Shown here: one piece after another, positions 1 through 64,000 of the stretch
How positions within the stretch are numbered: position 1 is the stretch's first letter
Layout: every line of letters starts with the position of its first letter
Source: Escherichia coli
GTDB lineage: Bacteria; Pseudomonadota; Gammaproteobacteria; Enterobacterales; Enterobacteriaceae
Reading direction: 5' to 3' (one strand)
Length of the DNA: 64,000 nt
Assembly (NCBI RefSeq): GCF_002854065.1
Contig: NZ_CP024154.1
Program-made: the position numbers and the translations under genes
Notes under the pieces: model-generated
What the model was told of the DNA's origin: nothing
Seen by the model: only the letters and a program-made list of their open reading frames with translations
Databases searched by the model: none

Positions 1-66
1 TATGCGGTCGCCCGGTAACAGGTGCGGCACGGCCTGATGGAGGCCGCATGTGAGAGGAGAATTCCC

Positions 67-993
67 ATGCCAAACTGGTGCTCGAATCGTATGTATTTTT
101 CTGGTGAACCGGCACAGATCGCTGAGATTAAACGACTGGCCAGCGGTGCAGTTACACCGCTTTATCGCCGCGCCACAAATGAAGGTATTCAGCTGTTTCT
201 GGCCGGAAGTGCCGGACTTCTGCAGACCACTGAAGATGTGTGGTTTGAACCGTGCCCCGGACTGACGGCTGCCGGACGTGGCGTTGTATCGCCGGAGAAT
301 ATCGCGTTCACCCGCTGGCTGACACACCTGCAGAACGGTGTACTGCTGGATGAGCAAAACTGCCTGATGCTGCATGAACTCTGGCTGCAGAGCGGTACTG
401 GCCAGCGTCGCTGGGAAGGATTACCGGACGATGTCAGGGATACCATCACCGCGCTTTTCACCGCAAAAAGAGGTGACTGGTGTGGCTTCTGGAGTAACGA
501 GGATGTATCGGTGTGGTGGAACCGTCTGTGTGACAACGTACTGCCGGAAAAAACCATGCCGTTTGACCTGCTGACGGTTCTGCCCACCCGCCTTGATGTT
601 GAAGTGAATGGCTTTAACGGTGGTGTTCTGAACGGTGTTCCTTCTGCATATCACTGGTATACCGAACAGTATGGCGTGAAGTGGCCTTGTGGGTATGACC
701 TGAATATCAGCAGTCAGGGAGACAACTTCATTCAGGTTGATTTCGACACGCCGTGGTGTCAGCCGGAAAGCGACGTTATTGCAGAATTAAGCCGCCGTTT
801 CAGCTGCACGCTGGAGCACTGGTATGCCGAACAGGGCTGTGATTTCTGTGGCTGGCAGTTGTATGAGCGCGGAGAGCTCGTTGATGTGCTGTGGGGGGAG
901 CTGGAATGGTCTTCCCCGACAGATGACGATGAGCTGCCGGAAGTCACCGGACCTGCGTGGATAGTCGACAATGTGGCGCATTATGGCGGATGA
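67..993 (+). CDS. conserved leading-region protein of unknown function (about 308 aa; ORF open from window start, preferred start ATG 67)
   Basis: Long ORF with SD-like GAGAGGAGAA about 8 nt upstream of ATG 67; Trp/Cys-rich acidic protein; no catalytic motif recognised. Confidence 0.5.
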   Translation: MPNWCSNRMYFSGEPAQIAEIKRLASGAVTPLYRRATNEGIQLFLAGSAGLLQTTEDVWFEPCPGLTAAGRGVVSPENIAFTRWLTHLQNGVLLDEQNCLMLHELWLQSGTGQRRWEGLPDDVRDTITALFTAKRGDWCGFWSNEDVSVWWNRLCDNVLPEKTMPFDLLTVLPTRLDVEVNGFNGGVLNGVPSAYHWYTEQYGVKWPCGYDLNISSQGDNFIQVDFDTPWCQPESDVIAELSRRFSCTLEHWYAEQGCDFCGWQLYERGELVDVLWGELEWSSPTDDDELPEVTGPAWIVDNVAHYGG

Positions 994-1378
994 AGTATGA
1001 CGGAGACGGGCGGGCAACCGCCCGTTTCTTTTCCGGTAAAGGATGTCGCCGTGCTCCTCTTTATTACTGCGCCGGCTGACGCGGCGCGGCATAAACGCTG
1101 CCTGTGGTCAGTGTCCCGCGTCCGGCCGGGCACGGGACGGGCGCTTTTACCGCTCCCGGCTGGCGTCGGTGACAGTGTACGCCAGCCTGTCGCCCTTTTC
1201 TGATGAACGCCCTTCAAGCCGCTTTCGCGGCATAACCTTGCCGTCAAACAGACGACGGCTGCGGTATTCCACGGTCGGCCTGACCCGTTACCGGACGCGG
1301 TGAACAGCCCACAGGCAGCGGGGAACGGGCACCACAGGGGTGCCCTCCCGGTGCCCTCTGTAAGAGAAGGAGTTTTGT

Positions 1379-2062
1379 ATGTCCCGTTTTGTCCTCGGTA
1401 ACTGCATCGATGTTATGGCCCGTATCCCTGATAACGCCATTGATTTCATCCTCACCGACCCGCCGTACCTCGTCGGTTTCCGTGACCGTTCCGGGCGCAC
1501 CATCGCTGGCGATAAAACCGATGAATGGCTGCAACCGGCCTGTAATGAAATGTACCGCGTACTCAAAAAAGATGCGCTGATGGTCAGCTTCTATGGCTGG
1601 AACCGCGTCGATCGCTTTGTGGCCGCCTGGAAAAATGCGGGATTCAGCGTGGTTGGTCACCTGGTCTTCACCAAAAACTACACATCGAAGGCCGCATATG
1701 TGGGCTATCGCCACGAATGCGCCTACATCCTGGCAAAAGGCCGTCCACGTCTGCCACAAAACCCGCTGCCGGACGTGCTGGGCTGGAAATATTCGGGCAA
1801 TCGCCATCACCCGACGGAAAAGCCCGTTACCAGCCTGCAACCGCTGATTGAGAGCTTCACACACCCGAACGCAATTGTGCTGGACCCGTTTGCAGGCAGC
1901 GGCTCAACCTGCGTCGCCGCCCTCCAGTCCGGACGCCGGTATATCGGTATCGAGCTGCTTGAGCAGTATCACCGTGCCGGGCAGCAACGCCTTGCCGCCG
2001 TGCAACGGGCCATGCAGCAGGGGGCCGCGAATGATGACTGGTTTATGCCGGAGGCTGCGTAA
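1379..2062 (+). CDS. orphan DNA methyltransferase (N6-adenine/N4-cytosine type)
   Basis: DPPY motif (ILTDPPYLVGF) followed by FAGSGST AdoMet-binding motif; SD AGAAGGAG upstream; no adjacent restriction endonuclease. Confidence 0.8.
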   Translation: MSRFVLGNCIDVMARIPDNAIDFILTDPPYLVGFRDRSGRTIAGDKTDEWLQPACNEMYRVLKKDALMVSFYGWNRVDRFVAAWKNAGFSVVGHLVFTKNYTSKAAYVGYRHECAYILAKGRPRLPQNPLPDVLGWKYSGNRHHPTEKPVTSLQPLIESFTHPNAIVLDPFAGSGSTCVAALQSGRRYIGIELLEQYHRAGQQRLAAVQRAMQQGAANDDWFMPEAA

Positions 2063-2284
2063 ATGAACTATGCCGGACACGAAAAACTGCGCGCCGAAGT
2101 GGCGGAGGTGGCCAATGCCATGTGCGACCTGCGTACAACCATGAATGAGATGGAGCAGCGGTACAGCTTTAATGCCGACACCCTGCCGGAACGTCTGGTG
2201 CGTCAGACGCTGTTTCGCGCAAACCGCCTCCTGATGGAGGCATATACCGAAATTCTGGAACTGGATGCGTGCTTTAAAGATTGA
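2063..2284 (+). CDS. hypothetical small protein (73 aa), start abuts the methyltransferase stop
   Basis: ATG immediately after the TAA of the upstream gene (TAAATG); ORF only. Confidence 0.4.
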   Translation: MNYAGHEKLRAEVAEVANAMCDLRTTMNEMEQRYSFNADTLPERLVRQTLFRANRLLMEAYTEILELDACFKD

Positions 2285-2297
2285 GAAGGAGACGAGA

Positions 2298-2732
2298 ATG
2301 TACGGAACATGCGAAACGCTATGCCGGGAGCTGGCAGCAAAGTATCCGGGAGACACGCCGCTGATGCTGGTTATCTGGTCCCCGGAAGAAATTCAGGCCC
2401 TCGCTGACGGAATGGATATTTCCCTGTCCGATCATGAAATCAGGACTGTCCTGGCGCGCCTGGAGGACATCCCGGAAGACCAGCGGACTGAATCCGGTAT
2501 TTCTTCCGGTGCGGCGATGGAGATTATCAAATACGTGAGCGAAAACCGCCAGGTGACCGTCCCTGCTGAACTGCTGGCGTCCCTGATTCAGACCGCTGAA
2601 CAGGCACTGTGGAAACGTGAGTGGGCCGCCCGTGATAACGGCCTCGCCGTTCCGGAATGCGTCACCCGCCGACAGGCGGTGGTTAATCAGGCCCGCGCCC
2701 TGCTGAAAAACAACACACGCGAAAACGACTGA
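2298..2732 (+). CDS. hypothetical leading-region protein (145 aa), paralog of ORF 4435-4857
   Basis: SD GAGAAGGAGA upstream of ATG 2298; shares MY.T..E and R.VTVPA motifs with the 4435 product. Confidence 0.55.
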   Translation: MYGTCETLCRELAAKYPGDTPLMLVIWSPEEIQALADGMDISLSDHEIRTVLARLEDIPEDQRTESGISSGAAMEIIKYVSENRQVTVPAELLASLIQTAEQALWKREWAARDNGLAVPECVTRRQAVVNQARALLKNNTREND

Positions 2733-2776
2733 TGTTATCGCCGCCTCCGGGCGGCGATACAGGGAGACCATGAATC

Positions 2777-3547
2777 ATGAACGAAACGCTGAATGCACTG
2801 ATTTGTCGCCACGCCCGTAACCTGCTGCTGGCGCAGGGCTGGCCGGAAGAGACGGATGTTGACCAGCGAAATCCGAACTATCCGGGCTGGATCAGCATTT
2901 ACGTGCAGCTGGATGCGCCCCGGCTGGCGACGTTACTCGTTAACCGCCACGATGGCGTGCTGCCGCCGCACCTGGCCTCCGCCATTCAGAAACTGACCGG
3001 AACCGTGGCGGAACTTGTACTGTCCGGCAGCCAGTGGCAGGCGCTGCCGGTACTTCCGGCAGACGGAACGCAGGTGTCTTTCCCGTATGCCGGTGAATGG
3101 CTGACGGAGGAAGAAATCAGGGCCGTTCTTGATGCGGTGCACGATGCGGTACGCAGTGTCAGTTGCCGGGTGGCAGAAGATGCGCGGCGTATCAGGGCGG
3201 CGCTGACCACAACCGGTCAGACGTTGCTGACCCGCCAGACGCGCCGCTTTCGCCTGGTTGTGAAGGAAAGCGATTACCCCTGCTGGCTCGATGAAGACGA
3301 CGAAAACCTGCCCGTGGTGCTCGATGCCATCCTGAACCGGGGCGCTCGTTTTTCGTCGGTGGAAATGTATCTGGTCAGTGAGTGTGTGGAGCATATCCTG
3401 TCCAGTGGGCTGGCCTGCGATGTGCTGCGTATACCTGATGAACCGTCCCGTCGCTGGTTTGACCGGGATATTCTGCGGGAGGTGGTCCTGGAAGCCCGGA
3501 CTGAAATCCGCAGCATGGCGGATGCACTGGCGAAAATCCGGAAATGA
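2777..3547 (+). CDS. hypothetical leading-region protein (256 aa)
   Basis: Long ORF with SD AGGGAGA upstream; no recognised motif. Confidence 0.5.
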
Positions 3548-3619
3548 TGACGCTGGCGGGGAAAAATCTCCGCCTTTTCCAGCCGGTCCCCGGAAAGAGC
3601 AAAAGGATGTCGCCGCAGG

Positions 3620-3945
3620 CTCCGCTTTACCCGGCCATGCGGGGCATGGCCTTGTGGGTTTTCAGTTATGTGGCCTCAGCGCCGTGTGCGGGCTGTGCCG
3701 TGCCTCCATCGTAGCCGGGCTTCTGCGGGCGGGTTGCAAGGTAAGGTGAACCGCTGCGGTCACCCGGTCCCTCCTTCCCGTCTGCCGTGATTTTCCGGTC
3801 GTTCACCCGCTCAGATTTCGCGGTCTCACCCTTCAACTCCCGTCAGCCGTGCGCGTCAGGCTGCGGCTTCCCTTGCGCCCTTGCAACCCTGCAGGCCCGG
3901 CAAAGATGGAGGCACGGCACCGCCCGGTGTCGCGGAATATGTGAA
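3620..3945 (+). repeat. repeat family A copy 1: about 330-bp hairpin-rich element, putative single-strand promoter (Frpo/ssi-like)
   Basis: About 95 percent identical to 10567-10892; contains perfect hairpin GGCCATGC-GGG-GCATGGCC; ends about 20 nt before the klcA start. Confidence 0.6.
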
Positions 3946-3962
3946 CAACGGAGGAAAACATC

Positions 3963-4388
3963 ATGCAATATGCGAAACCTGTCACTCTGAACGTTGAAGA
4001 GTGCGACCGTCTGTCTTTTCTGCCTTACCTGTTTGGCCTGGATTTTCTGTATGCCGAAGCGTCTGTATACGCGCTGGCGAAAAAAATGATGCCGGAATAT
4101 GAAGGCGGATTCTGGCACTTCATCCGCCTGCCGGACGGTGGCGGTTACATGATGCCGGATGGCGACCGTTTCCACATGGTGAACGGTGCAAACTGGTTTG
4201 ACCGTACCGTGAGTGCTGATGCCGCAGGCATCATCCTTACCTCCCTTGTGATTAACCGCCAGTTGTGGCTGTACCACGACAGCGGGGATGCAGGGTTGAC
4301 ACACCTGTACAGGATGCGTGATGCGCAGTTGTGGAGCCACATCGAATTTCACCCCGAATGCAACGCGATTTACGCGGCACTTGACTGA
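3963..4388 (+). CDS. klcA: anti-restriction protein, KlcA/ArdB family
   Basis: 141-aa protein with KlcA/ArdB-like sequence and size; SD GGAGGA upstream; leading-region context. Confidence 0.75.
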
Positions 4389-4434
4389 TTAACGGACGGG
4401 GCGGCAATGCCGCCCCTGTAAAGGAGACGAGAAC

Positions 4435-4857
4435 ATGTACTGTACTGTTAAAGAAATCATCCGCGATGTACTGGATACAGACGTGCCGGACAGTGAATGC
4501 GTTTTTGCCGTGGTGCTGACCCGTGGGGATGTGCGTCACATAGCCCGGGACTGGAACCTGTCAGACGATGAGCTGGAAACCGTCATGCAGCGGCTGGACG
4601 ATGCTTTTGTATATGGCGCATGTGACAGAGTTGTTTCCGATATTGTCAATGAACTGATGGAAGAAAAGCGCGCCAGCCGTCATGTGACAGTCCCGGCGGT
4701 GATGCTGGAAAAAGTGATGGCGCTGGCAGGTAGTGAAATGAAGCGCCTGTATGCCGTCGGGAGTGAGAACGGGGGCGACGGTGACGCATTCGTCAGGGAG
4801 GAACTCGAAGCAATGGACGTTGTGTTGCAGGCGCTGGACGGGGAGACGATGTCATGA
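4435..4857 (+). CDS. hypothetical leading-region protein (140 aa), paralog of ORF 2298-2732
   Basis: SD AAAGGAGA upstream; shared MY.T..E, LSD.E..TV..RL.D and R.VTVPA motifs with the 2298 product. Confidence 0.5.
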   Translation: MYCTVKEIIRDVLDTDVPDSECVFAVVLTRGDVRHIARDWNLSDDELETVMQRLDDAFVYGACDRVVSDIVNELMEEKRASRHVTVPAVMLEKVMALAGSEMKRLYAVGSENGGDGDAFVREELEAMDVVLQALDGETMS

Positions 4858-5045
4858 ATATCAGCACAGAAACCCGCGAAATTCTGCGTAATTACAGGGC
4901 CGTGATTAATGCGCGGCGTCGTGAAATGGGGCAGAAACCGCTCACCACCGCGCAGATTGTTGATGAAATCTGCGATTTTGTGGCGAATCAGCAGGCGGTT
5001 TTCCTGGGCGGTCACTACATCCTTCAGGGCAGCAGAAACAGGTGA
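4854..5045 (+). CDS. hypothetical small protein (63 aa), start overlaps upstream stop (ATGA)
   Basis: ORF with translational coupling only. Confidence 0.35.
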   Translation: MNISTETREILRNYRAVINARRREMGQKPLTTAQIVDEICDFVANQQAVFLGGHYILQGSRNR

Positions 5046-5248
5046 TACAGGGGCAGGCGGTGGAGGCCGCCTGTCAGCCCGCGCGAAAACCCCTGGCAGG
5101 CTGACGCCTGCCGGAAACGAGGGGGGCAGCGCCTGCGGCGCTGCCGGCCCGGCTTTCCGGTCAGAAGGTAGTGTATGGCTGTATGCAGGGAACAGGAGTG
5201 ATATTCCGTGACACTGTCACCGTTTCTGGCTGTCTTTTATTGCGCCCA

Positions 5249-5745
5249 CTTCGGCTCCCGGCTGCCTGGCGGCATCCGGTCGTCAGGCCCGACTCCGACG
5301 GGCAGCTGCTGGCGCACCCGCCAGTCTCCGCCGAACCCGCTGGCGCGGTTTCGGGCTGCCGCTACGGTCCGATGCGTGAAAACCCGGCTTGCAGCGACCG
5401 TTCCGGTCGCGCCGCCCCTGTCGCGCCGTGACCTGCGCTCCCTGCACACCTGACGGTGTGTGAGGAAACTGCGCCTGATGGCGCAGCAGTCCTCCCTCCT
5501 GCCGCCACTCCTGCGGCCTGTTTCCCGCTGTGGACTTTCCGGGGGGCAGACGTAACCCCCTCCCGTTCCATCTGTCCAGGGTGAGATGCACCGGCCACAA
5601 AATTTTTAGCCATGAACCCGGCAAAAAATTTTGCGTCCGCCCCCGGACAGCTGCCCCGTGAGGCGGTAAACGGGCCCCCATCGGAAAGGTCCACTGCGGG
5701 GAGAAACCCCTGTGAAGTGGACGGCAGGAGGAGCTTTCGCTCCTC
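5249..5745 (+). repeat. repeat family B copy 1: about 500-bp hairpin-rich element, putative single-strand promoter/ssi
   Basis: Near-identical to 11592-12090 and partially to 14681-15010; multiple perfect hairpins (GCGACCG-TTC-CGGTCGC, ACACC-TGAC-GGTGT); ends about 70 nt before ssb. Confidence 0.6.
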
Positions 5746-5814
5746 TGAAGGGGCACATGAACGTCCCGTCGCCGGTATCCGGTTTATCTCACATCTTTCA
5801 GTCAGGAGGTTCTT

Positions 5815-6342
5815 ATGAGTGCACGTGGTATCAACAAGGTCATCCTCGTCGGGCGTCTGGGCAATGATCCGGAAGTCCGTTACATCCCCAACGGGGGCGC
5901 AGTGGCAAACCTGCAGGTGGCTACGTCAGAAAGCTGGCGCGACAAACAGACGGGGGAAATGAAGGAACAGACGGAATGGCACCGCGTGGTGCTGTTCGGC
6001 AAGCTCGCGGAAGTGGCTGGCGAATATCTGCGCAAGGGCGCGCAGGTCTACATCGAGGGGCAACTCCGTACCCGTAGCTGGGAAGATAACGGTATCACCC
6101 GTTACGTCACTGAAATTCTTGTTAAGACCACGGGCACCATGCAGATGCTGGGGAGTGCACCACAGCAGAACGCTCAGGCGCAACCGAAGCCTCAGCAGAA
6201 TGGGCAGCCACAGAGTGCTGACGCGACGAAAAAAGGTGGCGCGAAAACGAAAGGCCGTGGACGTAAGGCCGCGCAGCCCGAGCCTCAGCCGCAAACGCCG
6301 GAGGGGGAGGATTACGGGTTTTCAGACGACATCCCGTTCTGA
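5815..6342 (+). CDS. ssb: plasmid single-stranded DNA-binding protein
   Basis: OB-fold SSB N-terminus ([18 protein letters not shown]), Gly/Gln/Pro-rich linker and acidic C-terminal DDIPF tail; SD AGGAGG. Confidence 0.92.
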
Positions 6343-6393
6343 TCGGGCTGACTGTGACAACCGCCCCGCCCTGTGCGGGGCATCACCGGAGAT

Positions 6394-6633
6394 ATGAGGA
6401 TGAGCGAATATTTCAGAATACTTCAGGGACTGCCGGACGGCTCCTTTACCCGCGAACAGGCGGAAGCCGTTGCCGCACAGTACCGGAACGTCTTTATCGA
6501 GGATGATCAGGGAACGCATTTTCGCCTGGTTGTCCGCAATAACAGTGGTCTGGTCTGGCGTACCTGGAATTTTGAGGACGGTGCCGGGTACTGGATGAAC
6601 CATGCCATCCGTGATTTCGGGATTCTTAAGTAA
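6394..6633 (+). CDS. hypothetical small leading-region protein (about 79 aa)
   Basis: ORF with ATG at 6394/6400 and purine-rich upstream sequence. Confidence 0.45.
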
Positions 6634-6691
6634 GAGAGGTGCCGGACGCGCGAACGTCCGGCAGGACATAAGCAATTATAAGGGGATGATT

Positions 6692-8650
6692 ATGCCTGTA
6701 ACGAAGTGTGAACCAGAAACCACCCGCAAAGCAAGCCGTAAATCTGCAAAAACGCAGGAAACTGTCCTGTCTGCCCTGCTGGCGCAGACGGAGGAAGTGA
6801 GCGTGCCGCTGGCCTCGCTGATTAAATCACCGCTGAATGTGCGCACGGTGCCGTATTCTGCGGAGTCCGTCAGCGAACTGGCTGAGTCCATTAAGGGCGT
6901 TGGCCTGTTGCAGAATCTGGTCGTGCATACTCTGCCTGGTGACCGTTACGGTGTCGCCGCAGGTGGTCGCCGACTGGCTGCACTCAACATGCTGGCAGAG
7001 CGTGGCATCATTCCGGCTGACTGGCCTGTCCGTGTGAAGGTCATTCCGCAGGAGCTGGCGACGGCGGCATCAATGACTGAAAACGGTCATCGTCGGGATA
7101 TGCACCCTGCTGAACAGATTGCCGGATTCCGCGCAATGGCGCAGGAAGGCAAAACACCTGCACAAATCGGTGATTTGCTGGGCTATTCACCCCGCCACGT
7201 TCAGCGAATGCTGAAACTGGCTGACCTTGCGCCTGTCATCCTCGATGCGCTGGCAGAAGACCGCATCACCACCGAACACTGTCAGGCGCTGGCGCTGGAG
7301 AACGACACCGCGCGTCAGGTGCAGGTGTTTGAAGCTGCCTGTCAGTCGGGATGGGGCGGAAAACCGGATGTGCGGGTTATCCGCAATCTGATTACGGAAA
7401 GTGAAGTGGCGGTGGCGGGGAACAGTAAATTCCGCTTCGTGGGGGCTGATGCCTTCTCGCCAGACGAACTGCGCACCGATTTGTTCAGCGACGACGAGGG
7501 TGGCTATGTGGACTGCGTGGCGCTCGATGCCGCCCTGCTGGAAAAACTCCAGGCTGTCGCAGAGTTCCTTCGGGAAGCCGAAGGCTGGGGATGGTGCGCC
7601 GGACGCATGGAGCCTGTCGGTGAGTGCCGTGAGGATGCCGGAACATACCGCAACCTGCCGGAGCCGGAAGCGGTGCTGACCGAGGCGGAAGAAGAACGTC
7701 TGAACGAACTGATGACGCGTTACGACGCGCTGGAAAACCAGTGTGAGGAATCTGACCTGCTGGAAGCAGAAATGAAGCTGATGCGCTGCATGGCGAAGGT
7801 CAGAGCGTGGACGCCGGAGATGCGTGCCGGAGGTGGCGTGGTGGTGTCCTGGCGTTATGGCAATGTGTGTGTCCAGCGTGGTGTGCAGTTGCGCAGTGAG
7901 GATGATGCGGCTGACGACGCTGACCGCACGGAACAGGTGCAGGAAAAAGCATCAGTGGAGGAAATCAGTCTGCCACTGCTGACGAAAATGTCTTCCGAAC
8001 GCACGCTGGCAGTCCAGGCAGCACTGATGCAGCAACCGGACAAATCCCTGACACTGCTGGCATGGACGCTCTGCCTGAATGTGTTTGGCAGCGGAGCGTA
8101 CAGTAAACCAGCACAAATCAGCCTGGAATGTAAACATTATTCGCTGACCAGCGATGCGCCATCGGGGAAGGAAGGTACCGCATTCATGGCGCTGATGGCA
8201 GAAAAAGCCCGTCTTGCTGCCCTGTTACCGGAGGGATGGTCACGGGACATGACGACATTCCTGTCACTCAGTCAGGAGGTGCTGTTATCCCTGCTGAGTT
8301 TCTGCACCGCATGCAGCCTTAACGGTGTCCAGACCCGTGAGTGTGGTCACACGTCACGCAGTCCGCTTGACACGCTGGAAACCGCTATCGGATTCCACAT
8401 GCGCGACTGGTGGCAGCCGACAAAAGCAAACTTCTTCGGACACCTGAAAAAGCCGCAGATTATCGCAGCTCTGAATGAGGCAGGACTGTCCGGTGCCGCA
8501 CGGGATGCGGAGAAGATGAAGAAAGGCGATGCGGCTGAACATGCAGAGTTCCACATGAAAGACAACTGCTGGGTGCCTGGCTGGATGTGTGCACCACGTC
8601 CACAGACGGATACCACTGAACGCACCGATAACCTGGCTGATGCCGCCTGA
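6692..8650 (+). CDS. ParB-like nuclease-domain protein (about 653 aa)
   Basis: N-terminal ParB/Srx-like region (LIKSPLNVR, GLLQNLVV, AGGRRLAAL, HRRDMHPAEQ); long acidic C-terminal extension; between ssb and psiB. Confidence 0.7.
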   Translation: MPVTKCEPETTRKASRKSAKTQETVLSALLAQTEEVSVPLASLIKSPLNVRTVPYSAESVSELAESIKGVGLLQNLVVHTLPGDRYGVAAGGRRLAALNMLAERGIIPADWPVRVKVIPQELATAASMTENGHRRDMHPAEQIAGFRAMAQEGKTPAQIGDLLGYSPRHVQRMLKLADLAPVILDALAEDRITTEHCQALALENDTARQVQVFEAACQSGWGGKPDVRVIRNLITESEVAVAGNSKFRFVGADAFSPDELRTDLFSDDEGGYVDCVALDAALLEKLQAVAEFLREAEGWGWCAGRMEPVGECREDAGTYRNLPEPEAVLTEAEEERLNELMTRYDALENQCEESDLLEAEMKLMRCMAKVRAWTPEMRAGGGVVVSWRYGNVCVQRGVQLRSEDDAADDADRTEQVQEKASVEEISLPLLTKMSSERTLAVQAALMQQPDKSLTLLAWTLCLNVFGSGAYSKPAQISLECKHYSLTSDAPSGKEGTAFMALMAEKARLAALLPEGWSRDMTTFLSLSQEVLLSLLSFCTACSLNGVQTRECGHTSRSPLDTLETAIGFHMRDWWQPTKANFFGHLKKPQIIAALNEAGLSGAARDAEKMKKGDAAEHAEFHMKDNCWVPGWMCAPRPQTDTTERTDNLADAA

Positions 8651-8704
8651 TGAACAACCACACCGCCCCGCCGGAGACGGGGCGGCAGCAAGGGAGATAC
8701 CGTG

Positions 8705-9139
8705 ATGAAAACTGAACTGACCCTGAATGTATTACAGACCATGAGTGCACAGGAATATGAAGATATCCGGGCTGCCGGAAGTGATGAACGCCGTGAGCTG
8801 ACACACGCCGTGATGCGGGAACTGGATGCGCCGGACAACTGGACGATGAATGGCGAGTACGGCAGCGAGTTCGGCGGCTTTTTCCCCGTCCAGGTCCGTT
8901 TCACGCCTGCCCACGAACGTTTTCACCTGGCGTTATGTTCACCGGGCGATGTCTCTCAGGTCTGGGTGCTGGTTCTGGTGAATGCCGGTGGTGAGCCGTT
9001 TGCGGTGGTTCAGGTGCAGCGGCGGTTTGCACCGGAAGCTGTCAGCCATTCACTGGCACTGGCGGCGTCACTGGATGCGCAGGGGTACAGCGTTAACGAC
9101 ATCATTCATATCCTGATGGCGGAAGGAGGTCAGGCATGA
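8705..9139 (+). CDS. psiB: plasmid SOS inhibition protein B
   Basis: 144-aa product; position immediately upstream of and overlapping psiA; SD AGGGAGA. Confidence 0.85.
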
Positions 9140-9855
9140 GCGCACGTTCACGGGCACTGATCCCCCTCAGCGCAGAACAACAGGCCGCCATGCAGGCGGT
9201 GGCTGTCACAGAACAACGTCGTCGTCAGGGACGCACACTTTCAGCATGGCCTTATGCCACCGCTTTCTTTCGCTGCCTGAATGGCAGTCGCCGGATTTCG
9301 CTGACCGATCTCCGCTTTTTTGCCCCTGCGCTGACGAAGGAGGAATTTCATGGCAACCGTCTCCTGTGGCTGGCTGCCGTGGATAAACTGATTGAAAGTT
9401 TTGGGGAAGTCTGTGTTCTTCCCCTGCCATCCGATGCGGGGCACCGTCTGTTCCCGTCCCTGCCTTTTCGTGAAGGTGAGCGTCGTCGTCAGAAAACCAC
9501 GCTGACAGAGCAGAAATACAGCCGCCAGCGGGAACGTGAGGCAGAACGACGGGAACTGGAATACCAGACATGTTTTGCTCAGGCGCAGATTGACCTTGCG
9601 TTTCATACTCCCGCCACGGTCGGAAGCTGGTTGTCCCGCTGGTCTGGTGTTGTTGAGGAGCATGATCTGGAAACGATTTTCTGGGGGTGGTGCGGGCGTT
9701 TTCCATCACTGTCATCATTTGACCGGTTTTTCTGGCAGGAGGAACCACTCTGGCGGCTGATTTTTGAAGCCGGTGAGGCCGGTCGTGGTGCACCGGTACA
9801 GGTACGTGCACTTGAGCAGTGGATGATCCCGAACAAGCTGGAGAACGTAATATGA
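9136..9855 (+). CDS. psiA: plasmid SOS inhibition protein A
   Basis: 239-aa product, start overlaps psiB stop (ATGA); typical psiB-psiA pair. Confidence 0.85.
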
Positions 9856-10448
9856 TGAAATCAGACGAAAAATACCAGGTTCCCGCGTGGATGCGACCTC
9901 TGTTGCCGTTGCTCTGCAACACCGGGGGGAACGATCCGGAAGAACTGCTGAATGATACAGAAACCACTGCCAGTGCGAATGTTGTCCGTTATGTACTGAT
10001 AGTTGCTGTGCGGTCGCAGGTTGATCTGCTGCAGCTTCTGTACAGGAAAGGGCTGTTGCGCACAGAGATACCAGGTGGCTTTTCACCGGAAGAAGCGCAG
10101 GCACTCCTGGATAATCTGGTGCGCAGCCATATCAGCAGGGCGCTGTCGGGCGAGCGAATGGCAGCCCGTGACAGAAATGCCGATCTGGCCTGGATTGGAC
10201 AGCAACTGGTCGATGCCGCCTGGTTTGTCCGTGCCACACTGGAAGCGCATGGGATGAGCGTCGGAAATGAGAGCCCCCCTGCTCCGCCGGAGACAATGCC
10301 GGACATACAGACACGGGAACTGGTTATGTTGATCAAGCGACTGGCATCATCGCTGAAAGCGGTGAAACCCGACAGTAGCGTGGTGCGTGAAGCGCAGGAC
10401 TGGCTGTGCGACAGAAAACTTGTGGATATCACAGATATTCTCCGGTGA
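9852..10448 (+). CDS. hypothetical leading-region protein (198 aa)
   Basis: ATG 9852 overlaps psiA stop; SD GGAGAA upstream; no recognised motif. Confidence 0.5.
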   Translation: MMKSDEKYQVPAWMRPLLPLLCNTGGNDPEELLNDTETTASANVVRYVLIVAVRSQVDLLQLLYRKGLLRTEIPGGFSPEEAQALLDNLVRSHISRALSGERMAARDRNADLAWIGQQLVDAAWFVRATLEAHGMSVGNESPPAPPETMPDIQTRELVMLIKRLASSLKAVKPDSSVVREAQDWLCDRKLVDITDILR

Positions 10449-10566
10449 ACCAGACATGTATATTTTACGCAGGGACACGCCGATCATGATCGTTTCATAT
10501 CAGGGGTGGTCTGGAGGTCATGCGGCGTGTCCTCTGCACTCGCCGGAATAAGGAAGTCGCCGGCGG

Positions 10567-10892
10567 CTCCGCTTTTACCCGGCCATGCGGGGCATGGCCT
10601 TGTGGGTTTTCAGTTATGTGGCCGCCGTGTCGTGTGCGGGCTGTGCCGTGCCTCCATCGTAGCCGGGCTTCTGCGGGCGGGATGCAAGGTAAGATGAACC
10701 GCTGCGGTCACCCGGTCCCTCCTTCCCGTCTGCCGTGATTTTCCGGTCGTTCACCCGCTCAGATTTCGCGGTCTCACCCTCCAACTCCCGTCAGCCGTGC
10801 GCGTCGGGCTGCGGCTTTCCTTGCGCCCTTGCATCCCTGCAGGCCCGGCAAAGATGGAGGCACGGCACCGCCCGGTGTCGCAGAACATGTGA
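10567..10892 (+). repeat. repeat family A copy 2, putative single-strand promoter
   Basis: About 95 percent identical to 3620-3945; ends immediately upstream of the ardA SD. Confidence 0.6.
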
Positions 10893-10909
10893 CTATGGAG
10901 GATTCGGGA

Positions 10910-11410
10910 ATGTCTGTTGTTGCACCTGCTGTATACGTTGGAACCTGGCACAAATACAACTGTGGAAGCATCGCCGGACGCTGGTTTGACCTGACCACGT
11001 TTGATGATGAGCGCGACTTTTTCGCCGCCTGCCGTGCTCTTCACCAGGATGAAGCCGATCCTGAACTGATGTTTCAGGATTATGAGGGATTCCCGGGGAA
11101 TATGGCCTCTGAATGTCATATCAACTGGGCCTGGGTTGAAGGCTTCCGCCGGGCACGGGATGAAGGCTGCGAAGAGGCTTATCGTCTCTGGGTGGATGAT
11201 ACCGGTGAGACGGATTTTGACAGCTTCCGCGATGCCTGGTGGGGCGAGGCTGACAGTGAGGAGGCTTTTGCGGTTGAGTTCGCCAGTGATACCGGCCTGC
11301 TGGCTGACGTGCCGGAGACGGTGGCGCTCTATTTTGACTATGAGGCGTATGCGCGGGATTTATTCCTGGACTCCTTCACCTTTATTGACGGTCATGTGTT
11401 CCGTCGGTGA
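10910..11410 (+). CDS. ardA: anti-restriction protein ArdA (DNA mimic)
   Basis: 166-aa highly acidic protein (MSVVAPAVYVGTWHKYNCGSIAGRWFDL...); SD GGAGGA; leading-region position. Confidence 0.88.
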   Translation: MSVVAPAVYVGTWHKYNCGSIAGRWFDLTTFDDERDFFAACRALHQDEADPELMFQDYEGFPGNMASECHINWAWVEGFRRARDEGCEEAYRLWVDDTGETDFDSFRDAWWGEADSEEAFAVEFASDTGLLADVPETVALYFDYEAYARDLFLDSFTFIDGHVFRR

Positions 11411-11591
11411 TTTACTCCCCCGCTCCGGCGGGGGTATGGCCTGCCAGGCCGCCGGAAAACCCTGGCAGGCTTACGCCTGCCTGAAATGCAGGAGGGCCGC
11501 GCCTGCGGCGCTGCCCTTCCTGCCCGTCATGGTGTGAGGCATTTTTCTGTTATGTCGTTTCTGTTGTTCTGATTTCCGGAGGCGGGGACAC

Positions 11592-12090
11592 CTTCGGCTC
11601 CCGGCTGCCTGGCGGCATCCGGTCGTCAGGCCCGACTCCGACAGGCAGCTGCTGGCGCACCCGCCAGTCTCCGCCGAACCCGCTGGCGCGGTTTCGGGCT
11701 GCCGCTACGGTCCGATGTCTGAAAAACCAGGCTTGCAGCGACCGTTCCGGTCGCGCCGCCCCTGTCGCGCCGGAAACGGCGCTCCCTGCACACCTGACGG
11801 TGTGTAAGGCCACTGCGCCTGATGGCGCAGTTGTCTGCCCTTCCGCCGCCCCCCCTGCGGCCTGTTTCCCCGCTGTGGACTTTCCGGGGGCTGAAGCGGC
11901 CACAACACGTTTCAGCCGTCCAGGGGAGAGATGTACCAGCCACAAAACTTTTTGCCGCAGGCGTCAAAAACTTTTGCGTCTGCCCCCGGACAACTGCCCC
12001 GTGCCGTGGCAGTCGCTGCCCTATCGGAAAGGTCCACTGCGGGGAGAAACCCCGAAGAAGTGGACGGCAGAAGGGGCTTTCGCCCCTCCG
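11592..12090 (+). repeat. repeat family B copy 2, putative single-strand promoter
   Basis: Near-identical to 5249-5745; ends about 50 nt before ORF 12143. Confidence 0.6.
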
Positions 12091-12142
12091 GGGGAGCAAC
12101 CGGTCGGCCCGGCGACCTGATTCAGCAGAAGGAGACGTTTTC

Positions 12143-12577
12143 ATGACAGTCAGCAGCACGATTTCCGTTTTTTGCCGCGACGGGGTGTTCCGTACCGTTT
12201 ACTGCCACCTGCACGGTGAGCCGACCTGGAACGGTCGCATCCTGCATACCCACTATGCCACTGGTCAGCAGGCCGAAGCCCTGGTTGAACACGGTGATAT
12301 CCGTTGCCTCGGTCCCCGTTGCGACAAACCCGCCGGGCATACGCTTCAGAACCCGGTGGACGGTGTGACGGCTTATTACGGACGTGACAGTGGTTTCCGG
12401 ATGGACAGTGAGGCGCGTGAGTACCGTTCTTTCAGGGAGGCCATCGCCACGGAAAGCACTGAAGAGGTGCGCTTCCATTATGTGTTCATCGACGGCTACT
12501 GGAAGGTGATGTACCGCACGCCGGAAGGCTGGAAGATGAAGTCGCTTGCGCTGGCACTGCGCCGCTGTCCGAAATGA
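12143..12577 (+). CDS. hypothetical protein (144 aa) directly downstream of repeat B2
   Basis: SD AAGGAG 7 nt upstream of ATG; Cys/His-containing; rho-independent terminator hairpin downstream (about 12579-12606). Confidence 0.55.
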   Translation: MTVSSTISVFCRDGVFRTVYCHLHGEPTWNGRILHTHYATGQQAEALVEHGDIRCLGPRCDKPAGHTLQNPVDGVTAYYGRDSGFRMDSEAREYRSFREAIATESTEEVRFHYVFIDGYWKVMYRTPEGWKMKSLALALRRCPK

Positions 12578-12669
12578 AAAAAAGGCAGGGCGATAAACCC
12601 TGCCTCTCTCCGCCGCTGCTTCCCGGCCAGGAAGAGCGGCAGTCATCAACAACATAAGGAGAAATATTT

Positions 12670-12936
12670 GTGAGACCATCAATTATCTTTGCAACGGCTG
12701 AATATGTAAAGCGTCTGCGTGAAGAGTGCCTGCGGGAGAATAAACCCCTGCACCGCCATACCCGCTTCAGACGTCAGGAGCTGGCACAGGATGAGATTAA
12801 CCCGGACGTCCTGGCGATGAGCAGTCATATCGCCAGACGCTGCAGTAAGCAGAAGCGGGTGCGTATCCCCGCGATGAAAGCCAGCGAATGGGGCCACCTG
12901 CTCCGCGCGCTTGAAATTGAGCGGGTCTGCCACTGA
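12670..12936 (+). CDS. hypothetical small basic protein (88 aa, GTG start)
   Basis: ORF only; Arg/Lys-rich. Confidence 0.3.
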   Translation: MRPSIIFATAEYVKRLREECLRENKPLHRHTRFRRQELAQDEINPDVLAMSSHIARRCSKQKRVRIPAMKASEWGHLLRALEIERVCH

Positions 12937-13000
12937 TTAACCCTTGCCGTCTGCCTGTGCAGGCGGCAGGATACGTTCAGACATCTCACCAGGAGGAACC

Positions 13001-13951
13001 GTGAGTAAGAAGAAAAACACCACAACGCCCACGCCGCATGATGCCGCGTTCCGGTCGTTCCTGGCGAATCCCGACGTTGCCAGGGATTTTCTGGAACTGC
13101 ATCTTCCTGCGGAGCACCGGCAGTTGTGCGACCTGTCCACGCTGAAGCTGGAACCCGCCACCTTTGTTGAGCCGGACCTGCATCAGTACGCCAGCGATAT
13201 CCTCTGGAGCGTGAAAACCACCGGGGGTGAAGATGGTTATGTTTATACGCTCATCGAGCACCAGAGCACAGAAAATCTGTACATGCCTTTTCGCATGTTA
13301 CGCTACAGTGTGGCGGCGATGCAGAGACATCTGGAGCAGCACAAAACGTTGCCACTGGTGATTCCGGTGCTGTTCTATCACGGTGAGCGCAGCCCGTACC
13401 CGTACAGCATGAACTGGCTGGACTGTTTTGAGAATCCGGCACTTGCGGCTAAAATATACACAAAGCCGTTTCCGCTGGTTGATATCACTGTCGTTGATGA
13501 CAATGAAATCATGAACCATCGCCGGATGGCCGCACTGACGCTGCTGATGAAGCATATCCGCCATCGTGACATGATGGAGCTGCTGGACAAACTCCCGCAG
13601 GTCATGGTGGAAATTTCAGATGAACAGGTGCGTGTTCTGATTCATTACATCGTTAACGCAGGGGACTCTGTATCACCGGAATTTATGCGGGCGCTGGCTG
13701 AGCGTCTGCCGCAGCATGAGGATAAACTGATGACTATCGCAGAACGTCTTGAGCAAAAAGGTCGCCAGGAAGGCAGGATGGAAGGACGCATGGAAGGACG
13801 CATGGAAGGACGCATGGAAGGACGCATGGAAGGAGCGCTTGAAAAAGCCCTGGCTATTGCGTGCCAGCTTCAGAAAATGGGGATGACGCCGGAGCAGATT
13901 AAGCAGGCTACCGGACTTTCCGATGACGAACTGAAGAACATCACTCACTGA
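13001..13951 (+). CDS. Rpn-family (YhgA-like, transposase_31) PD-(D/E)XK recombination-promoting nuclease
   Basis: N-terminal YhgA-like motifs (HDAAFRSF, ASDILW, YTLIEHQS); SD CAGGAGGA before GTG 13001; C-terminal tail carries (EGRM)n repeat; terminator hairpin at about 13963-13990. Confidence 0.75.
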   Translation: MSKKKNTTTPTPHDAAFRSFLANPDVARDFLELHLPAEHRQLCDLSTLKLEPATFVEPDLHQYASDILWSVKTTGGEDGYVYTLIEHQSTENLYMPFRMLRYSVAAMQRHLEQHKTLPLVIPVLFYHGERSPYPYSMNWLDCFENPALAAKIYTKPFPLVDITVVDDNEIMNHRRMAALTLLMKHIRHRDMMELLDKLPQVMVEISDEQVRVLIHYIVNAGDSVSPEFMRALAERLPQHEDKLMTIAERLEQKGRQEGRMEGRMEGRMEGRMEGRMEGALEKALAIACQLQKMGMTPEQIKQATGLSDDELKNITH

Positions 13952-14013
13952 TGAGAACCACAAAGCCCGGCAAAATGCCGGGTTTTTTTGTCAGCAGGAG
14001 CAGAGCAAACAGC

Positions 14014-14196
14014 ATGACGATTGCAGAACGTCTTATACAGAAAGGTTTCGACGAAGGTTTTAAGAAAGGTGCGCTTGAAGTGGCGCGGGAAGCAGCCTGC
14101 CGGCTGCGGGATATGGGCTGGACGCCGGAACGGATTCAGGAGGCAACCGGACTTTCCGGTGAAGAACTGAAAAAGCTGTTTCCTGATGAGCAGTAG
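14014..14196 (+). CDS. free-standing paralog of the Rpn C-terminal tail domain (60 aa)
   Basis: MTIAERLIQKG...TPERIQEATGLSGEELKKLF aligns with the Rpn tail MTIAERLEQKG...TPEQIKQATGLSDDELKNI; weak SD; hairpin terminator downstream. Confidence 0.45.
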   Translation: MTIAERLIQKGFDEGFKKGALEVAREAACRLRDMGWTPERIQEATGLSGEELKKLFPDEQ

Positions 14197-14226
14197 CCTG
14201 GCATTCTGCCAGGCTGTGAATCACGC

Positions 14227-14478
14227 TCACACATTCCCTGCCGTTTCCCCCAGTTCATTTTCCAGTCGCCTGATGATATCTGCCTTACGCATCCCCTGCA
14301 TGTGAGGCAGCAGGTCACGGACTGAAAGTGCCTGGGTGGTCCTCCAGACGGTGACATCCACCTGTTCCGCATTTTCCCAGGCGTGCCATGTTCTCTGTGT
14401 CACGCCAAATTCTCTGGCCGCTTTTTCGCGTGACCAGAGCATGCTTTTTCGCCAGATTCGCAGTTCCCAGCCGGTCAT
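14227..14478 (-). CDS. helix-turn-helix (XRE/Cro-like) transcriptional regulator (83 aa)
   Basis: HTH signature SREKAAREFGVTQRTWHAWE; AT-rich upstream region with GTGAA-N5-TTCAC inverted repeat. Confidence 0.55.
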   Translation of the reverse strand: MTGWELRIWRKSMLWSREKAAREFGVTQRTWHAWENAEQVDVTVWRTTQALSVRDLLPHMQGMRKADIIRRLENELGETAGNV

Positions 14479-14680
14479 AAAACACCTTTGAAAAAGTGAA
14501 AAAACTTCACTTTATTTTATCATCATAGTCACCAAGTCAGCGCGATAAATAAGAGTGAAAAAGTAAAGAAATTTCATTTTTTTTAGTTGTAGGTGTCGTG
14601 CTGTTTTCTCTGTTTTCACCTGTGCGGGAGTGGGCGTCAGTGACCACCACATGCCATTGTTGTGCCGTCGTTTTTCTTCA

Positions 14681-15010
14681 GTCGCGCCGGATGCGGCGCT
14701 CCCTGCACACCTGACGGTGTGTAAGGCCACTGCGCCTGATGGCGCAGCTGTCTCTGCCTGTCTGCCGCCGCACTGCGGCCTGTTCTCCGCAGACGGACTT
14801 TCCGGGGGTGCATACACGACCACATCCCGTTTCAGTCGTCCAGGGGAGAGATGTACCAGCCACAAAACTTTTTACCGCAGGCGTCAAAAACTTTTGCGTC
14901 TGCCCCCGGACAACTGCCCCGTGACGTGGTGAGCGTCCCCCGTCGGAAAGGTCCACTGCGGGGAAATCCCCGAAGACCCGGACGGCAGAAGGAGCTTCGC
15001 TCCTCCGGGA
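14681..15010 (+). repeat. repeat family B copy 3 (5'-truncated), putative single-strand promoter
   Basis: Matches the 3' two-thirds of copies B1/B2; ends about 45 nt before ORF 15057. Confidence 0.55.
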
Positions 15011-15056
15011 AATGACCTGGCTGACCCGGCAGTCGTGACGATGAGGAGACAATGTG

Positions 15057-15905
15057 ATGAATCAGACTTTACCCACTGCTGACCTGAATACTGCCGGCAC
15101 GACAGATGTTATTCTGTCTGTGGCTATCGACCGCATCATAGCGCAGCGTAACGAAGGTATTGCACTGTTCATGCAGGCGATGGAATGCCTGGCGACAGCG
15201 CGCAGGATTCTGCTCGATGCTTCCGGTGACATTTTTCTCTACGGGTTTGAAGACTGCGTGACTGACTCCGTTCGGTGCATGGATAAACCGGAAGAAGCAA
15301 AAAAGAATATCACCCGTCTTGCCGACCGGAAAATCTGGGATCGCCTGATGACGGATACTGGCATGTACACCTTCATGAGTTCATGCCAGCGTGATGAGTG
15401 GAACAGCCAGCTGATGAGCGACACCTGTCCTGAAATCACCCTGGACAATGTACTGGCAACTTTTCGCTATCTGAATGCCAGCAAGATGCGGACGTTTGAA
15501 CAGGGACTGATTGATGTCTGGCGGAAATTGTCATGGGATTACAGAACCAATAATCCCTGCCGTCTGGGCAAGAAAATCATTATTGAAAACCTGCTGTACC
15601 GCTGGAGTAACGGGCGTGTGACGCTGGACTGCAGCGGACGGGAGGCACTGGATGACCTGGTATGTCCGTTTTATCTACTGGAGGGACGCAACGTTCCTGA
15701 CTTCAGGAACAGCATCGGGGCGCAGTATGGTGAATATCTCGGGAACGGCGATAATGTCGGTAAGCTGTTAGAAGGGGAATATTTTACGGTGCGTGGCTAC
15801 CAGAAAGGGACCGTACACATTGTCTTTAAGCGTCCTGACCTTGTTGAAAAACTGAATGATATTATTGCACGGCATTATCCTGGTGCATTGCCGCCACGAG
15901 TCTGA
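15057..15905 (+). CDS. hypothetical protein (283 aa); oriT-proximal plus-strand gene of the leading region
   Basis: SD GAGGAG 7 nt upstream of ATG 15057; directly behind repeat B3; terminator hairpin at about 15911-15945. Confidence 0.55.
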   Translation: MNQTLPTADLNTAGTTDVILSVAIDRIIAQRNEGIALFMQAMECLATARRILLDASGDIFLYGFEDCVTDSVRCMDKPEEAKKNITRLADRKIWDRLMTDTGMYTFMSSCQRDEWNSQLMSDTCPEITLDNVLATFRYLNASKMRTFEQGLIDVWRKLSWDYRTNNPCRLGKKIIIENLLYRWSNGRVTLDCSGREALDDLVCPFYLLEGRNVPDFRNSIGAQYGEYLGNGDNVGKLLEGEYFTVRGYQKGTVHIVFKRPDLVEKLNDIIARHYPGALPPRV

Positions 15906-15989
15906 TTAAACAGAAAAGCCCTGGTATTTATGCCGGGGCTTTTTTTCTGTAATCATCATAATCTCAGAACACGATGTGACATTGTCACA

Positions 15990-16331
15990 TCAATTGTTGT
16001 TCATATCGATGCCATCTTTCCTGCCTGAATCTGTCTTTTTAGGTGCTGTTTTAGAGGAAGAACGGCGGGATGGTTTTTTCGATTCTGCTTCCCGAATAAT
16101 GTCACGAAGTGCTTTCTCTCCTACTTCATACCCTGCATTTTTGAGCGTGTCACGAACATCTGCCAGTGTATAACCCTTTGTCCTTACCAGGACAATGATG
16201 TCATCACGAATGGCATCAAGAAAATCACGCAATGTTTTCCGTTGAGCGGTGAGGTCCGGCAATTCCGATAAGGCAGCTTTTGCCAGCTGGATGTCATCAT
16301 CTGAGTAAAATTTTTTAGAAGCCATTGGCAC
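15990..16331 (-). CDS. hypothetical small basic protein next to oriT (possible DNA-binding protein)
   Basis: ORF of 113 aa with Lys/Arg/Ser-rich C-terminus; stop codon lies within a perfect 20-bp palindrome. Confidence 0.4.
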   Translation of the reverse strand: MPMASKKFYSDDDIQLAKAALSELPDLTAQRKTLRDFLDAIRDDIIVLVRTKGYTLADVRDTLKNAGYEVGEKALRDIIREAESKKPSRRSSSKTAPKKTDSGRKDGIDMNNN

Positions 16332-16439
16332 TTTCTCTCTGTTTTATGTTGAAGCCTGATTTTATCACCAAAACTGCCCCTGGCAGGGCTGCGCCCTGCC
16401 TCTGCCGTCTGCATAAGACTATGATGCACAAAAATAACA

Positions 16440-16545
16440 GGCTATAATTGACCGAAAAACGGGACAGGATGTGGGAATGTCGGACCGCGCACGCGCACTC
16501 AGACATTCCCCACCTGGTCAGGGCTTTGCCCCGACACCCCGGTAA
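16440..16545. other. oriT: origin of transfer (oriT) with inverted repeats, immediately upstream of nikA
   Basis: GGGAATGTC...GACATTCCC inverted repeat flanking a GC-rich core, plus GGTCAGGGCTTTGCCCCGAC; position and orientation relative to nikA-nikB and the leading region. Confidence 0.65.
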
Positions 16546-16555
16546 GGAGCAGACC

Positions 16556-16888
16556 ATGAGTGAGAAGAAAACCCGAACGGGCAGTGAGAACAGGAAGAGA
16601 ATTGTAAAATTCACGGCGAGATTCACGGAGGATGAGGCTGAAATCGTAAGAGAAAAAGCGGAGTCAAGTGGACAGACGGTTTCAACATTTATACGAAGCT
16701 CTTCACTGGATAAGGTGGTTAACTGCCGTACTGACGACCGTATGATTGATGAGATTATGCGTCTTGGCCGCCTTCAGAAGCATCTGTTTGTGGAGGGAAA
16801 ACGCACTGGTGATAAGGAGTATGCAGAGGTTCTTGTTGCCATTACTGAATATGTCAATGCTCTGCGAAGAGACTTAATGGGACGCTGA
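16556..16888 (+). CDS. nikA: relaxosome accessory protein NikA (ribbon-helix-helix)
   Basis: 110-aa product immediately upstream of the relaxase; SD AAGGAG. Confidence 0.85.
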   Translation: MSEKKTRTGSENRKRIVKFTARFTEDEAEIVREKAESSGQTVSTFIRSSSLDKVVNCRTDDRMIDEIMRLGRLQKHLFVEGKRTGDKEYAEVLVAITEYVNALRRDLMGR

Positions 16889-16899
16889 GATAACTGCTG

Positions 16900-19611
16900 A
16901 TGAATGCCATTATTCCGCACAAAAGACGTGACGGCAGGTCTTCCTTTGAAGACCTGATTGCGTACACGTCTGTGCGGGATGATGTGCAGGAAAATGAGCT
17001 CACAGAAGACAGCGAAATCAAGAGTGATGTCCCTCACCGCAACCGTTTCAGACGGCTTGTTGATTATGCAACACGCCTGCGTAACGAAAAATTTGTCTCC
17101 CTGATTGATGTGATGAAAGACGGCAGTCAGTGGGTAAATTTCTATGGCGTAACCTGTTTCCATAACTGCAATTCACTGGAAACAGCTGCTGAAGAGATGC
17201 AGTACAAGGCGGACAAAGCTGTTTTTTCCCGTAATGATACAGACCCCGTTTTCCACTACATTCTTTCCTGGCCTGCGCATGAAAGCCCGCGTCCTGAGCA
17301 GCTTTTTGACTGTGTGCGTCACACACTGAAATCTCTTGAACTCTCAAAACATCAGTACGTGGCTGCCGTTCATACGGACACGGATAATCTGCATGTGCAT
17401 GTTGCCGTGAATCGTGTACATCCTGAAACTGGTTATATTAACTGGCTTTCCTGGAGCCAGGAAAAACTCAGCCGTGCATGTCGTGAACTTGAACTTAAGC
17501 ACGGATTCGCGCCTGATAATGGCTGCTTTGTGCATGCACCCGGCAACCGTATTGTGCGCAAAACAGCGCTGGTACGTGAGCGCCGTAATGCCTGGCGACG
17601 CGGGAAAAAGCAGACGTTCAGGGAATATATTGCGCAGATGTCGATTGCCGGGCTGCGTGAAGAGCCCGCACAAGACTGGTTGTCTTTGCATAAACGGCTG
17701 GCCAGTGATGGTCTGTATATCACGATGCAGGAAGGGGAACTGGTGGTGAAGGATGGCTGGGACAGAGCGCGGGAAGGTGTTGCACTCAGTTCGTTCGGAC
17801 CGTCATGGACAGCTGAAAAACTGGGGCGGAAACTGGGGGAATATCAGCCTGTACCGACAGATATTTTCAGTCAGGTGGGGACACCCGGTCGTTATGATCC
17901 GGAAGCCATAAACGTTGATATCCGGCCGGAAAAAGTGGCAGAAACGGAGAGTCTGAAACAGTACGCCTGCCGTTATTTTGCCGAACGCTTACCGGAAATG
18001 GCGAGAAATGGTGAGCTGGAAAGTTGCCTGGATGTGCACAGAACTCTGGCAAAGGCTGGATTATGGATGGGGATCCAGCACGGGCATCTGGTACTGCATG
18101 ATGGATTTGATAAACAACAGACACCAGTACGTGCAGACAGTGTGTGGCCGTTAATGACGCTGGATTATATGCAGGATCTGGATGGTGGATGGCAGCCTGT
18201 ACCGAAGGATATTTTTACTCAGGTTATACCCGGAGAACGATTCCGGGGACGTAATCTTGGTACTCAGGCTGTCAGTGATTACGAATGGTATCGTATGCGG
18301 ATGGGGACAGGTCCACAGGGAGCAATAAAGCGCGAACTGTTTTCTGATAAGGAAAGTCTGTGGGGGTACACGACTGTTCAGTGTGAGTCGTTGATTGAAG
18401 ATATGATCGCGGGCGGGAATTTCAGCTGGCAGGCGTGCCATGAGATGTTTGCGCGTAAAGGGCTTATGTTGCAGAAACAGCATCATGGTCTTGTGATTGT
18501 GGATGCGTTTAATCATGAGCTCACACCAGTGAAGGCCAGCAGTATCCACCCGGATTTGACGTTATCCAGGGCTGAGCTGCAGGCAGGGCCATTTGAGATT
18601 GCAGGTGCAGATATATTTGAACGGGTGAAGCCTGAATGTCGCTACAATCCGGAACTTGCTGCCAGCGATGAAGTGGAACCCGGCTTCCGGCGCGATCCTG
18701 TACTGCGTCGTGAACGCCGTGAAGCCCGTGCAGCTGCGCGGGAAGATTTGCGCGCGCGTTATCTTGCATGGAAGGAGCACTGGCGTAAACCCGACTTACG
18801 TTACGGAGAACGGTTACGGGAAATTCATGCTGCCTGCCGTCGGCGCAAGGCGTATATCCGTGTGCAGTTCCGGGATCCACAATTGCGTAAGCTGCATTAC
18901 CATATTGCGGAAGTGCAGCGTATGCAGGCGCTGATCAGGCTGAAGGAGAGTGTGAAGGAAGAGCGGTTGTCACTGATTGCGGAGGGTAAGTGGTATCCTT
19001 TGTCCTACCGGCAGTGGGTGGAGCAACAGGCGGTACAGGGAGACAGAGCTGCATTATCACAGTTACGTGGCTGGGATTATCGTGATCGTCGCAAAGACAA
19101 GCGACGAACAACGAATGCCGACCGCTGCGTGATTCTCTGTGAACCGGGAGGAACTCCACTTTATGAAGACACTGGCGTTCTCGAAGCCCGTCTGCAGAAA
19201 GATGGCAGTGTGCGTTTTCGTGATCGGAGGAATGGCGAGTTAGTCTGTGTGGATTATGGGGACCGTGTGGTGTTCTACCATCATCAGGACAGAAATGAAC
19301 TGGTGGATAAGCTGAATCTGATTGCTCCTGTATTGTTTGATCGTGAGCCAGGAATGGGTTTTGAACCGGAAGGCTCATATCAACAGTTTAATGATGTATT
19401 TGCGGAAATGGTGGCCTGGCATAATGCAGCTGGAATAACCGGAAATGGACACTTTGTAATCAGCCGCCCGGATGTGGATTTACATCGTCAGCGTAGTGAA
19501 CAGTACTACCACGAATATATCAGGCAACAGAAAAGCATATCCGGGGGGCATGGCGCATCTTATGCTCCAGTTCAGGATAATGAGTGGACGCCACCATCAC
19601 CTGGAATGTAG
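16900..19611 (+). CDS. nikB: conjugative relaxase NikB (MobP family)
   Basis: 903 aa; histidine-triad motif HTDTDNLHVHVAVNRV in the N-terminal relaxase domain; follows nikA; terminator hairpin at about 19631-19664. Confidence 0.9.
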   Translation: MNAIIPHKRRDGRSSFEDLIAYTSVRDDVQENELTEDSEIKSDVPHRNRFRRLVDYATRLRNEKFVSLIDVMKDGSQWVNFYGVTCFHNCNSLETAAEEMQYKADKAVFSRNDTDPVFHYILSWPAHESPRPEQLFDCVRHTLKSLELSKHQYVAAVHTDTDNLHVHVAVNRVHPETGYINWLSWSQEKLSRACRELELKHGFAPDNGCFVHAPGNRIVRKTALVRERRNAWRRGKKQTFREYIAQMSIAGLREEPAQDWLSLHKRLASDGLYITMQEGELVVKDGWDRAREGVALSSFGPSWTAEKLGRKLGEYQPVPTDIFSQVGTPGRYDPEAINVDIRPEKVAETESLKQYACRYFAERLPEMARNGELESCLDVHRTLAKAGLWMGIQHGHLVLHDGFDKQQTPVRADSVWPLMTLDYMQDLDGGWQPVPKDIFTQVIPGERFRGRNLGTQAVSDYEWYRMRMGTGPQGAIKRELFSDKESLWGYTTVQCESLIEDMIAGGNFSWQACHEMFARKGLMLQKQHHGLVIVDAFNHELTPVKASSIHPDLTLSRAELQAGPFEIAGADIFERVKPECRYNPELAASDEVEPGFRRDPVLRRERREARAAAREDLRARYLAWKEHWRKPDLRYGERLREIHAACRRRKAYIRVQFRDPQLRKLHYHIAEVQRMQALIRLKESVKEERLSLIAEGKWYPLSYRQWVEQQAVQGDRAALSQLRGWDYRDRRKDKRRTTNADRCVILCEPGGTPLYEDTGVLEARLQKDGSVRFRDRRNGELVCVDYGDRVVFYHHQDRNELVDKLNLIAPVLFDREPGMGFEPEGSYQQFNDVFAEMVAWHNAAGITGNGHFVISRPDVDLHRQRSEQYYHEYIRQQKSISGGHGASYAPVQDNEWTPPSPGM

Positions 19612-19714
19612 GGATGAGGAGTGGATATTAAAAATCTTAACTTGTATTAGTTAAGATTTTCTTTGCTCTGACAGAGCTATGGTACTGAGATCTATATGGA
19701 TTGAGGAGCAATAT

Positions 19715-20110
19715 ATGGGGGTAAAGAAAATCGTTATGCTGGCTATTTTAGTCAGCTTTGTGGCGGGATGTGCGCCATTACATCCTTCAAATTGCCATAA
19801 AACTACAGCCCTGGGTAGTTGCAGTTCAGGACGTTGGGATGATCAGGATGAATGGGGGGAGCAGGCACGGGGAATCAGGGATGCAATTAATGCTAAACTT
19901 GATGATCCGCAAAAATGGAAAAGGAAAAAATGCAGGTTGCATATGGAATTCTCCCGGGATGGCACGGCGTTAAAAATATCAACCAGTAATGGCGATAAAG
20001 CCTATTGCGAAGCGATAAAGTCAGCAGCCCATAAAGCTAAATTCCCGGCCTTCAACAATCCGGAAGTTTATAGAGATTTTCAAAAATCCGGCTTTGACAT
20101 GCGCGGTTAG
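19715..20110 (+). CDS. putative lipoprotein (131 aa)
   Basis: Signal peptide with lipobox (LVSFVAGC); SD GAGGAG upstream. Confidence 0.5.
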   Translation: MGVKKIVMLAILVSFVAGCAPLHPSNCHKTTALGSCSSGRWDDQDEWGEQARGIRDAINAKLDDPQKWKRKKCRLHMEFSRDGTALKISTSNGDKAYCEAIKSAAHKAKFPAFNNPEVYRDFQKSGFDMRG

Positions 20111-20497
20111 CTCCACGACATATCTGTAGGGCTAACAGAAGACTGTCAGGTTGGCTGATTACTACACTGGAACCTGAGGTACTTTGCCTCAGGTTATGTT
20201 GACATACTCAAAAATAGATTCTTACATTATCCCGGTAACGGCGTCTTTCATCGGCCTGCCAGTTACCATCAATGGTATTGGTACCCTCATTCTTTCTGTC
20301 TGTGATGTTAATAAGGGCAAAATTAATCAGCATGTCTGGCAGGATCTGGGAATTCATACCAATATCCATAGAAGTGAATCTATTACGAACGTGGGGAACC
20401 CTGGCACCATTTTTTGTGCTGCCCATATTTGTTTTCATGTATAATTCATAATCAAAGCGTTCATCCTGATTTAGCTTAACTGATTAAAATCCGTAGA

Positions 20498-20791
20498 TTA
20501 TGATTTTATCAGTGTTGTGACTTTATTTATTATGGGGAGCTTACCCAGTATTTCGAAATTATCGGGAGAACACTTGTACCATCTGTTTGAGCCTGCAAGT
20601 ATTTCTCTGTCCCATCGTCTGACCCTCTCCCCGTTTCTGAGTATGCATATCATATAGTTTTCGGGCACCATCAGTGTCCGGGCTGCCAGAAGACTATTTT
20701 TAAACGTCAGGGAAGTGATATTGATATCTTCTCCGGAATTTTTACGATAAATAACAGACCATGAGTTTTTTTCCGGGCTACTAATACACAT
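20498..20791 (-). CDS. hypothetical protein (97 aa) in AT-rich spacer
   Basis: ORF only. Confidence 0.3.
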   Translation of the reverse strand: MCISSPEKNSWSVIYRKNSGEDINITSLTFKNSLLAARTLMVPENYMICILRNGERVRRWDREILAGSNRWYKCSPDNFEILGKLPIINKVTTLIKS

Positions 20792-20904
20792 TTATTGTAC
20801 CTCTGGTGATGGATTGAAATCCTGAATCCTCCGCTTACTATGGTGAGCGGAGGAGATTAATAATCGCGTAAAGGTTGTTATTAAAATCAGCCATACAGGT
20901 GTTA

Positions 20905-23208
20905 TCAGAATCTTTTTTTACGACTCTCTTGTTTTCCACCTGATGGTGTCTGAGCGACATTTTTTTTATGGGGCGGGGATGCAGTTAGATCCGGTACAGG
21001 TAACAGCATCTCCAGGGGGAGCAGAGTATTCAGAATCGCCTTCACTGAAGGTATATCTTCAGGACCAGAGTGTTCCTCTTCCGGACGATTCAGTGTGATA
21101 TAACATACCCGGCGTTCTTCCCTGGTTGTGTTATTGATAGTGTGCACAGCCTTTTTCCACAGTTCGTTTGCCCGGGATTCGATATCTGTATCATATTGCG
21201 GAAGCAGATCCAGTGATGTCTGCGCTGTTGCCAACCGGCGCTGGAATGTATCAATGATACGGTAAGGCTCTGTACGGTTTTTACGACGTTTACGGGATGG
21301 TTTTGCTGTCAGTACACCGATGATGCTGCTGACATGCTCCGGTGTGGGGAGCCTGCGCTGCACTGTCCTGGGGACGAGACGGCGGAGACGCTCCAGCCGG
21401 GGGGCTTCAACGGAAATATAGCGGTTGATGACCACCGGATCACTGTCGCAACTTTTCTCGCTGTCCGGAATATACACAGAGGCTGACGGCACCACATCCC
21501 CCTGGAAAACGGTAAAGAACTCACCGGCATTCAGTCTGATCAAATCCTGCACGTCGATTTTGCTTTCCATCTGGATGGTGATCTGGTTACCGTCCACCCA
21601 GGACTCACCCATCACACCATCGTGGCGCTGCAGGCTGCCCATTCTGGCCCGTGCCTCTTCACCGGCGGCATTTTTCACCGTTCTTGCCGTTTTGTCGTCA
21701 CTGACAATGCGTCCGGCGAATTTGGTGCCGGCGTTCTGCATCAGTGTGGCGGTGTTGGTGGCGGAGGTCTGCCCTTCAATTCGCTCCTGATCCTGCGCCG
21801 TCATTATCAGGGAAAACTCCAGTGAACGTACCTGGGTGGCCTCCACAGCAATGCGGTCTGTGTAGTAGGCACCGACTTCATCAAGGATACAGATATAGGG
21901 GAAGCTGCCTTTGTATTTTTTGACTTCCAGGGTCTGTGCATCTGTGCCTTCCAGCCGGTAGCCCAGGTCACGGGCGAGGAGCATGCTCTGCTGGGTGACG
22001 AACATACGACCGAGTGCCGACGTGGTATGAGCCGATGTGTCCAGTGCAGGGATCATCACAATCAGAATGCGGTCGCTGTGAATACTGTCGCGAATATCGA
22101 TGTCGCCGGCATCTGCCGCAAAGACGTCCCCGAAGGTTTCGGCAAAGGTTGTGAACGTTTCCGAGAACTGACCGGAGAGATAAGCATGCTGTTTACGGGG
22201 CTCCTCAGTCCAGGCTGACGGCGTTCTCACCAGTGACATATCGAATCCCGGGACATCCTGCAGGTAGTTTCGCAGTGGTGCGATAGCTTCTTCCGGCCAC
22301 TGGTCATCAAGGCCACGGCAATAGAGTTTTGCCATCCCTTCCAGCGTCATATGTTCCCGTAACATCTGCAGGGACATGGTTTTACCTTCCCGGACGCACC
22401 AGAATTTTGTGCCAAAGACCAGGGCCTTGTTCATGGCTATCGCCCGTGACTGCCATTCTCCCCCCTGAACGTTCTGGGGTAGCATGGACTGCATGGTTTC
22501 GGCGGTGAAGGCTTCTGTGCTGAATGCGAACGGGTTCCAGGTGTTTGACTGTGGGCGGGATTTTTCGCCGCTCTGAATGATTTCACTGCGGGATTTTCCG
22601 CCGTTCATGAAGTTGATGACTTCGATATCATCCTCCCTGCCAAAACGTCGGGAGAGATACCAGATTGTCCTCGTGGTATCGTTCTGTGCCTTTCCGTCAA
22701 CAAAGGTAAAGCCTCTTCCCCAGCAGAGCGGGTTGAGCAGCCAGGCAAAGGTGGTTTCTGTTTTACCGCCACCGGTGGTGGCAAAAAACATGACATGCCG
22801 GGTGAGGTCATCCATGCTCAGCCAGAGCTCACGACCGATATCGTTGATACGGCGGTAACCGACATAAAAAATCCCCCGGGCGGGGAATGTTTCATCCGCT
22901 TCATACTGAAACAGGGTGGGCCAGAAGCTGAAGAGGCTTCTCCTGACCTTTCTGTCCTGGGAGGGGTCATCAAGGCTGAGTGTCATGGGCATACGCAGGG
23001 GGCATCGCCAGCGTTGCAGCATGAATATCACGGAGGTGACCAGGGTGAACAGCAGGCAGACAGGAAGGGCCAGTGGCCATATCAGCGCCGTAATGATACT
23101 GCCGGCCAGACACAGACCAGTGATGTTCAGGTTATGCAGTGCATTCCACAACGGGTTTCCCCAGGCCGTGCGGTGTATGAGGTCAGGATTAACGTGGTGC
23201 TGGCTCAT
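20905..23208 (-). CDS. trbC: TrbC-like conjugation ATPase (putative type IV coupling protein) with N-terminal transmembrane segments
   Basis: 767-aa ORF; Walker A FATTGGGKTETTF; position downstream of trbB. Confidence 0.75.
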   Translation of the reverse strand: MSQHHVNPDLIHRTAWGNPLWNALHNLNITGLCLAGSIITALIWPLALPVCLLFTLVTSVIFMLQRWRCPLRMPMTLSLDDPSQDRKVRRSLFSFWPTLFQYEADETFPARGIFYVGYRRINDIGRELWLSMDDLTRHVMFFATTGGGKTETTFAWLLNPLCWGRGFTFVDGKAQNDTTRTIWYLSRRFGREDDIEVINFMNGGKSRSEIIQSGEKSRPQSNTWNPFAFSTEAFTAETMQSMLPQNVQGGEWQSRAIAMNKALVFGTKFWCVREGKTMSLQMLREHMTLEGMAKLYCRGLDDQWPEEAIAPLRNYLQDVPGFDMSLVRTPSAWTEEPRKQHAYLSGQFSETFTTFAETFGDVFAADAGDIDIRDSIHSDRILIVMIPALDTSAHTTSALGRMFVTQQSMLLARDLGYRLEGTDAQTLEVKKYKGSFPYICILDEVGAYYTDRIAVEATQVRSLEFSLIMTAQDQERIEGQTSATNTATLMQNAGTKFAGRIVSDDKTARTVKNAAGEEARARMGSLQRHDGVMGESWVDGNQITIQMESKIDVQDLIRLNAGEFFTVFQGDVVPSASVYIPDSEKSCDSDPVVINRYISVEAPRLERLRRLVPRTVQRRLPTPEHVSSIIGVLTAKPSRKRRKNRTEPYRIIDTFQRRLATAQTSLDLLPQYDTDIESRANELWKKAVHTINNTTREERRVCYITLNRPEEEHSGPEDIPSVKAILNTLLPLEMLLPVPDLTASPPHKKNVAQTPSGGKQESRKKRF

Positions 23209-24313
23209 TGTGATACTCCTCGCTATCTGTTGCTTTCAGGAAGAGGCGAACGGAAGTGGCGTCTTTCAGGATGCCGGACGGCAGGTGCCAGCCGGTATCT
23301 GATAACACCCAGGGGGTTCCGCCAAAACCGAACTGGCGGAAAGCCTGGTTATTGACATCGATGGCAGCACGTGCGGCGGTCAGACACTGTCCATCCTGTG
23401 CGGCCGGTGCATCGCCGGTGGGGGCCATACCACTGTCAGCGGAATACAGCTGATGCCATCCGGTCGCCCGTTTTTGTGAGTCCGGTTCACACAGCAGCGG
23501 AGCAGTCCGCTTTGTACTGGACTCCCCGCCAATCACGGAGACCGGATAAATCACCACGCTGAATTCCCGGGCCAGTTGCTTAAGCGCGGGTTCCAGCAGA
23601 CGGCAGTTGATGCATGCGGGGTCAAGGAAGGCGTACAGCGTGCGTTCATGACCAGTGGACAGGTTAATGGTGAACATCCCCCGGTCTGCGTTGCGTTTAA
23701 GTACTGTGGCCAGATTACGGCGGGCCTCAGCGGCCTGAACGTGTTGTTCTTCCGTCACTGCCGTCGGGGCGGGGGCAGAAGAAGGTTCCTGCTGTGTGGG
23801 AGCCGGGCGGGCCGGGATGCTGTTAACATGATGTTCCGTATGTGGGCGTGGTGTCTCTGTGTCGGTTACTGGTTCAGCTCTCCATTCCTGAGATGTAGGG
23901 TAAGCCAGCGTGGAAGGGGACTCTGCCTTCATCCAGTGGTAACCTGCAACTGTCGCCGGCAGAGCAATTCCGGCGATAAAGCCACACATCAGTGTCCGCC
24001 AGAAGCCATTTTTCCGGGAGGGATGTTTTCCTTTTCCGGCATATTCGGCATCCAGGCAGGCATCAATCGCTGAGAGCATTCTGCCGATGTGATGTCCGGG
24101 ACGTTCTGCATCAACGGTATCAACAAGCACCGTTTCAGTTATTTCGCGAAAAGGGGAACTGAAGGACAGGTGCATCAGCCTGTTATTACGGTTAATCAGT
24201 GCGCCCAGTTCTGTTACCGGCAGGATGGCAATCACCTCCCGATTACCGTCAGGGTACAGGGCGGTCAGGGACAGGTGTTTATTATTCAGTGTTGCAGTGT
24301 AGTGGATGGTCAT
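23189..24313 (-). CDS. trbB: TrbB-like thioredoxin-fold disulfide isomerase
   Basis: CxxC motif (DPACINCRLLEP) in C-terminal half; Pro/Thr-rich linker; trbA-trbB-trbC order. Confidence 0.7.
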   Translation of the reverse strand: MTIHYTATLNNKHLSLTALYPDGNREVIAILPVTELGALINRNNRLMHLSFSSPFREITETVLVDTVDAERPGHHIGRMLSAIDACLDAEYAGKGKHPSRKNGFWRTLMCGFIAGIALPATVAGYHWMKAESPSTLAYPTSQEWRAEPVTDTETPRPHTEHHVNSIPARPAPTQQEPSSAPAPTAVTEEQHVQAAEARRNLATVLKRNADRGMFTINLSTGHERTLYAFLDPACINCRLLEPALKQLAREFSVVIYPVSVIGGESSTKRTAPLLCEPDSQKRATGWHQLYSADSGMAPTGDAPAAQDGQCLTAARAAIDVNNQAFRQFGFGGTPWVLSDTGWHLPSGILKDATSVRLFLKATDSEEYHNEPAPR

Positions 24314-25635
24314 TGTTCTTTTTCCTTGTCGGCGGGATGCTGTTTTTCGGTGGTTTCGGTGGTTTCGGTGGTTTCGGTGGTTTCGGTGGTTTCGGTGGTT
24401 TCGGTGGTTTCGGTGGTTTCACCAGTGTCAGTGTCTTCGTCGTTATCATGGCGGCGGGGTATCACGTCATCCGTGAGTGACCAGCGGGTCCTGATCTGAC
24501 GTTTACGATCGCGATCTGGCTGAGGTTCGTCCCATATCAGGCCCAGCCCCAGCATGTCCCGTCGAAGCCCTTCAATGGCCTCTTCCACACAGGGTTCCGG
24601 GCAGGGGAGGCCGAGACGGCTGGCTTCATTTTCTGCCCGGGCAACGGCCACCACGCCGGCCCCTTCGATGAAGCCTTTTGTGGTGTTTGCCCGGTGAAGG
24701 GCATAGAAGAGCGTCCGGTCAACGCCCTTGAGCCACAGCCAGTTGGGGGGCGTCAGGCGCAAATCATGTGCGTAAAGCCAGACAAGACCGCTGCGAACGT
24801 AACGGTGCTGCCTGAGCCACTGTTGTGCGTCTTCTGTTTTTATGACCCGGATAAAGGCGTTTCTGGCCAGTGAATACACTGGCGTGCTGAAACGCCCCTG
24901 GTCCCGCTTGCTTTTGAGTCTGCAGGAGAGGTTGAGGTTATTCATCAGGGAAACAGCCGATTTCCGGTCCCCAAGGAAGAACTGCAGGCCAAAGACGGCA
25001 AAGAGTGCTTTTTCATGTGGAGCCATGTCTTTCCAGGTGGTCAGAGGCTGGCCCAGTTGCGCCATAAAGCACTGGCGCGTGGCCGCAACATCGAGCTGCA
25101 TGTTGCGGATAAGGTTGTTCTGCTCCACAAAGGCTTCGGGGGTTAGAGCGACACGGCGCTCGGGACGTTTTTGTCCGTGGAAGAGTCTGTTGCTGTCTCC
25201 GTCAGCCAGAACGGGGGCGATCGCCGGTGACAGTGATGAAAACAGATGTGGCAGCGTGTGGATATTCAGTGGTCTGCGGGTGAAGCGGGGCTGGGCCGGA
25301 TGCTGAAACCACATCCACAGAAAGCCGATCGTCATGGGAAGCAGAATCAGCCAGAGGATCCCCACGGTCTGTGACATGACATCCAGCCACTGGCTGAAAG
25401 TGATCGTTGCAGCGTTGTTGGCGGTGTTGGCCAGCAGGTTATAACGGGGGGCGGCAAAATGGTGAAAAGGCCCCCAGTCAGTCATCCCCCACATTGTGTG
25501 CAGGATCAGGCAGGTGGCAAAGACGATGTCGGGTAAAAAGAGCCAGATGAGAAGCGCAAAGAGCAGACATATGGTGCCAACGATATACCATATGTTCATC
25601 GGGTCTTCTGTTGTGGGGGAGTGTTGGTAAGACAC
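24310..25635 (-). CDS. trbA: TrbA-like membrane protein with C-terminal (TET)n repeat
   Basis: 441-aa ORF with N-terminal TM segments; identity assigned by position upstream of trbB; 9-bp in-frame tandem repeat at 24349-24420. Confidence 0.6.
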   Translation of the reverse strand: MSYQHSPTTEDPMNIWYIVGTICLLFALLIWLFLPDIVFATCLILHTMWGMTDWGPFHHFAAPRYNLLANTANNAATITFSQWLDVMSQTVGILWLILLPMTIGFLWMWFQHPAQPRFTRRPLNIHTLPHLFSSLSPAIAPVLADGDSNRLFHGQKRPERRVALTPEAFVEQNNLIRNMQLDVAATRQCFMAQLGQPLTTWKDMAPHEKALFAVFGLQFFLGDRKSAVSLMNNLNLSCRLKSKRDQGRFSTPVYSLARNAFIRVIKTEDAQQWLRQHRYVRSGLVWLYAHDLRLTPPNWLWLKGVDRTLFYALHRANTTKGFIEGAGVVAVARAENEASRLGLPCPEPCVEEAIEGLRRDMLGLGLIWDEPQPDRDRKRQIRTRWSLTDDVIPRRHDNDEDTDTGETTETTETTETTETTETTETTETTEKQHPADKEKEQ

Positions 25636-25779
25636 GAGGATTCCTCCATCGATAAATAGATAAATTTCGGGATGAGGCTGAGTGGAATTAATGCGAACAA
25701 TCGCCGGTAATGACCGGGCAGGGCTGAATTCAGCAGGGCATTTTCACAGGAACAGCAGAAGGTGGTGAGAGACAGGCAC

Positions 25780-25810
25780 AAAAAAGCCGACTGGTGAGGC
25801 CGGCTTTTTT
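25780..25810. terminator. bidirectional rho-independent terminator-like hairpin (copy 1 of a duplicated element)
   Basis: AAAAAAGCCG-ACTGGTGAG-GCCGGCTTTTTT. Confidence 0.5.
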
Positions 25811-26083
25811 GCGATCCCAGGGAGAGTGGGTGGCTCTGGCCCGGAGGAAGTCTCTTTTCAACTAACGTTACCAGAATATCGTTATATTCACCTGATCGCA
25901 ATCTGTTCGTTACAGTCTATTGTTCCGGGAGTAGCGATATCGCCTGAAACAAGTATAATCAGCAAGTTAGCCTTGTCTGGAGACTTACCTTCGCATCAAT
26001 CCATTTGCCGTATTTTCGTAAAATTCAACAGGAAATATTCAACGGGAGTGAGAGAACTGCTGTCCGGGGAGGAGGTACAGACG

Positions 26084-26117
26084 CAAAAAAACCGACTGGT
26101 GAGGCCGGTTTTTTTGC
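26084..26117. terminator. bidirectional terminator-like hairpin (copy 2)
   Basis: AAAAAAACCG-ACTGGTGAG-GCCGGTTTTTTT, nearly identical to copy 1. Confidence 0.5.
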
Positions 26118-26431
26118 GATTCCGGATCGAAGTTGGTAGCCCTGACCGGAAGATAACTGCCTATAACTGACTATGAAATAATACGGCTGAAATAATATTT
26201 CTGCAAGCACAGTATAAGTATATACTCGGTGTGTCAGCTTTGAGGCACGTTCTTTCCGGCATATCGTTCACCGGGATGAACAGGTTGCAAGTCCTGGCCA
26301 AAACATCAGGTGGTGCTGGTTTTGGTGCTCTGGCCGGAGAAGAACTGTCTATAACTGACACTATAGAAAACGTGGCGACAGGCAATGTAAGGGCAAACCA
26401 CGGTGTTCTTTCTCCATTGATGGAGAAGCGG

Positions 26432-26527
26432 ATGATTAACCTGTTAATCATCGTTCTCAGGGCGGTTGTTGCTGTGGCTAACGCAGTGATAGCTCTCCTG
26501 GAACTGATCCGGGAACTGGTTGACTGA
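26432..26527 (+). CDS. small hydrophobic peptide (31 aa), candidate type I toxin-like membrane peptide
   Basis: SD GGAGAA 5 nt upstream of ATG 26432; MINLLIIVLRAVVAVANAVIALLELIRELVD; hairpin terminator downstream. Confidence 0.35.
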   Translation: MINLLIIVLRAVVAVANAVIALLELIRELVD

Positions 26528-26546
26528 TAATCCCGGAAACGTACTT

Positions 26547-26577
26547 AAGGGCAGAGGGTCACCGCCTTCTGCCCTTT
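26547..26577. terminator. bidirectional hairpin between convergent small ORFs
   Basis: GGGCAGA-N12-TCTGCCC followed by T-run. Confidence 0.5.
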
Positions 26578-26589
26578 AACAAAATATGC

Positions 26590-26766
26590 TCAGGTTAAAA
26601 ATCGAAAACCTTCCTGCACTTCCTGTGCCTGTTCCCGTGAGTCAAACATGAGCCGGCTTTTACCCGGAACTCCCCAGGAAATATATTCTACATCCACCCA
26701 CCATTTTCCGTATTCTTCATACGGTCCGGATATCACTTTAGTGACAAATGCATCAACCAGGTTCAT
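26590..26766 (-). CDS. hypothetical small protein (58 aa) downstream of the nuclease gene
   Basis: SD AAAGGTG upstream of ATG; MNLVDAFVTKVISGPYEEYGKWWVDVEY...; below the ORF-track size cutoff. Confidence 0.35.
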   Translation of the reverse strand: MNLVDAFVTKVISGPYEEYGKWWVDVEYISWGVPGKSRLMFDSREQAQEVQEGFRFLT

Positions 26767-26915
26767 TTTTACACCTTTCTGTTATTCTGCTTATTACGAC
26801 CAGCAGACAGCAAATATTAAAAATAACGCGGCGGTAAAAATGGCAATTTTTTCCATGCTGTATTTTTGCCATTTATTTTCTTTGAAATGGTTTTTTTCTT
26901 CATATCAGCAAATAA

Positions 26916-27383
26916 TTATTTCTTATTCTGTTTTCTCCAGGTCCATGGTGGTACCGGATTTTTATCTGCCCATAATCCCCGCTTCAGGGCGCGGGCATCA
27001 CGCTGGAGCGGCGGGAGAGTATAGTCATTATTGTAGTCCGGGTACACCCAGGCAGCGCCGTTACGGACCTGCCAGCGATTTGCTTCTGTGCCGTCAGCGG
27101 TATAGACCCGGCCGAGAATACGGCCATACCTGTCTGTCTGCGCGTATTGCACGGTTACGGGCTTTCCGGCCACCAGGTCCTTCAGCTGAGTGGCTGACCA
27201 GCGTCCAAAGGGCTGTTTCTTTTCCGGTGCATCAATATTAGCCAGACGGACCCTGACAGGCTTTTTGTCCTGTAATATTTCCAGCGTATCACCATCAAGA
27301 ACGCGGATGACGTGCCCCTGAATCTGTGCGGCACAGAGAGAAGCGGAAAAAATAATGGTGAGTGAAAAGATATATTTTATCAT
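26916..27383 (-). CDS. secreted thermonuclease (staphylococcal nuclease-like) family protein
   Basis: Signal peptide; SNase-like motifs (VIRVLDGDTLEI, RLANIDAPE, YGRILGRVY). Confidence 0.8.
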   Translation of the reverse strand: MIKYIFSLTIIFSASLCAAQIQGHVIRVLDGDTLEILQDKKPVRVRLANIDAPEKKQPFGRWSATQLKDLVAGKPVTVQYAQTDRYGRILGRVYTADGTEANRWQVRNGAAWVYPDYNNDYTLPPLQRDARALKRGLWADKNPVPPWTWRKQNKK

Positions 27384-27484
27384 TTCATCGTCTCCTTTTT
27401 ATTTATGAAAACAGGTGCAATTAATATTGCGAAATAATAACGTTCAGGTGTTTTTTTTTGGCAGTGTGATACTTCACGCAGGGC

Positions 27485-28165
27485 ATGAATTCCAGTACGC
27501 TGATATCCGTGATGATACGGCAACAGATATCCGGTGACGGTATGCAGGAACATATTGATTATCAGATTGAGAAATATCAGTTCAGGGCCAGGAATGAGTC
27601 ACCGCGACTGATGCGCCAGTGGGAAGATGTCATGCGTGAATGCCGTGATACCGGAGCAGGAGCCAGGGAGCGGCTGCGGATTGCCTTACTTAATGTTGAT
27701 TATGTGACCAGTTTTGAACTGCCGTTTCGTCTGCTGTTAACCCGGACACCGCAGATGATTGACAGCGTGCGGCGGGAATGGCAGCTCAGCCAGAAAAAAG
27801 TCGTATTCAATGAGCGGCAGCGGGGATGTGTATACAGTCTGCAGAATGACTTATCCGGCGTGCCGGATAGCTTCAGTTACAGTCTTGCGACGCGAATACG
27901 GCGGGTGGACAGCTATGGCATGACGACGCGTTGTTTCACTGATATAGCCGGGCAGGTTAAAGCCCCGACAGCACGGCTGAAACTGGCGCTGGAAAGCGGG
28001 TTAATTGTCACCGCGCTGGATGGTCTGTTCTGGCTTGGTATTCAACGTATTGCCGCAGATGTGCAGCGGCTGCGTCAGTCCGGAATGACAATCATCACCC
28101 GGGATGTTGAGGTCTCAGACTCGCTGACCGGAACCACACGGGTTGTTTCCGGGTACAGCCTTTGA
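27485..28165 (+). CDS. hypothetical protein (up to 226 aa), possible DNA-binding protein
   Basis: ORF; several candidate starts; C-terminal region resembles a winged-helix fold by composition only. Confidence 0.4.
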   Translation: MNSSTLISVMIRQQISGDGMQEHIDYQIEKYQFRARNESPRLMRQWEDVMRECRDTGAGARERLRIALLNVDYVTSFELPFRLLLTRTPQMIDSVRREWQLSQKKVVFNERQRGCVYSLQNDLSGVPDSFSYSLATRIRRVDSYGMTTRCFTDIAGQVKAPTARLKLALESGLIVTALDGLFWLGIQRIAADVQRLRQSGMTIITRDVEVSDSLTGTTRVVSGYSL

Positions 28166-28366
28166 TTTATGCAACAAAGTATCGCAGCGTCGAATATGAG
28201 CTATGGCCAGATTTTTGTTAATCGTGGTTGTTGCAACATGTAAGGCGAATGACCACACTATTCTGGCACGCTCGTAATCATGCTGAAATTCTGCTTCCTG
28301 TCCTGCCGTGATGAGTTCCGACCAGGACATACGGCGAAGTGTATGTCTGTCAGTAATATCCGTCAT
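28115..28366 (-). CDS. hypothetical small protein (83 aa)
   Basis: ORF whose start overlaps the stop of the upstream gene (ATGA); last gene of a three-gene minus-strand cluster. Confidence 0.4.
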   Translation of the reverse strand: MTDITDRHTLRRMSWSELITAGQEAEFQHDYERARIVWSFALHVATTTINKNLAIAHIRRCDTLLHKSKAVPGNNPCGSGQRV

Positions 28367-28578
28367 GAGCTCTCAGCCTCCTCCTTCGTATTTCCGTCAG
28401 AAACACAAACGCCCCGCAGAGAAAATTCGCCAACATTCTCCTTTTTAATGGCGCGCAATGCATCGCGGCAGGCCCGTTCGGTATGAAAGGCCTGGCTGTG
28501 CACCGCCAGTGTGGGCTGACGGGCATCACCGGAAGAGACATTAAAGGGCGATGAAAGCCAGAAAATCAGTAGCCACAT
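28363..28578 (-). CDS. hypothetical small protein with N-terminal hydrophobic segment (71 aa)
   Basis: ORF only. Confidence 0.4.
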   Translation of the reverse strand: MWLLIFWLSSPFNVSSGDARQPTLAVHSQAFHTERACRDALRAIKKENVGEFSLRGVCVSDGNTKEEAESS

Positions 28579-28581
28579 GCG

Positions 28582-28965
28582 TCACACCTCGTCCTTTTTA
28601 TGCGGGTATCTGGACAGAATATTGAGCGCCTGTAATGGCGCTTCATGCATTTCACGGATACAACGGGCATCGGTGATATTTTCCCGGTAATGTGTGGTTT
28701 CCAGCATCATATGATGCATATGGAGCATCCGGGCCAGGGCTGCGCGGAGTTCTTCAATATGTTGTTCATGGGAATGCTGGCGGGGCTGTATCCGGCAGAG
28801 AGGGATAACCTCCACATCATCCGGGTGCGCGCGAAGCCACGCGTCAGTGACTGCAATGTCGTCAGTGTAAAACCATGTGCCGGATGTCCCGTTGGCCAGA
28901 AAACGCATTTTCCAGGCTTCTGGGGTGGCGGTTGTGTTGTTATCTTTCATGGTGCCACCACTCAT
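28582..28965 (-). CDS. hypothetical protein (about 122-127 aa), His-rich
   Basis: ORF only; first gene of the three-gene cluster. Confidence 0.45.
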   Translation of the reverse strand: MSGGTMKDNNTTATPEAWKMRFLANGTSGTWFYTDDIAVTDAWLRAHPDDVEVIPLCRIQPRQHSHEQHIEELRAALARMLHMHHMMLETTHYRENITDARCIREMHEAPLQALNILSRYPHKKDEV

Positions 28966-29240
28966 TCAACAGGCTTAATGCTGTCCAGGCGCAGTCTGCT
29001 CAGACTGCCGTGGCTGCCACAGCGGCGTCCAGTGCTTTTGCTGTAGCACTCCTGCCCCCTGATACACCATGCCGTTGGCGTTTCGTAGAGGCTGACACGT
29101 CGGGTTTTATCTTTAATGATGAGAAGCCCGGTGTGAGTTTTTGTCTTTTTCATCGGTGGGGTACAAACGCAGAGATTTTGTTGTCATCAGTTTTTGCCTG
29201 CAGAGGCCTGAAAAGACAGCGTTTTCAGGCCCTGTTCAGG

Positions 29241-29483
29241 TTAGTGAATATTCTTGCCTGGCCTTTCGGCAATATCAATCCCCTGAAGTTGCATGGATAT
29301 CCCATGCCCATTGAGCATCTGGCTGTCCATGGAATTGATACCGCATGTCATCATCAGGTTGTAACAAAGCGTACTCAGCATGGTGAGCGCCTCTTCTGAG
29401 GATTTACAATGTGTATTCATAAGGGCCAGAAACTGCTCAACAACATCCGGGTTAATGCTGGTACTGTGTATTTCATCCTTCAT
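29241..29483 (-). CDS. hypothetical small protein (80 aa)
   Basis: SD AAGGA 6 nt upstream of ATG 29483. Confidence 0.4.
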   Translation of the reverse strand: MKDEIHSTSINPDVVEQFLALMNTHCKSSEEALTMLSTLCYNLMMTCGINSMDSQMLNGHGISMQLQGIDIAERPGKNIH

Positions 29484-29664
29484 GATGTGTCCTTGTTTTT
29501 TATTATTTTGCATTTCAGAAAATAACACGATGCCTGCAGCCCGGAAAACAGATGTGTGCACACGTAGTCACTTTCCGGCTTTATTTCTGTCCCTGACACA
29601 AAATACGTGGTGGCATGAAAAGGATTGTGGCGGACAGGAAAACGATTAGAATAGCGGCGGGCGC

Positions 29665-29958
29665 TTGAGGCTGTATGCCGAAAGCGTTTTGTGGACGGCA
29701 TGTAGCAGAAAGCCCCAGGCGATTTTTTTATCAATCAACCCAGGGCCCACTGTAATGCCTCAACAACATTATAGTAGCCCGATGACGGCCGAAAGGCAAT
29801 GGAGGGGCTGCGATGCCACAACGAACGTTTTTAATGATGTTAATCGTCGTCTGTGTGACGATACTGTGTTTTGTCTGGATGGTGAGGGATTCGCTTTGCG
29901 GATTTCGTATCGAGCAGGGAAATACGGTGCTTGTGGCAACGTTAGCCTACGAAGTTAA
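29665..29958 (+). CDS. pndC: pndC (mok-like) overlapping leader reading frame of the pnd locus
   Basis: Reading frame that overlaps and ends inside pndA in a different frame, as in hok/mok loci. Confidence 0.5.
   Translation: MRLYAESVLWTACSRKPQAIFLSINPGPTVMPQQHYSSPMTAERQWRGCDATTNVFNDVNRRLCDDTVFCLDGEGFALRISYRAGKYGACGNVSLRS
29690..29780 (-). ncRNA. pndB: expected position of PndB (Sok-like) antisense RNA; not delimited from sequence
   Basis: Placed by analogy to hok/sok architecture only. Confidence 0.25.
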
Positions 29959-29965
29959 ACGTTAA
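29813..29965 (+). CDS. pndA: PndA, Hok-family type I toxin (50 aa)
   Basis: MPQRTFLMMLIVVCVTILCFVWMVRDSLCGFRIEQGNTVLVATLAYEVKR; hairpin terminator at about 29975-30005. Confidence 0.85.
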   Translation: MPQRTFLMMLIVVCVTILCFVWMVRDSLCGFRIEQGNTVLVATLAYEVKR

Positions 29966-30102
29966 CGGGCAACACGGCGGCAGGACATCTGCCGCCGGAT
30001 TGTTGCGAAGGCTGACCTCAATGCGCCTTGTTTGTCTTTTTTACCGGACGACTGCTGGTTGCTGCTGTCCGGCAGCTATTATTTTTTCCGTCCTGTGCGT
30101 CA

Positions 30103-31689
30103 TCAATTATGACAGTCGCTCTCATTTGGTTGTCTCTGGTTAGATGTATTATTAGATATTTTCGGGGTAATTCGATAAAAGTTATCCACTTCAGCACCAG
30201 ACTGAATGATATATGCAATAAGATCTAAACGATGAATCTCGTATCGTGTACGTAACTCCATCATTTCACGCCATGCTAAAATCCTTGATGTTTTCAGTTC
30301 AGCCTCTATAAGTTTCCATGTGTTTGTTGAGATGGCATGTTCTTCCAGCTGACGTAACGAGAACCTATCACTAATGACCAACCATCCCCATCCTCGAGTA
30401 TGTGCCCATTTGCGACCTGCATTACTTTTTATTCTCGTGAGACTCAAGGTCATTCGGTCTGTTGGCTTCACTTCCATAAGTAGGCACCGACCATCAACTG
30501 TCGCAATGAGTAAATCTGGATAGTATTTTTTTGATTTGTTTTTAAAACAATATGGAATAGAAAATGGTTGTTCTTGATAGAAAAGAACCTGATCGCAACA
30601 TTCTAATAGATTCATTATTTTAAACTCAAGCCCTGATTCGTACTGGACTGTACGACCTAATTTTTGAGAGTAAAAGAATCCAGATATGTCAGTATCATTA
30701 ACCGCTCTCTGTGAACATAGCTGTTCTACGGGGGGAGGAGGTGCGATATATTTTGGCCAATGTGTATTGTCTAGCCATTTACTGAATATGAACTCAACTC
30801 TTTCTTTCTTGATTCGGGCTCTTTCCTGAGCGTGAGCGTGTGCTAATTCTGCTCTTCGTTCACGTAACTTCTGCTTTTGTAATTGTGATATTAATGAGAG
30901 CGAATTTTTTATTTCATCTCGTCTTGCTTTAGGAATGCCTGCGGCAAAAATGATGAATTTGGCGGCTAACTCAGAGGATGTAACGAAATCCCGATGAACA
31001 ATACGATAAATCCATACTGCTATATCATATGGTGAATTACCTATTGAGTTAATAAGGGCTTTAAGGCAAGCTCCAGGTGTCCCTTCATAGCGAGATTTAG
31101 CAGCTAGTAAGCCAAGGGCTCGTTCCTGAAGTTGTCTTACCCTTTCACGGGAAATTCCTAATTTGACGGCAATATCTGCCAGAGAATGAGGTGAATCATC
31201 TGTGCCGAGTCGCATTAGAAGAATATATTGATGTCGTTTATTAGATAAACTTTCGATAGCAGAATGAATTAGCATAATGACATCATGTTCATCGGCTATA
31301 TAATCTTTAAAATCTGTATTGGGTTGGCAGAGGGGGAGTGGGGTATTTTGTTTAAAACTATTCTTTTGTATTTCAACTTTATCATGAGCAATTGTTTTTG
31401 CAGTGCTCAATGATATTAAATTATTGATGATACTATTGTGTTCTTGGCGAGGAATCTTGTTGAAGTAATTGCTGAGGTCATTCACCGTGTTTATATCGTT
31501 GAACTCAAGAAACTCAGAAGGAAGCAGGCGTTTGATTGCTCCACGTATTCCCCCGGACGATCGTTGATGTGTTTGAGTAAGTTTTTTTAGCGAGACGCCC
31601 TCCGCTATGGATACGAGAAGACGCTGTAACTCTTCAGTATTCCATGGAGTACCATGTCGTGCTGGAAAATTGCTGCGGGATTCAGACAT
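30103..31689 (-). CDS. 528-aa protein with N-terminal HTH domains and C-terminal PD-(D/E)XK-like nuclease motif, in AT-rich DNA
   Basis: Sigma-70 region-4-like HTH (SLADIAVKLGISRERVRQLQERALGLL); Myb/GcrA-like N-terminus (PWNTEELQRL); C-terminal YYPD...LLMEVKP. Confidence 0.55.
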   Translation of the reverse strand: MSESRSNFPARHGTPWNTEELQRLLVSIAEGVSLKKLTQTHQRSSGGIRGAIKRLLPSEFLEFNDINTVNDLSNYFNKIPRQEHNSIINNLISLSTAKTIAHDKVEIQKNSFKQNTPLPLCQPNTDFKDYIADEHDVIMLIHSAIESLSNKRHQYILLMRLGTDDSPHSLADIAVKLGISRERVRQLQERALGLLAAKSRYEGTPGACLKALINSIGNSPYDIAVWIYRIVHRDFVTSSELAAKFIIFAAGIPKARRDEIKNSLSLISQLQKQKLRERRAELAHAHAQERARIKKERVEFIFSKWLDNTHWPKYIAPPPPVEQLCSQRAVNDTDISGFFYSQKLGRTVQYESGLEFKIMNLLECCDQVLFYQEQPFSIPYCFKNKSKKYYPDLLIATVDGRCLLMEVKPTDRMTLSLTRIKSNAGRKWAHTRGWGWLVISDRFSLRQLEEHAISTNTWKLIEAELKTSRILAWREMMELRTRYEIHRLDLIAYIIQSGAEVDNFYRITPKISNNTSNQRQPNESDCHN

Positions 31690-31962
31690 GATTTTATCTT
31701 TATGTTTTCTAGGTACTGCCTTGAGTGTGTGGATATGATAATTATTTATAATGATATTGTTATCTTTTATAGATAACTGATATGCAGAATTGTATTGATT
31801 TTGTCTACAGTGGGCAAGACAGTGCTAAGAATTTGTGGGGAAAACATAGAGACTCCATGCGGCGTCCTGAGATAGACGGCAGACAGGCATTCTGCCTGAA
31901 AAGAAAAAGCCGGTTCAGAGAAAACCGGCTGACGGATTATCGTCTAACAGTTGATAGCTACC

Positions 31963-32610
31963 TCAAAATACTTCTGCAACAGGAACACCGGCAACTTTTT
32001 CCCACTCTTTAACCCGATACCGGATCATCTGTGGGAAACGTTCCTTGTACTCATATCCACGTGCAGCCATGGTGTGCATGGTGTTGGCCAGCGTCCTTGA
32101 TGAGATGCCGGAGATTTCCAGTGGGATCATCGGCAGACTCACATATGTAGTGTGGATTTCCAGCTTGCCGTCTTCAGCAACCGTGCGGGTAAAGTTGTGA
32201 ATATCCAGACCAATCACATCCATCACATTGTTCGGATAAATGCGCACATACAGCATGGTGCCGTTTTTAATGTCGATCCCGAAATAACAACTCTTCGAGA
32301 ATGACAGTTGCTCATAATCGCTGGTTGGAGCAAAGTGACAGCTTTCTTTTATCTGCTGAACAACCTGCTGGACTTTCTTTTTTTTCGCTCTGGTTCTCAG
32401 ATATAGCCAGAGTAATGGGAGAATTATTAATGCCCAGCATCCATATGCAAAAATAAAATCCATTGTTTGAGATAAGGCTGAATCATGAACAATTAGTGTT
32501 CCGAAAAAAGCATAAAATAATAAGCATGGTATGCCAAATATGAAATACGCATTGCGAACAAGGTAATAATATGGCCACCAGGAAGGATATCTGCTTTTTG
32601 TTGTACTCAT
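31963..32610 (-). CDS. putative entry-exclusion inner-membrane protein (ExcA-like by position)
   Basis: 215-aa ORF with N-terminal TM segments directly downstream of the traY-like gene; AT-rich. Confidence 0.5.
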   Translation of the reverse strand: MSTTKSRYPSWWPYYYLVRNAYFIFGIPCLLFYAFFGTLIVHDSALSQTMDFIFAYGCWALIILPLLWLYLRTRAKKKKVQQVVQQIKESCHFAPTSDYEQLSFSKSCYFGIDIKNGTMLYVRIYPNNVMDVIGLDIHNFTRTVAEDGKLEIHTTYVSLPMIPLEISGISSRTLANTMHTMAARGYEYKERFPQMIRYRVKEWEKVAGVPVAEVF

Positions 32611-32697
32611 AATAAACCCCCATATTCACCTGAATATATTTTAATCTCTTCAGGTGAATATGGCAATAGTGTTTTATTGGTTTTTCGATATTTTTAT

Positions 32698-34857
32698 TTA
32701 TTGTTTTATTCCGTCTTTATCATCTCCATTAACATTTTTCAGTTTTTCTTCACGAACGCCAGGTGTTCTGCGCATATTGGTATTACCTCCGGCAATAATA
32801 TCTTTGACTGAAGAAACCATATTCCCCAGCATATTAACGCCGTCACGTCCGCCCAGAAAATTAATTACATGGTCAGGCAGATAAGCCTGAAGCGCAAAAA
32901 CGGCTGCAACCAGTGTGGTACAGACTCGGGCATAAATCAGCAAAAATCCAGCGATGCTGAATAACCCCGTAAGGGAGTCCGCCTGCACATTAACCAGAGC
33001 CGCGCCAAACAACGCATTCAGAATGGTGCCGCCGGCCACGATGGCGACCGATGCAAAAAAGAATCCGAACACCATCAGCAGCGGTCTGATCATGCTGTCT
33101 ATCAGGTAGATGTAACCGTAAGCAGCCCGGCTTCCCCTGTCCTGGCTTGTTCCCAGATGGGTGGCGGCCCACAGGGGGCCAGCAGCACATCCAATCAGTA
33201 CGCTGACTATCCAGTTGCCGATGCCGGTCATCCAGAAGATAAACGGGATAAACGGCAGGTAAATGGATAACGAAAAGCCGGCACAGAACAGCAAAAACAG
33301 CAGGAAGTAGAGTGGTGGTGCGGATGCTTCCAGAAAAGCCTTTGCGGCGTCAGATAATCCGCTGACGGCATTGACCAGTCGACCAAAAACGGAGTTGCTG
33401 CCGGCTGTGGAAAGTACCCTGACGGTGGTATAACCCGCCCATATGCTTTCAGTAATACCCATAGTGTAATCACCGATATTTTTCATTTTTATCAGTGGAT
33501 TTAGTTGGTCCGAGGATGTTCCTGTTCCAGATAAGGATGTCGCAATTTTGTCTGCAAAATTTTCACCCGACCATACTTTCATTATTATGCTTTTAGGTTC
33601 AGCGGCTTCCGCTGTTCTGTATTCAGTTGATGAAGTGTTTGTTCCCAGTGCAGGAGTATATGGTGAATTCTGCAGCTGTGCCTGGTAAGCCCCCTTGACT
33701 TCCTTCAGGAATTCCGTATCCCCGGCTTCGCCCAGTGACGAGACGCCACTCACGGTAGGGGCGCGGTTGGCCAGGTCTTCCAGTCGCTGGTTGGCGGTGG
33801 CAAAGGTCTGGTACCAGGCACCCAGGGCAACCCAGCCGTAGGTGGTCAGGTAGGATTTCAGCTGCTCCCTGCGCTCAGTTTCTGCGTTATCTGCCGGCAA
33901 CGCCTTCTGCACCGTTTCTTCATACCGGTTGGCTGCCTTCTGAATACGGCTTTCAATATCCGGCAGGTTGCCGTTACCCGTGTCGCGCCGGGTCCGGTAT
34001 GCCGACACAAATTCCTGCGCCGCGCTGTCCAGGTCACGGAGCATGGTATCCATGGCGGAGCGTTGTGCCGTCAGAACCCCCTGATATTCCGTTTCAATGA
34101 AGGGATTGAAAAAATGGGCCAGCGCGGACTGCTTGTTACTGCCGTTTCCTTTCACGGAGAGACTCACACTCCCGCAGGTGGCGCTGCCATTTGAGACGGT
34201 GACGGTATATCTGCCATTCTCTGTCCGTGAGGATTCGCTCATGGGCGGCGTTGATGAACGTGCGGTACGGTTAAAGTCATCGAGGCCCGTATTCATGGCG
34301 TGTTTGCACAGTTCCATCTCCAGAATTCCCCGTGCTGCCGTGCGGGTGGAGACATGTACTGGCTGTACGGTCATTGAATAGTCTTCAGCAATGTTTTCTG
34401 CCGCTGTCTGAACCATGATATTGGCGGAACCGATGCCCATGATGGATGCGCCCCACAGCATGACCAGTTGCGCCAGACTCCAGCCGGAAGCGGTGGGCAC
34501 AATCATCAAAAATCCACTCACGACACTGAGTATGCCGACGACGTCCCGTCCGTTGTTAAAGACACTGCCCTGGTGTCCCGTGCGGACAGCATGACGGATA
34601 CCAATAAACAGAAACCAGACTATCCCCATCGTGGCGATAATTGCGTTAAACACCATGAACAGGTTGCCAATGATGGTGTTGCTGCTGGCTGTCAGGGGAT
34701 TTGTGACCACATCACCAAAAATGGTGACCAGTGCCTGGCGCGACAGGTCATCCGGATTGGTGGCGGCACTCACAATGTCCTGATAGGTGACGAAAGCCTG
34801 TGCAGGTACGGCAGCCAGCGCCAGACCTGCACTCAGTGCTCTGGGTATGATTTTCAC
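32698..34857 (-). CDS. traY: TraY-like polytopic inner-membrane conjugation protein (DotA-like)
   Basis: 719 aa with signal peptide and multiple TM segments; gene order. Confidence 0.65.
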   Translation of the reverse strand: MKIIPRALSAGLALAAVPAQAFVTYQDIVSAATNPDDLSRQALVTIFGDVVTNPLTASSNTIIGNLFMVFNAIIATMGIVWFLFIGIRHAVRTGHQGSVFNNGRDVVGILSVVSGFLMIVPTASGWSLAQLVMLWGASIMGIGSANIMVQTAAENIAEDYSMTVQPVHVSTRTAARGILEMELCKHAMNTGLDDFNRTARSSTPPMSESSRTENGRYTVTVSNGSATCGSVSLSVKGNGSNKQSALAHFFNPFIETEYQGVLTAQRSAMDTMLRDLDSAAQEFVSAYRTRRDTGNGNLPDIESRIQKAANRYEETVQKALPADNAETERREQLKSYLTTYGWVALGAWYQTFATANQRLEDLANRAPTVSGVSSLGEAGDTEFLKEVKGAYQAQLQNSPYTPALGTNTSSTEYRTAEAAEPKSIIMKVWSGENFADKIATSLSGTGTSSDQLNPLIKMKNIGDYTMGITESIWAGYTTVRVLSTAGSNSVFGRLVNAVSGLSDAAKAFLEASAPPLYFLLFLLFCAGFSLSIYLPFIPFIFWMTGIGNWIVSVLIGCAAGPLWAATHLGTSQDRGSRAAYGYIYLIDSMIRPLLMVFGFFFASVAIVAGGTILNALFGAALVNVQADSLTGLFSIAGFLLIYARVCTTLVAAVFALQAYLPDHVINFLGGRDGVNMLGNMVSSVKDIIAGGNTNMRRTPGVREEKLKNVNGDDKDGIKQ

Positions 34858-34931
34858 GGTAACTCCGGAACCGAAGGGGATGCCCGGGCATCAGCCCCCG
34901 GAATGAGGAAAAGAAATTGCAGACCGGACAG

Positions 34932-35501
34932 TCAGTACTGCCGGTGGGTAATGGCCAGCCATGTGGCCTGTTTCCAGCCGTGCCGGGCCTGCAGGTAATC
35001 GGGGAATGTGCCCTGTTCGTCCTCGCTGACCCGACGTTCATTCAGCTGCCAGAGGCGGTATGACGCAATCAGGGCTTTTGAGGCACACAGTGCTGCAATG
35101 GTACTCATCAGTAACAGGCAGACCAGGATACGTATCAGGGTGATGACCGGCAGTGCGGTGGCCGCAAGGGCCATACCACACAGCAGAAGTACCGGTATCA
35201 TCATCAGCCAGAATCCTGTCCGCCAGAACATCCTGCGACGTCGCAGACGCCGGTCCAGTTCGTCGACCGTCAGTCCGCTGGCCCTGACCGCTTCCTCCCA
35301 GGTCATACAGACCGGACTCTCCGGTTGCCGGTCGGGCATGAGGCGCTTCAGGCGCGTTTTATGCTGGTCCAGCATATGGCGGCAGCTGCGCAGCATCCAG
35401 CGGGTTTCGGCCAGTGGTGCGAACAGATTTATCCCTATATCACCGATGCGGCGGAGACGGGGGGCCGGTTTTTTTTCGTCGATGCTGTTGTCGTCTTTCA
35501 T
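34932..35501 (-). CDS. TraX-like membrane protein
   Basis: 189 aa; TM segments; gene order. Confidence 0.5.
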   Translation of the reverse strand: MKDDNSIDEKKPAPRLRRIGDIGINLFAPLAETRWMLRSCRHMLDQHKTRLKRLMPDRQPESPVCMTWEEAVRASGLTVDELDRRLRRRRMFWRTGFWLMMIPVLLLCGMALAATALPVITLIRILVCLLLMSTIAALCASKALIASYRLWQLNERRVSEDEQGTFPDYLQARHGWKQATWLAITHRQY

Positions 35502-36703
35502 CTTACGCTCCCCTGGCTCATGGCCTGTGACAGTTCGCCAAGGCGCTGTCCGTAATACTGCCGTGCGGCCAGCGCAAGTTGCTGCCCGGCGATAACGTTA
35601 CCCTGACGAATCTGCTCTTTCAGATCGTTCATCTGCCAGTTCAGCAGGGCGGTGGTGCGCAGCAGCTCACGGAGAAGGTTATCGCCTTCCATGCCCTGCA
35701 GATCCTGCTGCCAGTCGGTGTTGGCATACCGTCTGCCGGCTTCAAAGGCCTCAAACTCCCGCTGGCTCATGTGGCCACGGGTGCGGGCTTCTGATGATGC
35801 GGTCCGGTCAAAATATGCCGCAGCTGACGGTGACTGCAGGGCTTCAGTCAGTGCCCCACGGGTGGCTTCATTAGGGGTACTGTCAGCAATCAGTGACAGC
35901 TGCGGATGAGAGGCGGCATCGATGATGCCGTTGTATTCATTCTGCAGGCCCACATACGTGCGCCCGGTCTGTGTGCCCACTTCTCCTTTCCCCGGGGCAC
36001 GACCCGCTGACGGTCTGGCGGTGTTTTTCATATAAGCCGTCGCAGCATCAATCTGTTTCTGATCCCAGGTGAGAGCGGCCGGGGTATCTGCTGTGCCTGC
36101 GCCCTGATAGAGCGATCGTACCTGGCTGTCTCCGCCCGGCAGATCGCCCACGGCAGGGCAGACATCAGTTCCGCCAAAGCGGGCATACTCCGCTTCCGTG
36201 CAGTAACCGGCGTGGATGCCGGCACTGTCATACGCCTCGCGGACCGGGGAGTCCGCAGCCCGGGAGAGACGTTCCCGGATGGGTTTACTGCTGACCCCTC
36301 CCCCCTGACTCAGACGTGCCGCTGCAGACGCTGCTGCCCGGCGGCTTTCTGCTGCAATGCCGGACGCGGATTCACTGCAGATGGAGTCCGGCACGCTGAA
36401 GCTTTTCCTGGCCTCCTCGAGGCGGTGTGTTTCATTACTGAATATCATCTGCTGACGGGTGGCCTGCCCGTCCTGGGCAATGACGGTGGCCAGTTTTTCT
36501 GAGTTCTGGGTGATGGCTGTGCCGGTGGCCGTCTGCATACGGACCATTTCCTCCATGATGCCCTGTATGGTGGCCAGCTCCGGCATGATCTGTCGGGTGA
36601 CCGGCTGACTGGACACAACATTCACAGAGTAGGCATGGGTGGCAGGGATAACCGCACAGCCTACAAGGAGTGCAAGCAGTGTGGTTGCAGATTGTCTTTG
36701 CAT
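35498..36703 (-). CDS. TraW-like secreted/lipoprotein component
   Basis: Signal peptide (LLALLVGCAVIPATHA); SD GGAGAA before ATG 36703; gene order. Confidence 0.55.
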   Translation of the reverse strand: MQRQSATTLLALLVGCAVIPATHAYSVNVVSSQPVTRQIMPELATIQGIMEEMVRMQTATGTAITQNSEKLATVIAQDGQATRQQMIFSNETHRLEEARKSFSVPDSICSESASGIAAESRRAAASAAARLSQGGGVSSKPIRERLSRAADSPVREAYDSAGIHAGYCTEAEYARFGGTDVCPAVGDLPGGDSQVRSLYQGAGTADTPAALTWDQKQIDAATAYMKNTARPSAGRAPGKGEVGTQTGRTYVGLQNEYNGIIDAASHPQLSLIADSTPNEATRGALTEALQSPSAAAYFDRTASSEARTRGHMSQREFEAFEAGRRYANTDWQQDLQGMEGDNLLRELLRTTALLNWQMNDLKEQIRQGNVIAGQQLALAARQYYGQRLGELSQAMSQGSVR

Positions 36704-37281
36704 TCTTTTTTCTCCGTTTTCGGGGGATACAGGATGTCTGGTACGCGATGACTGAGTGATTCCGGCAGCGGAGCCAGCGGGAAACACTGGAAGCGGCGCG
36801 TGATCCATCCCTGACGGTTACGGTTATCGATGAGCGTGAAGGTACGACGCTTCACGCGTTTCAGTGTCGGGGTGTCGCTTTCCATGACCGGCCAGTCTCC
36901 GGCTGTGAGTGCCGGTGTGCCGGGGACATCCGGCCACAGCCAGGTGTTGTCAGACATCAGCGCAGTGAGTGGTGCGGGCAGAAGCCAGTGAATGACATGC
37001 TGTATATCAAAAGGCGGTCGCTCCGGCACGTTAACCTGCCAGGTGGCCGTTGTTATCAGCGTGCCTGTCTCTCCGGGCAGGGCCAGGCGAATACCACTCA
37101 TCTCCCCGTCAGCCCGTCTGTCACTGGCAAAAATGACCCGGGGATTGGGGGACGGTCGCAGTGTGAAGCAGGCGGACGGCAGGGTGAAGCTGAAACTGTC
37201 ACCGTCCACGCGCAGTGTTTTCAGGAAGACCTGTCCCCGGGCAGGACGCCGGCAGCGGGGGGTGATATGAATGCTGTACAT
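36661..37281 (-). CDS. TraV-like protein
   Basis: 206-aa ORF, start coupled to the traU stop. Confidence 0.5.
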   Translation of the reverse strand: MYSIHITPRCRRPARGQVFLKTLRVDGDSFSFTLPSACFTLRPSPNPRVIFASDRRADGEMSGIRLALPGETGTLITTATWQVNVPERPPFDIQHVIHWLLPAPLTALMSDNTWLWPDVPGTPALTAGDWPVMESDTPTLKRVKRRTFTLIDNRNRQGWITRRFQCFPLAPLPESLSHRVPDILYPPKTEKKECKDNLQPHCLHSL

Positions 37282-40200
37282 CAGAGGTTATATCCCTGCT
37301 TACGGATGAGTTCTGCTGCCAGCTCATGGATGACGTTTTCACTGTCATGTGTGCGGGCGCGGTGTTCTATCAGTGAGGTGGCTGAACCCCGGGGAAAGTG
37401 TTCGGCCAGGATCTGGCGTGCCCGCAGTGACCCCACCTCCTGCGTCAGCGCACGTCGCAGGGCGCTGTCTTTAGGAGAGGAGTTCAGTGCCCACAGCTCC
37501 AGTGGACCGAGGGTGAATTTCAGGATCCGGGCCAGCGTGCCGTTTTTTACACGGAACACAGCCAGTACCGGGACACCGCTGCCGTCCGGTGCGGCCCCTT
37601 CCGGCATTTTCAGGAAGCGCCGCAGTGTGACTTCCGGGACGCCAAAGTTATCCCGCAGGAACGGAATTTCGTCAGGGCGGTAACGCAGCAGCCACAGGGT
37701 GTTGGCGGATTTGAGCACGGCCGGAGGATAATGCTGCAGCAGCTGGGTGCTCAGCACCGTGCGTATCCCGAACTTACGCTGCTCCAGCTCCTGGGTGTCC
37801 AGGGCTTCCCAGATGAAGTTGATCCCTTTTGCATTGTGCAGTTCGTCATAGACTTTGGTCTTGACCTCCTGATCAAGCTGTTCAATGCGGCGGAAAATCA
37901 CCTCATGGTAGCGTGGGTCGAGATTTTTCCGTATTTCCTCCTGATACTGCGGCAGGACAAAATCCCCGCCGGCGATCTGCCCGGCCAGCAGATACATGAT
38001 ACCGGTGCGCAGACGTCCGGCAGGTGTCTTGTCCCCGGCCACATTGTTCAGATCAACGGCGACCACGCGGGTGTCGGGGCTGAGCATAAACCGGGTACAG
38101 CCGGACATCATCGGGTAGTCACTGTGTCCCTGATCGAGGGCACGGCGGATGTAGTCCAGCAACCGCTCTTCCGAGTTATCACGCTGAACGGTGCCGAACA
38201 CATCCCGGATGGACGGCTGTCCCAGCAGGGCGGACATTTCAGCCAGCAGGGGCATGGCCTGGTAGTGTGCCCGCTGGGCGGCGGGGATATTCCCTGCAAT
38301 ATGCAGCATGTCCCTGATTTCAAACCAGGTGGCGGCATTCCACCATCCGGCATCATGTTGTTCAGCGATGCCGCTCTCTTCCAGGGCGAGATCCACCAGG
38401 GGTTCCGTACCTGCGCGGTAAAGTCTGGGGTTATTCTCGCCATATTCCCGGAAGGCCAGGTCCACCAGGCTGCTGATGATTTGCCGGGTGTCGCCGGGAT
38501 TACAGGGCTGACCGGTGCCGGTATCCACACACAATGCACAGAGGACGGAGACCATGAAGTTCTTTTCCGGTGTGACGGGTTTTCTGGCCCCGTACATCAC
38601 ATCAAACAGGTTGCGGGTGTGGTCCGGGTCATTACTCAGAATGATCCCCACGGCTTCGTCCTTTCTCTGCTCAGGCAGGCTGTCACGGATAAGCTGTACC
38701 AGTCCCTGTGCACTGAATCCCTTGTCGATATAGGCAATGAAAGGGAGATTCTTCTGGGCTGAGGCTATCTGGATCTCCGACAGTGCGTTGATGAGTACCG
38801 ATTTGCCCAGACCGGGTGCGCCGGGTGTCAGCTCCGTGTGCTTGTTCTGTTGTGATGACGCCAGCGCCACCTCCCATGCAGAGCCGTCTTCGGTGTGCAT
38901 CATCAGATTTCCCTGTCCCCGCCAGACAGAGCCTGCCCTGTTCAGGGGAAACAGGGAAAGGGCGTGTGAAAGGGGCGGGTAAAGGGGGATCGGGCCGGAG
39001 CTGTGGGAGGCTGCCAGAACCGTGTTCACCCAGGCACGTCTCGGATCACCGAAGGTTGTGGTGGTGCCGCATACCCCCCAGCCTTCCAGCGCAGATTTCA
39101 GGAGAGCCTGGTTACGGGTACAGACTTCCCGGCTGTTTCCCCATGTGGTGGCAACAATGGTCATGATACAGACCGGATCATGCTTGTTGATGTCATTCAG
39201 CATCATTACCGAGTCATACATGGGCCGGAGAGGAGGAATAAAGCTGCTGTAGGTCAGCAGGGTTTTCTTGACCCCCAGCGCCTTCATGCCGTCGGGCATC
39301 AGATCCATCCGGATACGCCAGGGGATTGCACGGGGCACATCCCTGACCAGCTGGTTGAATGTCCGCAGATTCTGAGGGGGCAGGGTAATGGCGACCATAC
39401 CGTGCCAGAGCTCACCGGCCTGAATCAGGCTGCCGTGTGTTTCAGGCTGTGTGGTGAATAACTGCAGATTCAGCGACGGTGCGTGGAATACAGAGGTATC
39501 CCCGCCCTGTCGCCAGCCGGCAGGACGGGCATCTTCGGGCAGATGAGGCTGCCATACTGCCGGTGTACTGTTGCGCTCCAGTTGGCGGCGGATTTCCCGT
39601 CCCACTTCATGGATATCCATCAGGCGAATCAGCAGGCCATCAGAATCATGTGTCAGGGCCTGCTCCAGCGTGTCCAGTAAGGCGTCATGCCGTATTTTGA
39701 GGGCGGAAAGTGTCCAGCGCCAGGGATCCTGCGCAAAACGGGCTGGCGGAGCGTGTTCAGCTAGTTTCCTGACACGGGTCTGATGGTCCTTGCGATCGGT
39801 CCGGCTCAGCAGTTCTTCAGAGCTCCAGACGGTCAGCCAGCAGCGCTCCCGGACAAGCCAGGGGGTGAGTGTGGTGACTTTTTCATCCAGGACGTCCTGA
39901 AGCAGGATCCCCGTGCGTGCGATGGATTTTCGCTGGGGTAAGAGCATGGCTTCGATTTCATCCCTTCCACGCTCCGGATCGCGTTCGAAAACAAAACTGA
40001 TTTTGTGGCCGGAATTTTTCCAGGCCGTGTTCATTCGCTCAGCCAGTGCTGCAATCAGTGACTCCAGTGTCCCGGGGGCCGTCTGGTCCGGGTTTTCATC
40101 CATTTCTTTCAGGGCACCGCTGATTTCAAAGACGGAAAGGTAATACCCCTGTTTTGTGGTGGCAATGTAGGGGGCTTTCAGCCAGGGGCGGCGTTCGCGG

Positions 40201-40349
40201 TCCTGCTGGTCCAGACCGATGACGGTGTGCAGATCACAGTAATCGGGGAAGAATGCGGAAACGGAATACCGTGACAGGGTACTGATACAGTCTTCAATGG
40301 CAAAAATAATGCGGTTGATATTCATGGCAGAGGTGGCTCCGGAAGACAA
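37281..40349 (-). CDS. traU: TraU conjugation ATPase (DotO/IcmB-like)
   Basis: 1022 aa; Walker A GAPGLGKSVLINAL. Confidence 0.85.
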   Translation of the reverse strand: MSSGATSAMNINRIIFAIEDCISTLSRYSVSAFFPDYCDLHTVIGLDQQDRERRPWLKAPYIATTKQGYYLSVFEISGALKEMDENPDQTAPGTLESLIAALAERMNTAWKNSGHKISFVFERDPERGRDEIEAMLLPQRKSIARTGILLQDVLDEKVTTLTPWLVRERCWLTVWSSEELLSRTDRKDHQTRVRKLAEHAPPARFAQDPWRWTLSALKIRHDALLDTLEQALTHDSDGLLIRLMDIHEVGREIRRQLERNSTPAVWQPHLPEDARPAGWRQGGDTSVFHAPSLNLQLFTTQPETHGSLIQAGELWHGMVAITLPPQNLRTFNQLVRDVPRAIPWRIRMDLMPDGMKALGVKKTLLTYSSFIPPLRPMYDSVMMLNDINKHDPVCIMTIVATTWGNSREVCTRNQALLKSALEGWGVCGTTTTFGDPRRAWVNTVLAASHSSGPIPLYPPLSHALSLFPLNRAGSVWRGQGNLMMHTEDGSAWEVALASSQQNKHTELTPGAPGLGKSVLINALSEIQIASAQKNLPFIAYIDKGFSAQGLVQLIRDSLPEQRKDEAVGIILSNDPDHTRNLFDVMYGARKPVTPEKNFMVSVLCALCVDTGTGQPCNPGDTRQIISSLVDLAFREYGENNPRLYRAGTEPLVDLALEESGIAEQHDAGWWNAATWFEIRDMLHIAGNIPAAQRAHYQAMPLLAEMSALLGQPSIRDVFGTVQRDNSEERLLDYIRRALDQGHSDYPMMSGCTRFMLSPDTRVVAVDLNNVAGDKTPAGRLRTGIMYLLAGQIAGGDFVLPQYQEEIRKNLDPRYHEVIFRRIEQLDQEVKTKVYDELHNAKGINFIWEALDTQELEQRKFGIRTVLSTQLLQHYPPAVLKSANTLWLLRYRPDEIPFLRDNFGVPEVTLRRFLKMPEGAAPDGSGVPVLAVFRVKNGTLARILKFTLGPLELWALNSSPKDSALRRALTQEVGSLRARQILAEHFPRGSATSLIEHRARTHDSENVIHELAAELIRKQGYNL

Positions 40350-40549
40350 AATAAATCGCGGGCTGCAACTGTATTCAAATGGGAACGCTATGCGTGTAAG
40401 TTGTGCTGAGTGAGTATTGCTGTCAGGATGTTTTTTGCTGAGAATAGTGTAGTTTCCCCGGCAGGGAAATTTAAAGTCATGATTTGTCCTCCAGGTTATG
40501 TGTAATGTTTTCCGTTTTTAATATGTTTCTTGGGAAATGAGGAAATAGA

Positions 40550-41095
40550 GTGAAGGCTGAAAATAAAATATTAAATCTTTTTCATGCGACAACAATGAGC
40601 AGAGGCCTGCAAATAATAAAAGATGGGAAAATAAGAACTGATGCTCCTTCTGTTATATGCTGGTCGTTAGAGACGACACCAGGATGGATTTATTTATCGG
40701 ATCAACTTGATAATGCGGTGCATTGGGGGAATAAAATAGCATGCTTTTCAAAAGATGAATTATTTTTCTATATTTTCAGAGTTCAGGTTCAGGAAGAAAA
40801 TTGTTATCCTGATACAGATGATTTGCAATATGTGTCGTGGTTATCTCCTGAGGAGGCAGAAAACACAGACCTGTATACATGTCTTTCTCTTTGCCATTCC
40901 TGCCGAACTGACAAAGAACTGTATACAGGTTGTGAAATATCAGATTATGCAGTCCTTCCTGCAACAACACTGTATACTGACAATTCAGGACATCCTCAAT
41001 ATGATATTGTTAATACGCTTAAAAAACATATAGGCAAAGATGAGTATAATCAGTATGAATCACTTCGTCAGCGTATTGAATGGGTTTGTTTATAA
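40550..41095 (+). CDS. AT-rich orphan ORF (181 aa, GTG start) on the strand opposite to the tra operon
   Basis: SD GAGGAA 6 nt upstream of GTG 40550; markedly lower GC than flanking tra genes; no recognised motif. Confidence 0.45.
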   Translation: MKAENKILNLFHATTMSRGLQIIKDGKIRTDAPSVICWSLETTPGWIYLSDQLDNAVHWGNKIACFSKDELFFYIFRVQVQEENCYPDTDDLQYVSWLSPEEAENTDLYTCLSLCHSCRTDKELYTGCEISDYAVLPATTLYTDNSGHPQYDIVNTLKKHIGKDEYNQYESLRQRIEWVCL

Positions 41096-41451
41096 GTGAT
41101 CTTATTAAGGTGTACAACAATAGATTTTCTTCTTTTGTTTTGTATAAATACCGGAGGAATATAAAAGAAACGGAGACTGCAGAGACAGAGATGAAGTTGT
41201 TTTCCCCGTTTCCTTAATGAAAATTCAGTCAGGGGGGTGGCCGGATAATTATGCCGCGCACTTAATTCCCTGTTGAACTGAAGTATTCCGGCAATATTCA
41301 GCAGTACGCCGGCCAGCCTGCCGTCATCATCCCGCAGGAAACGACGGAGTAGCCGGTGCTCTTCTTTGGCGGTACTGTCAGCTTTTCCGGCCAGGTGTGC
41401 GTGGATGAGTGTTATAAGCGTCTCCGGGGATATGCGGTGAATTTTCATCAT
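41068..41451 (-). CDS. hypothetical tra-region protein (127 aa)
   Basis: ORF only; 3' end runs into AT-rich DNA. Confidence 0.4.
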   Translation of the reverse strand: MMKIHRISPETLITLIHAHLAGKADSTAKEEHRLLRRFLRDDDGRLAGVLLNIAGILQFNRELSARHNYPATPLTEFSLRKRGKQLHLCLCSLRFFYIPPVFIQNKRRKSIVVHLNKITYKQTHSIR

Positions 41452-41852
41452 TCTTCTCCTGATTTTGTCGGGGGTACACCCGGATAAATAAACTGCTGGC
41501 GGCGAATGAAAAAATCACAGAAGGGCATATCCGGTAATTCCGGGAGACCGGACACGGCAATATCCATCCATGAGAGATAGTTATCGACGCTCACTGTGAC
41601 GGTGATGCTGTTATGGGTACGGGATCTTTCATGAATTTCTGCAGCCAGAAAGAGCAGCCAGCCGCCGTTAAATGCCGGGTGGCGGAGAATGAACCGGGCA
41701 ATCTCTTTTTCATCTCCGTCAGGCGGAATATCGTCAGTCAGCGTCCGGATAATAAAGCGCCGGAATGCATCTGCGGAAAACTGATATCCGGCAGTGAGGG
41801 TATCCATTTTTTGTTCCTCTGTCAGTTGGGGCCGGCAGAACGTCACCGGCAC
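41448..41852 (-). CDS. hypothetical tra-region protein (134 aa or shorter)
   Basis: ORF coupled to the downstream gene. Confidence 0.4.
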   Translation of the reverse strand: MPVTFCRPQLTEEQKMDTLTAGYQFSADAFRRFIIRTLTDDIPPDGDEKEIARFILRHPAFNGGWLLFLAAEIHERSRTHNSITVTVSVDNYLSWMDIAVSGLPELPDMPFCDFFIRRQQFIYPGVPPTKSGEE

Positions 41853-41861
41853 CGGTGTGTG

Positions 41862-42680
41862 TCACATGACGTACTTTTTATCAGGAAACGAATCCGGCAG
41901 CAGAATGAGCGCCACCCCGTCCATTTTCTCCCTCAACGTTTTACGCTGTGCCGGCGGCCAGCGGCGCAGGGCATCAGCAAAATCCGCCGGACGCCAGGTG
42001 CGGAATTTCTCCTCAACGGCCAGACGGTTCTGTACCAGGGCATTCAGGACTGCCCGTCCCTGCCTGACCCGCTGACGGTTATCGCTGAAAATCTCCTGCA
42101 GTGCCCGCGCATTGAGGGCAACCACCGAGGCCGGATGCAAATCGGGGAGCCAGACCATCACTCCCTGTGCGGCAGCATAGCCGTTCAGACAGTGCCAGGC
42201 ATGGCAGAAGGCACAGAGATGAAAGGGCGGGCCTTCCGGCTGCAGCAGGTCACTTTCATTTTCGCTGAGTGCATCCGTTGTGACGATTTGCGACTTTTCC
42301 ACATGACGCAGGGCCAGTCGCCTGGCCGACAGGCGGGCCTGTGCCAGGGACCGCTCCGCATCCTGCAGGGTTCGGGTGTGTTTCTTTTTTTCGTCAGCGT
42401 TTTCCGGTACCGGACGTTTTTTCAGGCGCATCACCCGGGTGAGGTTTTTTTCCAGCAGGACGACCGTATCCCGGCAGGTGTCAGCCATCTGCTGTAATGG
42501 CCATGAATCTTCCAGAATGAAGCGGTGGGTGACGGTCCTGCGACAGCAGGGGCAGCGTCCCTCTGTTGAGAGCACTGGCGGTGGTAACAGGGCTTCACCG
42601 CTGAATACCGTGTCCGGTTGCGGGAGCGGGAAAAGCCATCGTTCCCGGACCGGGGCGATGAGTGGCGGGGTCTTTTTCAT
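41862..42680 (-). CDS. TraT-like protein (by position), Cys-rich
   Basis: 272-aa ORF. Confidence 0.45.
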   Translation of the reverse strand: MKKTPPLIAPVRERWLFPLPQPDTVFSGEALLPPPVLSTEGRCPCCRRTVTHRFILEDSWPLQQMADTCRDTVVLLEKNLTRVMRLKKRPVPENADEKKKHTRTLQDAERSLAQARLSARRLALRHVEKSQIVTTDALSENESDLLQPEGPPFHLCAFCHAWHCLNGYAAAQGVMVWLPDLHPASVVALNARALQEIFSDNRQRVRQGRAVLNALVQNRLAVEEKFRTWRPADFADALRRWPPAQRKTLREKMDGVALILLPDSFPDKKYVM

Positions 42681-42879
42681 ACGCTTTTCTCTCTGTATAC
42701 AGGGTGACGGCAGCCAGAATCAGTGCTGCTATAGCGGTGGAGTAACACTCTGCAAACACAAACTCCTGATTATCCCGGTTGTCGCGGGCAATCACGTTGC
42801 CGTGCTCTGTTCTGAGCAGGGTGAAAGGGGGTAGCTCACAGGACATGGTCTGGTCCTCCTCATTGTGTGAAGACGGCAC
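42595..42879 (-). CDS. TraS-like small membrane protein (by position)
   Basis: ORF with TM segment. Confidence 0.35.
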   Translation of the reverse strand: MPSSHNEEDQTMSCELPPFTLLRTEHGNVIARDNRDNQEFVFAECYSTAIAALILAAVTLYTERKAYEKDPATHRPGPGTMAFPAPATGHGIQR

Positions 42880-42902
42880 CGGTTTCCCGGTGCCTTTGCG
42901 GA

Positions 42903-43301
42903 TTAACTGATTGAAACCGGAGAAAGACCGAGCGTTTTCTGTCCGCTGCCCATCAGTTCCGGTACGACGGCAAGGCAGACGCCGACCAGAATTGACAGCA
43001 GGCAGGCCAGCCCTGCACCGGGTTTTTTACCGATTTGTTTGAGGCCAAGCAGGCCGCCGATAAAGAGCACCAGGCCAATAACCTGACCGATAGCCACAAA
43101 CGAACTGCTGGAGCCTCTGGCACCATCGCCAACGGTTTTAATCATATCGAAGAGGGTATTTGCCATTGCGGTGTGGGGCAGCAGCATCACGGGAAGCAGC
43201 AGTAACAGGCGTACCAGCCGGTCACGGCAGGCCATCAGGCATAACTGAACATAAACAGATGCAGCGCGCAGACGCGCCGCCATGGCACGAAGTCGTGACA
43301 T
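42903..43301 (-). CDS. TraR-like membrane protein (by position)
   Basis: SD AAGGAG before ATG 43301; TM segments. Confidence 0.5.
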   Translation of the reverse strand: MSRLRAMAARLRAASVYVQLCLMACRDRLVRLLLLLPVMLLPHTAMANTLFDMIKTVGDGARGSSSSFVAIGQVIGLVLFIGGLLGLKQIGKKPGAGLACLLSILVGVCLAVVPELMGSGQKTLGLSPVSIS

Positions 43302-43347
43302 AGTGTCTCCTTTATTAACAGATTGATTTACTGAAAAAATACAGGGG

Positions 43348-43878
43348 TCAGAAGGCGATACCGAGGCTTGCCAGAGTGGCATCGATAACCCGGTCGTTGA
43401 AAACCAGCAGAACGCCGGCCACAAACTTGACGTTCCCTTTACTGATGGATTCACTGGCGCTCAGGGCGGTGTGCCCGTCCAGCAGTGATTTGCGCCAGAT
43501 GGATATGCCGTTCATGACAAAACCGACGCCGGCCAGTTTTGCCAGTGAGAGAATGGCATTGACGGCACCGGCAGCGGCACCAAAGGAGCCCGGCTGCACG
43601 TATGCGATGGGGGCGAAAGAATCTGCCCTGAAGCCCATCTGGGTACCACCGGCATTGATCATTGAGGGCAGACTGACCAGCATGCCGCAGATGAAGATAC
43701 CGGCAATAAATTTTCCCGGTCCCATACTGCGACGTCCTTCTGCCCGGGCGCGCATCAGATGACCGATAAGGCCGATAATCCCCAGCAGCTCTCCCCAGGT
43801 AAAGAGAAACTCCATGCCTGCACTGAAAATACCGCTGGCAAAGTTCTCTATGGCTGTCAGGGCATCAATGCTCATCAT
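43348..43878 (-). CDS. TraQ-like inner-membrane protein (by position)
   Basis: 176 aa, multiple TM segments. Confidence 0.5.
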   Translation of the reverse strand: MMSIDALTAIENFASGIFSAGMEFLFTWGELLGIIGLIGHLMRARAEGRRSMGPGKFIAGIFICGMLVSLPSMINAGGTQMGFRADSFAPIAYVQPGSFGAAAGAVNAILSLAKLAGVGFVMNGISIWRKSLLDGHTALSASESISKGNVKFVAGVLLVFNDRVIDATLASLGIAF

Positions 43879-44588
43879 CGTAATGTACCGGCAGAGGTGA
43901 TGACTGCCCGGCTGGACGGGTCAATCCGGGTGATGGTGATGTTTCCCAGACTGTCGCCTTCCCGTACTGCCCAGGCACTGCCCTGCCAGCGGATCCAGGC
44001 CATGCCTTTCTCCACCGACATGATTTTCATGCCCTGCAGAGGTGAAGGCAGGGTTTTCGCAGGCTGTCTGTTATTCCCGGTCGGGGCTGGCAGTGCTCCC
44101 TGCATCTGTAGGGTATGCACCTGCTTACGGGTCTCCTCAAGCAACTGACGGGTTTCCTGTGCCCAGGCCTCATCCTTCTGAATGGCGTTACTGAGGGTGG
44201 TGATACTGTCCTTCAGCATGGTCAGGGTGCGCCGGATTTCCTCATCCCGTCTGTCCAGCTCTGCTTTCAGATCACGGGCAAGTTGCTGCATGTCTGCCTG
44301 TGGGGTAACCGGCGGTGCGGGCATGTTGTTTCCGCTCCCGGACTCCGTCATGGTCATGGGCTCTGCCCAGCTCTCAGCAGCGGGCGGTGTGACAGCAAAG
44401 CCTGCATCTGCAGGGGGCTCTGAGGGTGTCCGCAGAAACTTGTACCAGATGGCGACCAGGATGATGAGGGCACAGCCGGCCCAGACCGGCAGGCTGTATC
44501 CCATATACTGGCGTTTCAGGAAGGATTTGCCGGATGCCGGTGCCGTCGTTTCGCCAAAGCTGCCGGGATCTTCATGTTCGTTTTTCAT
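43875..44588 (-). CDS. TraP-like protein (by position)
   Basis: 237 aa, one TM segment and coiled-coil-like region. Confidence 0.5.
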   Translation of the reverse strand: MKNEHEDPGSFGETTAPASGKSFLKRQYMGYSLPVWAGCALIILVAIWYKFLRTPSEPPADAGFAVTPPAAESWAEPMTMTESGSGNNMPAPPVTPQADMQQLARDLKAELDRRDEEIRRTLTMLKDSITTLSNAIQKDEAWAQETRQLLEETRKQVHTLQMQGALPAPTGNNRQPAKTLPSPLQGMKIMSVEKGMAWIRWQGSAWAVREGDSLGNITITRIDPSSRAVITSAGTLR

Positions 44589-45916
44589 GGATAACTTTCC
44601 TGTTGTATGCCGTAGCGTTGCTGCATTTCATTCTGTTTACGGAGGACCGCCGCCCGGATCCTGTCAGAGGCCTGGTGCTCTGCCTCCGCCTGGGTGAGCG
44701 GACGTCCGGAGGAGGGGGACTCAGAAGGGGCAGTGCCGGAGGACGGCGTACTGATATCGTTGCTCATGACCGGCTCAACAAACAGAATGGAGACGACCTC
44801 GCCCCGTGATACTGTCACCTGACGGTAAGGTTCGCTCTCTGCCTGGCGGGTCAGCAGCTGGCTGCCCCGTTCGGCCATGCCACCTGCAATGACGCCGGCC
44901 AGCGCCTCTCCATCAGGCATTCCCACCCTGCCGGTAATACTGCCGTAGTTTCCCTGAAGGATCTGTGTGTTGGCGTCTTTGTAAAGACTTCCGACATTGC
45001 CCACCCCGCCAAGTACGGACGGCAGAACGATGTGCTTAAACCAGCGGTGGTTCACGTCGCTGGCCACGGTTGACATTCCTGTTCGTTCATTCAGGGCATA
45101 TGCATTGACCTTCAGAAACATGCCCCGCCACATCATCCGGTCAAAGTGGATATCCATTCCCTGACCTGCGAGTCTGGCGTCCTGGCTGTAGAGAACGGCT
45201 CCGGCCCATGGCCCGGCAGGTACGGAGGCCACCACGCGGGAGACCGCATTGTCAGAGTCCACTGCGGTGTCGATGTAAGCCGGTACGCGGGTCAGTGCCG
45301 GTATCAGCTGGATCCCCTGACGTGTAGCCGGTGTTGCCAGACTCGTCTCCTGCAGACGGGGATGCTGTGATGTAACGGTACCGGACGGTGACGCATGAGG
45401 GGCTGTCCCGGGCGCGCCGGTGGTGCTCCACATGGCTGCTGCCACTATCGGTGGCCGGGCATCCTGATGCTGTGTGTTGATACGGGCAAGCAGTTTCTGT
45501 AATGCCTCACGCCGTTTTTCCCGGGCCGTCTGATCTTCCTGAGGAGGGGATGCGTTTTGCCCGGAAGTGCCTGACTGATCATCGGGGGGATTATCCCTTT
45601 TCTGATCGTTTCCGGTATCGGTATCCAGTCCCCGGGGCAGACTGGCGATAAACGTCTCGTTATTACGTAACGCTTCTGCAGCACCACGTTCATTGTCAGC
45701 CCGCAGTAAATCCCGGTAGTGCTGTGTCTCCATCACGTTCCGTCCGCCGCCGGACGTTGTGCTGTTGATATTGACTGACGAGAGCGATGCAGCGTTTTCG
45801 GGGGACAGCCAGGTGAGCAGCAGGTATCCGCCCCCGATAATAATCACGCCCCCCATAACCAGCAGGGCTGACAGCTTTTTGCCGGATTTTGCGGCTGTGT
45901 CCTGTTCTTCGCTCAT
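44585..45916 (-). CDS. TraO-like (DotG/VirB10-like) channel protein
   Basis: 443 aa; N-terminal TM segment, Pro/Gln-rich linker, conserved C-terminal domain. Confidence 0.6.
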   Translation of the reverse strand: MSEEQDTAAKSGKKLSALLVMGGVIIIGGGYLLLTWLSPENAASLSSVNINSTTSGGGRNVMETQHYRDLLRADNERGAAEALRNNETFIASLPRGLDTDTGNDQKRDNPPDDQSGTSGQNASPPQEDQTAREKRREALQKLLARINTQHQDARPPIVAAAMWSTTGAPGTAPHASPSGTVTSQHPRLQETSLATPATRQGIQLIPALTRVPAYIDTAVDSDNAVSRVVASVPAGPWAGAVLYSQDARLAGQGMDIHFDRMMWRGMFLKVNAYALNERTGMSTVASDVNHRWFKHIVLPSVLGGVGNVGSLYKDANTQILQGNYGSITGRVGMPDGEALAGVIAGGMAERGSQLLTRQAESEPYRQVTVSRGEVVSILFVEPVMSNDISTPSSGTAPSESPSSGRPLTQAEAEHQASDRIRAAVLRKQNEMQQRYGIQQESYP

Positions 45917-45919
45917 GAT

Positions 45920-46894
45920 TTACTCCAGTTCCGGGGTGACGTGAACGGACTGACCATTCACGGAGAAGGTGAGTAAGGGGGTCACCGGCAGTTTCCACAG
46001 CCGCGTACCATCAGCCGATGCCAGCGTCTGTTCAAATTCATCCCGCAGCATGGCCCGTGAGCGCACGAGAAGATCATCGCCGTGTTGCCAGATGGTGGTG
46101 TCCGGGACGTTACCGGAGAATTTCAGGCGGCGGATGGCGGGATCATCCGGTGGCACACCGTCCAGAAAGGCCTGCAGAGTGGCGTCATGCAGGGCAATTT
46201 TTTCTGACGGTATGGACACCACCGGGTTGGCAGGTCCCTGCCGGGGAATGCGCAGATCCAGACGACTGTCGATTTCCTGACTCAGGGTAGTGGTGTCTGT
46301 TTCACCACTGGTGATATTCAGGATGACCGGTACAGACAATCCTTTGAGATAGACCGTCACATTCCCGGCAGCCCAGGCGCGCAGGGGGGTGACGGACACC
46401 ATATTGCCGTTGAACTGCACGTCAAAGTGACCGGGCGCAGCGTTATAGGGCGGATCCGACTGTGGCCACGGACTGCCGTTGACGTCAGTGAAGGTCACCA
46501 CGCTGACGTTATGCAGAGCGGTACGGACAAGGGGCAGGCTGGCCCCCGGAGACAGATTCACCGTGAGGGAACTGATACGGGGCACCACACTGGTGAGCGG
46601 GGCACTGATGGCCCGTTCGTTATCGGCCATTATCCCACGGAGTTCACGAATTTCACCGGCATTCAGGGGAGAATCCAGCGATGCGCCTTCCTGTACAAGA
46701 GCAGCGCCGGGAGGCGGCAGGTTTCCCGGGAGTTGTGCGGCTGGCGGGGGACCGCCTGCCGGGGTGTTCCCGGTTGCCTGTGCGGTCTTTCCGCCGGTCT
46801 GCGGGCTTCGTGCATTTTTCCAGCCCGGGTTATCTGCAGCTGTGACAGTGCCGCACACAATAAGCAGTGCGCCAATAAGATGATGTATGTGCAT
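45920..46894 (-). CDS. TraN-like secreted protein (by position)
   Basis: Signal peptide after ATG 46894 (MHIHHLIGALLIVCGTVTA). Confidence 0.55.
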   Translation of the reverse strand: MHIHHLIGALLIVCGTVTAADNPGWKNARSPQTGGKTAQATGNTPAGGPPPAAQLPGNLPPPGAALVQEGASLDSPLNAGEIRELRGIMADNERAISAPLTSVVPRISSLTVNLSPGASLPLVRTALHNVSVVTFTDVNGSPWPQSDPPYNAAPGHFDVQFNGNMVSVTPLRAWAAGNVTVYLKGLSVPVILNITSGETDTTTLSQEIDSRLDLRIPRQGPANPVVSIPSEKIALHDATLQAFLDGVPPDDPAIRRLKFSGNVPDTTIWQHGDDLLVRSRAMLRDEFEQTLASADGTRLWKLPVTPLLTFSVNGQSVHVTPELE

Positions 46895-46904
46895 GATATG
46901 AGTC

Positions 46905-47600
46905 TCAGATTCCTGCTGCGGCGTTACGGGAAACCATCTGGCTGATTTCCATGCCGCCGGGTTTGATGCGGGGGTCAACGCGCCGGACAGTGATTTCAAA
47001 GGTGAAGGCCTGTTCGGGGCGGGTGCTGGTCTGACCGACCAGGCGCATCCTGACCGGATACTGGAATTTCCAGAACCAGACGCCGTTCTCCATCTGTCCC
47101 TGGTTGACCAGGGTACCTGCCCCGATAGTGGTTGTGAGGTTAAATTTCTCCTTTTTAATAGTGTCGAGAATGTTCGAGGCCTGAAGGGCATTCACATAGC
47201 CGGCAAAGCCGGCTTCGGAAAAGCGGGGGGCCTGTGTCGTGATTTGTTTTCGGTAGTGGACAAAATCGAGATTGAAGGCTTCGCTCAGCGTCATGCTGCC
47301 AAAGTTCATGACGTCGCTCTGACTCCAGGCCGGCTGGCTGGTTGGTGCCAGACGGACCAGTCGGCCATTGTCAGTGGCAAAGTATTCGCGCGTCACGCCG
47401 GTGGCATGCCAGTACTGTATGCCATTAGCCACCAGGCTGATGCAGAGTGCTGCGCCGCTGTACAGCAACGCCCTGACCAGACCGGGTACCAGCGCGGCCC
47501 GTTGTTCTGACTGTGCGATGGTTCTGAGCACGGGGTTATAAATATCTCCGCTGTTATCCGCTTCCGGTGAGACAGGGGAGGTGGGTTGTGCTTCGCTCAT
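46905..47600 (-). CDS. TraM-like membrane protein (by position)
   Basis: 231 aa with TM segment. Confidence 0.55.
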   Translation of the reverse strand: MSEAQPTSPVSPEADNSGDIYNPVLRTIAQSEQRAALVPGLVRALLYSGAALCISLVANGIQYWHATGVTREYFATDNGRLVRLAPTSQPAWSQSDVMNFGSMTLSEAFNLDFVHYRKQITTQAPRFSEAGFAGYVNALQASNILDTIKKEKFNLTTTIGAGTLVNQGQMENGVWFWKFQYPVRMRLVGQTSTRPEQAFTFEITVRRVDPRIKPGGMEISQMVSRNAAAGI

Positions 47601-47611
47601 GGTGCTCCTGT

Positions 47612-47962
47612 TCAGAGGTTGTAGTCTTTCCAGGGGTCGATATTCCCCGGAAGATGGTCATTCACCCGATCCACGACGGCATCACAGACCTGGTTTTCCA
47701 GGTCGCGGAGGAGCTTGTCCAGGCTGGGGAACTGCGGAAGAGTGATACTGATGTCCTTGATGCGGGACAGGCAGGACTGCAGGGAGGAGGCGACGTCATT
47801 CTCCCGCTGTGACCATGCCTGGCTGGCTGTGCGCGCCCGCTCCCAGGCGGCTCTGCTGCCGGCTTCGGCAGCGGCCCCCGCCCGGCAGGTGGCGGCACCT
47901 GCCACCGGTGATGCCAGGGTGATGCCGGTCAGTATGACCAGCAGCGTTTTTTTCATGTTCAT
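47612..47962 (-). CDS. TraL-like small secreted protein (by position)
   Basis: Signal peptide; SD AAGGA before ATG 47962. Confidence 0.5.
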   Translation of the reverse strand: MNMKKTLLVILTGITLASPVAGAATCRAGAAAEAGSRAAWERARTASQAWSQRENDVASSLQSCLSRIKDISITLPQFPSLDKLLRDLENQVCDAVVDRVNDHLPGNIDPWKDYNL

Positions 47963-47978
47963 GGTCGTCCTTACCGGC

Positions 47979-50900
47979 TCATCGGCCGGGGCTGTGGGAT
48001 TGTGCCTGTTGCAGAGTTTTTTCCTGCCTGTCCTCCGCCTTTTGGCTGTCAGACCACTCTTTCCAGGTCTGCTCAAAACCCAGAGAGCGGAAAAGCTTGT
48101 CCGGTTGCTCTTCCGGTTTGTGGATGGCGGCAAACAACGGGGAGTCCTGTTGCTTCAGGTGAAACTGCATTATTTGTGGGGACGGACGCTGATGATTATT
48201 CTCATCATGGTTAACAGCTTCACCGTAACCGGCAAACTGCAGACCGTTATCCGTCAGGGCATTGATAACCAGCTGACGGTTGTCAGCTGACGGGGTGGCC
48301 AGTGCCGGGTAAAGGGTGCCGTTCAGGCGGACCACGCCCTGCAGATGATCATCTGCGCTGTGGACCAGCAGAAGATTCAACTGACGATTGTCCTTATCGG
48401 CAGAGGCGATGGCTGGTATCAGTTCATTGGGGGCATTACCAGCGAGGGGGAGTCGCATTGATTGATCCTGAGGTGCTGATGCAGGTTGCCTGTCTTCACC
48501 AATGTACAGATTATTGGGAGGATTTTTGGGGGAGCGAACTTCCTGCATTATCTGTGGCCAGTGTTGTTGCATCTGTAACATCACCTGGCTGAATGTTGCC
48601 ATCGGAAACTCCAGGGTATGCTGACCCGCATGAGGTTGGTCATTATTAACGGTAATGCCGTTACTGACCGGGGTTATGGCCCAGATATTACGGATACGAT
48701 CCCGCGTTTCACCGGACAGCCGGAATGTTTCTCTCGCCTGCAGTGTCAGTGTGACGGGGTCACCCTTCTGATGGTTTTTGACCAGTTCTTCCAGGCCGTT
48801 TCCCCAGTATTCCCGTTTGCCACTGCGGTTGGTGAGCTCCACAAAAAAGCAGCGCCCTTTTCCGGGCGCATACTCTTTTTCTCCGTAGTTTGTCAGGACG
48901 GCAGTCACACTTTCACCGGGGCTGAGCTTGCCGGGCGGCTCTTCCACCGGTGTGTCGGGTTGCTGCGGCTGTGCACTGACAGGGGCTTTTTCTGGCGCAG
49001 ACGACGGGGCGGCGGGGTGTTCCGGTCTGTCGGCCCGGGGGGCTTCAGCTTTTGCCGTGACCGGCGCTTCCGGATGCGGTGTTTCAGCCGTACTGCCTGC
49101 TGTTTGTTCAGCCTCTGCCTTCGGTGACACAGGGGGGGCCGGTTGGGCCATTGTTGTCTCTTCCGGTGACTGGCGGTTGAGTTCCGGCGTGGGTCTGTGG
49201 GTGACAATGGCATCATGCGCCATCTCTTTTTCCTTGCGGAGTTTTTCCAGTGCTGCCCGCTGGGCCGGGAGTTTCATGCGAACCTTGATGTCGTATTCGA
49301 CAATCAGCTGCATGGCTTTTTGCTTAAAGGCATCACTGCCGGTCAGCTCGATAACGCCGCCATAGAAGTTGGTGGCCACAGCAAGGGCAGCCAGGACCTT
49401 TTTGTCATCCGCGCTGGCGCCATCCACCATTTCGAGACAGTAGAGTCTGTCCAGGAAGGCGGGTTCACCGTCAACGCTGTAGAGCGCAGTCCTGTCGGGA
49501 AACTCTTTGTGTGTAAGATTTTTAAGGATCTCGTCCAGGTTGTGCCGCTGCGGACTGTCGGGACGGCGGGGTGCAAAGATAATCGTGTCCGGTTCCGCTG
49601 ACGATGTGTCTTCCGGGCTGGTTTCCGGTGGTGATGGTGGTGCGACCTCCTCTGTTGCTGTTTCAGCCTCCGTGGGCTTTTTCTCCTGAATAACGGAAGG
49701 TTCTGAGGTGCGTGATTTCACACCGGTCAGAAAACGGCGCAGACGGCTGAAAAGCGATGGCGTTTCAGGGCGGGCTGCTTCATTCGCTGTGCTGGTCTCA
49801 GTGGCGGACACAAGACGCTCTTCCTGCAGTTTATCTTCAGCCGTCGGTTCAGCGGTGGCCTGCCGGACTGGCTGAGTTTCTGCAGGTTCAGAAGGTGAGG
49901 CTGTTTCTGCTGTGCCGGTGTTGTGAACAGCAACCGTGGCATCGGCATTGAGCTCCTCAGCGGGTGCGTTCCTGTTGTCATCGGTGATGTCAGAGGAGTG
50001 CTCTGCGCCGGTCTCAGCGGCAGACGCAACGCTCTTTTCCTGTGCTTTATCTTCTGCCGTCAGTTCAGTGGTCACCTGCTGAACTGGCCGCATCCCGGCC
50101 GGTTCAGAAACTGTATTTGTCTCCGCGTTGTCGGTGTTGTGAACAGTGGGGGCCCCCGGAGTGTCAGCGTTGAGATCTTCCGCAAATGCGCTCCAGTCGT
50201 CAGCGCTGGCCATGGAAACCTGCACTTGTTCTTCAGACTGCGTTGTGGTGGTGTGCTGTGTCCCGGCCGCGTCGGAGAGGGAGGTTTCCGGTGTGTCTTC
50301 ACTCCGGGGATGTTCTTCTGCCTGCGTGCTCTGGTTGTCAGCGGTGGTGGCAGAGGCATTTTCTTCACCGGTATCAGCGGTAGCCACAGAGGCATTTTCT
50401 TCTCTGGTATCGGCAGCGGAAACAACGTTCTCGTGTGGTTTATCTTCTGCGGTCGGTTCAGTGGTTGCCTGCTGCACGGACTGCATCCCGGCAGGTTCAG
50501 GAAGCGTTCCTGTTTCTGCTGTGTCGCTGTTGTGAGCGGTGTCTGTACCTGTGGCGTCTGTATTGAGGTCTTCCTGGTCGCCAGCGGTAGGCACAGAGGT
50601 ATTCTCTGTGCCGGTATCAGCGGCAGACGCAATATTCTCCAGTGGTTTATCCGGGGATAACGTCTCCGCAGTTACTGATTGCAGGGATGCATAGGCGGCA
50701 TAGTCATCTTCATATGCCTGGTTTTCTGTATCGTCGGAGTGGGTGTCATAAGGCGTATCCTGTGTCGCCAGCTCCGTTTCCGGGGCTGTGCTCTGTCTGT
50801 TTTCAGGGGACATTTGTGGCTTCTCATCTTTTACCGGTGTGAATATCAGGTTGTCGATCACGACAGCCTCACGATGGTCGGCAGTGTCACTGTTGGGTGT

Positions 50901-52040
50901 GGGGATACCGATATGTTTTAACTGTGCATTCATGGCATTCTGAAAGTTGTCCCGTCCCCGGCTGGCGTCCAGGTCATTGAAATCGGTCAGTCCCTGTGCT
51001 TTTTCCGCCTCCGTAAAGGCCGGAATAATGACTTCGCCATTCGTGACTTCTGCGGCCTTTGTTGCACTAAAAACCCCTTTGTTAATTTCCCGTTGATGAT
51101 CGTTGTCGGCACAGAAGACAAAGGGGCTGTCAGTCCAGATTTGGCGGGCATTTTCTGCCACGGCAATCATATTGCTGGCATCAACTGTCATCAGAACCGG
51201 AAGGCCGGTTGCTTCGTGCAGGGAGGCTGCAGTAGCGTAACCTTCCGCAAATAACAGGGGGCGGCCATTTTCCGGGGTTCCGAAGGTGAACCAGTTGCCG
51301 GTTTTCTCGGAGTCTTTCAGAATGCGGGCATCCTTCCCGCCGGTGACCGGAATACGCTGGTACGAACGTATTTCTCCCCGGCCGTTGCTGAAGGGAATAA
51401 CCAGCTCATTTTTATTGTTCAGCCGCACGCCAGGCGCGGCCCGGATGCCCTTGCGCGTCAGGTATTCATGTGCTGTTGCCTGTGGCAACCTGTTAATATA
51501 GGAGCGGGCATAGCCGGCCTGTTTGTTATACTGTTGCTGCAGTTTACGTGCGTTATCATCGCGCTGTTGCTGAGCGAATGCCCGCAGATGCAGTCTGGCC
51601 AGAGGATCGTGTTGTTCTCCGCCGGAAAATACCCAGTTTGTGGGACTGTCATCGGCGCTCCGGTAGTCGCGGTACCAGCCGGCGGGACGACCATCAAGAT
51701 AGGCCCTGTATGCGCCACTTTTGGCCCCTTTTTTGTCATCCCGGGTGGCCACTCTGTGTATGGCTCCGTCCATCTGTGGCAATCCCTGAATAACCAGCCC
51801 GGCGTTTTCCAGGACCTGAGCAAATTCAGTGACCGGATCGCCGGCATCCATCGACAGTTCCTGTGGCCGGGGTAACCAGCGCTCCAGCAGTGAAAGTTCG
51901 GTACCCGCCCGGGCATACCAGAGCTTTTTTTCTGGATCCCATGCGACAGCTTTGCGGCCATTTAACGGGGGAACCGCATTTTTTACGGCTTCTGTCTCCT
52001 CAGGCGGGACAGCAAGCCAGGTTCGATATCTGGACTTCAT
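47979..52040 (-). CDS. sogL: Sog DNA primase (SogL), transferred with the DNA during conjugation
   Basis: 1353 aa; N-terminal primase/Toprim-like region (EGYATAASLHEATGLPVLMTVDASN); long acidic repeat-containing linker. Confidence 0.85.
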   Translation of the reverse strand: MKSRYRTWLAVPPEETEAVKNAVPPLNGRKAVAWDPEKKLWYARAGTELSLLERWLPRPQELSMDAGDPVTEFAQVLENAGLVIQGLPQMDGAIHRVATRDDKKGAKSGAYRAYLDGRPAGWYRDYRSADDSPTNWVFSGGEQHDPLARLHLRAFAQQQRDDNARKLQQQYNKQAGYARSYINRLPQATAHEYLTRKGIRAAPGVRLNNKNELVIPFSNGRGEIRSYQRIPVTGGKDARILKDSEKTGNWFTFGTPENGRPLLFAEGYATAASLHEATGLPVLMTVDASNMIAVAENARQIWTDSPFVFCADNDHQREINKGVFSATKAAEVTNGEVIIPAFTEAEKAQGLTDFNDLDASRGRDNFQNAMNAQLKHIGIPTPNSDTADHREAVVIDNLIFTPVKDEKPQMSPENRQSTAPETELATQDTPYDTHSDDTENQAYEDDYAAYASLQSVTAETLSPDKPLENIASAADTGTENTSVPTAGDQEDLNTDATGTDTAHNSDTAETGTLPEPAGMQSVQQATTEPTAEDKPHENVVSAADTREENASVATADTGEENASATTADNQSTQAEEHPRSEDTPETSLSDAAGTQHTTTTQSEEQVQVSMASADDWSAFAEDLNADTPGAPTVHNTDNAETNTVSEPAGMRPVQQVTTELTAEDKAQEKSVASAAETGAEHSSDITDDNRNAPAEELNADATVAVHNTGTAETASPSEPAETQPVRQATAEPTAEDKLQEERLVSATETSTANEAARPETPSLFSRLRRFLTGVKSRTSEPSVIQEKKPTEAETATEEVAPPSPPETSPEDTSSAEPDTIIFAPRRPDSPQRHNLDEILKNLTHKEFPDRTALYSVDGEPAFLDRLYCLEMVDGASADDKKVLAALAVATNFYGGVIELTGSDAFKQKAMQLIVEYDIKVRMKLPAQRAALEKLRKEKEMAHDAIVTHRPTPELNRQSPEETTMAQPAPPVSPKAEAEQTAGSTAETPHPEAPVTAKAEAPRADRPEHPAAPSSAPEKAPVSAQPQQPDTPVEEPPGKLSPGESVTAVLTNYGEKEYAPGKGRCFFVELTNRSGKREYWGNGLEELVKNHQKGDPVTLTLQARETFRLSGETRDRIRNIWAITPVSNGITVNNDQPHAGQHTLEFPMATFSQVMLQMQQHWPQIMQEVRSPKNPPNNLYIGEDRQPASAPQDQSMRLPLAGNAPNELIPAIASADKDNRQLNLLLVHSADDHLQGVVRLNGTLYPALATPSADNRQLVINALTDNGLQFAGYGEAVNHDENNHQRPSPQIMQFHLKQQDSPLFAAIHKPEEQPDKLFRSLGFEQTWKEWSDSQKAEDRQEKTLQQAQSHSPGR

Positions 52041-52103
52041 GTCGTTCTCCGGGGATTAAAGATGAGGGCGTTGTGATACGCCGGGATGATGAACAAAAGA
52101 GGG

Positions 52104-52394
52104 TTATTCCGTTCCGCGCCATTCACGGGGTAATTCTGTGCGATGCCGGTACCACCAGGGACGGCCTGACGCCTGTTTACCCTGCACCAGGCTGTACAGA
52201 CGCCGGCAGAGCGTCCGGACAGTCCATCCTGAGTACCCCAGGAGCACAAAAAACAGCAGAATGCCGCTGCACACCCAGAATGTTGTTTTTGACGGATACG
52301 GAAACAGCAGCAGGTAAATCATGGTAAACGGCAACGGGACACCATAAATATTCAGTGGCGGAGTGACATCCCGCCAGAAGCCTTCGCGTTTCAT
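52104..52394 (-). CDS. TraK-like small membrane protein (by position)
   Basis: 96-aa ORF coupled to traJ. Confidence 0.45.
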   Translation of the reverse strand: MKREGFWRDVTPPLNIYGVPLPFTMIYLLLFPYPSKTTFWVCSGILLFFVLLGYSGWTVRTLCRRLYSLVQGKQASGRPWWYRHRTELPREWRGTE

Positions 52395-53539
52395 TTGGGG
52401 AATTCTCCGGCCGGGATGAAGAGCGCAGCTTCTGATGCCTCAATGCTGCCCGTCTGATACATGGTCAGAACCTGATCCCGTATCCGCCGTTTTTCCTTGC
52501 GAATGATTTCATCAATGTAATGCCCCCATGTCGCATGGGACTGCCGGGAGAGCGTATCACGCAGTTCGTCAGTTATGACGATGTATTCCCGGACGGCCTG
52601 TCTGCCACCGTCATTTGTTCTGACCAGGACCTGCACCAGAATGAACTGCACCAGGGAAAGGGTGGCGGCTGCCATTGAATCCCTGATTTCCGGTGGAAAT
52701 AACCCCAGCAGCCGGGCAAAGGTTTCACCGGGTGATTTGGTGTGCATGGTGCCGATGCAGAAGTGACCGGTGTTACCTGCCTGGACGGCTGCATCTGCCG
52801 TTTCATAATCCCTGATTTCACCGATACCGATGATGTCCGGGTTACGGCGAACGGCAGAGCGAAGTCCTGCCGCAAAACTTTCCACATCACGCCCGATTTC
52901 GGCCTGATGGGGTGGCAGAAGGTCATTCTCTCCCCCCAGAATGTATTCCACCGGATCTTCATAGGTCACCGTTTTGCGGTCGGGGAAATGCGTCTGAATG
53001 TAGCGGTACAGTGCCGCTGCCAGTGTGGATTTACCGGAGCCGGTCTCTCCGCAGATGAAACCCAGACCGGTTTTCCGGAGCATGGCATCCAGCAGGTCCG
53101 GTTCAATATTCATGGTGAGGATGTCCGGAATATCGGACGGGATCACCCGCATGGTGACGGAGATTACTTTTTCTTCTGTTGCTGATGTTCCCTGAATCAG
53201 ATGACAGCGCAGGCGAACACGCTGCCCCCGTTGCAGACCGTAGCGACCGGAGGCATCACCGCTGACCTGAATGGTACGGTCCACGGGATGACCGGACAGC
53301 ACCCGGGGAAGGACTTCCCGTCCAAACAATTCATCACTCAGCGCCATCATGATGGAGGACGGCAGAGGATGTGCGGACGAACGTACCCGCCGTCCAAAGC
53401 GACTGACAGATACCGGTGAGCCGCCTGTCAGATCGATATCACTGACGCGGTGTCGGGCACACCAGGCAAAAAAATAGCGAAACTCTTCGGCCGTGAAACG
53501 GGCGAAAGGGAATGTGCCGAACTCATCGGGTAATTTCAT
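52391..53539 (-). CDS. traJ: TraJ conjugation ATPase (DotB/PilT/VirB11-like)
   Basis: Walker A GETGSGKST; 382 aa. Confidence 0.85.
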   Translation of the reverse strand: MKLPDEFGTFPFARFTAEEFRYFFAWCARHRVSDIDLTGGSPVSVSRFGRRVRSSAHPLPSSIMMALSDELFGREVLPRVLSGHPVDRTIQVSGDASGRYGLQRGQRVRLRCHLIQGTSATEEKVISVTMRVIPSDIPDILTMNIEPDLLDAMLRKTGLGFICGETGSGKSTLAAALYRYIQTHFPDRKTVTYEDPVEYILGGENDLLPPHQAEIGRDVESFAAGLRSAVRRNPDIIGIGEIRDYETADAAVQAGNTGHFCIGTMHTKSPGETFARLLGLFPPEIRDSMAAATLSLVQFILVQVLVRTNDGGRQAVREYIVITDELRDTLSRQSHATWGHYIDEIIRKEKRRIRDQVLTMYQTGSIEASEAALFIPAGEFPK

Positions 53540-54359
53540 CGGGGGCTCCTTCCGTGCTGACGACCGGACGCCAGCGTGATTTCTGCAGGGTGAATTCCGC
53601 GTGTGTCTTCAGACGGCGGACGTGGTCTCCGGTGATGAGTTTCCTGCCGTTACCGGTGACGGTCTGCCGCTGTTCAGTCACATCCGGGCGTGTGATCATG
53701 CCCTGACGCCAGAGCAGGGCATAAAGCATCATTCCCCGGTAATCCCGGGTCAGGCGTTTCTGGTTGGCTTCCAGGGTGAGGTCAGCGTTGTCACGGCCTT
53801 CCTGCCAGCCCTGGCGGAGTGCGTTTTCCCAGAGTCTGCGCTGTGCGCGGTCTTCCGGTACAACACGGCCCTCAGTTCCCGGGGTGGCGGTAGTGGAAAG
53901 CCCCCGCAGAAGCCAGTCACGCCAGCCCGGCGGGTTACTGACAAAACGTTCGGGGCGCAGGATGGTCCAGACACGGGACGCGGTTCTTATCTGGTCAGGC
54001 TGAATGTGAGCAACATCCTGCGCTTCATCAATAACAGGGGGTAGCCAGCCTTCCCTGCTGATAAGGGGACGGAAGTCATACAGGGCATTCAGTGTACTTT
54101 CCCGGGCATTCAGTGCCTGAATCAGTTCCCATGAGCGCTGTGCTTTTCCGCCACGGAATCCCAGCGTTCGTCCGGCGTCCGTGAGCATCTGGCGACGGGT
54201 GTCTGAAATGCCGTCATCCTGGTTGTCAGTGGGCGTCAGCCATGCCCGGAGATCCGGCGGTGGTAAATTGCCTGCCATACCGGCAGGGGGGCGATGGTGC
54301 TGTCCGGCACAGCCTGCCAGCAGGAGCCCGGACAGCAGGAGACAGACCTGTTTTTTCAT
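53523..54359 (-). CDS. TraI-like lipoprotein (DotC-like)
   Basis: Lipobox LLLAGCAG; 278 aa. Confidence 0.6.
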   Translation of the reverse strand: MKKQVCLLLSGLLLAGCAGQHHRPPAGMAGNLPPPDLRAWLTPTDNQDDGISDTRRQMLTDAGRTLGFRGGKAQRSWELIQALNARESTLNALYDFRPLISREGWLPPVIDEAQDVAHIQPDQIRTASRVWTILRPERFVSNPPGWRDWLLRGLSTTATPGTEGRVVPEDRAQRRLWENALRQGWQEGRDNADLTLEANQKRLTRDYRGMMLYALLWRQGMITRPDVTEQRQTVTGNGRKLITGDHVRRLKTHAEFTLQKSRWRPVVSTEGAPDEITR

Positions 54360-54814
54360 TTTTTCTCCGTTGGCATATAGGAAAGATGTAAACGCCCGGC
54401 TGACTGTGAGAGGACTGCCCGCCAGGCAGTCTGGGCCTCTGTGAGACGAAGGGCATCAGCGAAGGTCATATCGCGTACATGGAGTGAGACGGGCAGGGGA
54501 AGACGCACGCCGCTGTAACTGAACTGTTGTCCGCGCAGACGGGCCAGCTCGCTCAGGAGCTCCAGAGCATCGCCTTCCCAGTCAAAGGAAACCCGCCCGC
54601 TGTGAGCCTGCAGGCTGCCTCCGGGCTGGCGGGAAGGCAGGGCTGCAGAATACGTGCCCTGCTCCCACAACTGATACTGTGCATGTCGTGTGACAGCGAC
54701 TTCAGAAGCTGCACCGTACTTCCTGGCCGGTGCGGTATTATCCGGGGGAAGATGACAGCCGCTCAGACAGAGCATGGCAACTCCCCCTGCAAGGGTGATA
54801 CGTTTTTTTTGCAT
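54356..54814 (-). CDS. TraH-like lipoprotein
   Basis: Lipobox LCLSGCHL; 152 aa. Confidence 0.55.
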   Translation of the reverse strand: MQKKRITLAGGVAMLCLSGCHLPPDNTAPARKYGAASEVAVTRHAQYQLWEQGTYSAALPSRQPGGSLQAHSGRVSFDWEGDALELLSELARLRGQQFSYSGVRLPLPVSLHVRDMTFADALRLTEAQTAWRAVLSQSAGRLHLSYMPTEKK

Positions 54815-54917
54815 GGTTTTATCCGGAAAATAATGAACAGGACTGGCGGTGAGTGGCCAGAAGAGCGGAAACGAGCAGATTCAGGTCAGAAGCCCCGGGC
54901 GTCCCGGGGCGTGATAA

Positions 54918-56120
54918 TCAGAAGGTGAACTGTAACTGAGCAATGGCACCGTAGTTGTTGTCGGTGCCCACGAGGCCGGCGACATCAATGTGAATCACAT
55001 CAAACGGTGAGAGCCCAATCCCGGCAGTGAATGCACTGCCGTTGTTGCTGGCCAGATTCTGGCGGTAACCGGTACGTAACTGTGCCCATTTCCAGGCATT
55101 AAACTCAGCACCTACGGCGGCAAACTGACGTTTGCTGTCTGATGTGAAGCCGCTGGCCGGGGTCAGATCCACATCCAGTGCCGTGGTGAACATGTCGTTG
55201 TGCCATGATACGCCGGTTGTTACCTGCGGACGGATCCTGAAGGTTTCAGTGACACCATGTACCTCTTTGGTCTCAATGCTGCGTGGGATCAGGTTCTGTG
55301 CGACCAGACCCAGCGTCCAGTTGTCATCCAGGTCCATGCTGGCACCGATATCAGCGTTAATACCGTTTTGGGTGTTGTGGTAACGGTCACCTTTGAATGC
55401 GCTGCTGTCATAGTTTTTGATCAGCGTATTGTAGTTAAACAGGTCAACACGCTGGAATTTTGGTGTGAAGCCCAGTGACCATTTTTGTCCGGCCGTTTCC
55501 AGTTCAGTGGCCAGCGCAACGCCCACATCGGTGATCAGTGCGGCACGGGCAAAAGCCTGTGAGGTCAGTCTGTTTTTATCCACATCCTGGCTGCCACTGT
55601 CTGCAATGCTTTCCAGATAGTTCAGGTCGGCATCGCTGACTTTACCGTCGACGCTGACAGTCCCGAGCGTTTTCAGCATCAGTGCAGCAGCGAGGGTATC
55701 ACCGGGAAGGGCCGCCACAGCAGATACCCCGGCCTGTGCGCTGGCATGGGTGTTCCGGAAGTCCTGCAGTCTCTCTTTCAGGCGGGCCGCTGTCTGCGGT
55801 ACCCCGGAGTGGCTGTCGACGGCACGGTCGAAGGCTTTCCAGTCATCGCTGATTTTGTCGGCGTTGTCGGCGATATTACCCGGATCGGACAGCTGCGCAC
55901 CCACGGACGGAAGCAGAAGACTGAAGTCATCTTTTGCACCGGATTTTGTCAGCAGTGCCGGGTTTGCCAGTGGGGCCACACCATAGTGAGAGGAGGCAAC
56001 CCCCGTTCCTCCCATCGCATCATTGCGGGCTTCAAAATATGACGTTGCTGCAGTCGAATTAAAGGAAAATAAAACGGCAGACGCGATGAGAGTACGGGTA
56101 ATATGCTTTTTCATCATCAT
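54918..56120 (-). CDS. outer-membrane beta-barrel protein (TraF/TraG-like by position)
   Basis: Signal peptide; C-terminal aromatic residue (QLQFTF) typical of outer-membrane proteins. Confidence 0.55.
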   Translation of the reverse strand: MMMKKHITRTLIASAVLFSFNSTAATSYFEARNDAMGGTGVASSHYGVAPLANPALLTKSGAKDDFSLLLPSVGAQLSDPGNIADNADKISDDWKAFDRAVDSHSGVPQTAARLKERLQDFRNTHASAQAGVSAVAALPGDTLAAALMLKTLGTVSVDGKVSDADLNYLESIADSGSQDVDKNRLTSQAFARAALITDVGVALATELETAGQKWSLGFTPKFQRVDLFNYNTLIKNYDSSAFKGDRYHNTQNGINADIGASMDLDDNWTLGLVAQNLIPRSIETKEVHGVTETFRIRPQVTTGVSWHNDMFTTALDVDLTPASGFTSDSKRQFAAVGAEFNAWKWAQLRTGYRQNLASNNGSAFTAGIGLSPFDVIHIDVAGLVGTDNNYGAIAQLQFTF

Positions 56121-56221
56121 TTCAGTTTCCTGTATTGAGGTATTTTGGGTATAACAACAGAGGGCACGGCTGTGCCATTAAAAACAGTTGGTGTATTATT
56201 CCAGTTTATTGCTCAGTATTA

Positions 56222-57043
56222 TTACCAGGGGGATAACGGAACCCTGAATAACGCAGTGGGTAATATTTTTCCTGTTATCAGATATTCTGCCTGTGCCGGA
56301 GTGAGTGTTACGGCGCGAACAGGGATATCCGGAGATATTTTTCGGGCCATCTGAAACCAGCCTTCTTTTTCTATATCCATTCTGGCCGGATATAACGAAA
56401 GTACCGGATAAATAATGGTGTTATTAATTTCTTTTTTCTGCCTGAGCAGAACGCCGCAATATTCTCCGGAATGCGTTCCGGCAAACGGAAAACCATGCCA
56501 GAGAATAATGTCCATATTCTCGCGGGCTGAAATAATCCTGCAGAATATCTCCTGTGTGGCTGGCCAGTCTCCCGGACGATACAGTGGATAATGCACCCTG
56601 CCGTTCAGCCATTCCGGACTGAGATAAAACCAGTCAGCCAGTGCTGCAAGAATCTCCCCGGTCAGATAGTCAGTGAGTCTGTCCGGCTCCCGGAAGACGG
56701 CAGGGCGGATATTCCAGGGGGCCAGTAATGCAGCCATCGTTGTTGCGCTGATATCATGTGCCTGCATGATGTGCTCCATCCTGCTGAGAAGACGGCGGAC
56801 GATGTTATCTGCAGGAAGAAACATTTCACTTAACGCGTCTTCGACCAGGATACGCGTCAGGTCAGAGACGGAAAGAGAAAGCTGTTCGCTCATGATACCA
56901 AGGGCATCCCTGACTCCCTGCGGATAACGAACCTGCAGGGGTGTGGACTGCAGCTGGCGATGACTGAGCAGGCATTCGCAAATTCGCTCCCTGTCCAGGG
57001 AGAGCATCATACGGGCGGCAATACCTGTGCTGTCAGTTTTCAT
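56222..57043 (-). CDS. hypothetical protein (273 aa), TraE-like by position
   Basis: ORF; no tyrosine-recombinase motifs. Confidence 0.4.
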   Translation of the reverse strand: MKTDSTGIAARMMLSLDRERICECLLSHRQLQSTPLQVRYPQGVRDALGIMSEQLSLSVSDLTRILVEDALSEMFLPADNIVRRLLSRMEHIMQAHDISATTMAALLAPWNIRPAVFREPDRLTDYLTGEILAALADWFYLSPEWLNGRVHYPLYRPGDWPATQEIFCRIISARENMDIILWHGFPFAGTHSGEYCGVLLRQKKEINNTIIYPVLSLYPARMDIEKEGWFQMARKISPDIPVRAVTLTPAQAEYLITGKILPTALFRVPLSPW

Positions 57044-57515
57044 TTCACCTCCATGCGGGTCAGCGTGTTTTGTTCATAAATTGAGTCTAAAGAGAGTGTT
57101 TTTTAAACGGAAGCGAGTTATTTCGATCGTTATGATCGAGTGTGTTTCAAGAGTGTTTGCAACTCTGTTTTAAGGGCGAATGAAAAGGATTCGGACAGGA
57201 GGTGACTGAGCATGCTGGCATGAGATATTGCCAGTCCCCGGGTTTCTGCACGGGTTTCAAGGTCGAAATCGTGCAGTGTCACGACAAACAGCCCGTTTCT
57301 GCACCCGACAGTTGCAGGGTAGGGAACAAAATAAGGGGAAATTTTGCTGGTCTGTTTACGCCTGGCATCGAGTTTGCTGACCAGCTGATATGCCCGGAGA
57401 TTTATTTCATTTGCCGTGCCAGTGGGAGCGTCATATCAAATCATCTCCAGACCAACACAAAATTACGCCTGTGGTAACGGTGTTTTCTCTGTGTATGCCT
57501 ATCAGATGTGAGTCC

Positions 57516-58877
57516 CTAGCTGGCTTTAACAATGTAGTTGAATGCAATGTTTTTGGGACGCATTTCTGTGGTACTCCCCTGTGCCCAGTATGGCATACCA
57601 CTATGATGCCCTTTCAGCCATCCGCCACGTTCGTGATAGACGCCTGATTGATCGGCCTGATAACTCAGGAGCTGTCTGTTCCGATCACCATCAAGTCCCT
57701 TCCCGTTATCCCAGCCACGGATAAAAACACCGCGCAGATCGGGTAACTTACAGCTAGGATAAGCACGGGCAAGCTGAGGATACCGGGAACAGGAAAACGA
57801 CTGGCCGTTCATCAACAGATAGCCTTGTGGAGGAGTGGCAGATGGCCACGGGATAGGGCTTCCCACAGGGTAGGATTCAAAGCCAACCCACACACCGGAT
57901 TGGCACGAAAGTATTGCCCCTTTGCTGTCGCGGCCTACAAGTCCATCTGGTGAACACTTTGTATTTGCTACGGCTGTTTTATCCAGCTGTAAATACTCAC
58001 CTGTGGAAAGGCGACCGTCAGACCGGACTGTCCCCCCACTGACTTTTCCTCCTTTGATTTCCCCTGTGGTTATAATTCCTTTACCACCGACTGCGCGTAT
58101 CCACTGGCTGTCTGTCATCGTAAAACCGCCACCATAGGTGATGTTCTTCCAGCCTTTATCATTTTTGGTGATTAACCAGCCGTTTTCGCTTGTAACATCA
58201 CCTTTCAGTGTTGCACTTTGTCCATTGACGTTTCCTGCATTGTTCAGGTTGTTCCCTCCCATATTGATGGCCGTGTTCATCTGGTTCAGCTCCGGTCGTC
58301 CCGGTACCTGAAAGCGATACAGGCGATCGCTTTCCTGCAGGTCATCACCCATCATTACGATGGCGATGTGCCCGCCATTGCAGCTGAGTCCATAGTCGCC
58401 GGGTTTATCTGTCCATCCACCAAAAACACCGGTTGCTGTGCCATTTTTTCCTATAAATCCGCCCAGACCGGGGAGCAGGCTGGCGATACTGCGCAGGGCA
58501 TCGTCTTTGATATTCTCCCCTCCGGTGGAGCAGGTCAGGGCCTCCAGACGACCGGTACTCGTGTTACGACGGATGCCGGTGGTATAACTCTGCCCAAAGG
58601 GCGAGCGGTTAAGACCCTTCAGATATCCTTTCCGGATTAACTCATCCGCCGTGAAGGTGGCAGGAAGCGTTCCGCTATGCAGGCGGGCATTGTTATCGGC
58701 GATGTAGGTCCTGGCTGCAGTATTGTAGGCATCTGCATGAAATGCGGCGCTCTGGTTGCGCATTTCATTCAGGTAGTCTTCAATGTAAGACCAGAACAGC
58801 GGCATGAGCAGGCTGATGACAACCAGTCCTCCCAGAATTTCAAGAAGTGCAAAACCTTTATCGTTGTCTTTTTGCAT
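57516..58877 (-). CDS. pilV: PilV thin-pilus minor pilin/adhesin
   Basis: Prepilin-like N-terminus (KGFALLEILGGLVVISLL); SD GGAGGGA before ATG 58877; shufflon-type site within the 3' part. Confidence 0.8.
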   Translation of the reverse strand: MQKDNDKGFALLEILGGLVVISLLMPLFWSYIEDYLNEMRNQSAAFHADAYNTAARTYIADNNARLHSGTLPATFTADELIRKGYLKGLNRSPFGQSYTTGIRRNTSTGRLEALTCSTGGENIKDDALRSIASLLPGLGGFIGKNGTATGVFGGWTDKPGDYGLSCNGGHIAIVMMGDDLQESDRLYRFQVPGRPELNQMNTAINMGGNNLNNAGNVNGQSATLKGDVTSENGWLITKNDKGWKNITYGGGFTMTDSQWIRAVGGKGIITTGEIKGGKVSGGTVRSDGRLSTGEYLQLDKTAVANTKCSPDGLVGRDSKGAILSCQSGVWVGFESYPVGSPIPWPSATPPQGYLLMNGQSFSCSRYPQLARAYPSCKLPDLRGVFIRGWDNGKGLDGDRNRQLLSYQADQSGVYHERGGWLKGHHSGMPYWAQGSTTEMRPKNIAFNYIVKAS

Positions 58878-58894
58878 AGTCGTTCCCTCCGGTA

Positions 58895-59521
58895 TTACCA
58901 AAGGCCACCGGGATAAAAAGTAAATGCGTACTGTGACGCGCAGAGAAACGGCCCAAAGGGAAGTTCTCTGGTAATGCGTCGTTGTCCGTTACACCACAGA
59001 TAAAGTAAGGCTCCGCCTGCTGCCGTTGCGACAATCCAGGGGATGTCTCCCGGCGGGGACCAGATGGCAATACCGGCAATCAGAAAAACATCGCCCAGGC
59101 CTATGGTTTCTGTTTTCCTGCGGTAAGAGGTGTATTGCCTGAACAGAAGCAACAGCAGGAACCAGAACCCTGCACTGCACAGGCCTGTCAGCCAGTCTCC
59201 CTGCCAGAGACGAAATGCGCTGCCGCTTATCAGATACATGATGGTGAAGGGCCGGGGAAGACGGCAGGATGCAGCATCCGTCAGGGTCATCAGTGTCATA
59301 CATCCGGTCATTATCGTCATAAACAGCACCCCGACAGCGCTGTCATTCTGATAAAGACGCAGGATAATGGCGGCAGCTGCAAGCATCCCGCTCATCAGCG
59401 CCAGCCCATGGTGAGGGGGGCGGGCATTCATCCGGGAGAGTCGATAGCGACTCATCTGAACGGCCAGACACTGTATTACCACGGTTATGGCGACCAGCAG
59501 TGCCGGGATTATCTGGAGCAT
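58895..59521 (-). CDS. pilU: PilU prepilin peptidase (A24 family)
   Basis: 208-aa polytopic membrane protein between pilT and pilV. Confidence 0.75.
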   Translation of the reverse strand: MLQIIPALLVAITVVIQCLAVQMSRYRLSRMNARPPHHGLALMSGMLAAAAIILRLYQNDSAVGVLFMTIMTGCMTLMTLTDAASCRLPRPFTIMYLISGSAFRLWQGDWLTGLCSAGFWFLLLLLFRQYTSYRRKTETIGLGDVFLIAGIAIWSPPGDIPWIVATAAGGALLYLWCNGQRRITRELPFGPFLCASQYAFTFYPGGLW

Positions 59522-59536
59522 GGCAGTTCTCCCGGA

Positions 59537-60022
59537 CTAACGTCCCTGCATGTAAGCGCTGTAAATCTGCCGGGCGTATTTCATCCGGCGGTGAGTGTTA
59601 CTTTTACTGAAGCCGGCGTTATAACTGCCGAGGCATTCCCAGTTTACGCCGCATCGCTGAAAATGCCGGGCGAGGATCCATGCTCCGGTCTGAATATTCA
59701 GGCAGACATTATTCAACAGATCTTTCTCACTCCGGATAATGCCCATTTTTTTCAGCCCGGGAATATGTGTGGAGTTAATCTGCATTATCCCGTAATCGGT
59801 ACTGATAATTTTTCCTCTGTCATTCCTGTTATGATTAATGGCCCGGGGATTCAGACTGCTTTCCCTGCGGGCAATAATTTTGAGTAATCCTGGATCAATG
59901 GAATAACGTTTTCCGGCGGTAATAAAACAACGATCATATTGTTTGTCCTGTGGGGATGCCTGTGCGGAAGGAAGTGAGCATAACAGTGAAAAAATCACTG
60001 TCAGGATAAATAACCTGTTCAT
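59537..60022 (-). CDS. pilT: PilT lytic transglycosylase
   Basis: Signal peptide and SLT-like motif (GIMQINSTH). Confidence 0.8.
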   Translation of the reverse strand: MNRLFILTVIFSLLCSLPSAQASPQDKQYDRCFITAGKRYSIDPGLLKIIARRESSLNPRAINHNRNDRGKIISTDYGIMQINSTHIPGLKKMGIIRSEKDLLNNVCLNIQTGAWILARHFQRCGVNWECLGSYNAGFSKSNTHRRMKYARQIYSAYMQGR

Positions 60023-60066
60023 ACAGTGACCTTAAATAAAGCGCCCGGGCGGGCGCTGATGAATGA

Positions 60067-60603
60067 TTAACTGTTGGTTTCCAGTTTGATAGTAGTTTTA
60101 TCTGCGTTACATACTGTAGACGGGTCAACTTTATTCGTCACATTGCCGTTGATTTTTGTAAACATGGATGAACTGCGCAGGCTGGTGACCAGATCAATAC
60201 AGTTTTTCTTCGGCACATTGCTGGATTCAATAACGTAGGAGTATTTATCTGAACTGACTTTGATGGTTACCGCACCACCCCAGGCATTTTTCGCCTTATT
60301 ACCACCGGCGATCATATCGGCAGGCAGGCCACCACTTTCGGTCAGGATTTTGACGTAGTCAGTACCTGTATACTGCCCCTGGAATTTCTGGGCTTTCATT
60401 TTGGTGGCGATTGTCTGCAGGTTTTTGAGTTCCTTCTGGTTGTCTGAAGAGGACAGGGTATCGGACATCAGTCCCATCACGGCACCAATAACAATGGCAG
60501 CGACGACCAGAACACCGAGAACTTCCAGCAGGGTCATGCCTTTATCATCGTTCTGAAGGTGACGAATATTATGTTCTGAATACGAAGAGGTTATGACGCT
60601 CAT
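60067..60603 (-). CDS. pilS: PilS type IV (thin pilus) major prepilin
   Basis: Leader followed by G/MTLLEV and hydrophobic helix. Confidence 0.85.
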   Translation of the reverse strand: MSVITSSYSEHNIRHLQNDDKGMTLLEVLGVLVVAAIVIGAVMGLMSDTLSSSDNQKELKNLQTIATKMKAQKFQGQYTGTDYVKILTESGGLPADMIAGGNKAKNAWGGAVTIKVSSDKYSYVIESSNVPKKNCIDLVTSLRSSSMFTKINGNVTNKVDPSTVCNADKTTIKLETNS

Positions 60604-60664
60604 ATTAGCTCCTGAGATTGGTAAAACAGAATTTGGATCGAGGGGAATATAAAGGATGCTGTGT

Positions 60665-61759
60665 TTACTGCTTCAGCATGTCACTGATGCCGTAAATGGC
60701 ACTGACCATATTGATGATGAAGAGAAATACCAGCAGACCTGATATAGCAGTAATAATAATGCCGCTTTTTCTGACATTCTTTTTTGCTTCTTCCAGCCAG
60801 CGGTCTGCATAAAGCGCCATACTGGCAACACTGTCCTCCCTTTCTGAATTTAAAAGAAGATTATTCACACAGGATTTTGACGGAAAGTCATAACCACAGT
60901 TTTTCATGGCCAGTGCCAGTGACTGACCGGATAAGACATTTTTTCTGATAGCACTTATTCGTGATTTTAACCATCGGTTATGTTCTGCATGTTTTTCTAT
61001 TCTGGTAAGGGCATGAGATAAAGGAATATTTATCTGCAGCATGGATGAAATATTAAAAAGGTAATTCACGCCATGGAAAGTCTGATACAGGGACCATGGC
61101 GGGATGCGATCAAGATACCGTCGTCGGGGACCGGTATACAGACTGAATGACATCCTGATGAGAATTGCCAGCAGCAGCAGTCCTGCCAGCAGCCACAAAC
61201 CATAACCGATAACCAGTCCGGAGGATTTGGCCAGAATGACCATCTGTACTGACCAGCGTTCTTCCGGTGCAAAGGCGCTGATCATCGGAATAACCCGGGT
61301 ATGAACGTTATACATATTCACCACACAGAGTGTCAGCAGGATGAGCGGATAGAGGCAGACACTCACCAGACTGCTAATCATCTCCTGTCGTCCTTTTGCC
61401 GTTTTGACGACCTGAAACATGGCTTCAGCGATATCACCTCGTTCTTCACCGTTACGGATCAGGGCAATTTCATCTTTGGGTACCCAGTCCTTCAGGGCCG
61501 GAGAGAGCTGACCACTGCTGCGTATGCTGGCGATACAGTCTGTCGCCAGAAAATACAGGCCGGACTGCCCTTTCTTTTTACCAAAATCCGTTTCCACATC
61601 GCAGATGAACTCCAGTGCCCGCATAACCGGTGTGCCGTCCCGGATCATGCCTGCAAGGGACTCGTAAAACGTAGTCCGCCTGAACGTCTTTTTGCCCAGC
61701 CAGCGGTTAAGGCCGGACAGTTCCAGTTCCGTATTGTTGAGTCTTTCCAGAATTTTCAT
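60665..61759 (-). CDS. pilR: PilR inner-membrane platform protein (GspF/PilC-like)
   Basis: 364 aa polytopic protein downstream of the pilQ ATPase. Confidence 0.8.
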   Translation of the reverse strand: MKILERLNNTELELSGLNRWLGKKTFRRTTFYESLAGMIRDGTPVMRALEFICDVETDFGKKKGQSGLYFLATDCIASIRSSGQLSPALKDWVPKDEIALIRNGEERGDIAEAMFQVVKTAKGRQEMISSLVSVCLYPLILLTLCVVNMYNVHTRVIPMISAFAPEERWSVQMVILAKSSGLVIGYGLWLLAGLLLLAILIRMSFSLYTGPRRRYLDRIPPWSLYQTFHGVNYLFNISSMLQINIPLSHALTRIEKHAEHNRWLKSRISAIRKNVLSGQSLALAMKNCGYDFPSKSCVNNLLLNSEREDSVASMALYADRWLEEAKKNVRKSGIIITAISGLLVFLFIINMVSAIYGISDMLKQ

Positions 61760-61760
61760 A

Positions 61761-63269
61761 TCAGTGCAGCAGCGTATAGCTGTCCTCGTCTACAGGGGAT
61801 ATGTAATGCGCAGCCAGCGGATCGACCTGACCACTGTTGATTTTGCCCAGCAGGTGCTGATTTCGTGTCATACCGCCGAGCTCCCGGTGCCAGTAGGTTT
61901 TTGCCTCAATCCGGCCTTTTTCCCGGTAAATCTGGAAAAACTTCGCATCCGGGGAAATCACTTCTGCAATGACGGTCCGGCCGTTCACTCCACGCCAGCA
62001 GTGTGGGCAGCCGTTATGGTTACGAAGATACACGGCATCGGGCTGGCAGAAGTTTTCCACCAGGCGTCGTTCTTCATCCGTCCGGGAGCTCTCCACCTCA
62101 TGCCAGGGGAGGCGGCAGTGGGGACATATCACCTGAACCAGACGCTGGCTGAGCAGGCCGATAAATAACTGCGGATCTGCAATCATCCTTGCCTGAACGC
62201 CCTCCATTTCCAGACGCTCAAGAATATTTATCGGGTCGTTAGCATGAAGGGTGGTCAGCATCAGGTGACCGGTCATGGCGGCTTTTATCGCCGTGATGGC
62301 GGAGGCATGGTCACGTATCTCCCCGTTCAGGATAGCGTCAGGATCAAGGCGCAGGGCGGACTTAACAGAATCGACCCAGCCCTGAGCGGTATCCATAACG
62401 GCCGTCTGAATTGCACCGGGGATACGCCCCTCTGGTGGTGATTCTATTGTGAACAGACGTCGCCGGGGGAGCAGGATCCCTCCGGTATCGTTGAAGCCAT
62501 ACTGTTCCAGATAGGCGGCAGAAGCCGTCCTCAGCGTGGTGGATTTTCCGGAACCGGTGGGGCCAGAGAGGATCACGATGCCCTCCGGTCGCTGCAGCAT
62601 CCTTCGGACAGCGCGCTCCTGCTCAGGGTGATACCCCAGCATACTGAATGTCGGTATATGCTGACTGTCATCCTTGATCAGACGCAGTACGGCATAGAGT
62701 CCGCCCACACACGGATAGTGGGAGTAGCGCGCACCAAACAGTCCGGCCAGTTTCAGGAATCTTTCAGCCAGACGGGCATCCTGGGGGACACCGGGATCAA
62801 ACTGTGTTCCCTTTATGACGTCAGTCATTCCGGAATAGGTGGCCCCCAGTAATTCCAGCCCCTCATCTTTTCTGACGATATCGAGCAGCTCCAGCTCTCC
62901 GTGGACACGGGCCTCCAGATACGTGAAATCCGTACTGTCACGCCCCGGCGTGATGTGAAGATCTGAGGCGCTGAGGGTGGCCGCATGGCTGATATACCCG
63001 AGCATTTTTTGCTGTACGGGGTTAATTCCGTTTTCCACCCCGGAAATGACCGTCTCCTGCCTGAGTCGGGCGATCACATCAAGTGTGGTGAACTCAAACG
63101 GGGATACTTTACCCGGATAGCGGGAGCACAGGCGGGTCAGATAATCCTGGACGGCACGAAGGTGTTTTTTTCCTTCCACCACTCTGACATGAATTTGTCC
63201 TGTTTTATCTGTATCAACAACCACGTATTCCAGAATGTCATCAGGTGGCTGGTCTGCAGGTGCCAGCAT
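61761..63269 (-). CDS. pilQ: PilQ pilus assembly ATPase (GspE/PilB family)
   Basis: Walker A SGPTGSGKSTTL; tetracysteine motif (CPHC...CPHC). Confidence 0.85.
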   Translation of the reverse strand: MLAPADQPPDDILEYVVVDTDKTGQIHVRVVEGKKHLRAVQDYLTRLCSRYPGKVSPFEFTTLDVIARLRQETVISGVENGINPVQQKMLGYISHAATLSASDLHITPGRDSTDFTYLEARVHGELELLDIVRKDEGLELLGATYSGMTDVIKGTQFDPGVPQDARLAERFLKLAGLFGARYSHYPCVGGLYAVLRLIKDDSQHIPTFSMLGYHPEQERAVRRMLQRPEGIVILSGPTGSGKSTTLRTASAAYLEQYGFNDTGGILLPRRRLFTIESPPEGRIPGAIQTAVMDTAQGWVDSVKSALRLDPDAILNGEIRDHASAITAIKAAMTGHLMLTTLHANDPINILERLEMEGVQARMIADPQLFIGLLSQRLVQVICPHCRLPWHEVESSRTDEERRLVENFCQPDAVYLRNHNGCPHCWRGVNGRTVIAEVISPDAKFFQIYREKGRIEAKTYWHRELGGMTRNQHLLGKINSGQVDPLAAHYISPVDEDSYTLLH

Positions 63270-63371
63270 AAAATCTCCTTACGGGCAGCGGTACCCGGAA
63301 ACGATTTTTTTGTGATTAAGGGCCGGGGGAATAATCTGTTCCGACAGCCGGCTGTAAATGGCGGCACTGAG

Positions 63372-63830
63372 TCAGGGTTGTAGTGTTGTTCTGATACCAT
63401 TTTGTTCAAGGACAACACTGTCAGTGGTGATCTTTTCCACGCGGAATGTGGTGCCGGGAATGTGTTGCCCTTCTTTTACATCAGCAGTTTGTCCGCCCGG
63501 CAGTTGTATCCTGGCGGTTATCTGGGGGTGAACTCCGGATATCTCTGTCAGCCGGGGAATACCGGTAATGGGGGCAGGGGTATCTGTCGTGACGGCTGAA
63601 CTGCTTTCCTGTGAATGCACAGGCTCAGCTGGTTCTCCCTGCTCCAGGGTTCTGAGTTCATGTCGCACCTTTTCTCTTGCCAGCATGGCTTCATACAGTG
63701 CAGTTTCTTCCTGAATCTGTTCCACCTGGAGTTGCCGGTTATTCTGTTGCATGTTGCTGATGGTGCTGGCCGCGACCGTTGTCGGCAGGATCAGGACGGA
63801 AAGCAGAAGAGCTTTTGTTTTACTGGACAT
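63372..63830 (-). CDS. pilP: PilP-like pilus biogenesis protein
   Basis: 152 aa with signal peptide; position upstream of pilQ. Confidence 0.6.
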   Translation of the reverse strand: MSSKTKALLLSVLILPTTVAASTISNMQQNNRQLQVEQIQEETALYEAMLAREKVRHELRTLEQGEPAEPVHSQESSSAVTTDTPAPITGIPRLTEISGVHPQITARIQLPGGQTADVKEGQHIPGTTFRVEKITTDSVVLEQNGIRTTLQP

Positions 63831-63999
63831 AATATTTACCTGTGAATTGATAACGGAAACGACCCTCTTCCAGTTGCCTTGTTACGGAGATAAAACGGAC
63901 GGAGGGTTCACTGAAATGCTCTGCCACCTGGTGCGCCGGAAGTGTCGTCAGTATCTGCAGGTCATACTCCTTCCAGGGGGGCTGGATGGTATTTCCGTC
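63820..63999 (-). CDS. 3' end of upstream pil gene (pilO-like), partial at window edge
   Basis: Open frame to the window end; stop overlaps the pilP start (ATGTCCAGTAA). Confidence 0.45.
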   Translation of the reverse strand, partial: DGNTIQPPWKEYDLQILTTLPAHQVAEHFSEPSVRFISVTRQLEEGRFRYQFTGKYYVQ

Positions 64000-64000
64000 T

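What the first reader, a model, noticed from the sequence alone, without database searches (positions are those of the whole stretch)
25780..26117. Duplicated terminator-like hairpin element flanking a roughly 270-bp non-coding segment upstream of trbA
Two nearly identical A-tract/GC-stem/T-tract hairpins with similar 3' flanks (25780-25810 and 26084-26117) bracket a short non-coding region. They may insulate trbA from upstream transcription or delimit a small RNA or mobile mini-element.
Basis: seen in the sequence. Interest (0 to 1): 0.3.

Follow-up and report, generated by a model that had tools for sequence, protein, structure and literature searches.

The report
Two antitoxin sRNA genes, one orphaned
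The two look-alike hairpins are the transcription terminators of two tandem AgrB-type antisense small-RNA genes from a known plasmid "addiction" system (agrB/dqlB); one RNA guards the toxin gene next door, and the other is a leftover whose own toxin gene was deleted.

Summary
Two hairpins (25779-25811 and 26082-26118) sit inside a 52-nt direct repeat that is 87% identical, 305 bp apart, about 142 bp upstream of trbA.

They do not bracket one element. Each hairpin is the Rho-independent terminator at the 3' end of its own 88-nt, minus-strand AgrB-family antisense sRNA gene: sRNA2 runs 26170->26083 and sRNA1 runs 25865->25778. Rfam and an independent covariance model support both. Each gene has a sigma70-like promoter.

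The locus is the plasmid homologue of E. coli dinQ-agrAB. This agrB/dqlB type I toxin-antitoxin system has been validated on IncL and IncX3 plasmids. The toxin gene dqlB lies at 26432-26527 on the + strand.

sRNA2 pairs with the dqlB 5'UTR (35 bp, -54 kcal/mol). sRNA1 does not (-38 kcal/mol). sRNA1 pairs almost perfectly (-64 kcal/mol) with a second dqlB found in close relatives. The window lacks exactly that 420 bp (target, ORF and terminator), with a microhomology junction at 26001-26004.

sRNA1 is therefore an orphan antitoxin. Its specificity matches the dqlB toxins of IncI1 plasmids.

This is a known kind of system with a small twist. Expression and function were not tested.

The parts
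26083..26170 (-). sRNA2: an AgrB-family antisense sRNA and the cognate antitoxin of the resident dqlB. The 5' end is at 26170.
   Evidence: Rfam RF02891 gives 47.7 bits (gathering score 40), full length. My own model R1 gives 81.3 bits, E 3e-15. The duplex with the dqlB 5'UTR has 35 pairs at -54.4 kcal/mol.
26178..26206 (-). Predicted promoter of sRNA2: -35 TTGCAG (26206->26201), 17-nt spacer, -10 TATTAT (26183->26178), with the start site 7 nt downstream at about 26170.
   Evidence: Read from the sequence. The layout matches the chromosomal agrA/agrB promoters, whose start sites were mapped by primer extension (PMC3567139).
25778..25865 (-). sRNA1: an AgrB-family antisense sRNA and an orphan antitoxin, because its cognate toxin is absent.
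   Evidence: Rfam gives 37.4 bits, full length but below the gathering score. R1 gives 71.7 bits, E 4e-13. It is 100% identical to the L003 copy that sits next to an intact dqlB#1. Duplex energies are -64.4 with that target and -38.5 with the resident dqlB. No cognate target exists in the window or in the identical 84,952-bp plasmid.
25873..25901 (-). Predicted promoter of sRNA1: -35 TTGCGA (25901->25896), 17-nt spacer, -10 TATTCT (25878->25873).
   Evidence: Read from the sequence. It is identical in L003 and near-identical in L004, where the antitoxin must be expressed because its toxin is present.
25954..26003 (+). Remnant of the deleted module-1 toxin gene: promoter -10 TATAAT (25954-25959) and the first 37 nt or so of the dqlB#1 5'UTR.
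   Evidence: This stretch is collinear with L003 module 1, L004 and IncI1 L005 up to ...CATCAATCCAT, after which the window diverges.
26001..26004 (.). Deletion junction. 420 bp (L003 781-1200) are missing here, with 3-4 bp of microhomology (CCA).
   Evidence: blastn: window 25500-26004 matches L003 276-780, and window 26001-26700 matches L003 1201-1900. The junction sequences are shown.
26004..26082 (.). Spacer that lay between module 1 and module 2 in the two-module ancestor.
   Evidence: 99.9% identical to L003 1201-1282.
26221..26226 (+). Predicted -10 (TATACT) of the dqlB promoter. The start site is about 26234, placed by homology to dinQ +1. No LexA operator is present here.
   Evidence: No CTG-N10-CAG motif occurs in the promoter region.
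26325..26359 (+). sRNA2 target site in the dqlB 5'UTR. On the DNA it is a direct repeat of the sRNA 5' segment (26139-26171). It contains regulatory element 2 (26334-26345).
   Evidence: Repeat D2, the duplex, and elements 1-4 located. The mechanism is known for dinQ (PMC5066626).
26432..26527 (+). dqlB, a 31-aa DinQ-like type I membrane toxin. The SD sequence GGAG is at 26422-26425.
   Evidence: NCBIfam NF041473 gives 63.7 bits against a cutoff of 35. RefSeq annotates it as WP_001363141.1.
26547..26577 (+). Terminator hairpin of the dqlB mRNA.
   Evidence: Inverted repeat I20. It is homologous to the dinQ terminator.

Best explanation
The two hairpins are the intrinsic terminators of two tandem, co-oriented AgrB-family antisense sRNA genes on the minus strand. 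The genes belong to a plasmid agrB/dqlB type I toxin-antitoxin (post-segregational killing) locus on an IncK2/Z-type I-complex plasmid.

sRNA2 is proximal (26170->26083). Its first 35 nt or so should base-pair with the 5'UTR of the divergently transcribed dqlB mRNA (26325-26359). As shown for AgrB and dinQ, this pairing would keep the ribosome-binding site closed and block synthesis of the 31-aa membrane toxin. When the plasmid is lost, the unstable sRNA would decay first and the toxin would kill the cell.

sRNA1 is distal (25865->25778). It is the antitoxin of a second, paralogous module with a different recognition sequence. In this plasmid lineage a 420-bp microhomology deletion removed that module's target site, toxin ORF and terminator. 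What remains is an intact sRNA gene with its promoter and a stub of the toxin promoter and 5'UTR.

The sequence shows the family membership, strand, architecture, complementarity pattern and deletion. Transcription, termination at the hairpins, antitoxin activity and killing on plasmid loss are inferred.
For: Both copies hit Rfam AgrB full length on the minus strand, at 47.7 and 37.4 bits. An independent covariance model, built from chromosomal, IncFII, IncI1, IncI-gamma and IncX3 copies, finds exactly these two sites in the 64 kb: 81.3 bits (E 3e-15) and 71.7 bits (E 4e-13).

The hairpins are more stable in the sRNA sense (z about -6) than in the opposite sense. The terminator and the central stem are kept across copies, with 95.7% of cells paired against 32-56% when the partners are slid, and 4 pairs carry double changes.

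The locus is collinear with MG1655 dinQ-agrA-agrB, including the promoter geometry and the four 5'UTR elements. DqlB passes NCBIfam NF041473, and RefSeq annotates dqlB there.

Cognate sRNA/target pairs across 12 modules score -51 to -67 kcal/mol. Non-cognate pairs score about -30 to -45.

sRNA1 scores -64.4 on L003 dqlB#1 and -38.5 on the resident dqlB. sRNA2 scores -54.4 on the resident dqlB.

The window equals L003 minus L003 781-1200. L003, L004 and L005 are collinear through the deleted part. No sRNA1 target exists in the window or in the whole identical plasmid.

Homologous agrB/dqlB loci are experimentally toxic, are neutralised by agrB, and stabilise plasmids (PMC12365149; PMC12317039). 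The pairing mechanism is established for dinQ (PMC5066626).
Against: There are no expression data for this plasmid.

sRNA1 is below Rfam's gathering score, and its -10 element (TATTCT) is imperfect.

The duplex energies are in-silico values on excised segments. The MFE fold of the dqlB mRNA did not by itself reproduce the open/closed SD switch.

sRNA1 is identical in the deleted and the intact lineages, so there is no signal of selection for or against keeping it.
Confidence: 0.88

Rival explanations
1. The orphan sRNA1 is kept because it is useful. It acts as an anti-addiction or cross-immunity determinant that neutralises class-A dqlB toxins carried by competing I-complex plasmids (IncI1 and two-module IncB/O/K/Z). 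This would let the plasmid displace them without the host being killed.
For: The sRNA1 gene and promoter are 100% identical to the copy that protects against dqlB#1 in L003. It pairs at -59.8 to -63.5 kcal/mol with the dqlB 5'UTRs of IncI1 L005, L004 and L003.

Class-A toxins are common: about 482 IncI1-type records and about 85 two-module records. The deleted form is itself widespread, with about 148 records at 99% identity or better.

An IncFII plasmid also carries an extra AgrB copy that best matches the toxin of another Inc group (L008 copy c against the IncX4 UTR, -63.9).
Against: A toxin-only deletion is the only viable direction of loss, so an orphan antitoxin is expected as a neutral by-product. 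The deletion looks recent, with no divergence, so nothing shows selection for retention. No competition data exist.
Confidence: 0.2
2. sRNA1 behaves like chromosomal AgrA. It would be a partly mismatched second regulator that still modulates the resident dqlB mRNA.
For: The architecture mirrors agrA/agrB, and AgrA lowers full-length dinQ mRNA levels (PMC3567139). sRNA1 retains pairing to the GC-rich half of the target (GCUCUGGCCGGAG). At -38 kcal/mol the duplex is about 3 sd below the plasmid-wide background.
Against: -38 kcal/mol falls within the non-cognate range of the matrix, whereas agrA on dinQ scores -47. The 5' seed region has 5 mismatches in 16 nt. AgrA itself does not bind dinQ or block its translation in vitro (PMC5066626).
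Confidence: 0.1
3. The hairpins exist mainly to insulate trbA (and trbBC) from upstream transcription.
For: Both sRNA genes, and any minus-strand read-through, point toward trbA. The distal terminator lies 142 bp upstream of trbA. Both hairpins are A-tract/T-tract symmetric and were flagged as terminators on the + strand as well.
Against: The hairpins are conserved parts of AgrB sRNAs wherever these occur, including the chromosome and IncX and IncF plasmids that have no trbA nearby. In IncI1 a pnd locus lies between agrB and trbA. Insulation is therefore at most a by-product.
Confidence: 0.07
4. The hairpin pair marks the ends of a small mobile element (MITE-like), or the pair is a chance repeat.
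For: Two similar palindromic sequences lie 305 bp apart.
Against: The repeats are direct, not terminal inverted, and no target-site duplication is present. The whole interval is accounted for by homology to two-module relatives plus one deletion. The family has only these two copies in the 64 kb.
Confidence: 0.01

Closest known systems
E. coli K-12 chromosomal dinQ-agrAB type I TA locus (Weel-Sneve 2013, PMC3567139; Kristiansen 2016, PMC5066626)
   Same: The toxin gene is divergent from two tandem, co-oriented sRNA genes of about 85 nt. Each sRNA has its own sigma70 promoter and Rho-independent terminator. The 5' 31-36 nt of the sRNA are complementary to a 5'UTR site that contains element 2. 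The four mutually exclusive UTR elements and the toxin terminator are homologous.
   Different: This locus is on a plasmid. No LexA operator overlaps the toxin promoter. In K-12 the cognate sRNA is the distal one (agrB), and here it is the proximal one. The extra copy here is not a decayed duplicate of the cognate antitoxin. It is the intact antitoxin of a second module of different specificity whose toxin was deleted.
Plasmid agrB/dqlB TA of pOXA-48 (IncL; PMC12365149) and pOXA-484 (IncX3; PMC12317039)
   Same: It has the same DqlB toxin family and the same trans-acting AgrB antitoxin logic. Toxicity, rescue by agrB and plasmid stabilisation were demonstrated for these plasmids. The pOXA-48 paper reports dqlB in 83% of IncB/O/K/Z plasmids and 67% of IncI1 plasmids.
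   Different: Those loci were described with a single agrB, and the IncX3 study searched for agrA and found none. Here there are two sRNA genes of different specificity and one toxin. The IncL/M agrB is too divergent to be found by the Rfam model.
Two-module agrB/dqlB arrangement in close relatives (for example NZ_CP024247.1 = L003, NC_018995.1)
   Same: The sRNA1 and sRNA2 sequences are identical, and so are the position next to trbA and the right-hand flank, which matches at 99.9%.
   Different: Those plasmids keep the 420 bp that carry the dqlB#1 target, ORF and terminator. The window lineage has lost them.
zorO-orzO / OrzO-P sRNA (Rfam RF02083)
   Same: This is also a divergent, non-overlapping type I TA whose antitoxin pairs with a long 5'UTR. 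Its terminator hairpin is nearly the same, with the loop CCUCACCAG. Weak Rfam hits of 29-31 bits cover the hairpins only.
   Different: Only the terminator matches, at a score far below the gathering score of 60. The toxin and the sRNA body belong to the DinQ/AgrB family.
Anti-addiction by orphan or chromosomal antitoxins (for example chromosomal ccd against F-plasmid ccd; cited from my own knowledge, with reviews listed)
   Same: An antitoxin without its own toxin could neutralise a toxin encoded on another replicon.
   Different: The known examples are protein (type II) antitoxins. Here the idea is only an inference for an RNA antitoxin.

Membership tests
AgrB antisense sRNA (Rfam RF02891) | A full-length covariance-model match at or above the gathering score of 40 bits. 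| tested here: met
   sRNA2 scores 47.7 bits over model positions 1-84 of 84.
AgrB antisense sRNA (Rfam RF02891), distal copy sRNA1 | A full-length covariance-model match at or above the gathering score of 40 bits. | tested here: not met
   sRNA1 scores 37.4 bits, full length, E 9e-4 in 5 kb. However, model R1, which includes plasmid copies from other replicons, gives 71.7 bits and E 4e-13. Rfam's seed appears to be too chromosome-centred.
AgrB antisense sRNA | Its own sigma70 promoter, a start at U(U/C)AG, a central stem-loop (CCGG..GAGCCACCAACUC..CCGG) and a Rho-independent terminator. | tested here: met
   Both copies meet this. The promoters are at 17-nt spacing with the start site 7 nt after the -10 element. 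The structure is conserved, with 95.7% of cells paired.
AgrB antisense sRNA | About 30 nt or more at the 5' end complementary to the 5'UTR of an adjacent, divergent dinQ/dql toxin mRNA. | tested here: met
   sRNA2 forms 35 pairs at -54.4 kcal/mol with 26325-26359. For sRNA1 this is met only against toxins that are absent from this plasmid (-64.4 on L003 dqlB#1). The resident dqlB gives -38.5, which is in the non-cognate range.
DqlB (DinQ-like type I toxin, NCBIfam NF041473) | An HMM score above the curated cutoff of 35 bits for a small single-helix hydrophobic peptide. | tested here: met
   63.7 bits over residues 1-31 of 31.
dinQ-type regulated toxin mRNA | A long 5'UTR with four mutually exclusive elements (1:2, 2:3 and 3:4, where element 4 is the SD). 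| tested here: met
   Elements lie at 26249-59, 26334-45, 26405-15 and the SD at 26422-27. Pairwise duplexes score -13.0, -11.1 and -7.8. The functional switch itself was not tested.
dinQ-type regulated toxin mRNA | SOS (LexA) control of the toxin promoter. | tested here: not met
   No CTG-N10-CAG motif occurs at the promoter. The only such motif (26294) lies in the 5'UTR. This feature defines chromosomal dinQ, not the dql family.
Type I toxin-antitoxin / post-segregational killing module | The toxin kills, the sRNA neutralises it, and the sRNA is less stable than the toxin mRNA. | not testable with these tools
   This was shown for homologues on pOXA-48 and pOXA-484. It has not been shown for this plasmid.

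The most novel reading that the evidence does not exclude
I-complex and other enterobacterial plasmids carry AgrB antitoxin sRNAs in several discrete specificity classes. Extra, toxin-less copies, such as sRNA1 here or copy c in an IncFII array, may be retained as RNA-based anti-addiction or cross-immunity genes. They would disarm the dqlB killing system of competing plasmids; here that means class-A dqlB of IncI1. This would be the first RNA-antitoxin example of inter-plasmid anti-addiction.
Probability: 0.2. Interest if true: 0.6.

Novelty: new member of a known kind. Interest (0 to 1): 0.3.

Why it matters
This resolves an unannotated "non-coding" stretch next to the transfer genes of a widespread IncK2/Z resistance-plasmid backbone. 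The stretch is part of a known addiction system whose RNA components the annotation pipelines miss.

The analysis also gives a ready-made specificity map. The recognition ends of the sRNAs and their UTR targets co-vary in discrete classes.

It documents a natural toxin-only deletion that leaves an orphan antitoxin matched to the toxins of IncI1 plasmids. That makes a simple hypothesis about plasmid-plasmid competition directly testable. It is also relevant to plasmid-curing strategies that rely on triggering TA killing.

Tried and rejected
RNAduplex on the full sRNA against the whole mRNA allowed huge internal loops, and shuffled controls gave nearly as low energies. I replaced it with the 5' 40-42 nt of each sRNA against defined UTR segments.

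RNAalifold on the MAFFT alignment A1 missed the terminator because several sequences were out of register. I replaced it with per-sequence folds and a hand-specified structure on A2.

I looked for selection on sRNA1 by comparing the window with L003. All 27 differences lie in or next to the trbA 5' end, so the comparison is uninformative.

I searched for a second dqlB, a second AgrB or an sRNA1 target elsewhere in the window and in the complete identical plasmid, and found none. The "2 places" reported were most likely the internal repeat.

I looked for a LexA operator at the dqlB promoter and found none.

The 114-aa ORF across the segment was rejected as coding.

The mobile-element and chance-repeat readings were rejected.

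A literature search for described orphan type I RNA antitoxins on plasmids returned nothing relevant.

Full report
**Observation.** The two hairpins exist as described. One search reports perfectly complementary arms at 25779-25789/25801-25811 and at 26082-26094/26106-26118. They sit inside a 52-nt direct repeat (25767-25818 and 26072-26123, 87% identical, 305 bp apart).

The folds are far more stable than shuffled sequence, and more so on the minus strand. Minus-strand energies are -21.2 and -20.9 kcal/mol (z -5.9 and -6.3). Plus-strand energies are -16.4 and -19.2 kcal/mol (z -3.1 and -4.3). The two copies differ at one stem position by a compensatory change, G:C in one and A:T in the other.

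trbA lies at 25635->24310 on the minus strand, followed by a DsbC-like trbB and then trbC. The element is therefore 142 bp upstream of trbA.

**Identity.** An Rfam scan of 24000-29000 places each hairpin at the 3' end of a full-length, minus-strand match to AgrB (RF02891). The first is 26170->26083 at 47.7 bits, above the gathering score of 40. The second is 25865->25778 at 37.4 bits, just below it.

Because the distal copy falls below Rfam's threshold, I built a separate covariance model. It used ten AgrB copies from the K-12 chromosome and from IncFII, IncI1, IncI-gamma and IncX3 plasmids, and excluded the window and its close relatives. One seed copy (IncI1 L005) has the same recognition class as sRNA1, so the test is not fully independent for that copy.

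Over the whole 64 kb this model finds exactly these two sites: 81.3 bits (E 3e-15) and 71.7 bits (E 4e-13). The next hit is a 17-bit echo at the toxin's target repeat.

On the model alignment the three helices are 95.7% paired, against 32-56% when the partners are slid. Four pairs carry double changes. Eighteen copies folded individually all keep a strong terminator despite sequence differences.

Both window copies have sigma70-like promoters in the same geometry as chromosomal agrA/agrB, whose start sites were mapped experimentally (PMC3567139).
- sRNA2: TTGCAG, 17-nt spacer, TATTAT.
- sRNA1: TTGCGA, 17-nt spacer, TATTCT.
- In both, the start site lies 7 nt downstream of the -10 element at U(U/C)AG.

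**Context.** The window is 100% identical over this region to IncK2/Z-type plasmids such as pBOKZ_020007. RefSeq annotates the small + strand ORF at 26432-26527 as "DinQ-like type I toxin DqlB". It scores 63.7 bits against NCBIfam NF041473, whose cutoff is 35.

Set beside the MG1655 gor-arsR intergenic region, the locus is collinear with dinQ-agrA-agrB. A toxin gene lies divergent from two tandem sRNA genes. The long 5'UTR carries the four mutually exclusive elements, at 26249-59, 26334-45, 26405-15 and the SD at 26422-27. The toxin terminator is homologous.

The chromosomal LexA operator over the -10 element is not conserved.

The mechanism is established for dinQ. The first 36 nt of AgrB pair with G88-A119 of the mRNA, which closes the SD stem-loop and blocks translation (PMC5066626).

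Plasmid agrB/dqlB loci have been shown to be toxic, to be rescued by agrB, and to stabilise pOXA-48 (IncL) and an IncX3 plasmid. dqlB was reported in 83% of IncB/O/K/Z plasmids and 67% of IncI1 plasmids (PMC12365149; PMC12317039). The system itself is therefore known.

**Which sRNA does what.** I used the 5' 42 nt of each sRNA against defined UTR segments.

| sRNA | Target | Pairs | Energy (kcal/mol) |
|---|---|---|---|
| sRNA2 | resident dqlB 5'UTR (26325-26359) | 35 | -54.4 |
| sRNA1 | resident dqlB 5'UTR | 34 | -38.5 |
| sRNA1 | dqlB#1 target in relative L003 | 39 | -64.4 |
| sRNA2 | dqlB#1 target in relative L003 | 30 | -37.3 |

The sRNA2 duplex on the resident target has two true mismatches, and the other deviations are G:U pairs.

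I then ran a matrix of 18 sRNAs against 16 toxin UTRs. Cognate neighbours score -51 to -67 kcal/mol; for example K-12 agrB on dinQ scores -62.7. Non-cognate pairs score about -30 to -45, and agrA on dinQ scores -47.2.

The 5' 22 nt or so of the sRNAs are hypervariable, while the rest is conserved. The targets change in step with them. This is strong comparative evidence for functional antisense pairing and for discrete specificity classes.

sRNA2 belongs to the class also found in IncI-gamma L006. sRNA1 belongs to the class found in IncI1 L005 (-59.8), L004 (-63.5) and module 1 of L003.

**Origin of the 270-bp segment.** A close relative, NZ_CP024247.1 (locus L003), carries two complete modules next to trbA: sRNA1 with dqlB#1, then sRNA2 with dqlB#2. 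Its sRNA sequences are identical to the window's.

Window 25500-26004 aligns to L003 276-780, and window 26001-26700 aligns to L003 1201-1900 at 99.9% identity. The window therefore lacks L003 781-1200, which is 420 bp. The junction has 3-4 bp of microhomology.

The missing piece is exactly the sRNA1 target site, the dqlB#1 ORF, its terminator and about 120 bp downstream.

L003 module 1, the single-module L004 and IncI1 L005 are all collinear through this region. The window follows them up to ...CATCAATCCAT and then jumps. The window's state is therefore the derived one.

The inter-hairpin segment is made up as follows:
- the sRNA1 body (to 25865);
- the sRNA1 promoter (25873-25901);
- the leftover dqlB#1 promoter (-10 TATAAT at 25954-25959) and about 37 nt of its 5'UTR;
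- the deletion junction (26001-26004);
- the old inter-module spacer (to 26082).

No sRNA1 target exists elsewhere in the window or in the complete, identical 84,952-bp plasmid. In that plasmid the best trans sites score about -40 against a background of -20.6 +/- 5.3.

Both forms circulate in the plasmid collection. About 148 records match the deleted form at 99% identity or better. About 85 records carry the 420-bp segment at 99% or better.

**Interpretation of the orphan.** The parsimonious reading is a relic. Losing only the toxin is viable, while losing only the antitoxin is not. A toxin-only deletion that leaves an intact antitoxin gene is therefore expected.

The sRNA1 gene and promoter are identical to those in plasmids where they must be active, so sRNA1 is probably still made. 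There is no divergence from which to judge selection: all 27 differences from L003 lie in or next to the trbA 5' end.

A more interesting reading cannot be excluded. sRNA1 may give cross-immunity against class-A dqlB toxins, which occur on about 482 IncI1-type records and on the two-module plasmids.

An IncFII plasmid (L008) carries five AgrB copies for two toxins. One of them best matches the IncX4 toxin UTR at -63.9. Surplus "foreign-specificity" copies are therefore not unique to this window. I put the adaptive reading at about 0.2.

An AgrA-like residual effect of sRNA1 on the resident dqlB is unlikely, at about 0.1.

"Terminator-like" and "small RNA" are right.

Insulation of trbA is at most a by-product. 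The hairpins travel with AgrB genes on the chromosome and on IncX and IncF plasmids that have no trbA nearby. In IncI1 a hok/sok (pnd) locus separates them from trbA.

One nuance is worth keeping. The leftover dqlB#1 promoter could drive a + strand stub RNA of about 150 nt that ends at hairpin 2. That hairpin has a T-run on the + strand as well. This is untested.

**Verdict.** The feature is real and fully explained. It belongs to a known system (agrB/dqlB, the plasmid counterpart of dinQ-agrAB) whose RNA genes are not annotated.

The modest new points are these:
- there are two sRNA genes of different specificity;
- the orphaning deletion is defined to the base;
- the recognition ends and targets fall into specificity classes;
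- the orphan sRNA matches the toxins of IncI1 plasmids.

Transcription, termination, antitoxin activity and killing on plasmid loss are inferred, not shown.

Noticed in passing
window 29659-29815 (+) and the ORF just downstream (about 29813-29965): There is a second, unrelated type I TA on the same plasmid. Sok antisense RNA scores 124.7 bits in Rfam, and a Hok/Gef (pnd-like) toxin gene follows it. In IncI1 relatives this locus sits between trbA and agrB instead.
   Followed up: partly
window 24345-24420 (trbA 3' end, minus strand): A perfect 9-bp tandem repeat with 8.4 copies encodes a (TTE)n tract near the TrbA C-terminus. It is likely to vary in length between plasmids.
   Followed up: partly
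window 25515-25637: 26 of the 27 differences from the otherwise near-identical relative L003 cluster in the first 120 nt or so of trbA. This looks like a recombination patch or a variable TrbA N-terminus.
   Followed up: no
L007 (NZ_OR916390.1) 1260-1503: This IncK2/Z plasmid shows a different inactivating rearrangement. Recombination between the sRNA 5' repeat and the target repeat fuses the sRNA gene directly to the toxin UTR. It deletes both promoters and leaves a shortened dqlB annotation.
   Followed up: partly
L008 (NZ_CP022492.1) 1031-2259: This IncFII Salmonella plasmid carries five AgrB copies, in tight arrays of two and three (115-174 nt start to start), for two dqlB genes. Some gaps between copies (about 28 nt) are too short for a separate promoter. 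Copy c best matches the IncX4 dqlB UTR at -63.9 kcal/mol.
   Followed up: partly
L011, L014 (IncL/M, pOXA-48-like): Rfam RF02891 finds no AgrB at E<=1 beside these dqlB genes, although an agrB was validated experimentally on pOXA-48. The Rfam model misses divergent plasmid members, and the window's distal copy also falls below its gathering score.
   Followed up: no
window 25780-25810 and 26085-26115 (minus strand): The terminator hairpins also hit the 3' end of Rfam OrzO-P (antitoxin of zorO) at 29-31 bits and share the loop CCUCACCAG. This suggests a shared or exchanged terminator module between two type I antitoxin families.
   Followed up: no
window 26294-26309: The only CTG-N10-CAG motif near dqlB lies in the 5'UTR stem-loop, not at the promoter. 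It is homologous to the site listed as a putative SOS box for dqlB on plasmid pTF2 (PMC12211044). The true chromosomal LexA operator position is not conserved here, so SOS control of plasmid dqlB is doubtful.
   Followed up: partly
window 26590-26766 (-): A conserved 58-aa hypothetical ORF (WP_001054907.1) lies convergent to dqlB. Its 3' part was included in the ancestral module duplication (L003 1100-1198). It has no family match.
   Followed up: no
window 26297-26330: A third hairpin-like sequence (CCAAAAC...GGTTTTGG) lies just 5' of the sRNA2 target. By position it aligns with a conserved stretch of the dinQ/dql 5'UTR (possibly the stem-loop that Kristiansen 2016 call SL2), and it does not look like a third terminator copy. 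It accounts for the faint 17-bit hit of model R1.
   Followed up: partly

Follow-up and report, generated by a model that had tools for sequence, protein, structure and literature searches.

The dql family was defined in 2016, with the subgroups dqlA and dqlB (PMC5066626), and the 5′UTR switch of the related K-12 gene dinQ has been established by SHAPE and in vitro translation (PMC5066626). In 2025 the DqlB peptide of plasmid pOXA-48 was found to have a toxic activity that agrB neutralises and to kill the cells upon loss of the plasmid (PMC12365149), and the corresponding locus of the IncX3 plasmid pOXA-484 proved to be toxic and plasmid-stabilising (PMC12317039). DqlB was thereby shown to contribute in a major way to the stability of carbapenemase plasmids, and the dqlB gene is carried by 83.2% of IncB/O/K/Z and by 67.4% of IncI1 plasmids (PMC12365149).

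The window considered here is the whole stretch of E. coli DNA that was analysed, 64,000 nt in length, and all positions refer to it. It contains a locus that is, with high probability, a plasmid-borne type I toxin–antitoxin (addiction) module of the DinQ family, of the DqlB/AgrB-like kind. Such a system is already known: DqlB is catalogued in NCBIfam, is annotated on identical RefSeq plasmids and has been treated in the papers of 2016 and 2025, and since toxicity and a role as addiction modules were demonstrated in 2025 for the DqlB-AgrB homologues of pOXA-48 and pOXA-484, the finding in the window cannot be considered new. The sole part for which we found no description in the literature consulted on the dql/dinQ systems is what appears to be an orphan antitoxin gene next to the module.

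With the modules of pOXA-48 (IncL) and pOXA-484 (IncX3) the locus shares the NF041473 family, the length of the peptide (31 aa, with 81% and 77% amino acid identity, respectively), an mRNA that is homologous from the 5′UTR to the terminator, a location on conjugative plasmids and a divergent upstream sRNA antisense to about 32–35 nt of the 5′UTR (PMC12365149, PMC12317039). It differs from them in that the sRNA and its target represent another specificity allele, in its position next to trbA within the IncI-type transfer region, and in the presence of two sRNA genes instead of one. The K-12 dinQ-agrAB locus also has two divergent upstream AgrB-type sRNAs, one with a good and one with a poor match to the target (PMC3567139, PMC5066626); its mRNA is homologous to that of the window (S1, SL2, SD hairpin and start-codon hairpin), and the peptides have the motif IALLELIR in common. 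However, dinQ is chromosomal and controlled by LexA, whereas the window locus is plasmid-borne and lacks a LexA box; DinQ is 27 aa long and starts with GUG; and the cognate sRNA of K-12 is the distal one (agrB), while in the window it is the proximal sRNA that matches the target.

The hok/sok (pnd) systems are plasmid type I addiction modules as well, and rely on a stable, folded toxin mRNA that is inert at first and becomes active through processing, on an unstable antisense RNA and on a small membrane peptide as the toxin; there is no sequence relationship between hok/sok and the dqlB locus. Hok has 50 aa and needs a leader ORF (mok), Sok overlaps its mRNA in cis and activation proceeds by 3′ trimming, whereas the sRNA of dqlB comes from a separate gene and is directed at the 5′UTR, and activation would proceed by 5′ trimming. 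The pairs tisB-istR1 and zorO-orzO resemble the locus in layout, with separately encoded divergent sRNAs, long 5′UTRs, inert primary transcripts that give rise to active 5′-processed forms, and toxins consisting of a hydrophobic single helix; these peptides and RNAs belong to other families, and TisB is LexA-regulated and chromosomal.

Replicon and surroundings of the locus

The window belongs to a conjugative plasmid of the IncK2/Z type, within the IncI complex. The 1.4 kb around dqlB are 100% identical to many plasmids of Escherichia, Shigella and Klebsiella; among these, pBOKZ_020007 is of the IncK2/Z type with a MOBP relaxase and an MPF_I mating system, and has dqlB placed between trbC-trbB-trbA, on the minus strand, and a 58-aa ORF with a thermonuclease gene. 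Neither this 58-aa ORF nor a 114-aa ORF that spans the sRNA region has a match in Pfam. Hok/sok, yacAB and two partition systems are present on the plasmid too, and a copy of pnd lies in the same window 3.3 kb from dqlB. The description of the region as AT-rich and intergenic needs correction: the drop in GC content is mild (0.44–0.49 vs 0.50–0.63 in the flanks), and the sequence, rather than being empty, is occupied by the toxin 5′UTR and two sRNA genes.

The toxin gene and its product

The reading frame that starts at ATG 26432 on the plus strand (26432..26527 with the stop codon included) comprises 31 codons, ends with TGA at 26525–26527 and encodes MINLLIIVLRAVVAVANAVIALLELIRELVD. It is preceded by the Shine–Dalgarno (SD) sequence GGAGAA (26422–26427), in which GGAG (26422–26425) is 6 nt from the ATG; start, SD and peptide are exactly as had been read from the DNA originally. 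The homology search suggested at that time, against families of type I toxins, gives a clear answer. Over its full length (1–31 of 31) the peptide matches NF041473, the curated NCBIfam equivalog HMM for DqlB (DinQ-like type I toxin), with 63.7 bits against a cutoff of 35 (E = 1e-17), and the same peptide is WP_001363141.1, ‘DinQ-like type I toxin DqlB’, in a RefSeq plasmid record identical across the 1401-nt locus. The DinQ equivalog NF041472 remains below its cutoff (22.2 bits vs 30, with residues 18–29 alone covered); these two models are the only NCBIfam matches of the peptide. All 13 columns that are invariant among 12 homologues (M1 I2 ... A18 I20 A21 L23 E24 L25 I26 R27) are present in it. 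A search by tblastn with DqlB and DinQ in the window and in the 85-kb reference plasmid revealed this one ORF and no second dql gene.

AlphaFold, run with the 12-sequence alignment, predicts a single helix over residues 2–30 (pLDDT 96.6), in agreement with the amphipathic single-helix peptide proposed at the outset. The GRAVY of DqlB is 1.89, its best 19-aa Kyte-Doolittle window reaches 2.67, R10 lies within the hydrophobic stretch and the C-terminus is charged.

The original comparison was with TisB-like toxins, and membership in the TisB/IstR family can indeed be argued from the similar size, hydrophobicity and amphipathicity of the two peptides: the sequence that we take to be that of TisB has a GRAVY of 1.71 and a muH of 0.35, compared with 1.89 and 0.38 for DqlB. 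The window peptide nevertheless stands outside that family, because a Pfam search at E ≤ 1 yields no family for it, TisB (TisB_toxin) included. In NCBIfam it is recognised only by the DqlB and DinQ models, Rfam finds no IstR at E ≤ 1 within 20000–34000, and there is no LexA box. Membership in the TisB/IstR family, to which we ascribe hardly any probability, is refuted at the sequence level, and what is left of it is an argument from convergence of structure and function. The more general part of the claim, that the peptide is a type I toxin, is upheld by the NF041473 match and by the toxicity of the homologues (PMC12365149, PMC12317039). By its sequence, the 31-aa peptide is DqlB, a known and catalogued toxin of the DinQ/DqlB family rather than of the TisB family.

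The interval 26231–26527, first put forward as the feature, corresponds to a different object, a 98-aa ORF with a GTG start of which the 31-aa peptide forms the C-terminus. That this ORF, or a 35-aa form initiated at ATG 26420, might be the real gene is suggested by the 85 codons open upstream of ATG 26432 and by the longer ‘hypothetical proteins’ annotated at the locus in some GenBank records. We compared 13 homologous loci (from IncF, IncI1, IncI-gamma, IncX1/3/4, IncL/M, IncI2 and IncFIB plasmids, together with K-12 dinQ), and found the frame ahead of the conserved ATG to extend over more than 80 open codons in two cases only, the window itself and one close relative, L005; the other 11 homologues close it within 4–24 codons, and indels in the 5′UTR shift it. 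The upstream 67 codons have no Pfam family at E ≤ 1 and no NCBIfam alignment, and they coincide with conserved RNA helices and with the antisense target. The ATG at 26420 forms part of AUGGAG, the SD element, and neither in K-12 nor in IncX3 is it in frame.

Within the 31 codons, on the other hand, pairwise differences at codon positions 1, 2 and 3 are distributed as 329:53:738, with 605 synonymous vs 334 non-synonymous codon differences. The lack of conservation of the 98-aa frame, taken together with this codon-position bias, means that protein-level selection acts on the 31-aa ORF, which has been kept in thousands of plasmids. The 98-aa ORF was therefore rejected as the gene, its frame not being conserved among homologues, and we regard any of the longer forms as very improbable. 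A spurious N-terminal extension has been noted as a frequent annotation error for Dql peptides (PMC5066626).

The dqlB messenger and its 5′UTR

From the alignment with K-12 dinQ and 12 plasmid homologues a dqlB mRNA of about 350 nt is predicted on the plus strand (26233..26580), the window being alignable with dinQ and with all dql homologues from the equivalent of +1 to the terminator. The +1 position (G 26233) was placed by homology to the mapped +1 of dinQ (GTYAGC start), and the 3′ end was set after the terminator. A putative −10 box, TATACT (26221..26226, plus strand), is equivalent to the −10 of dinQ; the −35 of this promoter is poor.

The full-length mRNA folds with an MFE of −141.8 kcal/mol (z = −5.9). 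In this fold nt 1–28 pair with the antisense-target region, which corresponds to the S1 stem of dinQ, and the start codon is enclosed in an additional conserved hairpin. According to the model developed for dinQ (PMC5066626), three elements can be assigned on the plus strand. Element 1, CGUUCUUUCCGGC (26248..26260), pairs in the fold with element 2 to give the long stem S1. Element 2, GGAGAAGAAC, is contained in the antisense target GCUCUGGCCGGAGAAGAACUGUCUAUAACUGAC (26327..26359), which is defined by the direct repeat of the sRNA gene, the duplex and the covariation, and which ends 73 nt upstream of the dqlB ATG. Element 3, GUUCUUUCUCC (26405–26415), is the anti-SD, and the SD hairpin UUCUCCA-UUGA-UGGAGAA (26410–26427) sequesters GGAG 26422–26425 in the fold. 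The counterparts of elements 1, 2 and 3 in dinQ are UUUUCACUCUGGC, GGAGUGAGA and UCUCACUCC, respectively; the sequences thus differ between the two loci while the mutual complementarity is retained.

When the structure, which was itself taken from one of the 14 aligned sequences, is laid on the 14-sequence alignment, 81.8% of the cells are paired (39–49% in slid controls) and the covariation score is 0.229 (at most 0.118 in slid controls), with double-sided changes in 33 pairs. Most of the compensatory changes are in S1, SL2 and the terminator. In S1 (helix 2) both sides have changed in 10 of the 19 pairs, and the SD hairpin (helix 10) is 80.6% paired among the homologues. The downstream hairpin terminator seen originally has likewise held up: it has 13 bp followed by UUUAAC (26547..26576, plus strand; inverted repeat 26547–26558/26565–26576) and as helix 16 it is 95% paired, with compensatory changes in 5 of its 13 pairs among the 14 homologues. 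A pattern scan for terminators flagged the plus side of both bidirectional sRNA terminators and did not call that of dqlB, because the U-run of the latter is short. The dinQ-like architecture of the 5′UTR with its elements 1–4 (S1, SL2 and the anti-SD/SD hairpin), along with the −10 and the terminator, is present in the window.

The folding calculations are less informative on the opening of the SD. If a helix between elements 2 and 3 is imposed so as to free the SD, the penalty is +12.0 kcal/mol for the full-length mRNA and drops to +2.7 kcal/mol once the first 52 nt are removed; the values for K-12 dinQ, +8.8 and +3.1 kcal/mol, respectively, are comparable. In the ViennaRNA MFE structure of the 5′-truncated mRNA the SD hairpin is still closed and the probability of an unpaired SD is little altered, so that the ‘open’ state appears near-isoenergetic rather than predicted. 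Neither the MFE nor the partition function gave a clear opening of the SD upon 5′ truncation or a closing upon sRNA binding. Only the difference in constrained-fold energy supports the switch; K-12 dinQ, used as a positive control, behaves likewise, and we therefore consider this null result a limit of the method and not counter-evidence. As these calculations do not predict an open SD, the SD-opening step in the scheme proposed below rests on the dinQ work.

The proximal sRNA as the probable cognate antitoxin

A search for an antisense sRNA had been recommended as a check of the original prediction, and such a gene is present: it is divergent, on the other strand, 262 nt upstream of dqlB, without overlapping the ORF, and its complementarity is to the 5′UTR. 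This proximal AgrB-like sRNA (26083..26171, minus strand, read from 26171 to 26083) matches the Rfam model AgrB, RF02891, over positions 1–84 of 84 with 47.7 bits (GA 40; minus strand 26083–26170), and its fold has a z of −4.5. It consists of the targeting 5′ part, an internal hairpin and a bidirectional terminator of an A-tract, a hairpin and a U-tract. A putative promoter (−35 TTGCAG 26206→26201, spacer of 17 nt, −10 TATTAT 26183→26178, minus strand) would place the promoters of the sRNA and of dqlB back to back. The terminator halves of this sRNA and of the second one described below give weak matches to OrzO-P (30.8 and 28.7 bits, GA 60). For the sRNA of the pOXA-48 type there is no match to Rfam AgrB at E < 0.1, its sequence having diverged too far.

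Through about 32 nt at its 5′ end the proximal sRNA is complementary to 26327–26359 of the 5′UTR, with 30 of 32 nt paired (4 G:U, 2 mismatches) and a duplex energy of −48.6 kcal/mol; in the L005 allele the match is near-perfect (−59.6 kcal/mol). The recognition sequences differ among 11 loci, and sRNA and target change jointly. In a specificity matrix, the variable segment is paired on average at 21.1 of 22 positions in cognate and at 16.7 of 22 in non-cognate combinations, with Watson-Crick switches at 12 positions or more; the duplex energies are −41 to −61 kcal/mol in cognate combinations vs about −22 to −40 kcal/mol in unrelated ones, and closely related alleles cross-react. This intermolecular covariation across loci is strong evidence that the pairing between the sRNA and its target is functional, and the locus illustrates in this way how such modules evolve through co-varying specificity alleles of sRNA and target.

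Control of dqlB transcription

In K-12 dinQ the LexA box CTGTATGATTATCCAG overlaps the −10; at the same place the window has CAGTATAAGTATATACTC. Sites of the type CTGT-N8-ACAG with at most one mismatch are absent from 26100–26300, where sites with two mismatches occur at chance density only, so the original failure to find a canonical LexA box was correct. An SOS-inducible, LexA-regulated stress toxin, serving damage-induced dormancy rather than addiction in the manner of the chromosomal dinQ and tisB, would still be suggested by the homology to dinQ, which is LexA-regulated (PMC5066626), and by a CTG-N10-CAG motif at 26294–26309, the equivalent of which in the IncI1 plasmid pTF2 scored HI 11.64 (PMC12211044). 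This motif, however, is located about 60 nt inside the transcript, and it is explained by RNA structure since it falls within the co-varying SL2 stem. DqlB went undetected in the pTF2 proteome (PMC12211044), and the homologues act as addiction modules (PMC12365149, PMC12317039). A LexA box was accordingly rejected, and the SOS role appears quite unlikely to us. As the LexA box is absent, a role in plasmid addiction fits the locus better; expression of dqlB is probably constitutive and its control post-transcriptional, as would be expected of an addiction module.

The distal sRNA and the deleted module

Most plasmid loci contain one sRNA gene per dqlB, while the window contains two. The distal AgrB-like sRNA (25778..25866, minus strand, read from 25866 to 25778) is fully matched by model positions 1–84 of Rfam AgrB (minus strand 25778–25865), yet with 37.4 bits it stays under the GA of 40. 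The distal copy is 86% identical to the region that carries the sRNA of the locus L003 (52.8 bits for the L003 sRNA), folds in the same three-part layout as the proximal sRNA and is preceded on the minus strand by a putative promoter (−10 TATTCT 25878→25873, −35 TTGCGA 25901→25896). With the target of its own plasmid it forms a weak duplex (−33.8 kcal/mol, 16 of 22), but with the targets of L003 and of the IncI1-type locus L004 the pairing is of cognate grade (−59.7 and −56.7 kcal/mol, 22 of 22 each). The reference plasmid has no further dqlB and no target elsewhere for this sRNA.

The origin of this arrangement becomes apparent from plasmids with two complete modules in tandem, found in pMbl488 (IncK2/Z) and in a plasmid of Shigella dysenteriae, the latter being matched by the window barring a deletion. 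Window positions 25500–26004 correspond to 631–1135 of the tandem locus L019 (99.8%) and positions 26001–26800 to 1556–2355 (100%), which leaves a clean deletion of 420 bp with the junction at 26001–26004 and a CCAT microhomology. Most of the module-1 5′UTR, its ORF and its terminator went with the deletion; its promoter and the antitoxin sRNA stay. The remnant of the module-1 dqlB (25954..26004, plus strand), defined by the comparison with L019 and the junction sequences, retains the −10 TATAAT (25954–25959), the +1 G (25966) and the first ~39 nt of the 5′UTR. In L018 and L019 the second dqlB is annotated as intact, and a comparison of the two modules within the tandem relatives gives nucleotide identities of 100% for the ORFs, 71% for the 5′UTRs and about 75% for the sRNA genes. 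An earlier interpretation, in which recombination between loci of the L003 and L005 types had produced the two-sRNA layout, was abandoned in favour of this simpler tandem pair with a 420-bp deletion, as evidenced by L018 and L019.

By sequence comparison the distal sRNA is thus the orphan antitoxin of the deleted module 1, and the recent deletion of a toxin explains the second sRNA of the window. Toxin–antitoxin modules are expected to decay in this order, losing the toxin first and keeping the antitoxin as an orphan, and the locus illustrates this aspect of module evolution as well as that of tandem modules whose ORFs are identical and whose recognition sequences differ. Searches of PLSDB with sequences spanning the junctions gave roughly 130 plasmids with the deleted form and roughly 75–90 with the intact tandem, counts that are approximate as nearby pieces are joined by the search tool. 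About 505 PLSDB records contain the IncI1-type target region with an identity of at least 99%.

Rather than a dead relic, the distal sRNA could be an orphan antitoxin that is expressed and works as an anti-addiction device, its sequence being perfectly matched to the dqlB 5′UTR of IncI1-type plasmids and of IncK and IncI-gamma plasmids with tandem modules. We raise this tentatively and hold it to be possible but rather doubtful. Sequence conservation cannot show selection on the orphan, because the deletion is too recent (flanks 99.8–100% identical to L019). If the orphan were active, the host would be protected from DqlB killing when a competing plasmid is lost, which would favour the displacement of rivals. 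Activity against IncI1-type DqlB would bear on the competition among resistance plasmids of the IncI complex in shared poultry and human hosts. Were the same true more generally, the ‘second’ AgrB-like sRNAs, including AgrA of K-12, could be cross-specific antitoxins left after the loss of a toxin.

Proposed mode of action

By analogy with dinQ and the plasmid homologues, the intact module may be thought to work as follows. A stable mRNA of about 350 nt would be transcribed from a sigma-70 promoter (−10 TATACT 26221–26226) and would be translationally inert when new, its 5′ end being paired with 26327–26359 (S1) and the GGAG locked by the anti-SD hairpin. Removal of the 5′ end would allow element 2 to capture the anti-SD, so that the SD is opened and the 31-aa peptide is made; this peptide, as a single inner-membrane helix, would cause depolarisation or cell death. 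The sRNA transcribed from 26171 to 26083, presumably short-lived, would pair through its 5′ 32 nt with the element-2 region and keep the SD closed, and the duplex would probably trigger cleavage by RNase III. Upon plasmid loss the production of the sRNA would end while the toxin mRNA persisted, with post-segregational killing as the likely outcome.

A less eventful interpretation is that the locus is a decaying relic, in which the ORF and the sRNAs survive by descent, the toxin is unexpressed or nontoxic and there is no role in plasmid maintenance. Such loci are evidently dispensable, since the sister module has lost its toxin by the 420-bp deletion and a relative, L015, has decayed, being without promoter and 5′UTR and having a shortened ORF; the hok/sok, yacAB and two partition systems of the plasmid point to redundancy, and there are the mismatches in the duplex of the proximal sRNA with its target. 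Against this, module 2 is intact in every recognisable part (−10, S1, SD hairpin, ATG, the 13 invariant residues, terminator, and the sRNA with its promoter and terminator), and the module is 100% identical over its full length in at least 25 of the records listed and present at 99% or more in 168. In addition, it is the antitoxin that outlasts the toxin upon loss, as seen with the distal sRNA, whereas here both partners are kept. We consider the relic unlikely for these reasons, and an active addiction module remains the preferred reading of the locus.

As a check of method, the reading of the raw sequence recognised a 31-codon type I toxin of a kind frequently overlooked by annotation. For this locus, several GenBank records give only a ‘hypothetical protein’.

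Duplicated and decayed dqlB modules

Upstream of the dqlB toxin gene, the segment 25778-26004 holds an orphan AgrB-like sRNA gene together with the remnant of a deleted sister dqlB module, of which the promoter and the first ~39 nt are left; the junction of this 420-bp deletion lies at 26001-26004. No target for the orphan sRNA was found on its own plasmid, and the 5'UTRs of IncI1-type dqlB genes are perfectly complementary to it.

Two tandem modules are present in pMbl488 (L018, IncK2/Z) and in a Shigella dysenteriae plasmid (L019), with dqlB ORFs at 1303-1398 and 1987-2082 of both loci. Since the two ORFs are 100% identical at the nucleotide level, whereas the 5'UTRs of the modules share 71% and the sRNA genes ~75% identity, the comparison suggests that the ORFs undergo gene conversion while distinct sRNA/target specificities are kept. 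The duplicated unit includes the 3' end of a conserved 58-aa ORF (WP_001054907.1), which in the window is convergent with dqlB (26590-26766, minus strand), has no Pfam match and accompanies dqlB in the IncI-complex loci L005, L009, L015 and L018.

A decayed relative is found in the IncK2/Z plasmid p5312.29 (L015, 860-1103), where a shared repeat forms the point of fusion between the sRNA gene and the dqlB 5'UTR, so that the promoter has been deleted along with most of the 5'UTR. The DqlB annotated there is a shortened form of 27 aa and is probably inactive.

Diverged members of the AgrB sRNA family escape the Rfam model: at E<0.1 it had no match in the dqlB loci of IncL/M, IncFIC and IncFIB plasmids (L008, L011, L013 and L014), even though the agrB of pOXA-48 is functional (PMC12365149).

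Other features of the region

The SL2 stem, a transcribed part of the dqlB 5'UTR, contains a CTG-N10-CAG motif (CTGGCCAAAACATCAG) at 26294-26309. Its IncI1 counterpart has been proposed as a LexA box (PMC12211044); in the window the motif is explained by covariation of the RNA structure.

The 3' end of trbA holds a perfect tandem repeat of 9 nt x 8.4 (TTTCGGTGG, 24345-24420), translated into an acidic (TET)n tail (…TETTETTETTE…).

A second type I toxin-antitoxin system, unrelated to dqlB, occupies 29659-29965 and consists of a 50-aa Hok/PndA ORF (29813-29965, plus strand) and sok (29659-29815; Rfam match, 124.7 bits). yacAB and two partition systems are likewise present on the 85-kb reference plasmid.

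Follow-up and report, generated by a model that had tools for sequence, protein, structure and literature searches.

Small acidic proteins encoded beside basic secreted nucleases, on the same strand, are familiar from barnase and barstar, from the colicin DNases with their Im proteins and from NucA with NuiA. In a preliminary description of the plasmid stretch discussed here, a secreted thermonuclease gene and the short reading frame that follows it were likened to such nuclease-inhibitor pairs. The nuclease belongs to the staphylococcal nuclease (SNase) family (Pfam PF00565), with which it shares the full-length domain, the catalytic and Ca2+-binding residues and a predicted N-terminal export signal, the member considered here being plasmid-borne in Enterobacteriaceae. 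We know of no protein inhibitor of SNase. The staphylococcal enzyme is exported unfolded and needs millimolar Ca2+. As for the plasmid nuclease, its nearest characterised plasmid relative is presumably ParB of RP4/RK2, which we take to be a Ca2+-dependent SNase homologue. ParB, also a plasmid-encoded nuclease, belongs to the parCBA multimer-resolution operon and has been entered as 'Nuclease' (PMC7314908). Unlike in that operon, no resolvase or parC adjoins the nuclease described here, which has as neighbours a winged-helix (wHTH) gene and the short reading frame of 58 codons. E. coli strains engineered for periplasmic export of staphylococcal nuclease exist, and the abstract presenting them mentions no inhibitor (PMC5674116). 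On its other side, the short reading frame faces a relative of agrB/dqlB, a system that experiments on pOXA-48 established as a type I addiction module (PMC12365149).

The window, that is, the whole stretch of 64,000 nucleotides that was analysed, represents a conjugative IncI-complex plasmid of the IncK2/Z type. Between 26300 and 27700 it shows 100% identity to E. coli plasmids that were typed IncK2/Z and have a MOBP relaxase and MPF_I transfer genes. The nuclease gene and the 58-aa ORF sit in a variable accessory stretch extending from trbA to excA, where the following features are found:

24310-25635, minus strand: trbA (longest ORF; the PGAP start may differ)
25778-25865, minus strand: second AgrB-like copy, agrA-like (RF02891, 37.4 bits, E 4e-4, just under the Rfam threshold; repeat D1)
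26083-26170, minus strand: AgrB antisense RNA, the antitoxin of dqlB (Rfam RF02891, 47.7 bits against a gathering score of 40)
26432-26527, plus strand: dqlB, a 31-aa DinQ-like type I toxin (NCBIfam NF041473, 63.7 bits against a cut-off of 35; RefSeq annotation)
26547-26576, no strand assigned: GC-rich hairpin between the convergent 58-aa ORF and dqlB (fold -23.3 kcal/mol, z -1.83)
26590-26766, minus strand: 58-aa gene, a phrog_8110 protein with a predicted OB fold (Shine-Dalgarno sequence AAGGTG at 26772-26777)
26767-26915, minus strand: AT-rich spacer from the nuclease gene to the 58-aa ORF (149 nt, GC 0.35)
26916-27383, minus strand: SNase-family (thermonuclease) gene, 155 aa (PF00565; RefSeq WP_000598962.1)
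27327-27383, minus strand: predicted Sec signal peptide, nuclease aa 1-19 (inspection of the N-terminus)
27542-28165, plus strand: winged-helix (HTH_39) gene, divergent from the nuclease gene (PF14090, E 8e-6; WP_001155252.1)

Beyond the winged-helix gene come several small hypothetical genes, then hok/pnd and excA. The winged-helix protein is a possible local regulator. RefSeq already annotates the identical nuclease (WP_000598962.1) and the small protein (WP_001054907.1) in identical plasmids; hundreds of these plasmids already have both of these ordinary genes annotated, and published transposon screens cover the locus.

The presence of a signal-bearing nuclease of the SNase family at 26916-27383 (minus strand), put forward in the preliminary description, is well founded. 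The protein matches the Pfam SNase model over its entire length (profile positions 1-107 of 107; 78.5 bits for a cut-off of 21; E 6.5e-22). The catalytic residues, on which the assignment depended, are in place: the alignment pairs D21, R35, D40, E43, R87 and Y85 of SNase, which act in catalysis or Ca2+ binding, with D32, R46, D51, E54, R88 and Y86. Residue T41 corresponds to A52; in staphylococcal nuclease this threonine is a ligand through its backbone. Identity to S. aureus nuclease A is only 32% (alignment row), and the plasmid enzyme differs from it by lacking the loop that matches SNase residues 45-50 and by having a conserved C-terminal PVPPWxWR tail. Judged by inspection only, the N-terminus, MIKYIFSLTIIFSASLCAA followed by QIQG, resembles a signal peptide, with an n-h-c pattern that reads MIK, then YIFSLTIIFSASL, then CAA ahead of the Q. 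Four plasmid homologues have the same active-site motifs, each with a signal-like N-terminus, equivalent N-termini being present in the homologues of IncX3, IncF and IncI2 plasmids; because the IncI2 homologue is devoid of the Cys, a lipoprotein is argued against. Once processed, the protein would be 136 aa long and basic (pI 10.0). With the NCBIfam equivalogs NucI and EcnA its scores stay below cut-off, and PADLOC returns a generic SNc-domain match only. All this is consistent with a Sec-exported enzyme of the staphylococcal nuclease type, which would be Ca2+-dependent, non-specific and located in the periplasm or outside the cell; we infer both activity and location from homology. Effects of the nuclease on exclusion or biofilm behaviour, raised in the preliminary description, are conjecture.

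Genes of this nuclease family are very common among the accessory genes of enterobacterial plasmids: homologues occur in no fewer than 5000 plasmid records, and 6280 protein clusters match at E<=1e-10. In IncX3 plasmids the homologue is flanked by a small hypothetical gene and by an ATPase gene with topB; in IncF (pO157) it lies between the gene for an ANR regulator and hha; in IncI2 it precedes a PcfJ-domain gene. The 58-aa ORF is absent from the four other SNase plasmid contexts considered, which belong to IncX3, IncF and IncI2 plasmids. A name may mislead here. Related conjugative plasmids, R64 (IncI1) as well as pOXA-48 and pCTX-M3 (IncL/M), carry a gene of the same name, 'Nuc', the product of which is of the phospholipase D (PLD) family, unrelated to the SNase nuclease in both fold and family. 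The nuc gene of R64, located between traK and sogS, was considered as an SNase and rejected as PLD family; the 'Nuc' of pOXA-48 and pCTX-M3 was likewise rejected as a homologue, its record being of the PLD family. The pOXA-48 gene, which comes after parM/parR, is annotated as phospholipase D family, as is the gene beside sog in R621a and pHUSEC2011-1. The nuc gene of the IncN plasmid pKM101 is presumably of the PLD family too. In pOXA-48, Nuc had no effect on stability (PMC12365149), a result that is inapplicable to the SNase nuclease because the pOXA-48 protein is of the PLD family.

As to the co-oriented ORF of 58 codons with its own Shine-Dalgarno sequence (26590-26766, minus strand), the earlier proposal stands as well: AAGGTG lies 5 nt before the ATG. 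The same proposal hinged on conservation of the small ORF, and conserved it is, as witnessed by its substitution pattern, its 181 relatives and its match to phrog_8110. Compared with the alleles of two IncI-gamma/K1-typed plasmids (R621a and pHUSEC2011-1), the third codon position accounts for 26 of the 37 nucleotide differences, with a dN/dS of 0.044-0.048. In an exhaustive HMMER scan of 1.84 billion proteins, 181 cluster representatives reach E<=0.001, and nearly all of them are 56-62 residues long. The match to phrog_8110 (E 2.2e-18) runs end to end, residues 1-57 facing profile positions 1-58 of 59, and the same profile is matched by all 72 aligned relatives (72/72), the plasmid copies forming a tight IncI-complex subgroup within it. 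The family pattern reads MNLxDxxVTxVxxxPYxxYGKWWVxVxY...G....LMFxTxEEAxxVxxGYxFL. The family is without a Pfam model, none of its 72 members matching Pfam beyond chance; NCBIfam and PADLOC have no match for the 58-aa ORF, and the fusion proteins that bear the domain (P0171, P0202 and P0181) carry no informative Pfam domains. The 58-aa ORF is a genuine gene, beyond a chance ORF.

Its product is a cytoplasmic, single-domain protein, with neither signal peptide nor membrane segment. AlphaFold2 predicts, with a mean pLDDT of 92.9, a minimal OB-fold barrel, in which three long strands are followed by a short helix and a last strand; the model displays the five-stranded beta-barrel, the helix between strands 3 and 4 and the OB structural matches expected of this fold. 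Foldseek comparison with the PDB supports the OB fold, the closest folds being the RNA-binding OB proteins eS28, IF1 and eIF1A. Among viral models, uncharacterised proteins from Vibrio phage ICP1 and from Klebsiella and Bacillus phages come out with nearly the same fold (TM ~0.9), ORF214 of ICP1 being one of these structural twins in unrelated phages. Llp of phage T5, which came up as a PDB relative in a sequence search with the family profile, was not significant (E ~0.5). The protein is acidic (pI 4.65), as is its family, with a median pI of 5.0 and 76% of the members net negative.

Conservation of the two genes as a pair across plasmids, proposed as a check in the preliminary description, fails. 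Searched by tblastn, the 58-aa ORF is found in 1813 plasmid records (345 at >=95% identity and 1412 at 80-90%), whereas the block comprising nuclease, ORF, dqlB and HTH gene is restricted to 368 records, a figure that agrees with the 371 records holding the nuclease at >=90% identity. The winged-helix gene is present in every record of this block. Two plasmids with the majority (80-90%) allele of the ORF, R621a and pHUSEC2011-1, both typed IncI-gamma/K1, were read whole: both contain the 58-aa ORF and dqlB, and neither has an SNase homologue at E<=0.01. Upstream of the ORF these two have a HEAT-repeat gene or hha, beside excA, and the order excA, then hha or HEAT, then ORF, then dqlB is that of majority-allele plasmids in a spread sample of a 1682-record search. 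The family also extends to phages, including Pseudomonas, Aeromonas, crAss-like and Bacteroides phages: with a 14-sequence alignment of the family as query, 45 phage or prophage loci with homologues were collected, and none has an SNase gene within 4 kb. Only in the IncB/O/K/Z lineage are the nuclease gene and the 58-aa ORF always adjacent, 149 nt apart on one strand. Their adjacency is an accident of one plasmid lineage. A nuclease and HTH cassette would have come to lie beside a pre-existing unit made of the small ORF and dqlB.

This distribution bears directly on the view that the two genes form an immunity pair, where a cytoplasmic small protein would neutralise the nuclease before export or regulate its activity. 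An acidic small protein next to a basic mature nuclease displays the charge pattern typical of nuclease inhibitors, the genes are co-oriented with no strong terminator between them, and the arrangement is constant within the IncB/O/K/Z lineage, over about 345-371 records. Yet none of these points is specific, the linkage is confined to that single lineage, and alleles with and without a nuclease neighbour reveal no adaptive change (dN/dS 0.04, with conservative substitutions). Genetics speaks more directly. Plasmid pMS7163B encodes the identical nuclease (gene 600) and small ORF (gene 610), with dqlB and the HTH gene. In its TraDIS input library, gene 600 has an insertion density (Log2MPM) of 12.91 and gene 610 one of 12.74, both at the level of neutral genes and to be compared with 7.58 for parA, 7.82 for parB and 0.98 for repA (PMC10286972, S1 Table A). 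A gene required for withstanding the nuclease would be poor in insertions; those in gene 610, in a plasmid where the nuclease is intact, are as frequent as in neutral genes and fully tolerated, so survival in the presence of the nuclease does not depend on the small gene. Conjugation requires neither of the two genes, and surface conjugation was not lowered by insertions in the nuclease gene (Log2FC +2.20, inside the spread of +1 to +2 shown by resistance genes) (PMC10286972). The nuclease is dispensable for plasmid maintenance and surface conjugation. A structural argument goes the same way: when both proteins were joined as nuclease-(GGGGS)6-ORF, with an alignment built from chimeric rows that kept the diversity of both halves, AlphaFold2 folded each domain at pLDDT >90, left the linker below 50 and gave a pTM of 0.57, which, in what is a weak test made without PAE, means that the domains are placed without confidence and that there is no confident interface. 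An essential immunity role of the 58-aa protein is largely refuted by the TraDIS data; a non-essential, modulatory interaction may be compatible with these data and with the distribution. Taken as a whole, we hold the immunity pair to be highly improbable.

The resemblance to a nuclease-inhibitor pair is not borne out, given the uncoupled distribution of the genes, the other neighbours of SNase genes, the tolerated insertions in the ORF and the pTM of the fused model. Measured against barnase-barstar, colicin DNase-Im and NucA-NuiA, the present genes are without conserved linkage, the small one proves dispensable beside an intact nuclease, and modelling predicts no interface. Our preferred reading, to which we give a probability of roughly 0.78, is that of two functionally independent accessory genes, one for an exported SNase-type nuclease, the other for a mini-OB protein that binds another cytoplasmic partner. 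The partner of the 58-aa protein would be some protein or single-stranded nucleic acid other than the nuclease. It would be a cytoplasmic small binding protein of mobile elements, a binding activity that we infer; the identities, folds, distributions and dispensability of the two are shown by the data.

Because the gap between the two genes is without convincing terminator, co-transcription is possible, and the nuclease gene and the 58-aa ORF may share a transcript in the IncB/O/K/Z lineage; the spacer (26767-26915) shows no significant fold (z = -0.48). In addition to its own ribosome-binding site, the 58-aa gene probably has a promoter of its own; promoter scans found no consensus promoter for it in either lineage. 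The roughly 100 nt nearest the ORF have a homologous counterpart upstream of the ORF in R621a and pHUSEC2011-1, and this homology breaks off at about the nuclease stop codon (alignment A1), which makes the nuclease and HTH cassette a lineage-specific neighbour. At its other end, the ORF is separated from dqlB by the hairpin at 26547-26576, which probably serves both genes as a terminator working in either direction. As read from alignment A1, the R621a and pHUSEC2011-1 alleles preserve this stem, with one pair changed in a compensatory way from A-T to G-C.

The constant neighbour of the 58-aa ORF in the plasmids examined is the convergent agrB/dqlB type I toxin-antitoxin module. The ORF and dqlB converge at a distance of ~62 nt, with a hairpin between them, for the IncK/B/O/Z allele and in IncI-gamma/K1-typed plasmids alike. 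The module has what defines an agrB/dqlB system, namely a toxin peptide, an AgrB RNA and complementarity in the 5' UTR: on the AgrB side, 26139-26171 repeats 26327-26359 of the dqlB 5' UTR over 33 nt at 82% identity (direct repeat D2), the predicted pairing region. The likeness to the system of pOXA-48 lies in components recognised at the profile level and in the pairing repeat, 33 nt long here and 35 nt there; unlike it, the module here has two AgrB-like copies. A second dqlB copy, annotated in NZ_CP024254.1, is absent from the window.

With such a neighbour, the 58-aa protein might work together with agrB/dqlB, either as an RNA-binding modulator of the dqlB mRNA or of AgrB, or through convergent transcription of its gene limiting dqlB. 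The arrangement of ORF and dqlB was kept while hok/pnd, finQ, hha and the nuclease gene were rearranged around it, and a degenerate duplicate in NZ_CP024254.1 holds dqlB along with the 3' part of the ORF. In transposon sequencing of pESBL, hp28, just upstream of the ORF homologue, and hha were both called required for maintenance, without an explanation being given, the homologue itself (Hp27, 80960-81136) scoring 0.57 as neutral, 0.42 for maintenance and 0.01 for transfer (PMC4288162). The folds closest to the model, as seen above, are those of RNA-binding OB proteins. Against this stands the net acidity of 76% of the family, unusual for an RNA binder. The depletion in pESBL may reflect occlusion by H-NS of an AT-rich region. 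Insertions in the ORF are tolerated in pMS7163B, and the three annotated phage loci examined have no dqlB-like neighbour. Moreover, agrB and dqlB cloned from pOXA-48 suffice as a two-component system, and mining of PLSDB places dqlB in nearly all IncL/M plasmids and about half of the IncX plasmids (PMC12365149), whereas tblastn finds the ORF in only 49 Klebsiella records. The 58-aa ORF and agrB/dqlB each occur without the other, and their linkage is not obligate; because IncI-complex plasmids all share ancestry, it counts approximately as one event. A role of the 58-aa protein within the toxin-antitoxin module is, in our opinion, quite unlikely.

Still another role would make the 58-aa protein a negative modulator of conjugation or establishment, a binder directed at the host or at the element and independent of both neighbours. 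After conjugation of pMS7163B, no gene of the plasmid has a higher Log2FC than gene 610 (+4.69, FDR 0), but the TraDIS authors excluded gene 610 because a single insertion site gave >30% of its reads (PMC10286972, S1 Fig E), the mark of a jackpot or of a pre-existing bias. In the same data drift takes many neutral genes to values of +1 to +3, and a mini-Tn5 promoter reading out towards trbABC could give the same enrichment. The region does hold other modulators of transfer (finQ, excA and hha); the gene, however, lies outside the leading region, where anti-defence genes cluster, and its pESBL homologue has a transfer probability of a mere 0.01 (PMC4288162). The main text of the paper on pESBL RNA-seq in early conjugation mentions no hha, excA, pnd, dinQ or toxin. 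Phages offer a further hint in favour of this role, since homologues of the 58-aa protein are found there among small early or accessory genes, often near an integrase gene, and its structural twins, ICP1 ORF214 included, belong to unrelated phages. Many phage early proteins are small binding proteins directed at the host or the element. Guilt by association was tried on the phage loci and set aside, as the recurrent neighbours (phrog_25176, 1273, 9129 and 5439, plus integrase) give no functional hint. Negative modulation of conjugation or establishment by the 58-aa protein is, all in all, unlikely.

Beyond the preferred reading of two independent accessory genes, one may ask what would follow if the mini-OB protein were a new kind of regulator common to phages and IncI-complex plasmids, restraining transfer or tuning agrB/dqlB. 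We see little chance that this is so. If it were, restraint of transfer by the 58-aa protein would explain the largest TraDIS enrichment of pMS7163B (+4.69), and tuning of agrB/dqlB would explain the persistent linkage together with the 'essential' hha-hp28 region of pESBL. What remains as a curiosity, a conserved mini-OB family with a published TraDIS signal that was discarded, is a lead rather than a finding. To be sure, IncI-complex plasmids rank among the main vehicles of ESBL and AmpC resistance genes, and for this reason their accessory genes merit correct labels. The nuclease and the 58-aa ORF should be neither annotated nor studied as a pair akin to toxin and immunity protein, and the SNase-type gene has to be kept apart from the PLD-type 'nuc' of R64, pOXA-48 and pKM101. 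As for the 58-aa protein, it is strongly conserved and structurally well defined, and it is present in some 1800 sequenced resistance plasmids as well as in diverse phages.

The 58-aa ORF (26590-26766, minus strand) is convergent with dqlB, a DinQ-like type I toxin gene, and the two recur side by side in NZ_CP024254.1 (L001). This plasmid, otherwise near-identical to that of the window, carries at 5307-5693 an additional dqlB together with the 3' part of the ORF (approximately 83% identity), the ORF remnant being truncated. The extra copy is missing from the window, the corresponding junction falling near window position 26005. The toxin gene and the ORF 3' end were duplicated or recombined together in NZ_CP024254.1, as one unit. 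In the window, the type I toxin-antitoxin module agrB/dqlB is complete (25778-26527), and its two AgrB-like RNA genes and dqlB have a layout similar to that of the chromosomal agrA-agrB-dinQ locus.

The features of the window considered here are:
24310-24400, minus strand, 3' end of trbA, with a repeat tract (TrbA ORF with a DotM_C domain)
25778-25865, minus strand, AgrB-like RNA gene 2 (Rfam score slightly under threshold)
26083-26170, minus strand, AgrB-like RNA gene 1 (Rfam score above threshold)
26139-26171 and 26327-26359, 33-nt AgrB/5'UTR repeat, predicted to pair
27542-28165, plus strand, winged-helix (HTH_39) gene, divergent from the nuclease gene

The eight perfect Thr-Glu-Thr/Thr-Thr-Glu repeats that end TrbA (TETTETTETTETTETTETTETTETTE) imply a 9-nt tandem repeat in trbA, which could vary in length.

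In the published TraDIS of pMS7163B, the small ORF (55080..55256 there) had the highest post-conjugation Log2FC among all genes of the plasmid, +4.69 (PMC10286972, S1 Table A), an enrichment that the authors removed as a single-site jackpot (S1 Fig E). In pESBL, Tn-seq scored plasmid maintenance as requiring hha and a short 'hp28' stretch, with no explanation offered (PMC4288162). This stretch lies directly upstream of the small-ORF homologue, and the upstream region as a whole spans pESBL 81133-81528, equivalent to about 3609-4004 of the compared locus L006. H-NS might be occluding AT-rich DNA there; alternatively, the small ORF or dqlB might be affected.

The winged-helix gene, separated from the nuclease gene by an AT-rich spacer of 158 nt, accompanies it in every case within this plasmid lineage and may regulate it; its Log2FC in pMS7163B was +2.94 (PMC10286972). 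The product of the gene long called nuc in IncI1/I-gamma and IncL/M plasmids (L007, 18503-19054; L059, 20116-20667) belongs to the phospholipase D family and has no relationship to the window's SNase-type nuclease. The common name creates a risk of wrong annotation transfer between the two kinds of gene.

Follow-up and report, generated by a model that had tools for sequence, protein, structure and literature searches.

Six genes and one hairpin are located between a SNase-family nuclease gene (nuc) and the pnd locus in the window, the stretch of 64,000 nucleotides of Escherichia coli DNA (contig NZ_CP024154.1) that was analysed as a whole (Table 1). The slot that these genes occupy in an IncK/Z-type resistance plasmid was described in the first-pass annotation as one five-gene cluster, but its six genes belong to three separable blocks that move independently: block A, nuc together with the divergently oriented wHTH207 gene; block B, the four-gene minus-strand operon p63>p122>p71>p83, a mobile cassette of prophage ancestry; and block C, p80, which is linked to pnd. 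Two type I toxin-antitoxin loci, pnd/sok and dqlB/AgrB, flank the slot.

Table 1. Genes and other features of the slot and its surroundings (positions in the window)
Feature	Position	Strand	Description
nuc	26916-27383		SNase-family nuclease; flank of the region
wHTH207	27542-28165	+	207 aa; tandem winged-helix, ECs1377 family; earlier 226-aa ORF with corrected start
p83	28115-28366	-	83 aa; diverged ANR-like small protein; last gene of the operon
p71	28363-28578	-	71 aa; hydrophobic N-terminus and two conserved cysteines
p122	28582-28950	-	122 aa; orphan; earlier 127-aa ORF, alternative start 28965
p63	28962-29153	-	63 aa; basic; first gene of the operon
Hairpin	29205-29231		Between p80 and p63
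p80	29241-29483	-	80 aa; acidic; AAGGA Shine-Dalgarno sequence 6 nt upstream
sok	29659-29815		Rfam match, 124.7 bits
pnd	29813-29965		Hok/Gef ORF; flank of the region
528-aa gene (pCT_066)	30103-31689		TnsA_N and sigma70_r4

Gene content of the slot

All the ORFs named in the first-pass annotation were detected (27485-28165 on the plus strand, and 28115-28366, 28363-28578, 28582-28965 and 29241-29483 on the minus strand), but in two cases with a different start. The plus-strand ORF of 226 aa was an overcall: its true start is at 27542, because stop codons interrupt the 19-codon extension in one copy (L008) and all members of the family are 207 aa long. The 127-aa ORF also exists, but its start is most likely at 28950, which is common to the diverged homologs. 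The 80-aa gene and its good Shine-Dalgarno sequence were both confirmed, and the longer form of this last ORF, reaching 29561 (106 aa), was discarded as the extension is not conserved. The minus-strand cluster with overlapping ends had been counted as three genes; the overlap stands for the p71 stop codon and the p83 start codon (ATGA), but p63 was overlooked and the operon is therefore composed of four genes. The convergent overlap between the wHTH gene and p83, estimated at about 50 bp, was measured as 51 bp.

The ORFs of the region are real genes, with own-frame pN/pS values of 0.11-0.39 overall. All of them are open across five diverged copies, and the five ORFs other than p83 gave own-frame values of 0.12-0.35 among close copies, while the values for alternative frames were about 1 or higher in nearly all cases (minimum, 0.63). 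The slot was supposed to be AT-rich, a description that does not hold for a GC content of 0.509 against 0.540 in the whole window; the AT-rich neighbour is the 528-aa gene (GC 0.395).

Scanning of the region for promoters and terminators gave hits at chance level. The hairpin is composed of a perfect 10-bp stem (GGCCTGAAAA/TTTTCAGGCC) and a 7-nt loop, and is located near a block boundary; it carries no T-run, its z-score is only -1.6, and it is not a canonical intrinsic terminator.

Block structure and distribution

The block boundaries were identified by comparison with related plasmids. A pECOED plasmid (L010) matches the window up to 28163, the stop codon of the wHTH gene, and again from about 29215, and between the two shared stretches it carries genes for a DUF2569 protein and a phosphoethanolamine transferase. 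In the pECOED-type plasmids p80 is kept beside pnd and the operon is missing from this position, p80 being a separate unit that travels with pnd. In L019 and L020 a diverged cassette is located on the far side of nuc, next to trbA, and an IncI-gamma/K1 plasmid is devoid of the operon as well as of nuc and the wHTH gene. The slot is accessory, as was proposed in the first-pass annotation: the IncI-gamma/K1 plasmid lacks it, and the pECOED-type plasmids carry different cargo in part of it. The same annotation had considered, as a finding contrary to its own reading, that all the genes might be conserved backbone genes with assigned roles in related plasmids; instead, their presence is variable, no roles have been assigned, and the operon, being replaced or relocated in pECOED-type plasmids, does not keep the same position among IncI1, I-gamma, K, B, O and Z plasmids.

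The whole region was found in about 354 of the 1,843 matching plasmids, and in the remaining matching plasmids that were sampled the match is limited to the wHTH gene or to a segment of about 80 bp that precedes pnd. In PLSDB, the wHTH gene is present in 505 plasmids. The operon is found in about 365 at 90% identity or higher, and 213 plasmids carry it in a different context with 60-80% identity. A copy with 94-96% identity is located in UPEC islands beside iha, with sat within 10 kb. This near-identical fragment in UPEC pathogenicity islands shows that sequence has been exchanged between I-complex plasmids and chromosomal islands.

The compact overlap of genes, taken at first as operon design, is explained for the 51-bp overlap by the junction between blocks A and B, and is not a design feature. 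The C-terminal tail of p83 differs by lineage, and the last 17 codons of p83 are antisense to the 3' end of the wHTH gene; the native tail was replaced by read-through into this antisense sequence.

Gene products and SPATE linkage of the operon

The homology and structure searches recommended in the first-pass annotation yielded families for wHTH207, p63, p71 and p83, and no family match for p122 and p80. The description of all these genes as motif-less is thus superseded, since the ECs1377 family with HTH_39, a sub-threshold ANR match and several PHROG families can be assigned. PDB sequence searches with the wHTH protein, the 127-aa form of p122 (p127), p83 and p80 detected nothing significant.

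wHTH207 matched NF052300 (the NCBIfam ECs1377 family) with 300.6 bits (cutoff, 190) and HTH_39 (PF14090) with 26 bits (cutoff, 21.3), and it also has a PHROG family match. The AF2 model (pLDDT, 93.6) shows the arrangement of a winged-helix fold, in which a beta-hairpin wing comes after the helix-turn-helix, and can be superposed on known winged-helix regulators; the C-terminal winged helix superposes on phage HTH_39 proteins of about 70 aa (target TM, about 0.8). Fold searches of PDB and BFVD yielded single winged-helix domains only, and no full-length structural analogue; RepE54 was considered as an analogue and rejected on its weak matches (TM, 0.16-0.18). wHTH207 is most likely a DNA-binding transcription factor. 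No operator-like repeats were found for wHTH207, just a weak palindrome at 27518-27539, and the upstream regions of the plasmid and island ECs1377 genes gave no alignment. In the literature, ECs1377 was found in a single mention, in a CGH list.

Two of the operon products, p63 and p71, are related to phage proteins. p63 matched phrog_1226 and phrog_7520 at E 1.1e-16 and a total of 104 phage records with 43-53% identity; it is annotated by PGAP in two of the copies (L007 and L008), with pN/pS of 0.27-0.35. p71 (pN/pS, 0.11-0.12) matched phrog_3766 at E 2.5e-11, and its homologs are carried by Klebsiella lambdoid phages, adjoining the EaD/Eaa genes. The p71 gene is transcribed in pCT, where it is listed as HXG14_RS00270 in an RNA-seq supplement. 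A DUF1482/YebW-like identity of p71 was considered and dropped, as it obtained no Pfam support at E<0.1.

p122 (pN/pS, 0.13) has no match in Pfam, NCBIfam, PHROG, PADLOC or PDB, and its family is composed of 42 proteins, all at least 57% identical and restricted to E. coli and Shigella. The AF2 model made from a 9-sequence alignment was unusable (pLDDT, 52.8). p80 (pN/pS, 0.31), likewise with no protein family match, exists as two alleles of about 70% identity, of which the C-terminal 20 residues are identical.

The top match of p83 was NF033650 (ANR_neg_reg) with 20.6 bits, below the curated cutoff of 32. When six relatives of p83 were tested, ANR_neg_reg scored 15-30.7 bits, and it was the top, and mostly the sole, match in all seven proteins, but the cutoff of 32 bits was reached by no member of the p83 family (best, 30.7). 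The core of p83 can be aligned without gaps over the three helices with the Aar and Cnr proteins, D22, A26, W30, A33, N42 and C53 being invariant. As this alignment implies, p83 may share the all-alpha fold of three helices that is typical of ANR proteins. Among the signature residues of the ANR family (A10, E14, A22, W26, A29, W43 and R47; PMC4983702), E14, A22, W26 and A29 are present in p83 and A10 is replaced by Gly (Ala in sister copies); when the register is set by the conserved aromatic-Cys pair, Leu takes the place of W43, and His or Lys that of R47. By hhalign with small alignments, the p83 family and three real ANRs were aligned for helices 1-2 only (E 0.0035; probability, 9%), and ANR membership of p83 is therefore not claimed. 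p83 appears to be a diverged, sub-threshold relative of ANR/Aar that keeps most of the signature residues. For p83, a phrog_2227 match was obtained with P0033 at E 9e-8, and a tblastn search of phages with p83 gave no match. The pN/pS of p83 was 0.34-0.39 across deep divergence but 0.8-1.2 among close copies, that is, with no purifying selection there; relaxed constraint in an orphaned context would fit the latter values.

An arrangement recurring outside the window was defined in this analysis as the SPATE-trailing cassette, with no published family, in which p63>p122>p71>ANR-like genes directly follow the 3' end of a Peptidase_S6 autotransporter gene of like orientation. SPATE genes encode protease toxins. 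On an IncF plasmid (L017) the order is espP>p63>p122>p71>ANR-like, and on an IncK2/Z plasmid epeA is located near the cassette. Two further copies (L022 and L023) carry the uninterrupted order AraC>Peptidase_S6 autotransporter>p63>p122>p71>ANR-like, and in another (L006) the order of AraC, SPATE and cassette is broken by an IS3 element; in these three, the AraC gene upstream of the SPATE gene is YdeO/GadX-like. The cassette is contiguous with the 3' end of a SPATE gene in 163 of 5,426 complete E. coli genomes. The linkage is limited to the espP/epeA-like clade and does not extend to pic, sepA or espI, and a series of IS-mediated truncations is observed downstream of espP.

The cassette of the window has the same gene order, but the SPATE adjacency found in L017, L022, L023 and L006 is missing, because p80 sits at that position. 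Neither an AraC-family gene nor a SPATE gene was detected in the window by tblastn or in the annotation of the matching plasmid, and thus the presumed partner of p83 is missing. No paper on a cassette downstream of SPATE genes was found in the literature.

Proposed regulatory role and comparison with known systems

The best explanation, to which we give somewhat better than an even chance, is a mosaic accessory slot of IncK/B/O/Z-type (I-complex) plasmids carrying a regulator-like operon that would modulate AraC-type activators and/or H-NS. The AraC negative regulators (ANR), among them Aar of EAEC 042, Cnr of ETEC and Rnr of C. rodentium, act on AraC-type activators and H-NS (PMC4983702, PMC5570504), and Aar was reported to bind the oligomerisation domain of H-NS (PMC5570504). 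By analogy with Aar, p83 would be a small helical protein of ANR type acting without DNA binding, and might bind AraC-type activators at their dimerisation region, H-NS at its oligomerisation domain, or both, such binding being expected to damp or retune the AraC/H-NS regulons. Protein-protein modulation of these regulators is the most likely mode of action on this analogy. The cassettes found elsewhere are directly downstream of SPATE genes, and their fullest form adds a YdeO/GadX-like AraC activator before the SPATE gene. Since the cassette on the plasmid is orphaned from SPATE and AraC genes, any activity would be exerted in trans on host regulators.

Among the alternatives, the most probable is that the genes are phage-derived cargo from a lambdoid early region (ea/nin-type), serving for host takeover or anti-defence by countering defence or silencing; it overlaps in part with the preferred explanation, because an anti-H-NS activity of ANR type would count as host takeover. 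p63, p71 and p83 each match PHROG families, the homologs of p63 and p71 are located in lambdoid phages between replication genes and the nin region, beside EaD/Eaa, the C. rodentium ANR is in a predicted phage region (PMC4038620), and wHTH207 has a PHROG family and a C-terminal domain matching phage HTH_39 proteins. The matched PHROG families, however, have no known function, tblastn detected zero phage copies of p83 and two of p71, no phage was seen with all four genes, and the recurring neighbour is a SPATE gene, not phage genes; we regard this reading as fairly unlikely. Slightly less probable is the view that wHTH207 and the small proteins are plasmid-specific regulators of conjugation or exclusion, tuning the adjoining trb, exc and tra genes of IncK/B/O/Z plasmids. 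On either side of the cluster are trbA and excA, the cluster is kept at 99% identity or higher in about 350 conjugative plasmids, and in RNA-seq of pCT under AZT, p71, trbA and excA were up together (+0.94, +0.94 and +0.95 log2), yet the IncI-gamma/K1 plasmid has the same transfer system without the cluster, the operon is also carried by chromosomal islands and IncF virulence plasmids without I-type transfer genes, and the cluster relocates and is replaced within the lineage. Knockouts of pCT_065 and pCT_066, which are adjacent genes and not the cluster itself, also gave no conjugation phenotype (PMC4083329). A function shared with the adjacent 528-aa gene (pCT_066) was considered separately and rejected, there being no evidence for it and no phenotype of its knockout.

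It is quite unlikely that the operon is an inert hitchhiker, a SPATE-island remnant in a plasmid slot with no contribution to fitness: this agrees with the orphaned state of the copy, the relaxed pN/pS of p83 among close copies and the IS truncation series downstream of espP, but four operon or flanking genes are under strong purifying selection even among close copies (0.12-0.35), none of the plasmid and island copies examined has a broken ORF, and p71, at least, is transcribed. The first-pass annotation had proposed a regulatory or toxin-immunity module, of which the regulatory half is retained with the winged-helix and ANR-like proteins. The other half, in which one small protein is toxic and its neighbour neutralises it for stability or competition, is very unlikely. 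In its favour, ATGA overlaps couple the translation of these small genes, two type I loci flank them, p71 has a hydrophobic N-terminus, and p122, p63 and p80 are without known function; on the other hand, no toxin-like domain and no toxin, antitoxin, immunity or defence match was detected for the six proteins in PADLOC, Pfam and NCBIfam, the sole assignable product is regulator-like, and many genomes retain the cassette in truncated or IS-interrupted form, a kind of damage that is hard to reconcile with an addictive pair.

An extension of the preferred reading, that the cassette is an unrecognised regulatory accessory of espP/epeA-class SPATE genes, forming with the YdeO/GadX-like AraC gene upstream an activator/anti-activator (AraC/ANR) circuit about the protease gene, and that the orphan copies act in trans on host regulons, is speculative and rather improbable as a whole. 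If it is true, the orphan copies on globally successful IncK/B/O/Z resistance plasmids like pCT and in UPEC islands would act on AraC-family regulons of the host, GadX/YdeO acid resistance being an example, and on H-NS silencing, and carriage of AMR plasmids would be linked to virulence and stress regulation of the host. ANR proteins are known anti-virulence regulators. With a diverged ANR branch that trails SPATE genes, and that epidemic IncK-type resistance plasmids carry in orphaned form, a route is suggested by which plasmids and islands could retune host regulons. The same branch offers a starting point for the regulation of espP/epeA-type genes, of which little is understood. For annotation, two starts are corrected, one missed gene is added, and tandem winged-helix and ANR-like products are identified among genes that bear the label "hypothetical" or a spurious name ("neurotensin receptor R8" or "FlgM", for instance) in plasmids by the several hundred and in E. 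coli genomes by the thousands; "Neurotensin receptor R8" was found in a single mention in the literature, as an island annotation.

Compared with the chromosomal members of the ECs1377 family (NF052300), wHTH207 has the conserved length of 207 aa but is only about 64% identical. The chromosomal genes are preceded by a hypothetical gene of 169-182 aa and followed by a 77-aa gene, with a DUF4222 gene in convergent orientation, whereas on plasmids the partner of the gene is nuc. Early-region ORFs of lambdoid and P22-like phages, beside EaD/Eaa and nin genes, include homologs of p63 and p71 with 41-53% identity. In the phages these ORFs are dispersed and in many cases lack annotation; in the cassette their order is fixed, together with p122 and the ANR-like gene, and linked to SPATE genes.

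H-NST of EPEC and gp5.5 of T7 are small anti-H-NS proteins of mobile elements without a DNA-binding domain, which can retune silencing through binding to the oligomerisation domain of H-NS; the comparison of p83 with them is a functional analogy only, with no sequence relationship. With respect to Aar, the identity of p83 is 19-24%, and the counterparts of E18, D22, A26, W30, A33, N42 and C53 are conserved. A14 corresponds to Gly in p83 of the window and Ala in sister copies, W45 of helix 3, which is essential in Aar, to Leu in the p83 family, and R49 to His or Lys. With 83 aa and 9.4 kDa, p83 falls within the size of ANR proteins (<10 kDa), but is different from that family in its variable C-terminal tail and in its position at the end of a four-gene operon, the ANR gene being solitary and divergent from aggR or cfaD. 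p83 is carried on the window plasmid without an AraC partner, whereas L006, L022 and L023 have an AraC-family gene in the island.

Gene models and coding signals

Every ORF that the first-pass annotation had called in its five-gene cluster between nuc and pnd was found in place, and the convergent overlap, estimated there at about 50 bp, measures 51 bp. The gene list holds in that the listed ORFs are real, and is completed by a sixth gene, p63, which had been overlooked. The plus-strand ORF given as 226 aa encodes a 207-aa protein (wHTH207), the extension containing stop codons in one comparison locus (L008) and the family members being all 207 aa; the ORF given as 127 aa (p127) most likely encodes 122 aa (p122), matching diverged homologs; and the longer, 106-aa form of the last ORF lacks conservation. 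The slot had also been described as AT-rich, but its GC content is 0.509.

Features in and around the cluster (window coordinates)
Feature	Position	Strand	Remarks
trbA	24310-25635	minus	
AgrB antisense RNA	25778-25865		Rfam match, 37.4 bits, just under gathering score 40
AgrB antisense RNA	26083-26170		Rfam match, 47.7 bits, above gathering score 40
dqlB	about 26432-26527	plus	DinQ-like type I toxin gene; PGAP annotation transfer
58-aa gene	26590-26766	minus	phrog_8110, E 2e-18
nuc	26916-27383	minus	SNase-family
wHTH gene	27542 (start)	plus	207 aa
p83 gene	28115-28366	minus	83 aa
p122 gene	28950 (most likely start)	minus	
p63 gene	28962-29153	minus	
p80 gene	29241-29483		
sok (pnd)	29659-29815		Rfam match
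Hok/Gef ORF (pnd)	29813-29965		
528-aa gene	30103-31689	minus	TnsA_N (TnsA-like endonuclease N-terminal domain) + sigma70_r4 (sigma-70 region 4 HTH)

For the analysis of coding signals, the region was aligned with five diverged copies, three from plasmids (90-94% identity) and two chromosomal (94-96%). Every ORF is open in all five copies, and the wHTH, p71, p127, p63, and p80 genes are under clear purifying selection in the annotated frame (own-frame pN/pS 0.14, 0.12, 0.13, 0.35, and 0.31, respectively), the alternative-frame values being near or above 1 almost throughout, with a minimum of 0.63 for p63. For the 83-aa ORF (p83), pN/pS was 0.8-1.2 among close copies, with few substitutions, but across the deep divergence that separates it from the espP-linked and SPATE-linked copies (SPATE, protease-toxin autotransporter) its core gave 0.34-0.39 in the annotated frame against 0.9-1.6 in the others, indicating that p83 is a real gene that evolves faster. 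PGAP leaves out the p83-type gene wherever it overlaps the wHTH gene. The names that public annotations give it are spurious: a published island description (PMC7371111) and many entries of NCBI and UniRef call it "neurotensin receptor R8", and CP063731 has "flagellar biosynthesis protein FlgM".

Composition of the slot between trbA and excA

The window, which derives from a conjugative plasmid of the I-complex, is collinear at 94-99.99% identity with NZ_CP141226.1, a plasmid typed as IncK2/Z, MOBP, and MPF_I. The region of interest is placed between trbA and excA in the order trbA, dqlB/AgrB locus, 58-aa gene, nuc, region of interest, pnd, 528-aa gene, and excA. The cluster is bracketed by two type I toxin-antitoxin loci, dqlB/AgrB on one side and pnd/sok on the other. 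The conserved 58-aa gene adjoins dqlB in IncK2/Z and IncI-gamma/K1 plasmids alike. TrbA carries a tandem Glu-Thr-Thr repeat at its C-terminus (…GETTETTETTETTETTETTETTETTE…), and trbA ranges from 1209 to 1362 nt across related plasmids, which suggests that the repeat length may vary. The 528-aa protein, an unusual domain fusion encoded by an AT-rich gene (GC 0.395), corresponds to pCT_066 ("putative sigma factor") of plasmid pCT, knockout of which gave no phenotype (PMC4083329); the pCT_065 (pnd) knockout was likewise without phenotype. In pCT (L027 586-2893), nuc and the wHTH gene are separated by the insertion of an IS21-family element (istA/istB), which cuts the wHTH gene off from its usual divergent promoter region; despite this insertion pCT is a globally successful plasmid.

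The genes are real and flagging them was reasonable, but what had been taken for a five-gene functional module is an accessory mosaic, parts of which are present or have moved separately in pECOED, in loci L019 and L020, and in an IncI-gamma/K1 plasmid. pECOED retains nuc, the wHTH gene, p80, and pnd, the position of the minus-strand operon (p63, p122, p71, and p83) being taken by genes for a DUF2569 protein and a phosphoethanolamine transferase; its homology to the window ends with the wHTH stop codon at 28163 and restarts near 29215. In L019 and L020 a diverged operon copy lies on the opposite side of nuc, adjoining trbA, and the IncI-gamma/K1 plasmid is without nuc, the wHTH gene, and the operon. 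In PLSDB, 505 plasmids carry the wHTH gene, about 365 the operon at an identity of at least 90%, and 213 an operon copy of 60-80% identity placed in other contexts. The transferase, which in pECOED-type IncK2/Z plasmids (L010 4860-7050; L019 3822-6012) lies with the DUF2569 gene between the wHTH gene and p80, is a 511-aa EptA-like protein with a Sulfatase domain.

The 51-bp overlap could be taken as regulatory design or as a by-product of recombination. It falls exactly on the junction between the nuc-wHTH block and the operon, the p83 tail past its core varies by lineage (versions of 83, 90, 74, and 103-107 aa), and the final 17 codons of p83 in the window are the antisense of the wHTH gene 3' end; these observations altogether argue for an origin by recombination rather than by design. 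As to a toxin-immunity module, also proposed at first, nothing points to one, and none of the six proteins matched defence or toxin models. The p80 gene (L007-L009) exists as two alleles of about 70% protein identity (pS 0.33), the last 20 codons of which are identical and the flanking DNA 90-94% identical, indicating a recombination breakpoint within the gene; one of the alleles is extremely abundant, with about 1,000 contigs for each of the proteins P0211 and P0213.

A cassette trailing SPATE genes

The operon is mobile, and as a cassette it trails SPATE genes. An IncF virulence plasmid has its four genes, in unchanged order, immediately 3' of espP; in an IncK2/Z plasmid they occupy the slot beside trbA, near epeA; and they are also found 3' of a Peptidase_S6 autotransporter gene without a name, upstream of which lies a YdeO/GadX-like AraC-family gene. 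Of 5,426 complete E. coli genomes, 163 covered at least 80% of a query made up of the cassette and 1.2 kb from the 3' end of espP. Classical pO157 retains the spacer alone, and the cassette is absent at pic, sepA, and espI.

Uropathogenic (UPEC) islands carry a copy of window positions 27915-29642 at 94-96% identity, made up of what a truncation has left of the wHTH gene, its 3' part, and of the operon and p80, flanked by IS debris and adjoining iha, with sat within 10 kb. Since these copies contain the plasmid-type junction and the cut wHTH gene, they most likely descend from the plasmid-type arrangement, in what resembles plasmid-to-island transfer. The fragments in two islands with sat, iha, and pap (L002 14001-15721; L003 14001-15600) share their right-hand end, at window position 29642, just short of the sok region.

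Predicted proteins and the ANR likeness of p83

Against NCBIfam NF052300 ("ECs1377 family", cutoff 190) wHTH207 scored 300.6 bits, its C-terminal domain is Pfam HTH_39, and its AF2 model (13-sequence alignment; pLDDT 93.6, pTM 0.85) consists of two winged-helix units and an N-terminal strand-helix element; it is thus a tandem winged-helix protein that probably binds DNA, and would act as a regulator separate from p83. Only 106 relatives were found among 1.84 billion representative proteins. Chromosomal ECs1377-family genes (O157 island and E. coli 042; L004 7354-9148, L005 7110-9122) have a conserved mini-context of their own, in which the upstream neighbour is a hypothetical gene of 169-182 aa and the downstream neighbour one of 77 aa, accompanied by a convergent DUF4222 gene; in L004, Pfam, NCBIfam, and PHROGs gave no family match for the 169-aa and 77-aa products.

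p63 and p71 fall in PHROG families without known function, with homologs in lambdoid phages, where they neighbour EaD/Eaa genes in the stretch that separates the replication genes from the nin region. p122 is an orphan confined to E. coli and Shigella, and p80, which matched no family, weakly resembles a small pnd-flanking gene product of the IncI-gamma/K1 plasmid (36% over 42 residues). The literature searched reports no experiment on the cluster genes; the only expression evidence is the p71 gene (HXG14_RS00270) in a pCT RNA-seq supplement, at +0.94 log2 under AZT alongside trbA and excA.

p83 also matches a PHROG family. The NCBIfam model of the ANR family (AraC negative regulators), NF033650, was the top or sole match for p83 and all six relatives tested, at 15 to 30.7 bits, under the cutoff of 32. 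The reference ANRs, Aar (pAA) and two Cnr proteins (ETEC p948), were retrieved by the coordinates in PMC4038620. The core of p83 aligns with them without gaps, D22, A26, W30, A33, N42, and C53 (Aar numbering) being invariant, and four of the seven hallmark residues of the published signature (PMC4983702) are retained, A10 being Ala in sister copies. In contrast, the helix-3 Trp essential in Aar is Leu in p83, and R47 of the signature is His or Lys; hhalign with tiny alignments gave support limited to helices 1-2. With sub-cutoff scores and a partial signature, p83 is described as ANR-like, without a claim of family membership. New here are this assignment, the revisions to the gene models, and the cassette behind SPATE genes, of which no description was found in the literature searched.

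As the function of the cluster we infer that p83 may be a protein-binding anti-activator or an H-NS modulator. In islands ordered AraC-family gene, SPATE gene, and cassette, it could complete a feedback circuit acting on the AraC activator; the window and the matching plasmid hold no SPATE or AraC-family protein genes, and there p83 could act only in trans, on host regulators. The analogy is with Aar, which is without a DNA-binding domain, binds AggR and further AraC-family proteins at their central dimerisation region, and also binds H-NS, changing H-NS binding to promoter DNA (PMC4983702, PMC5570504).
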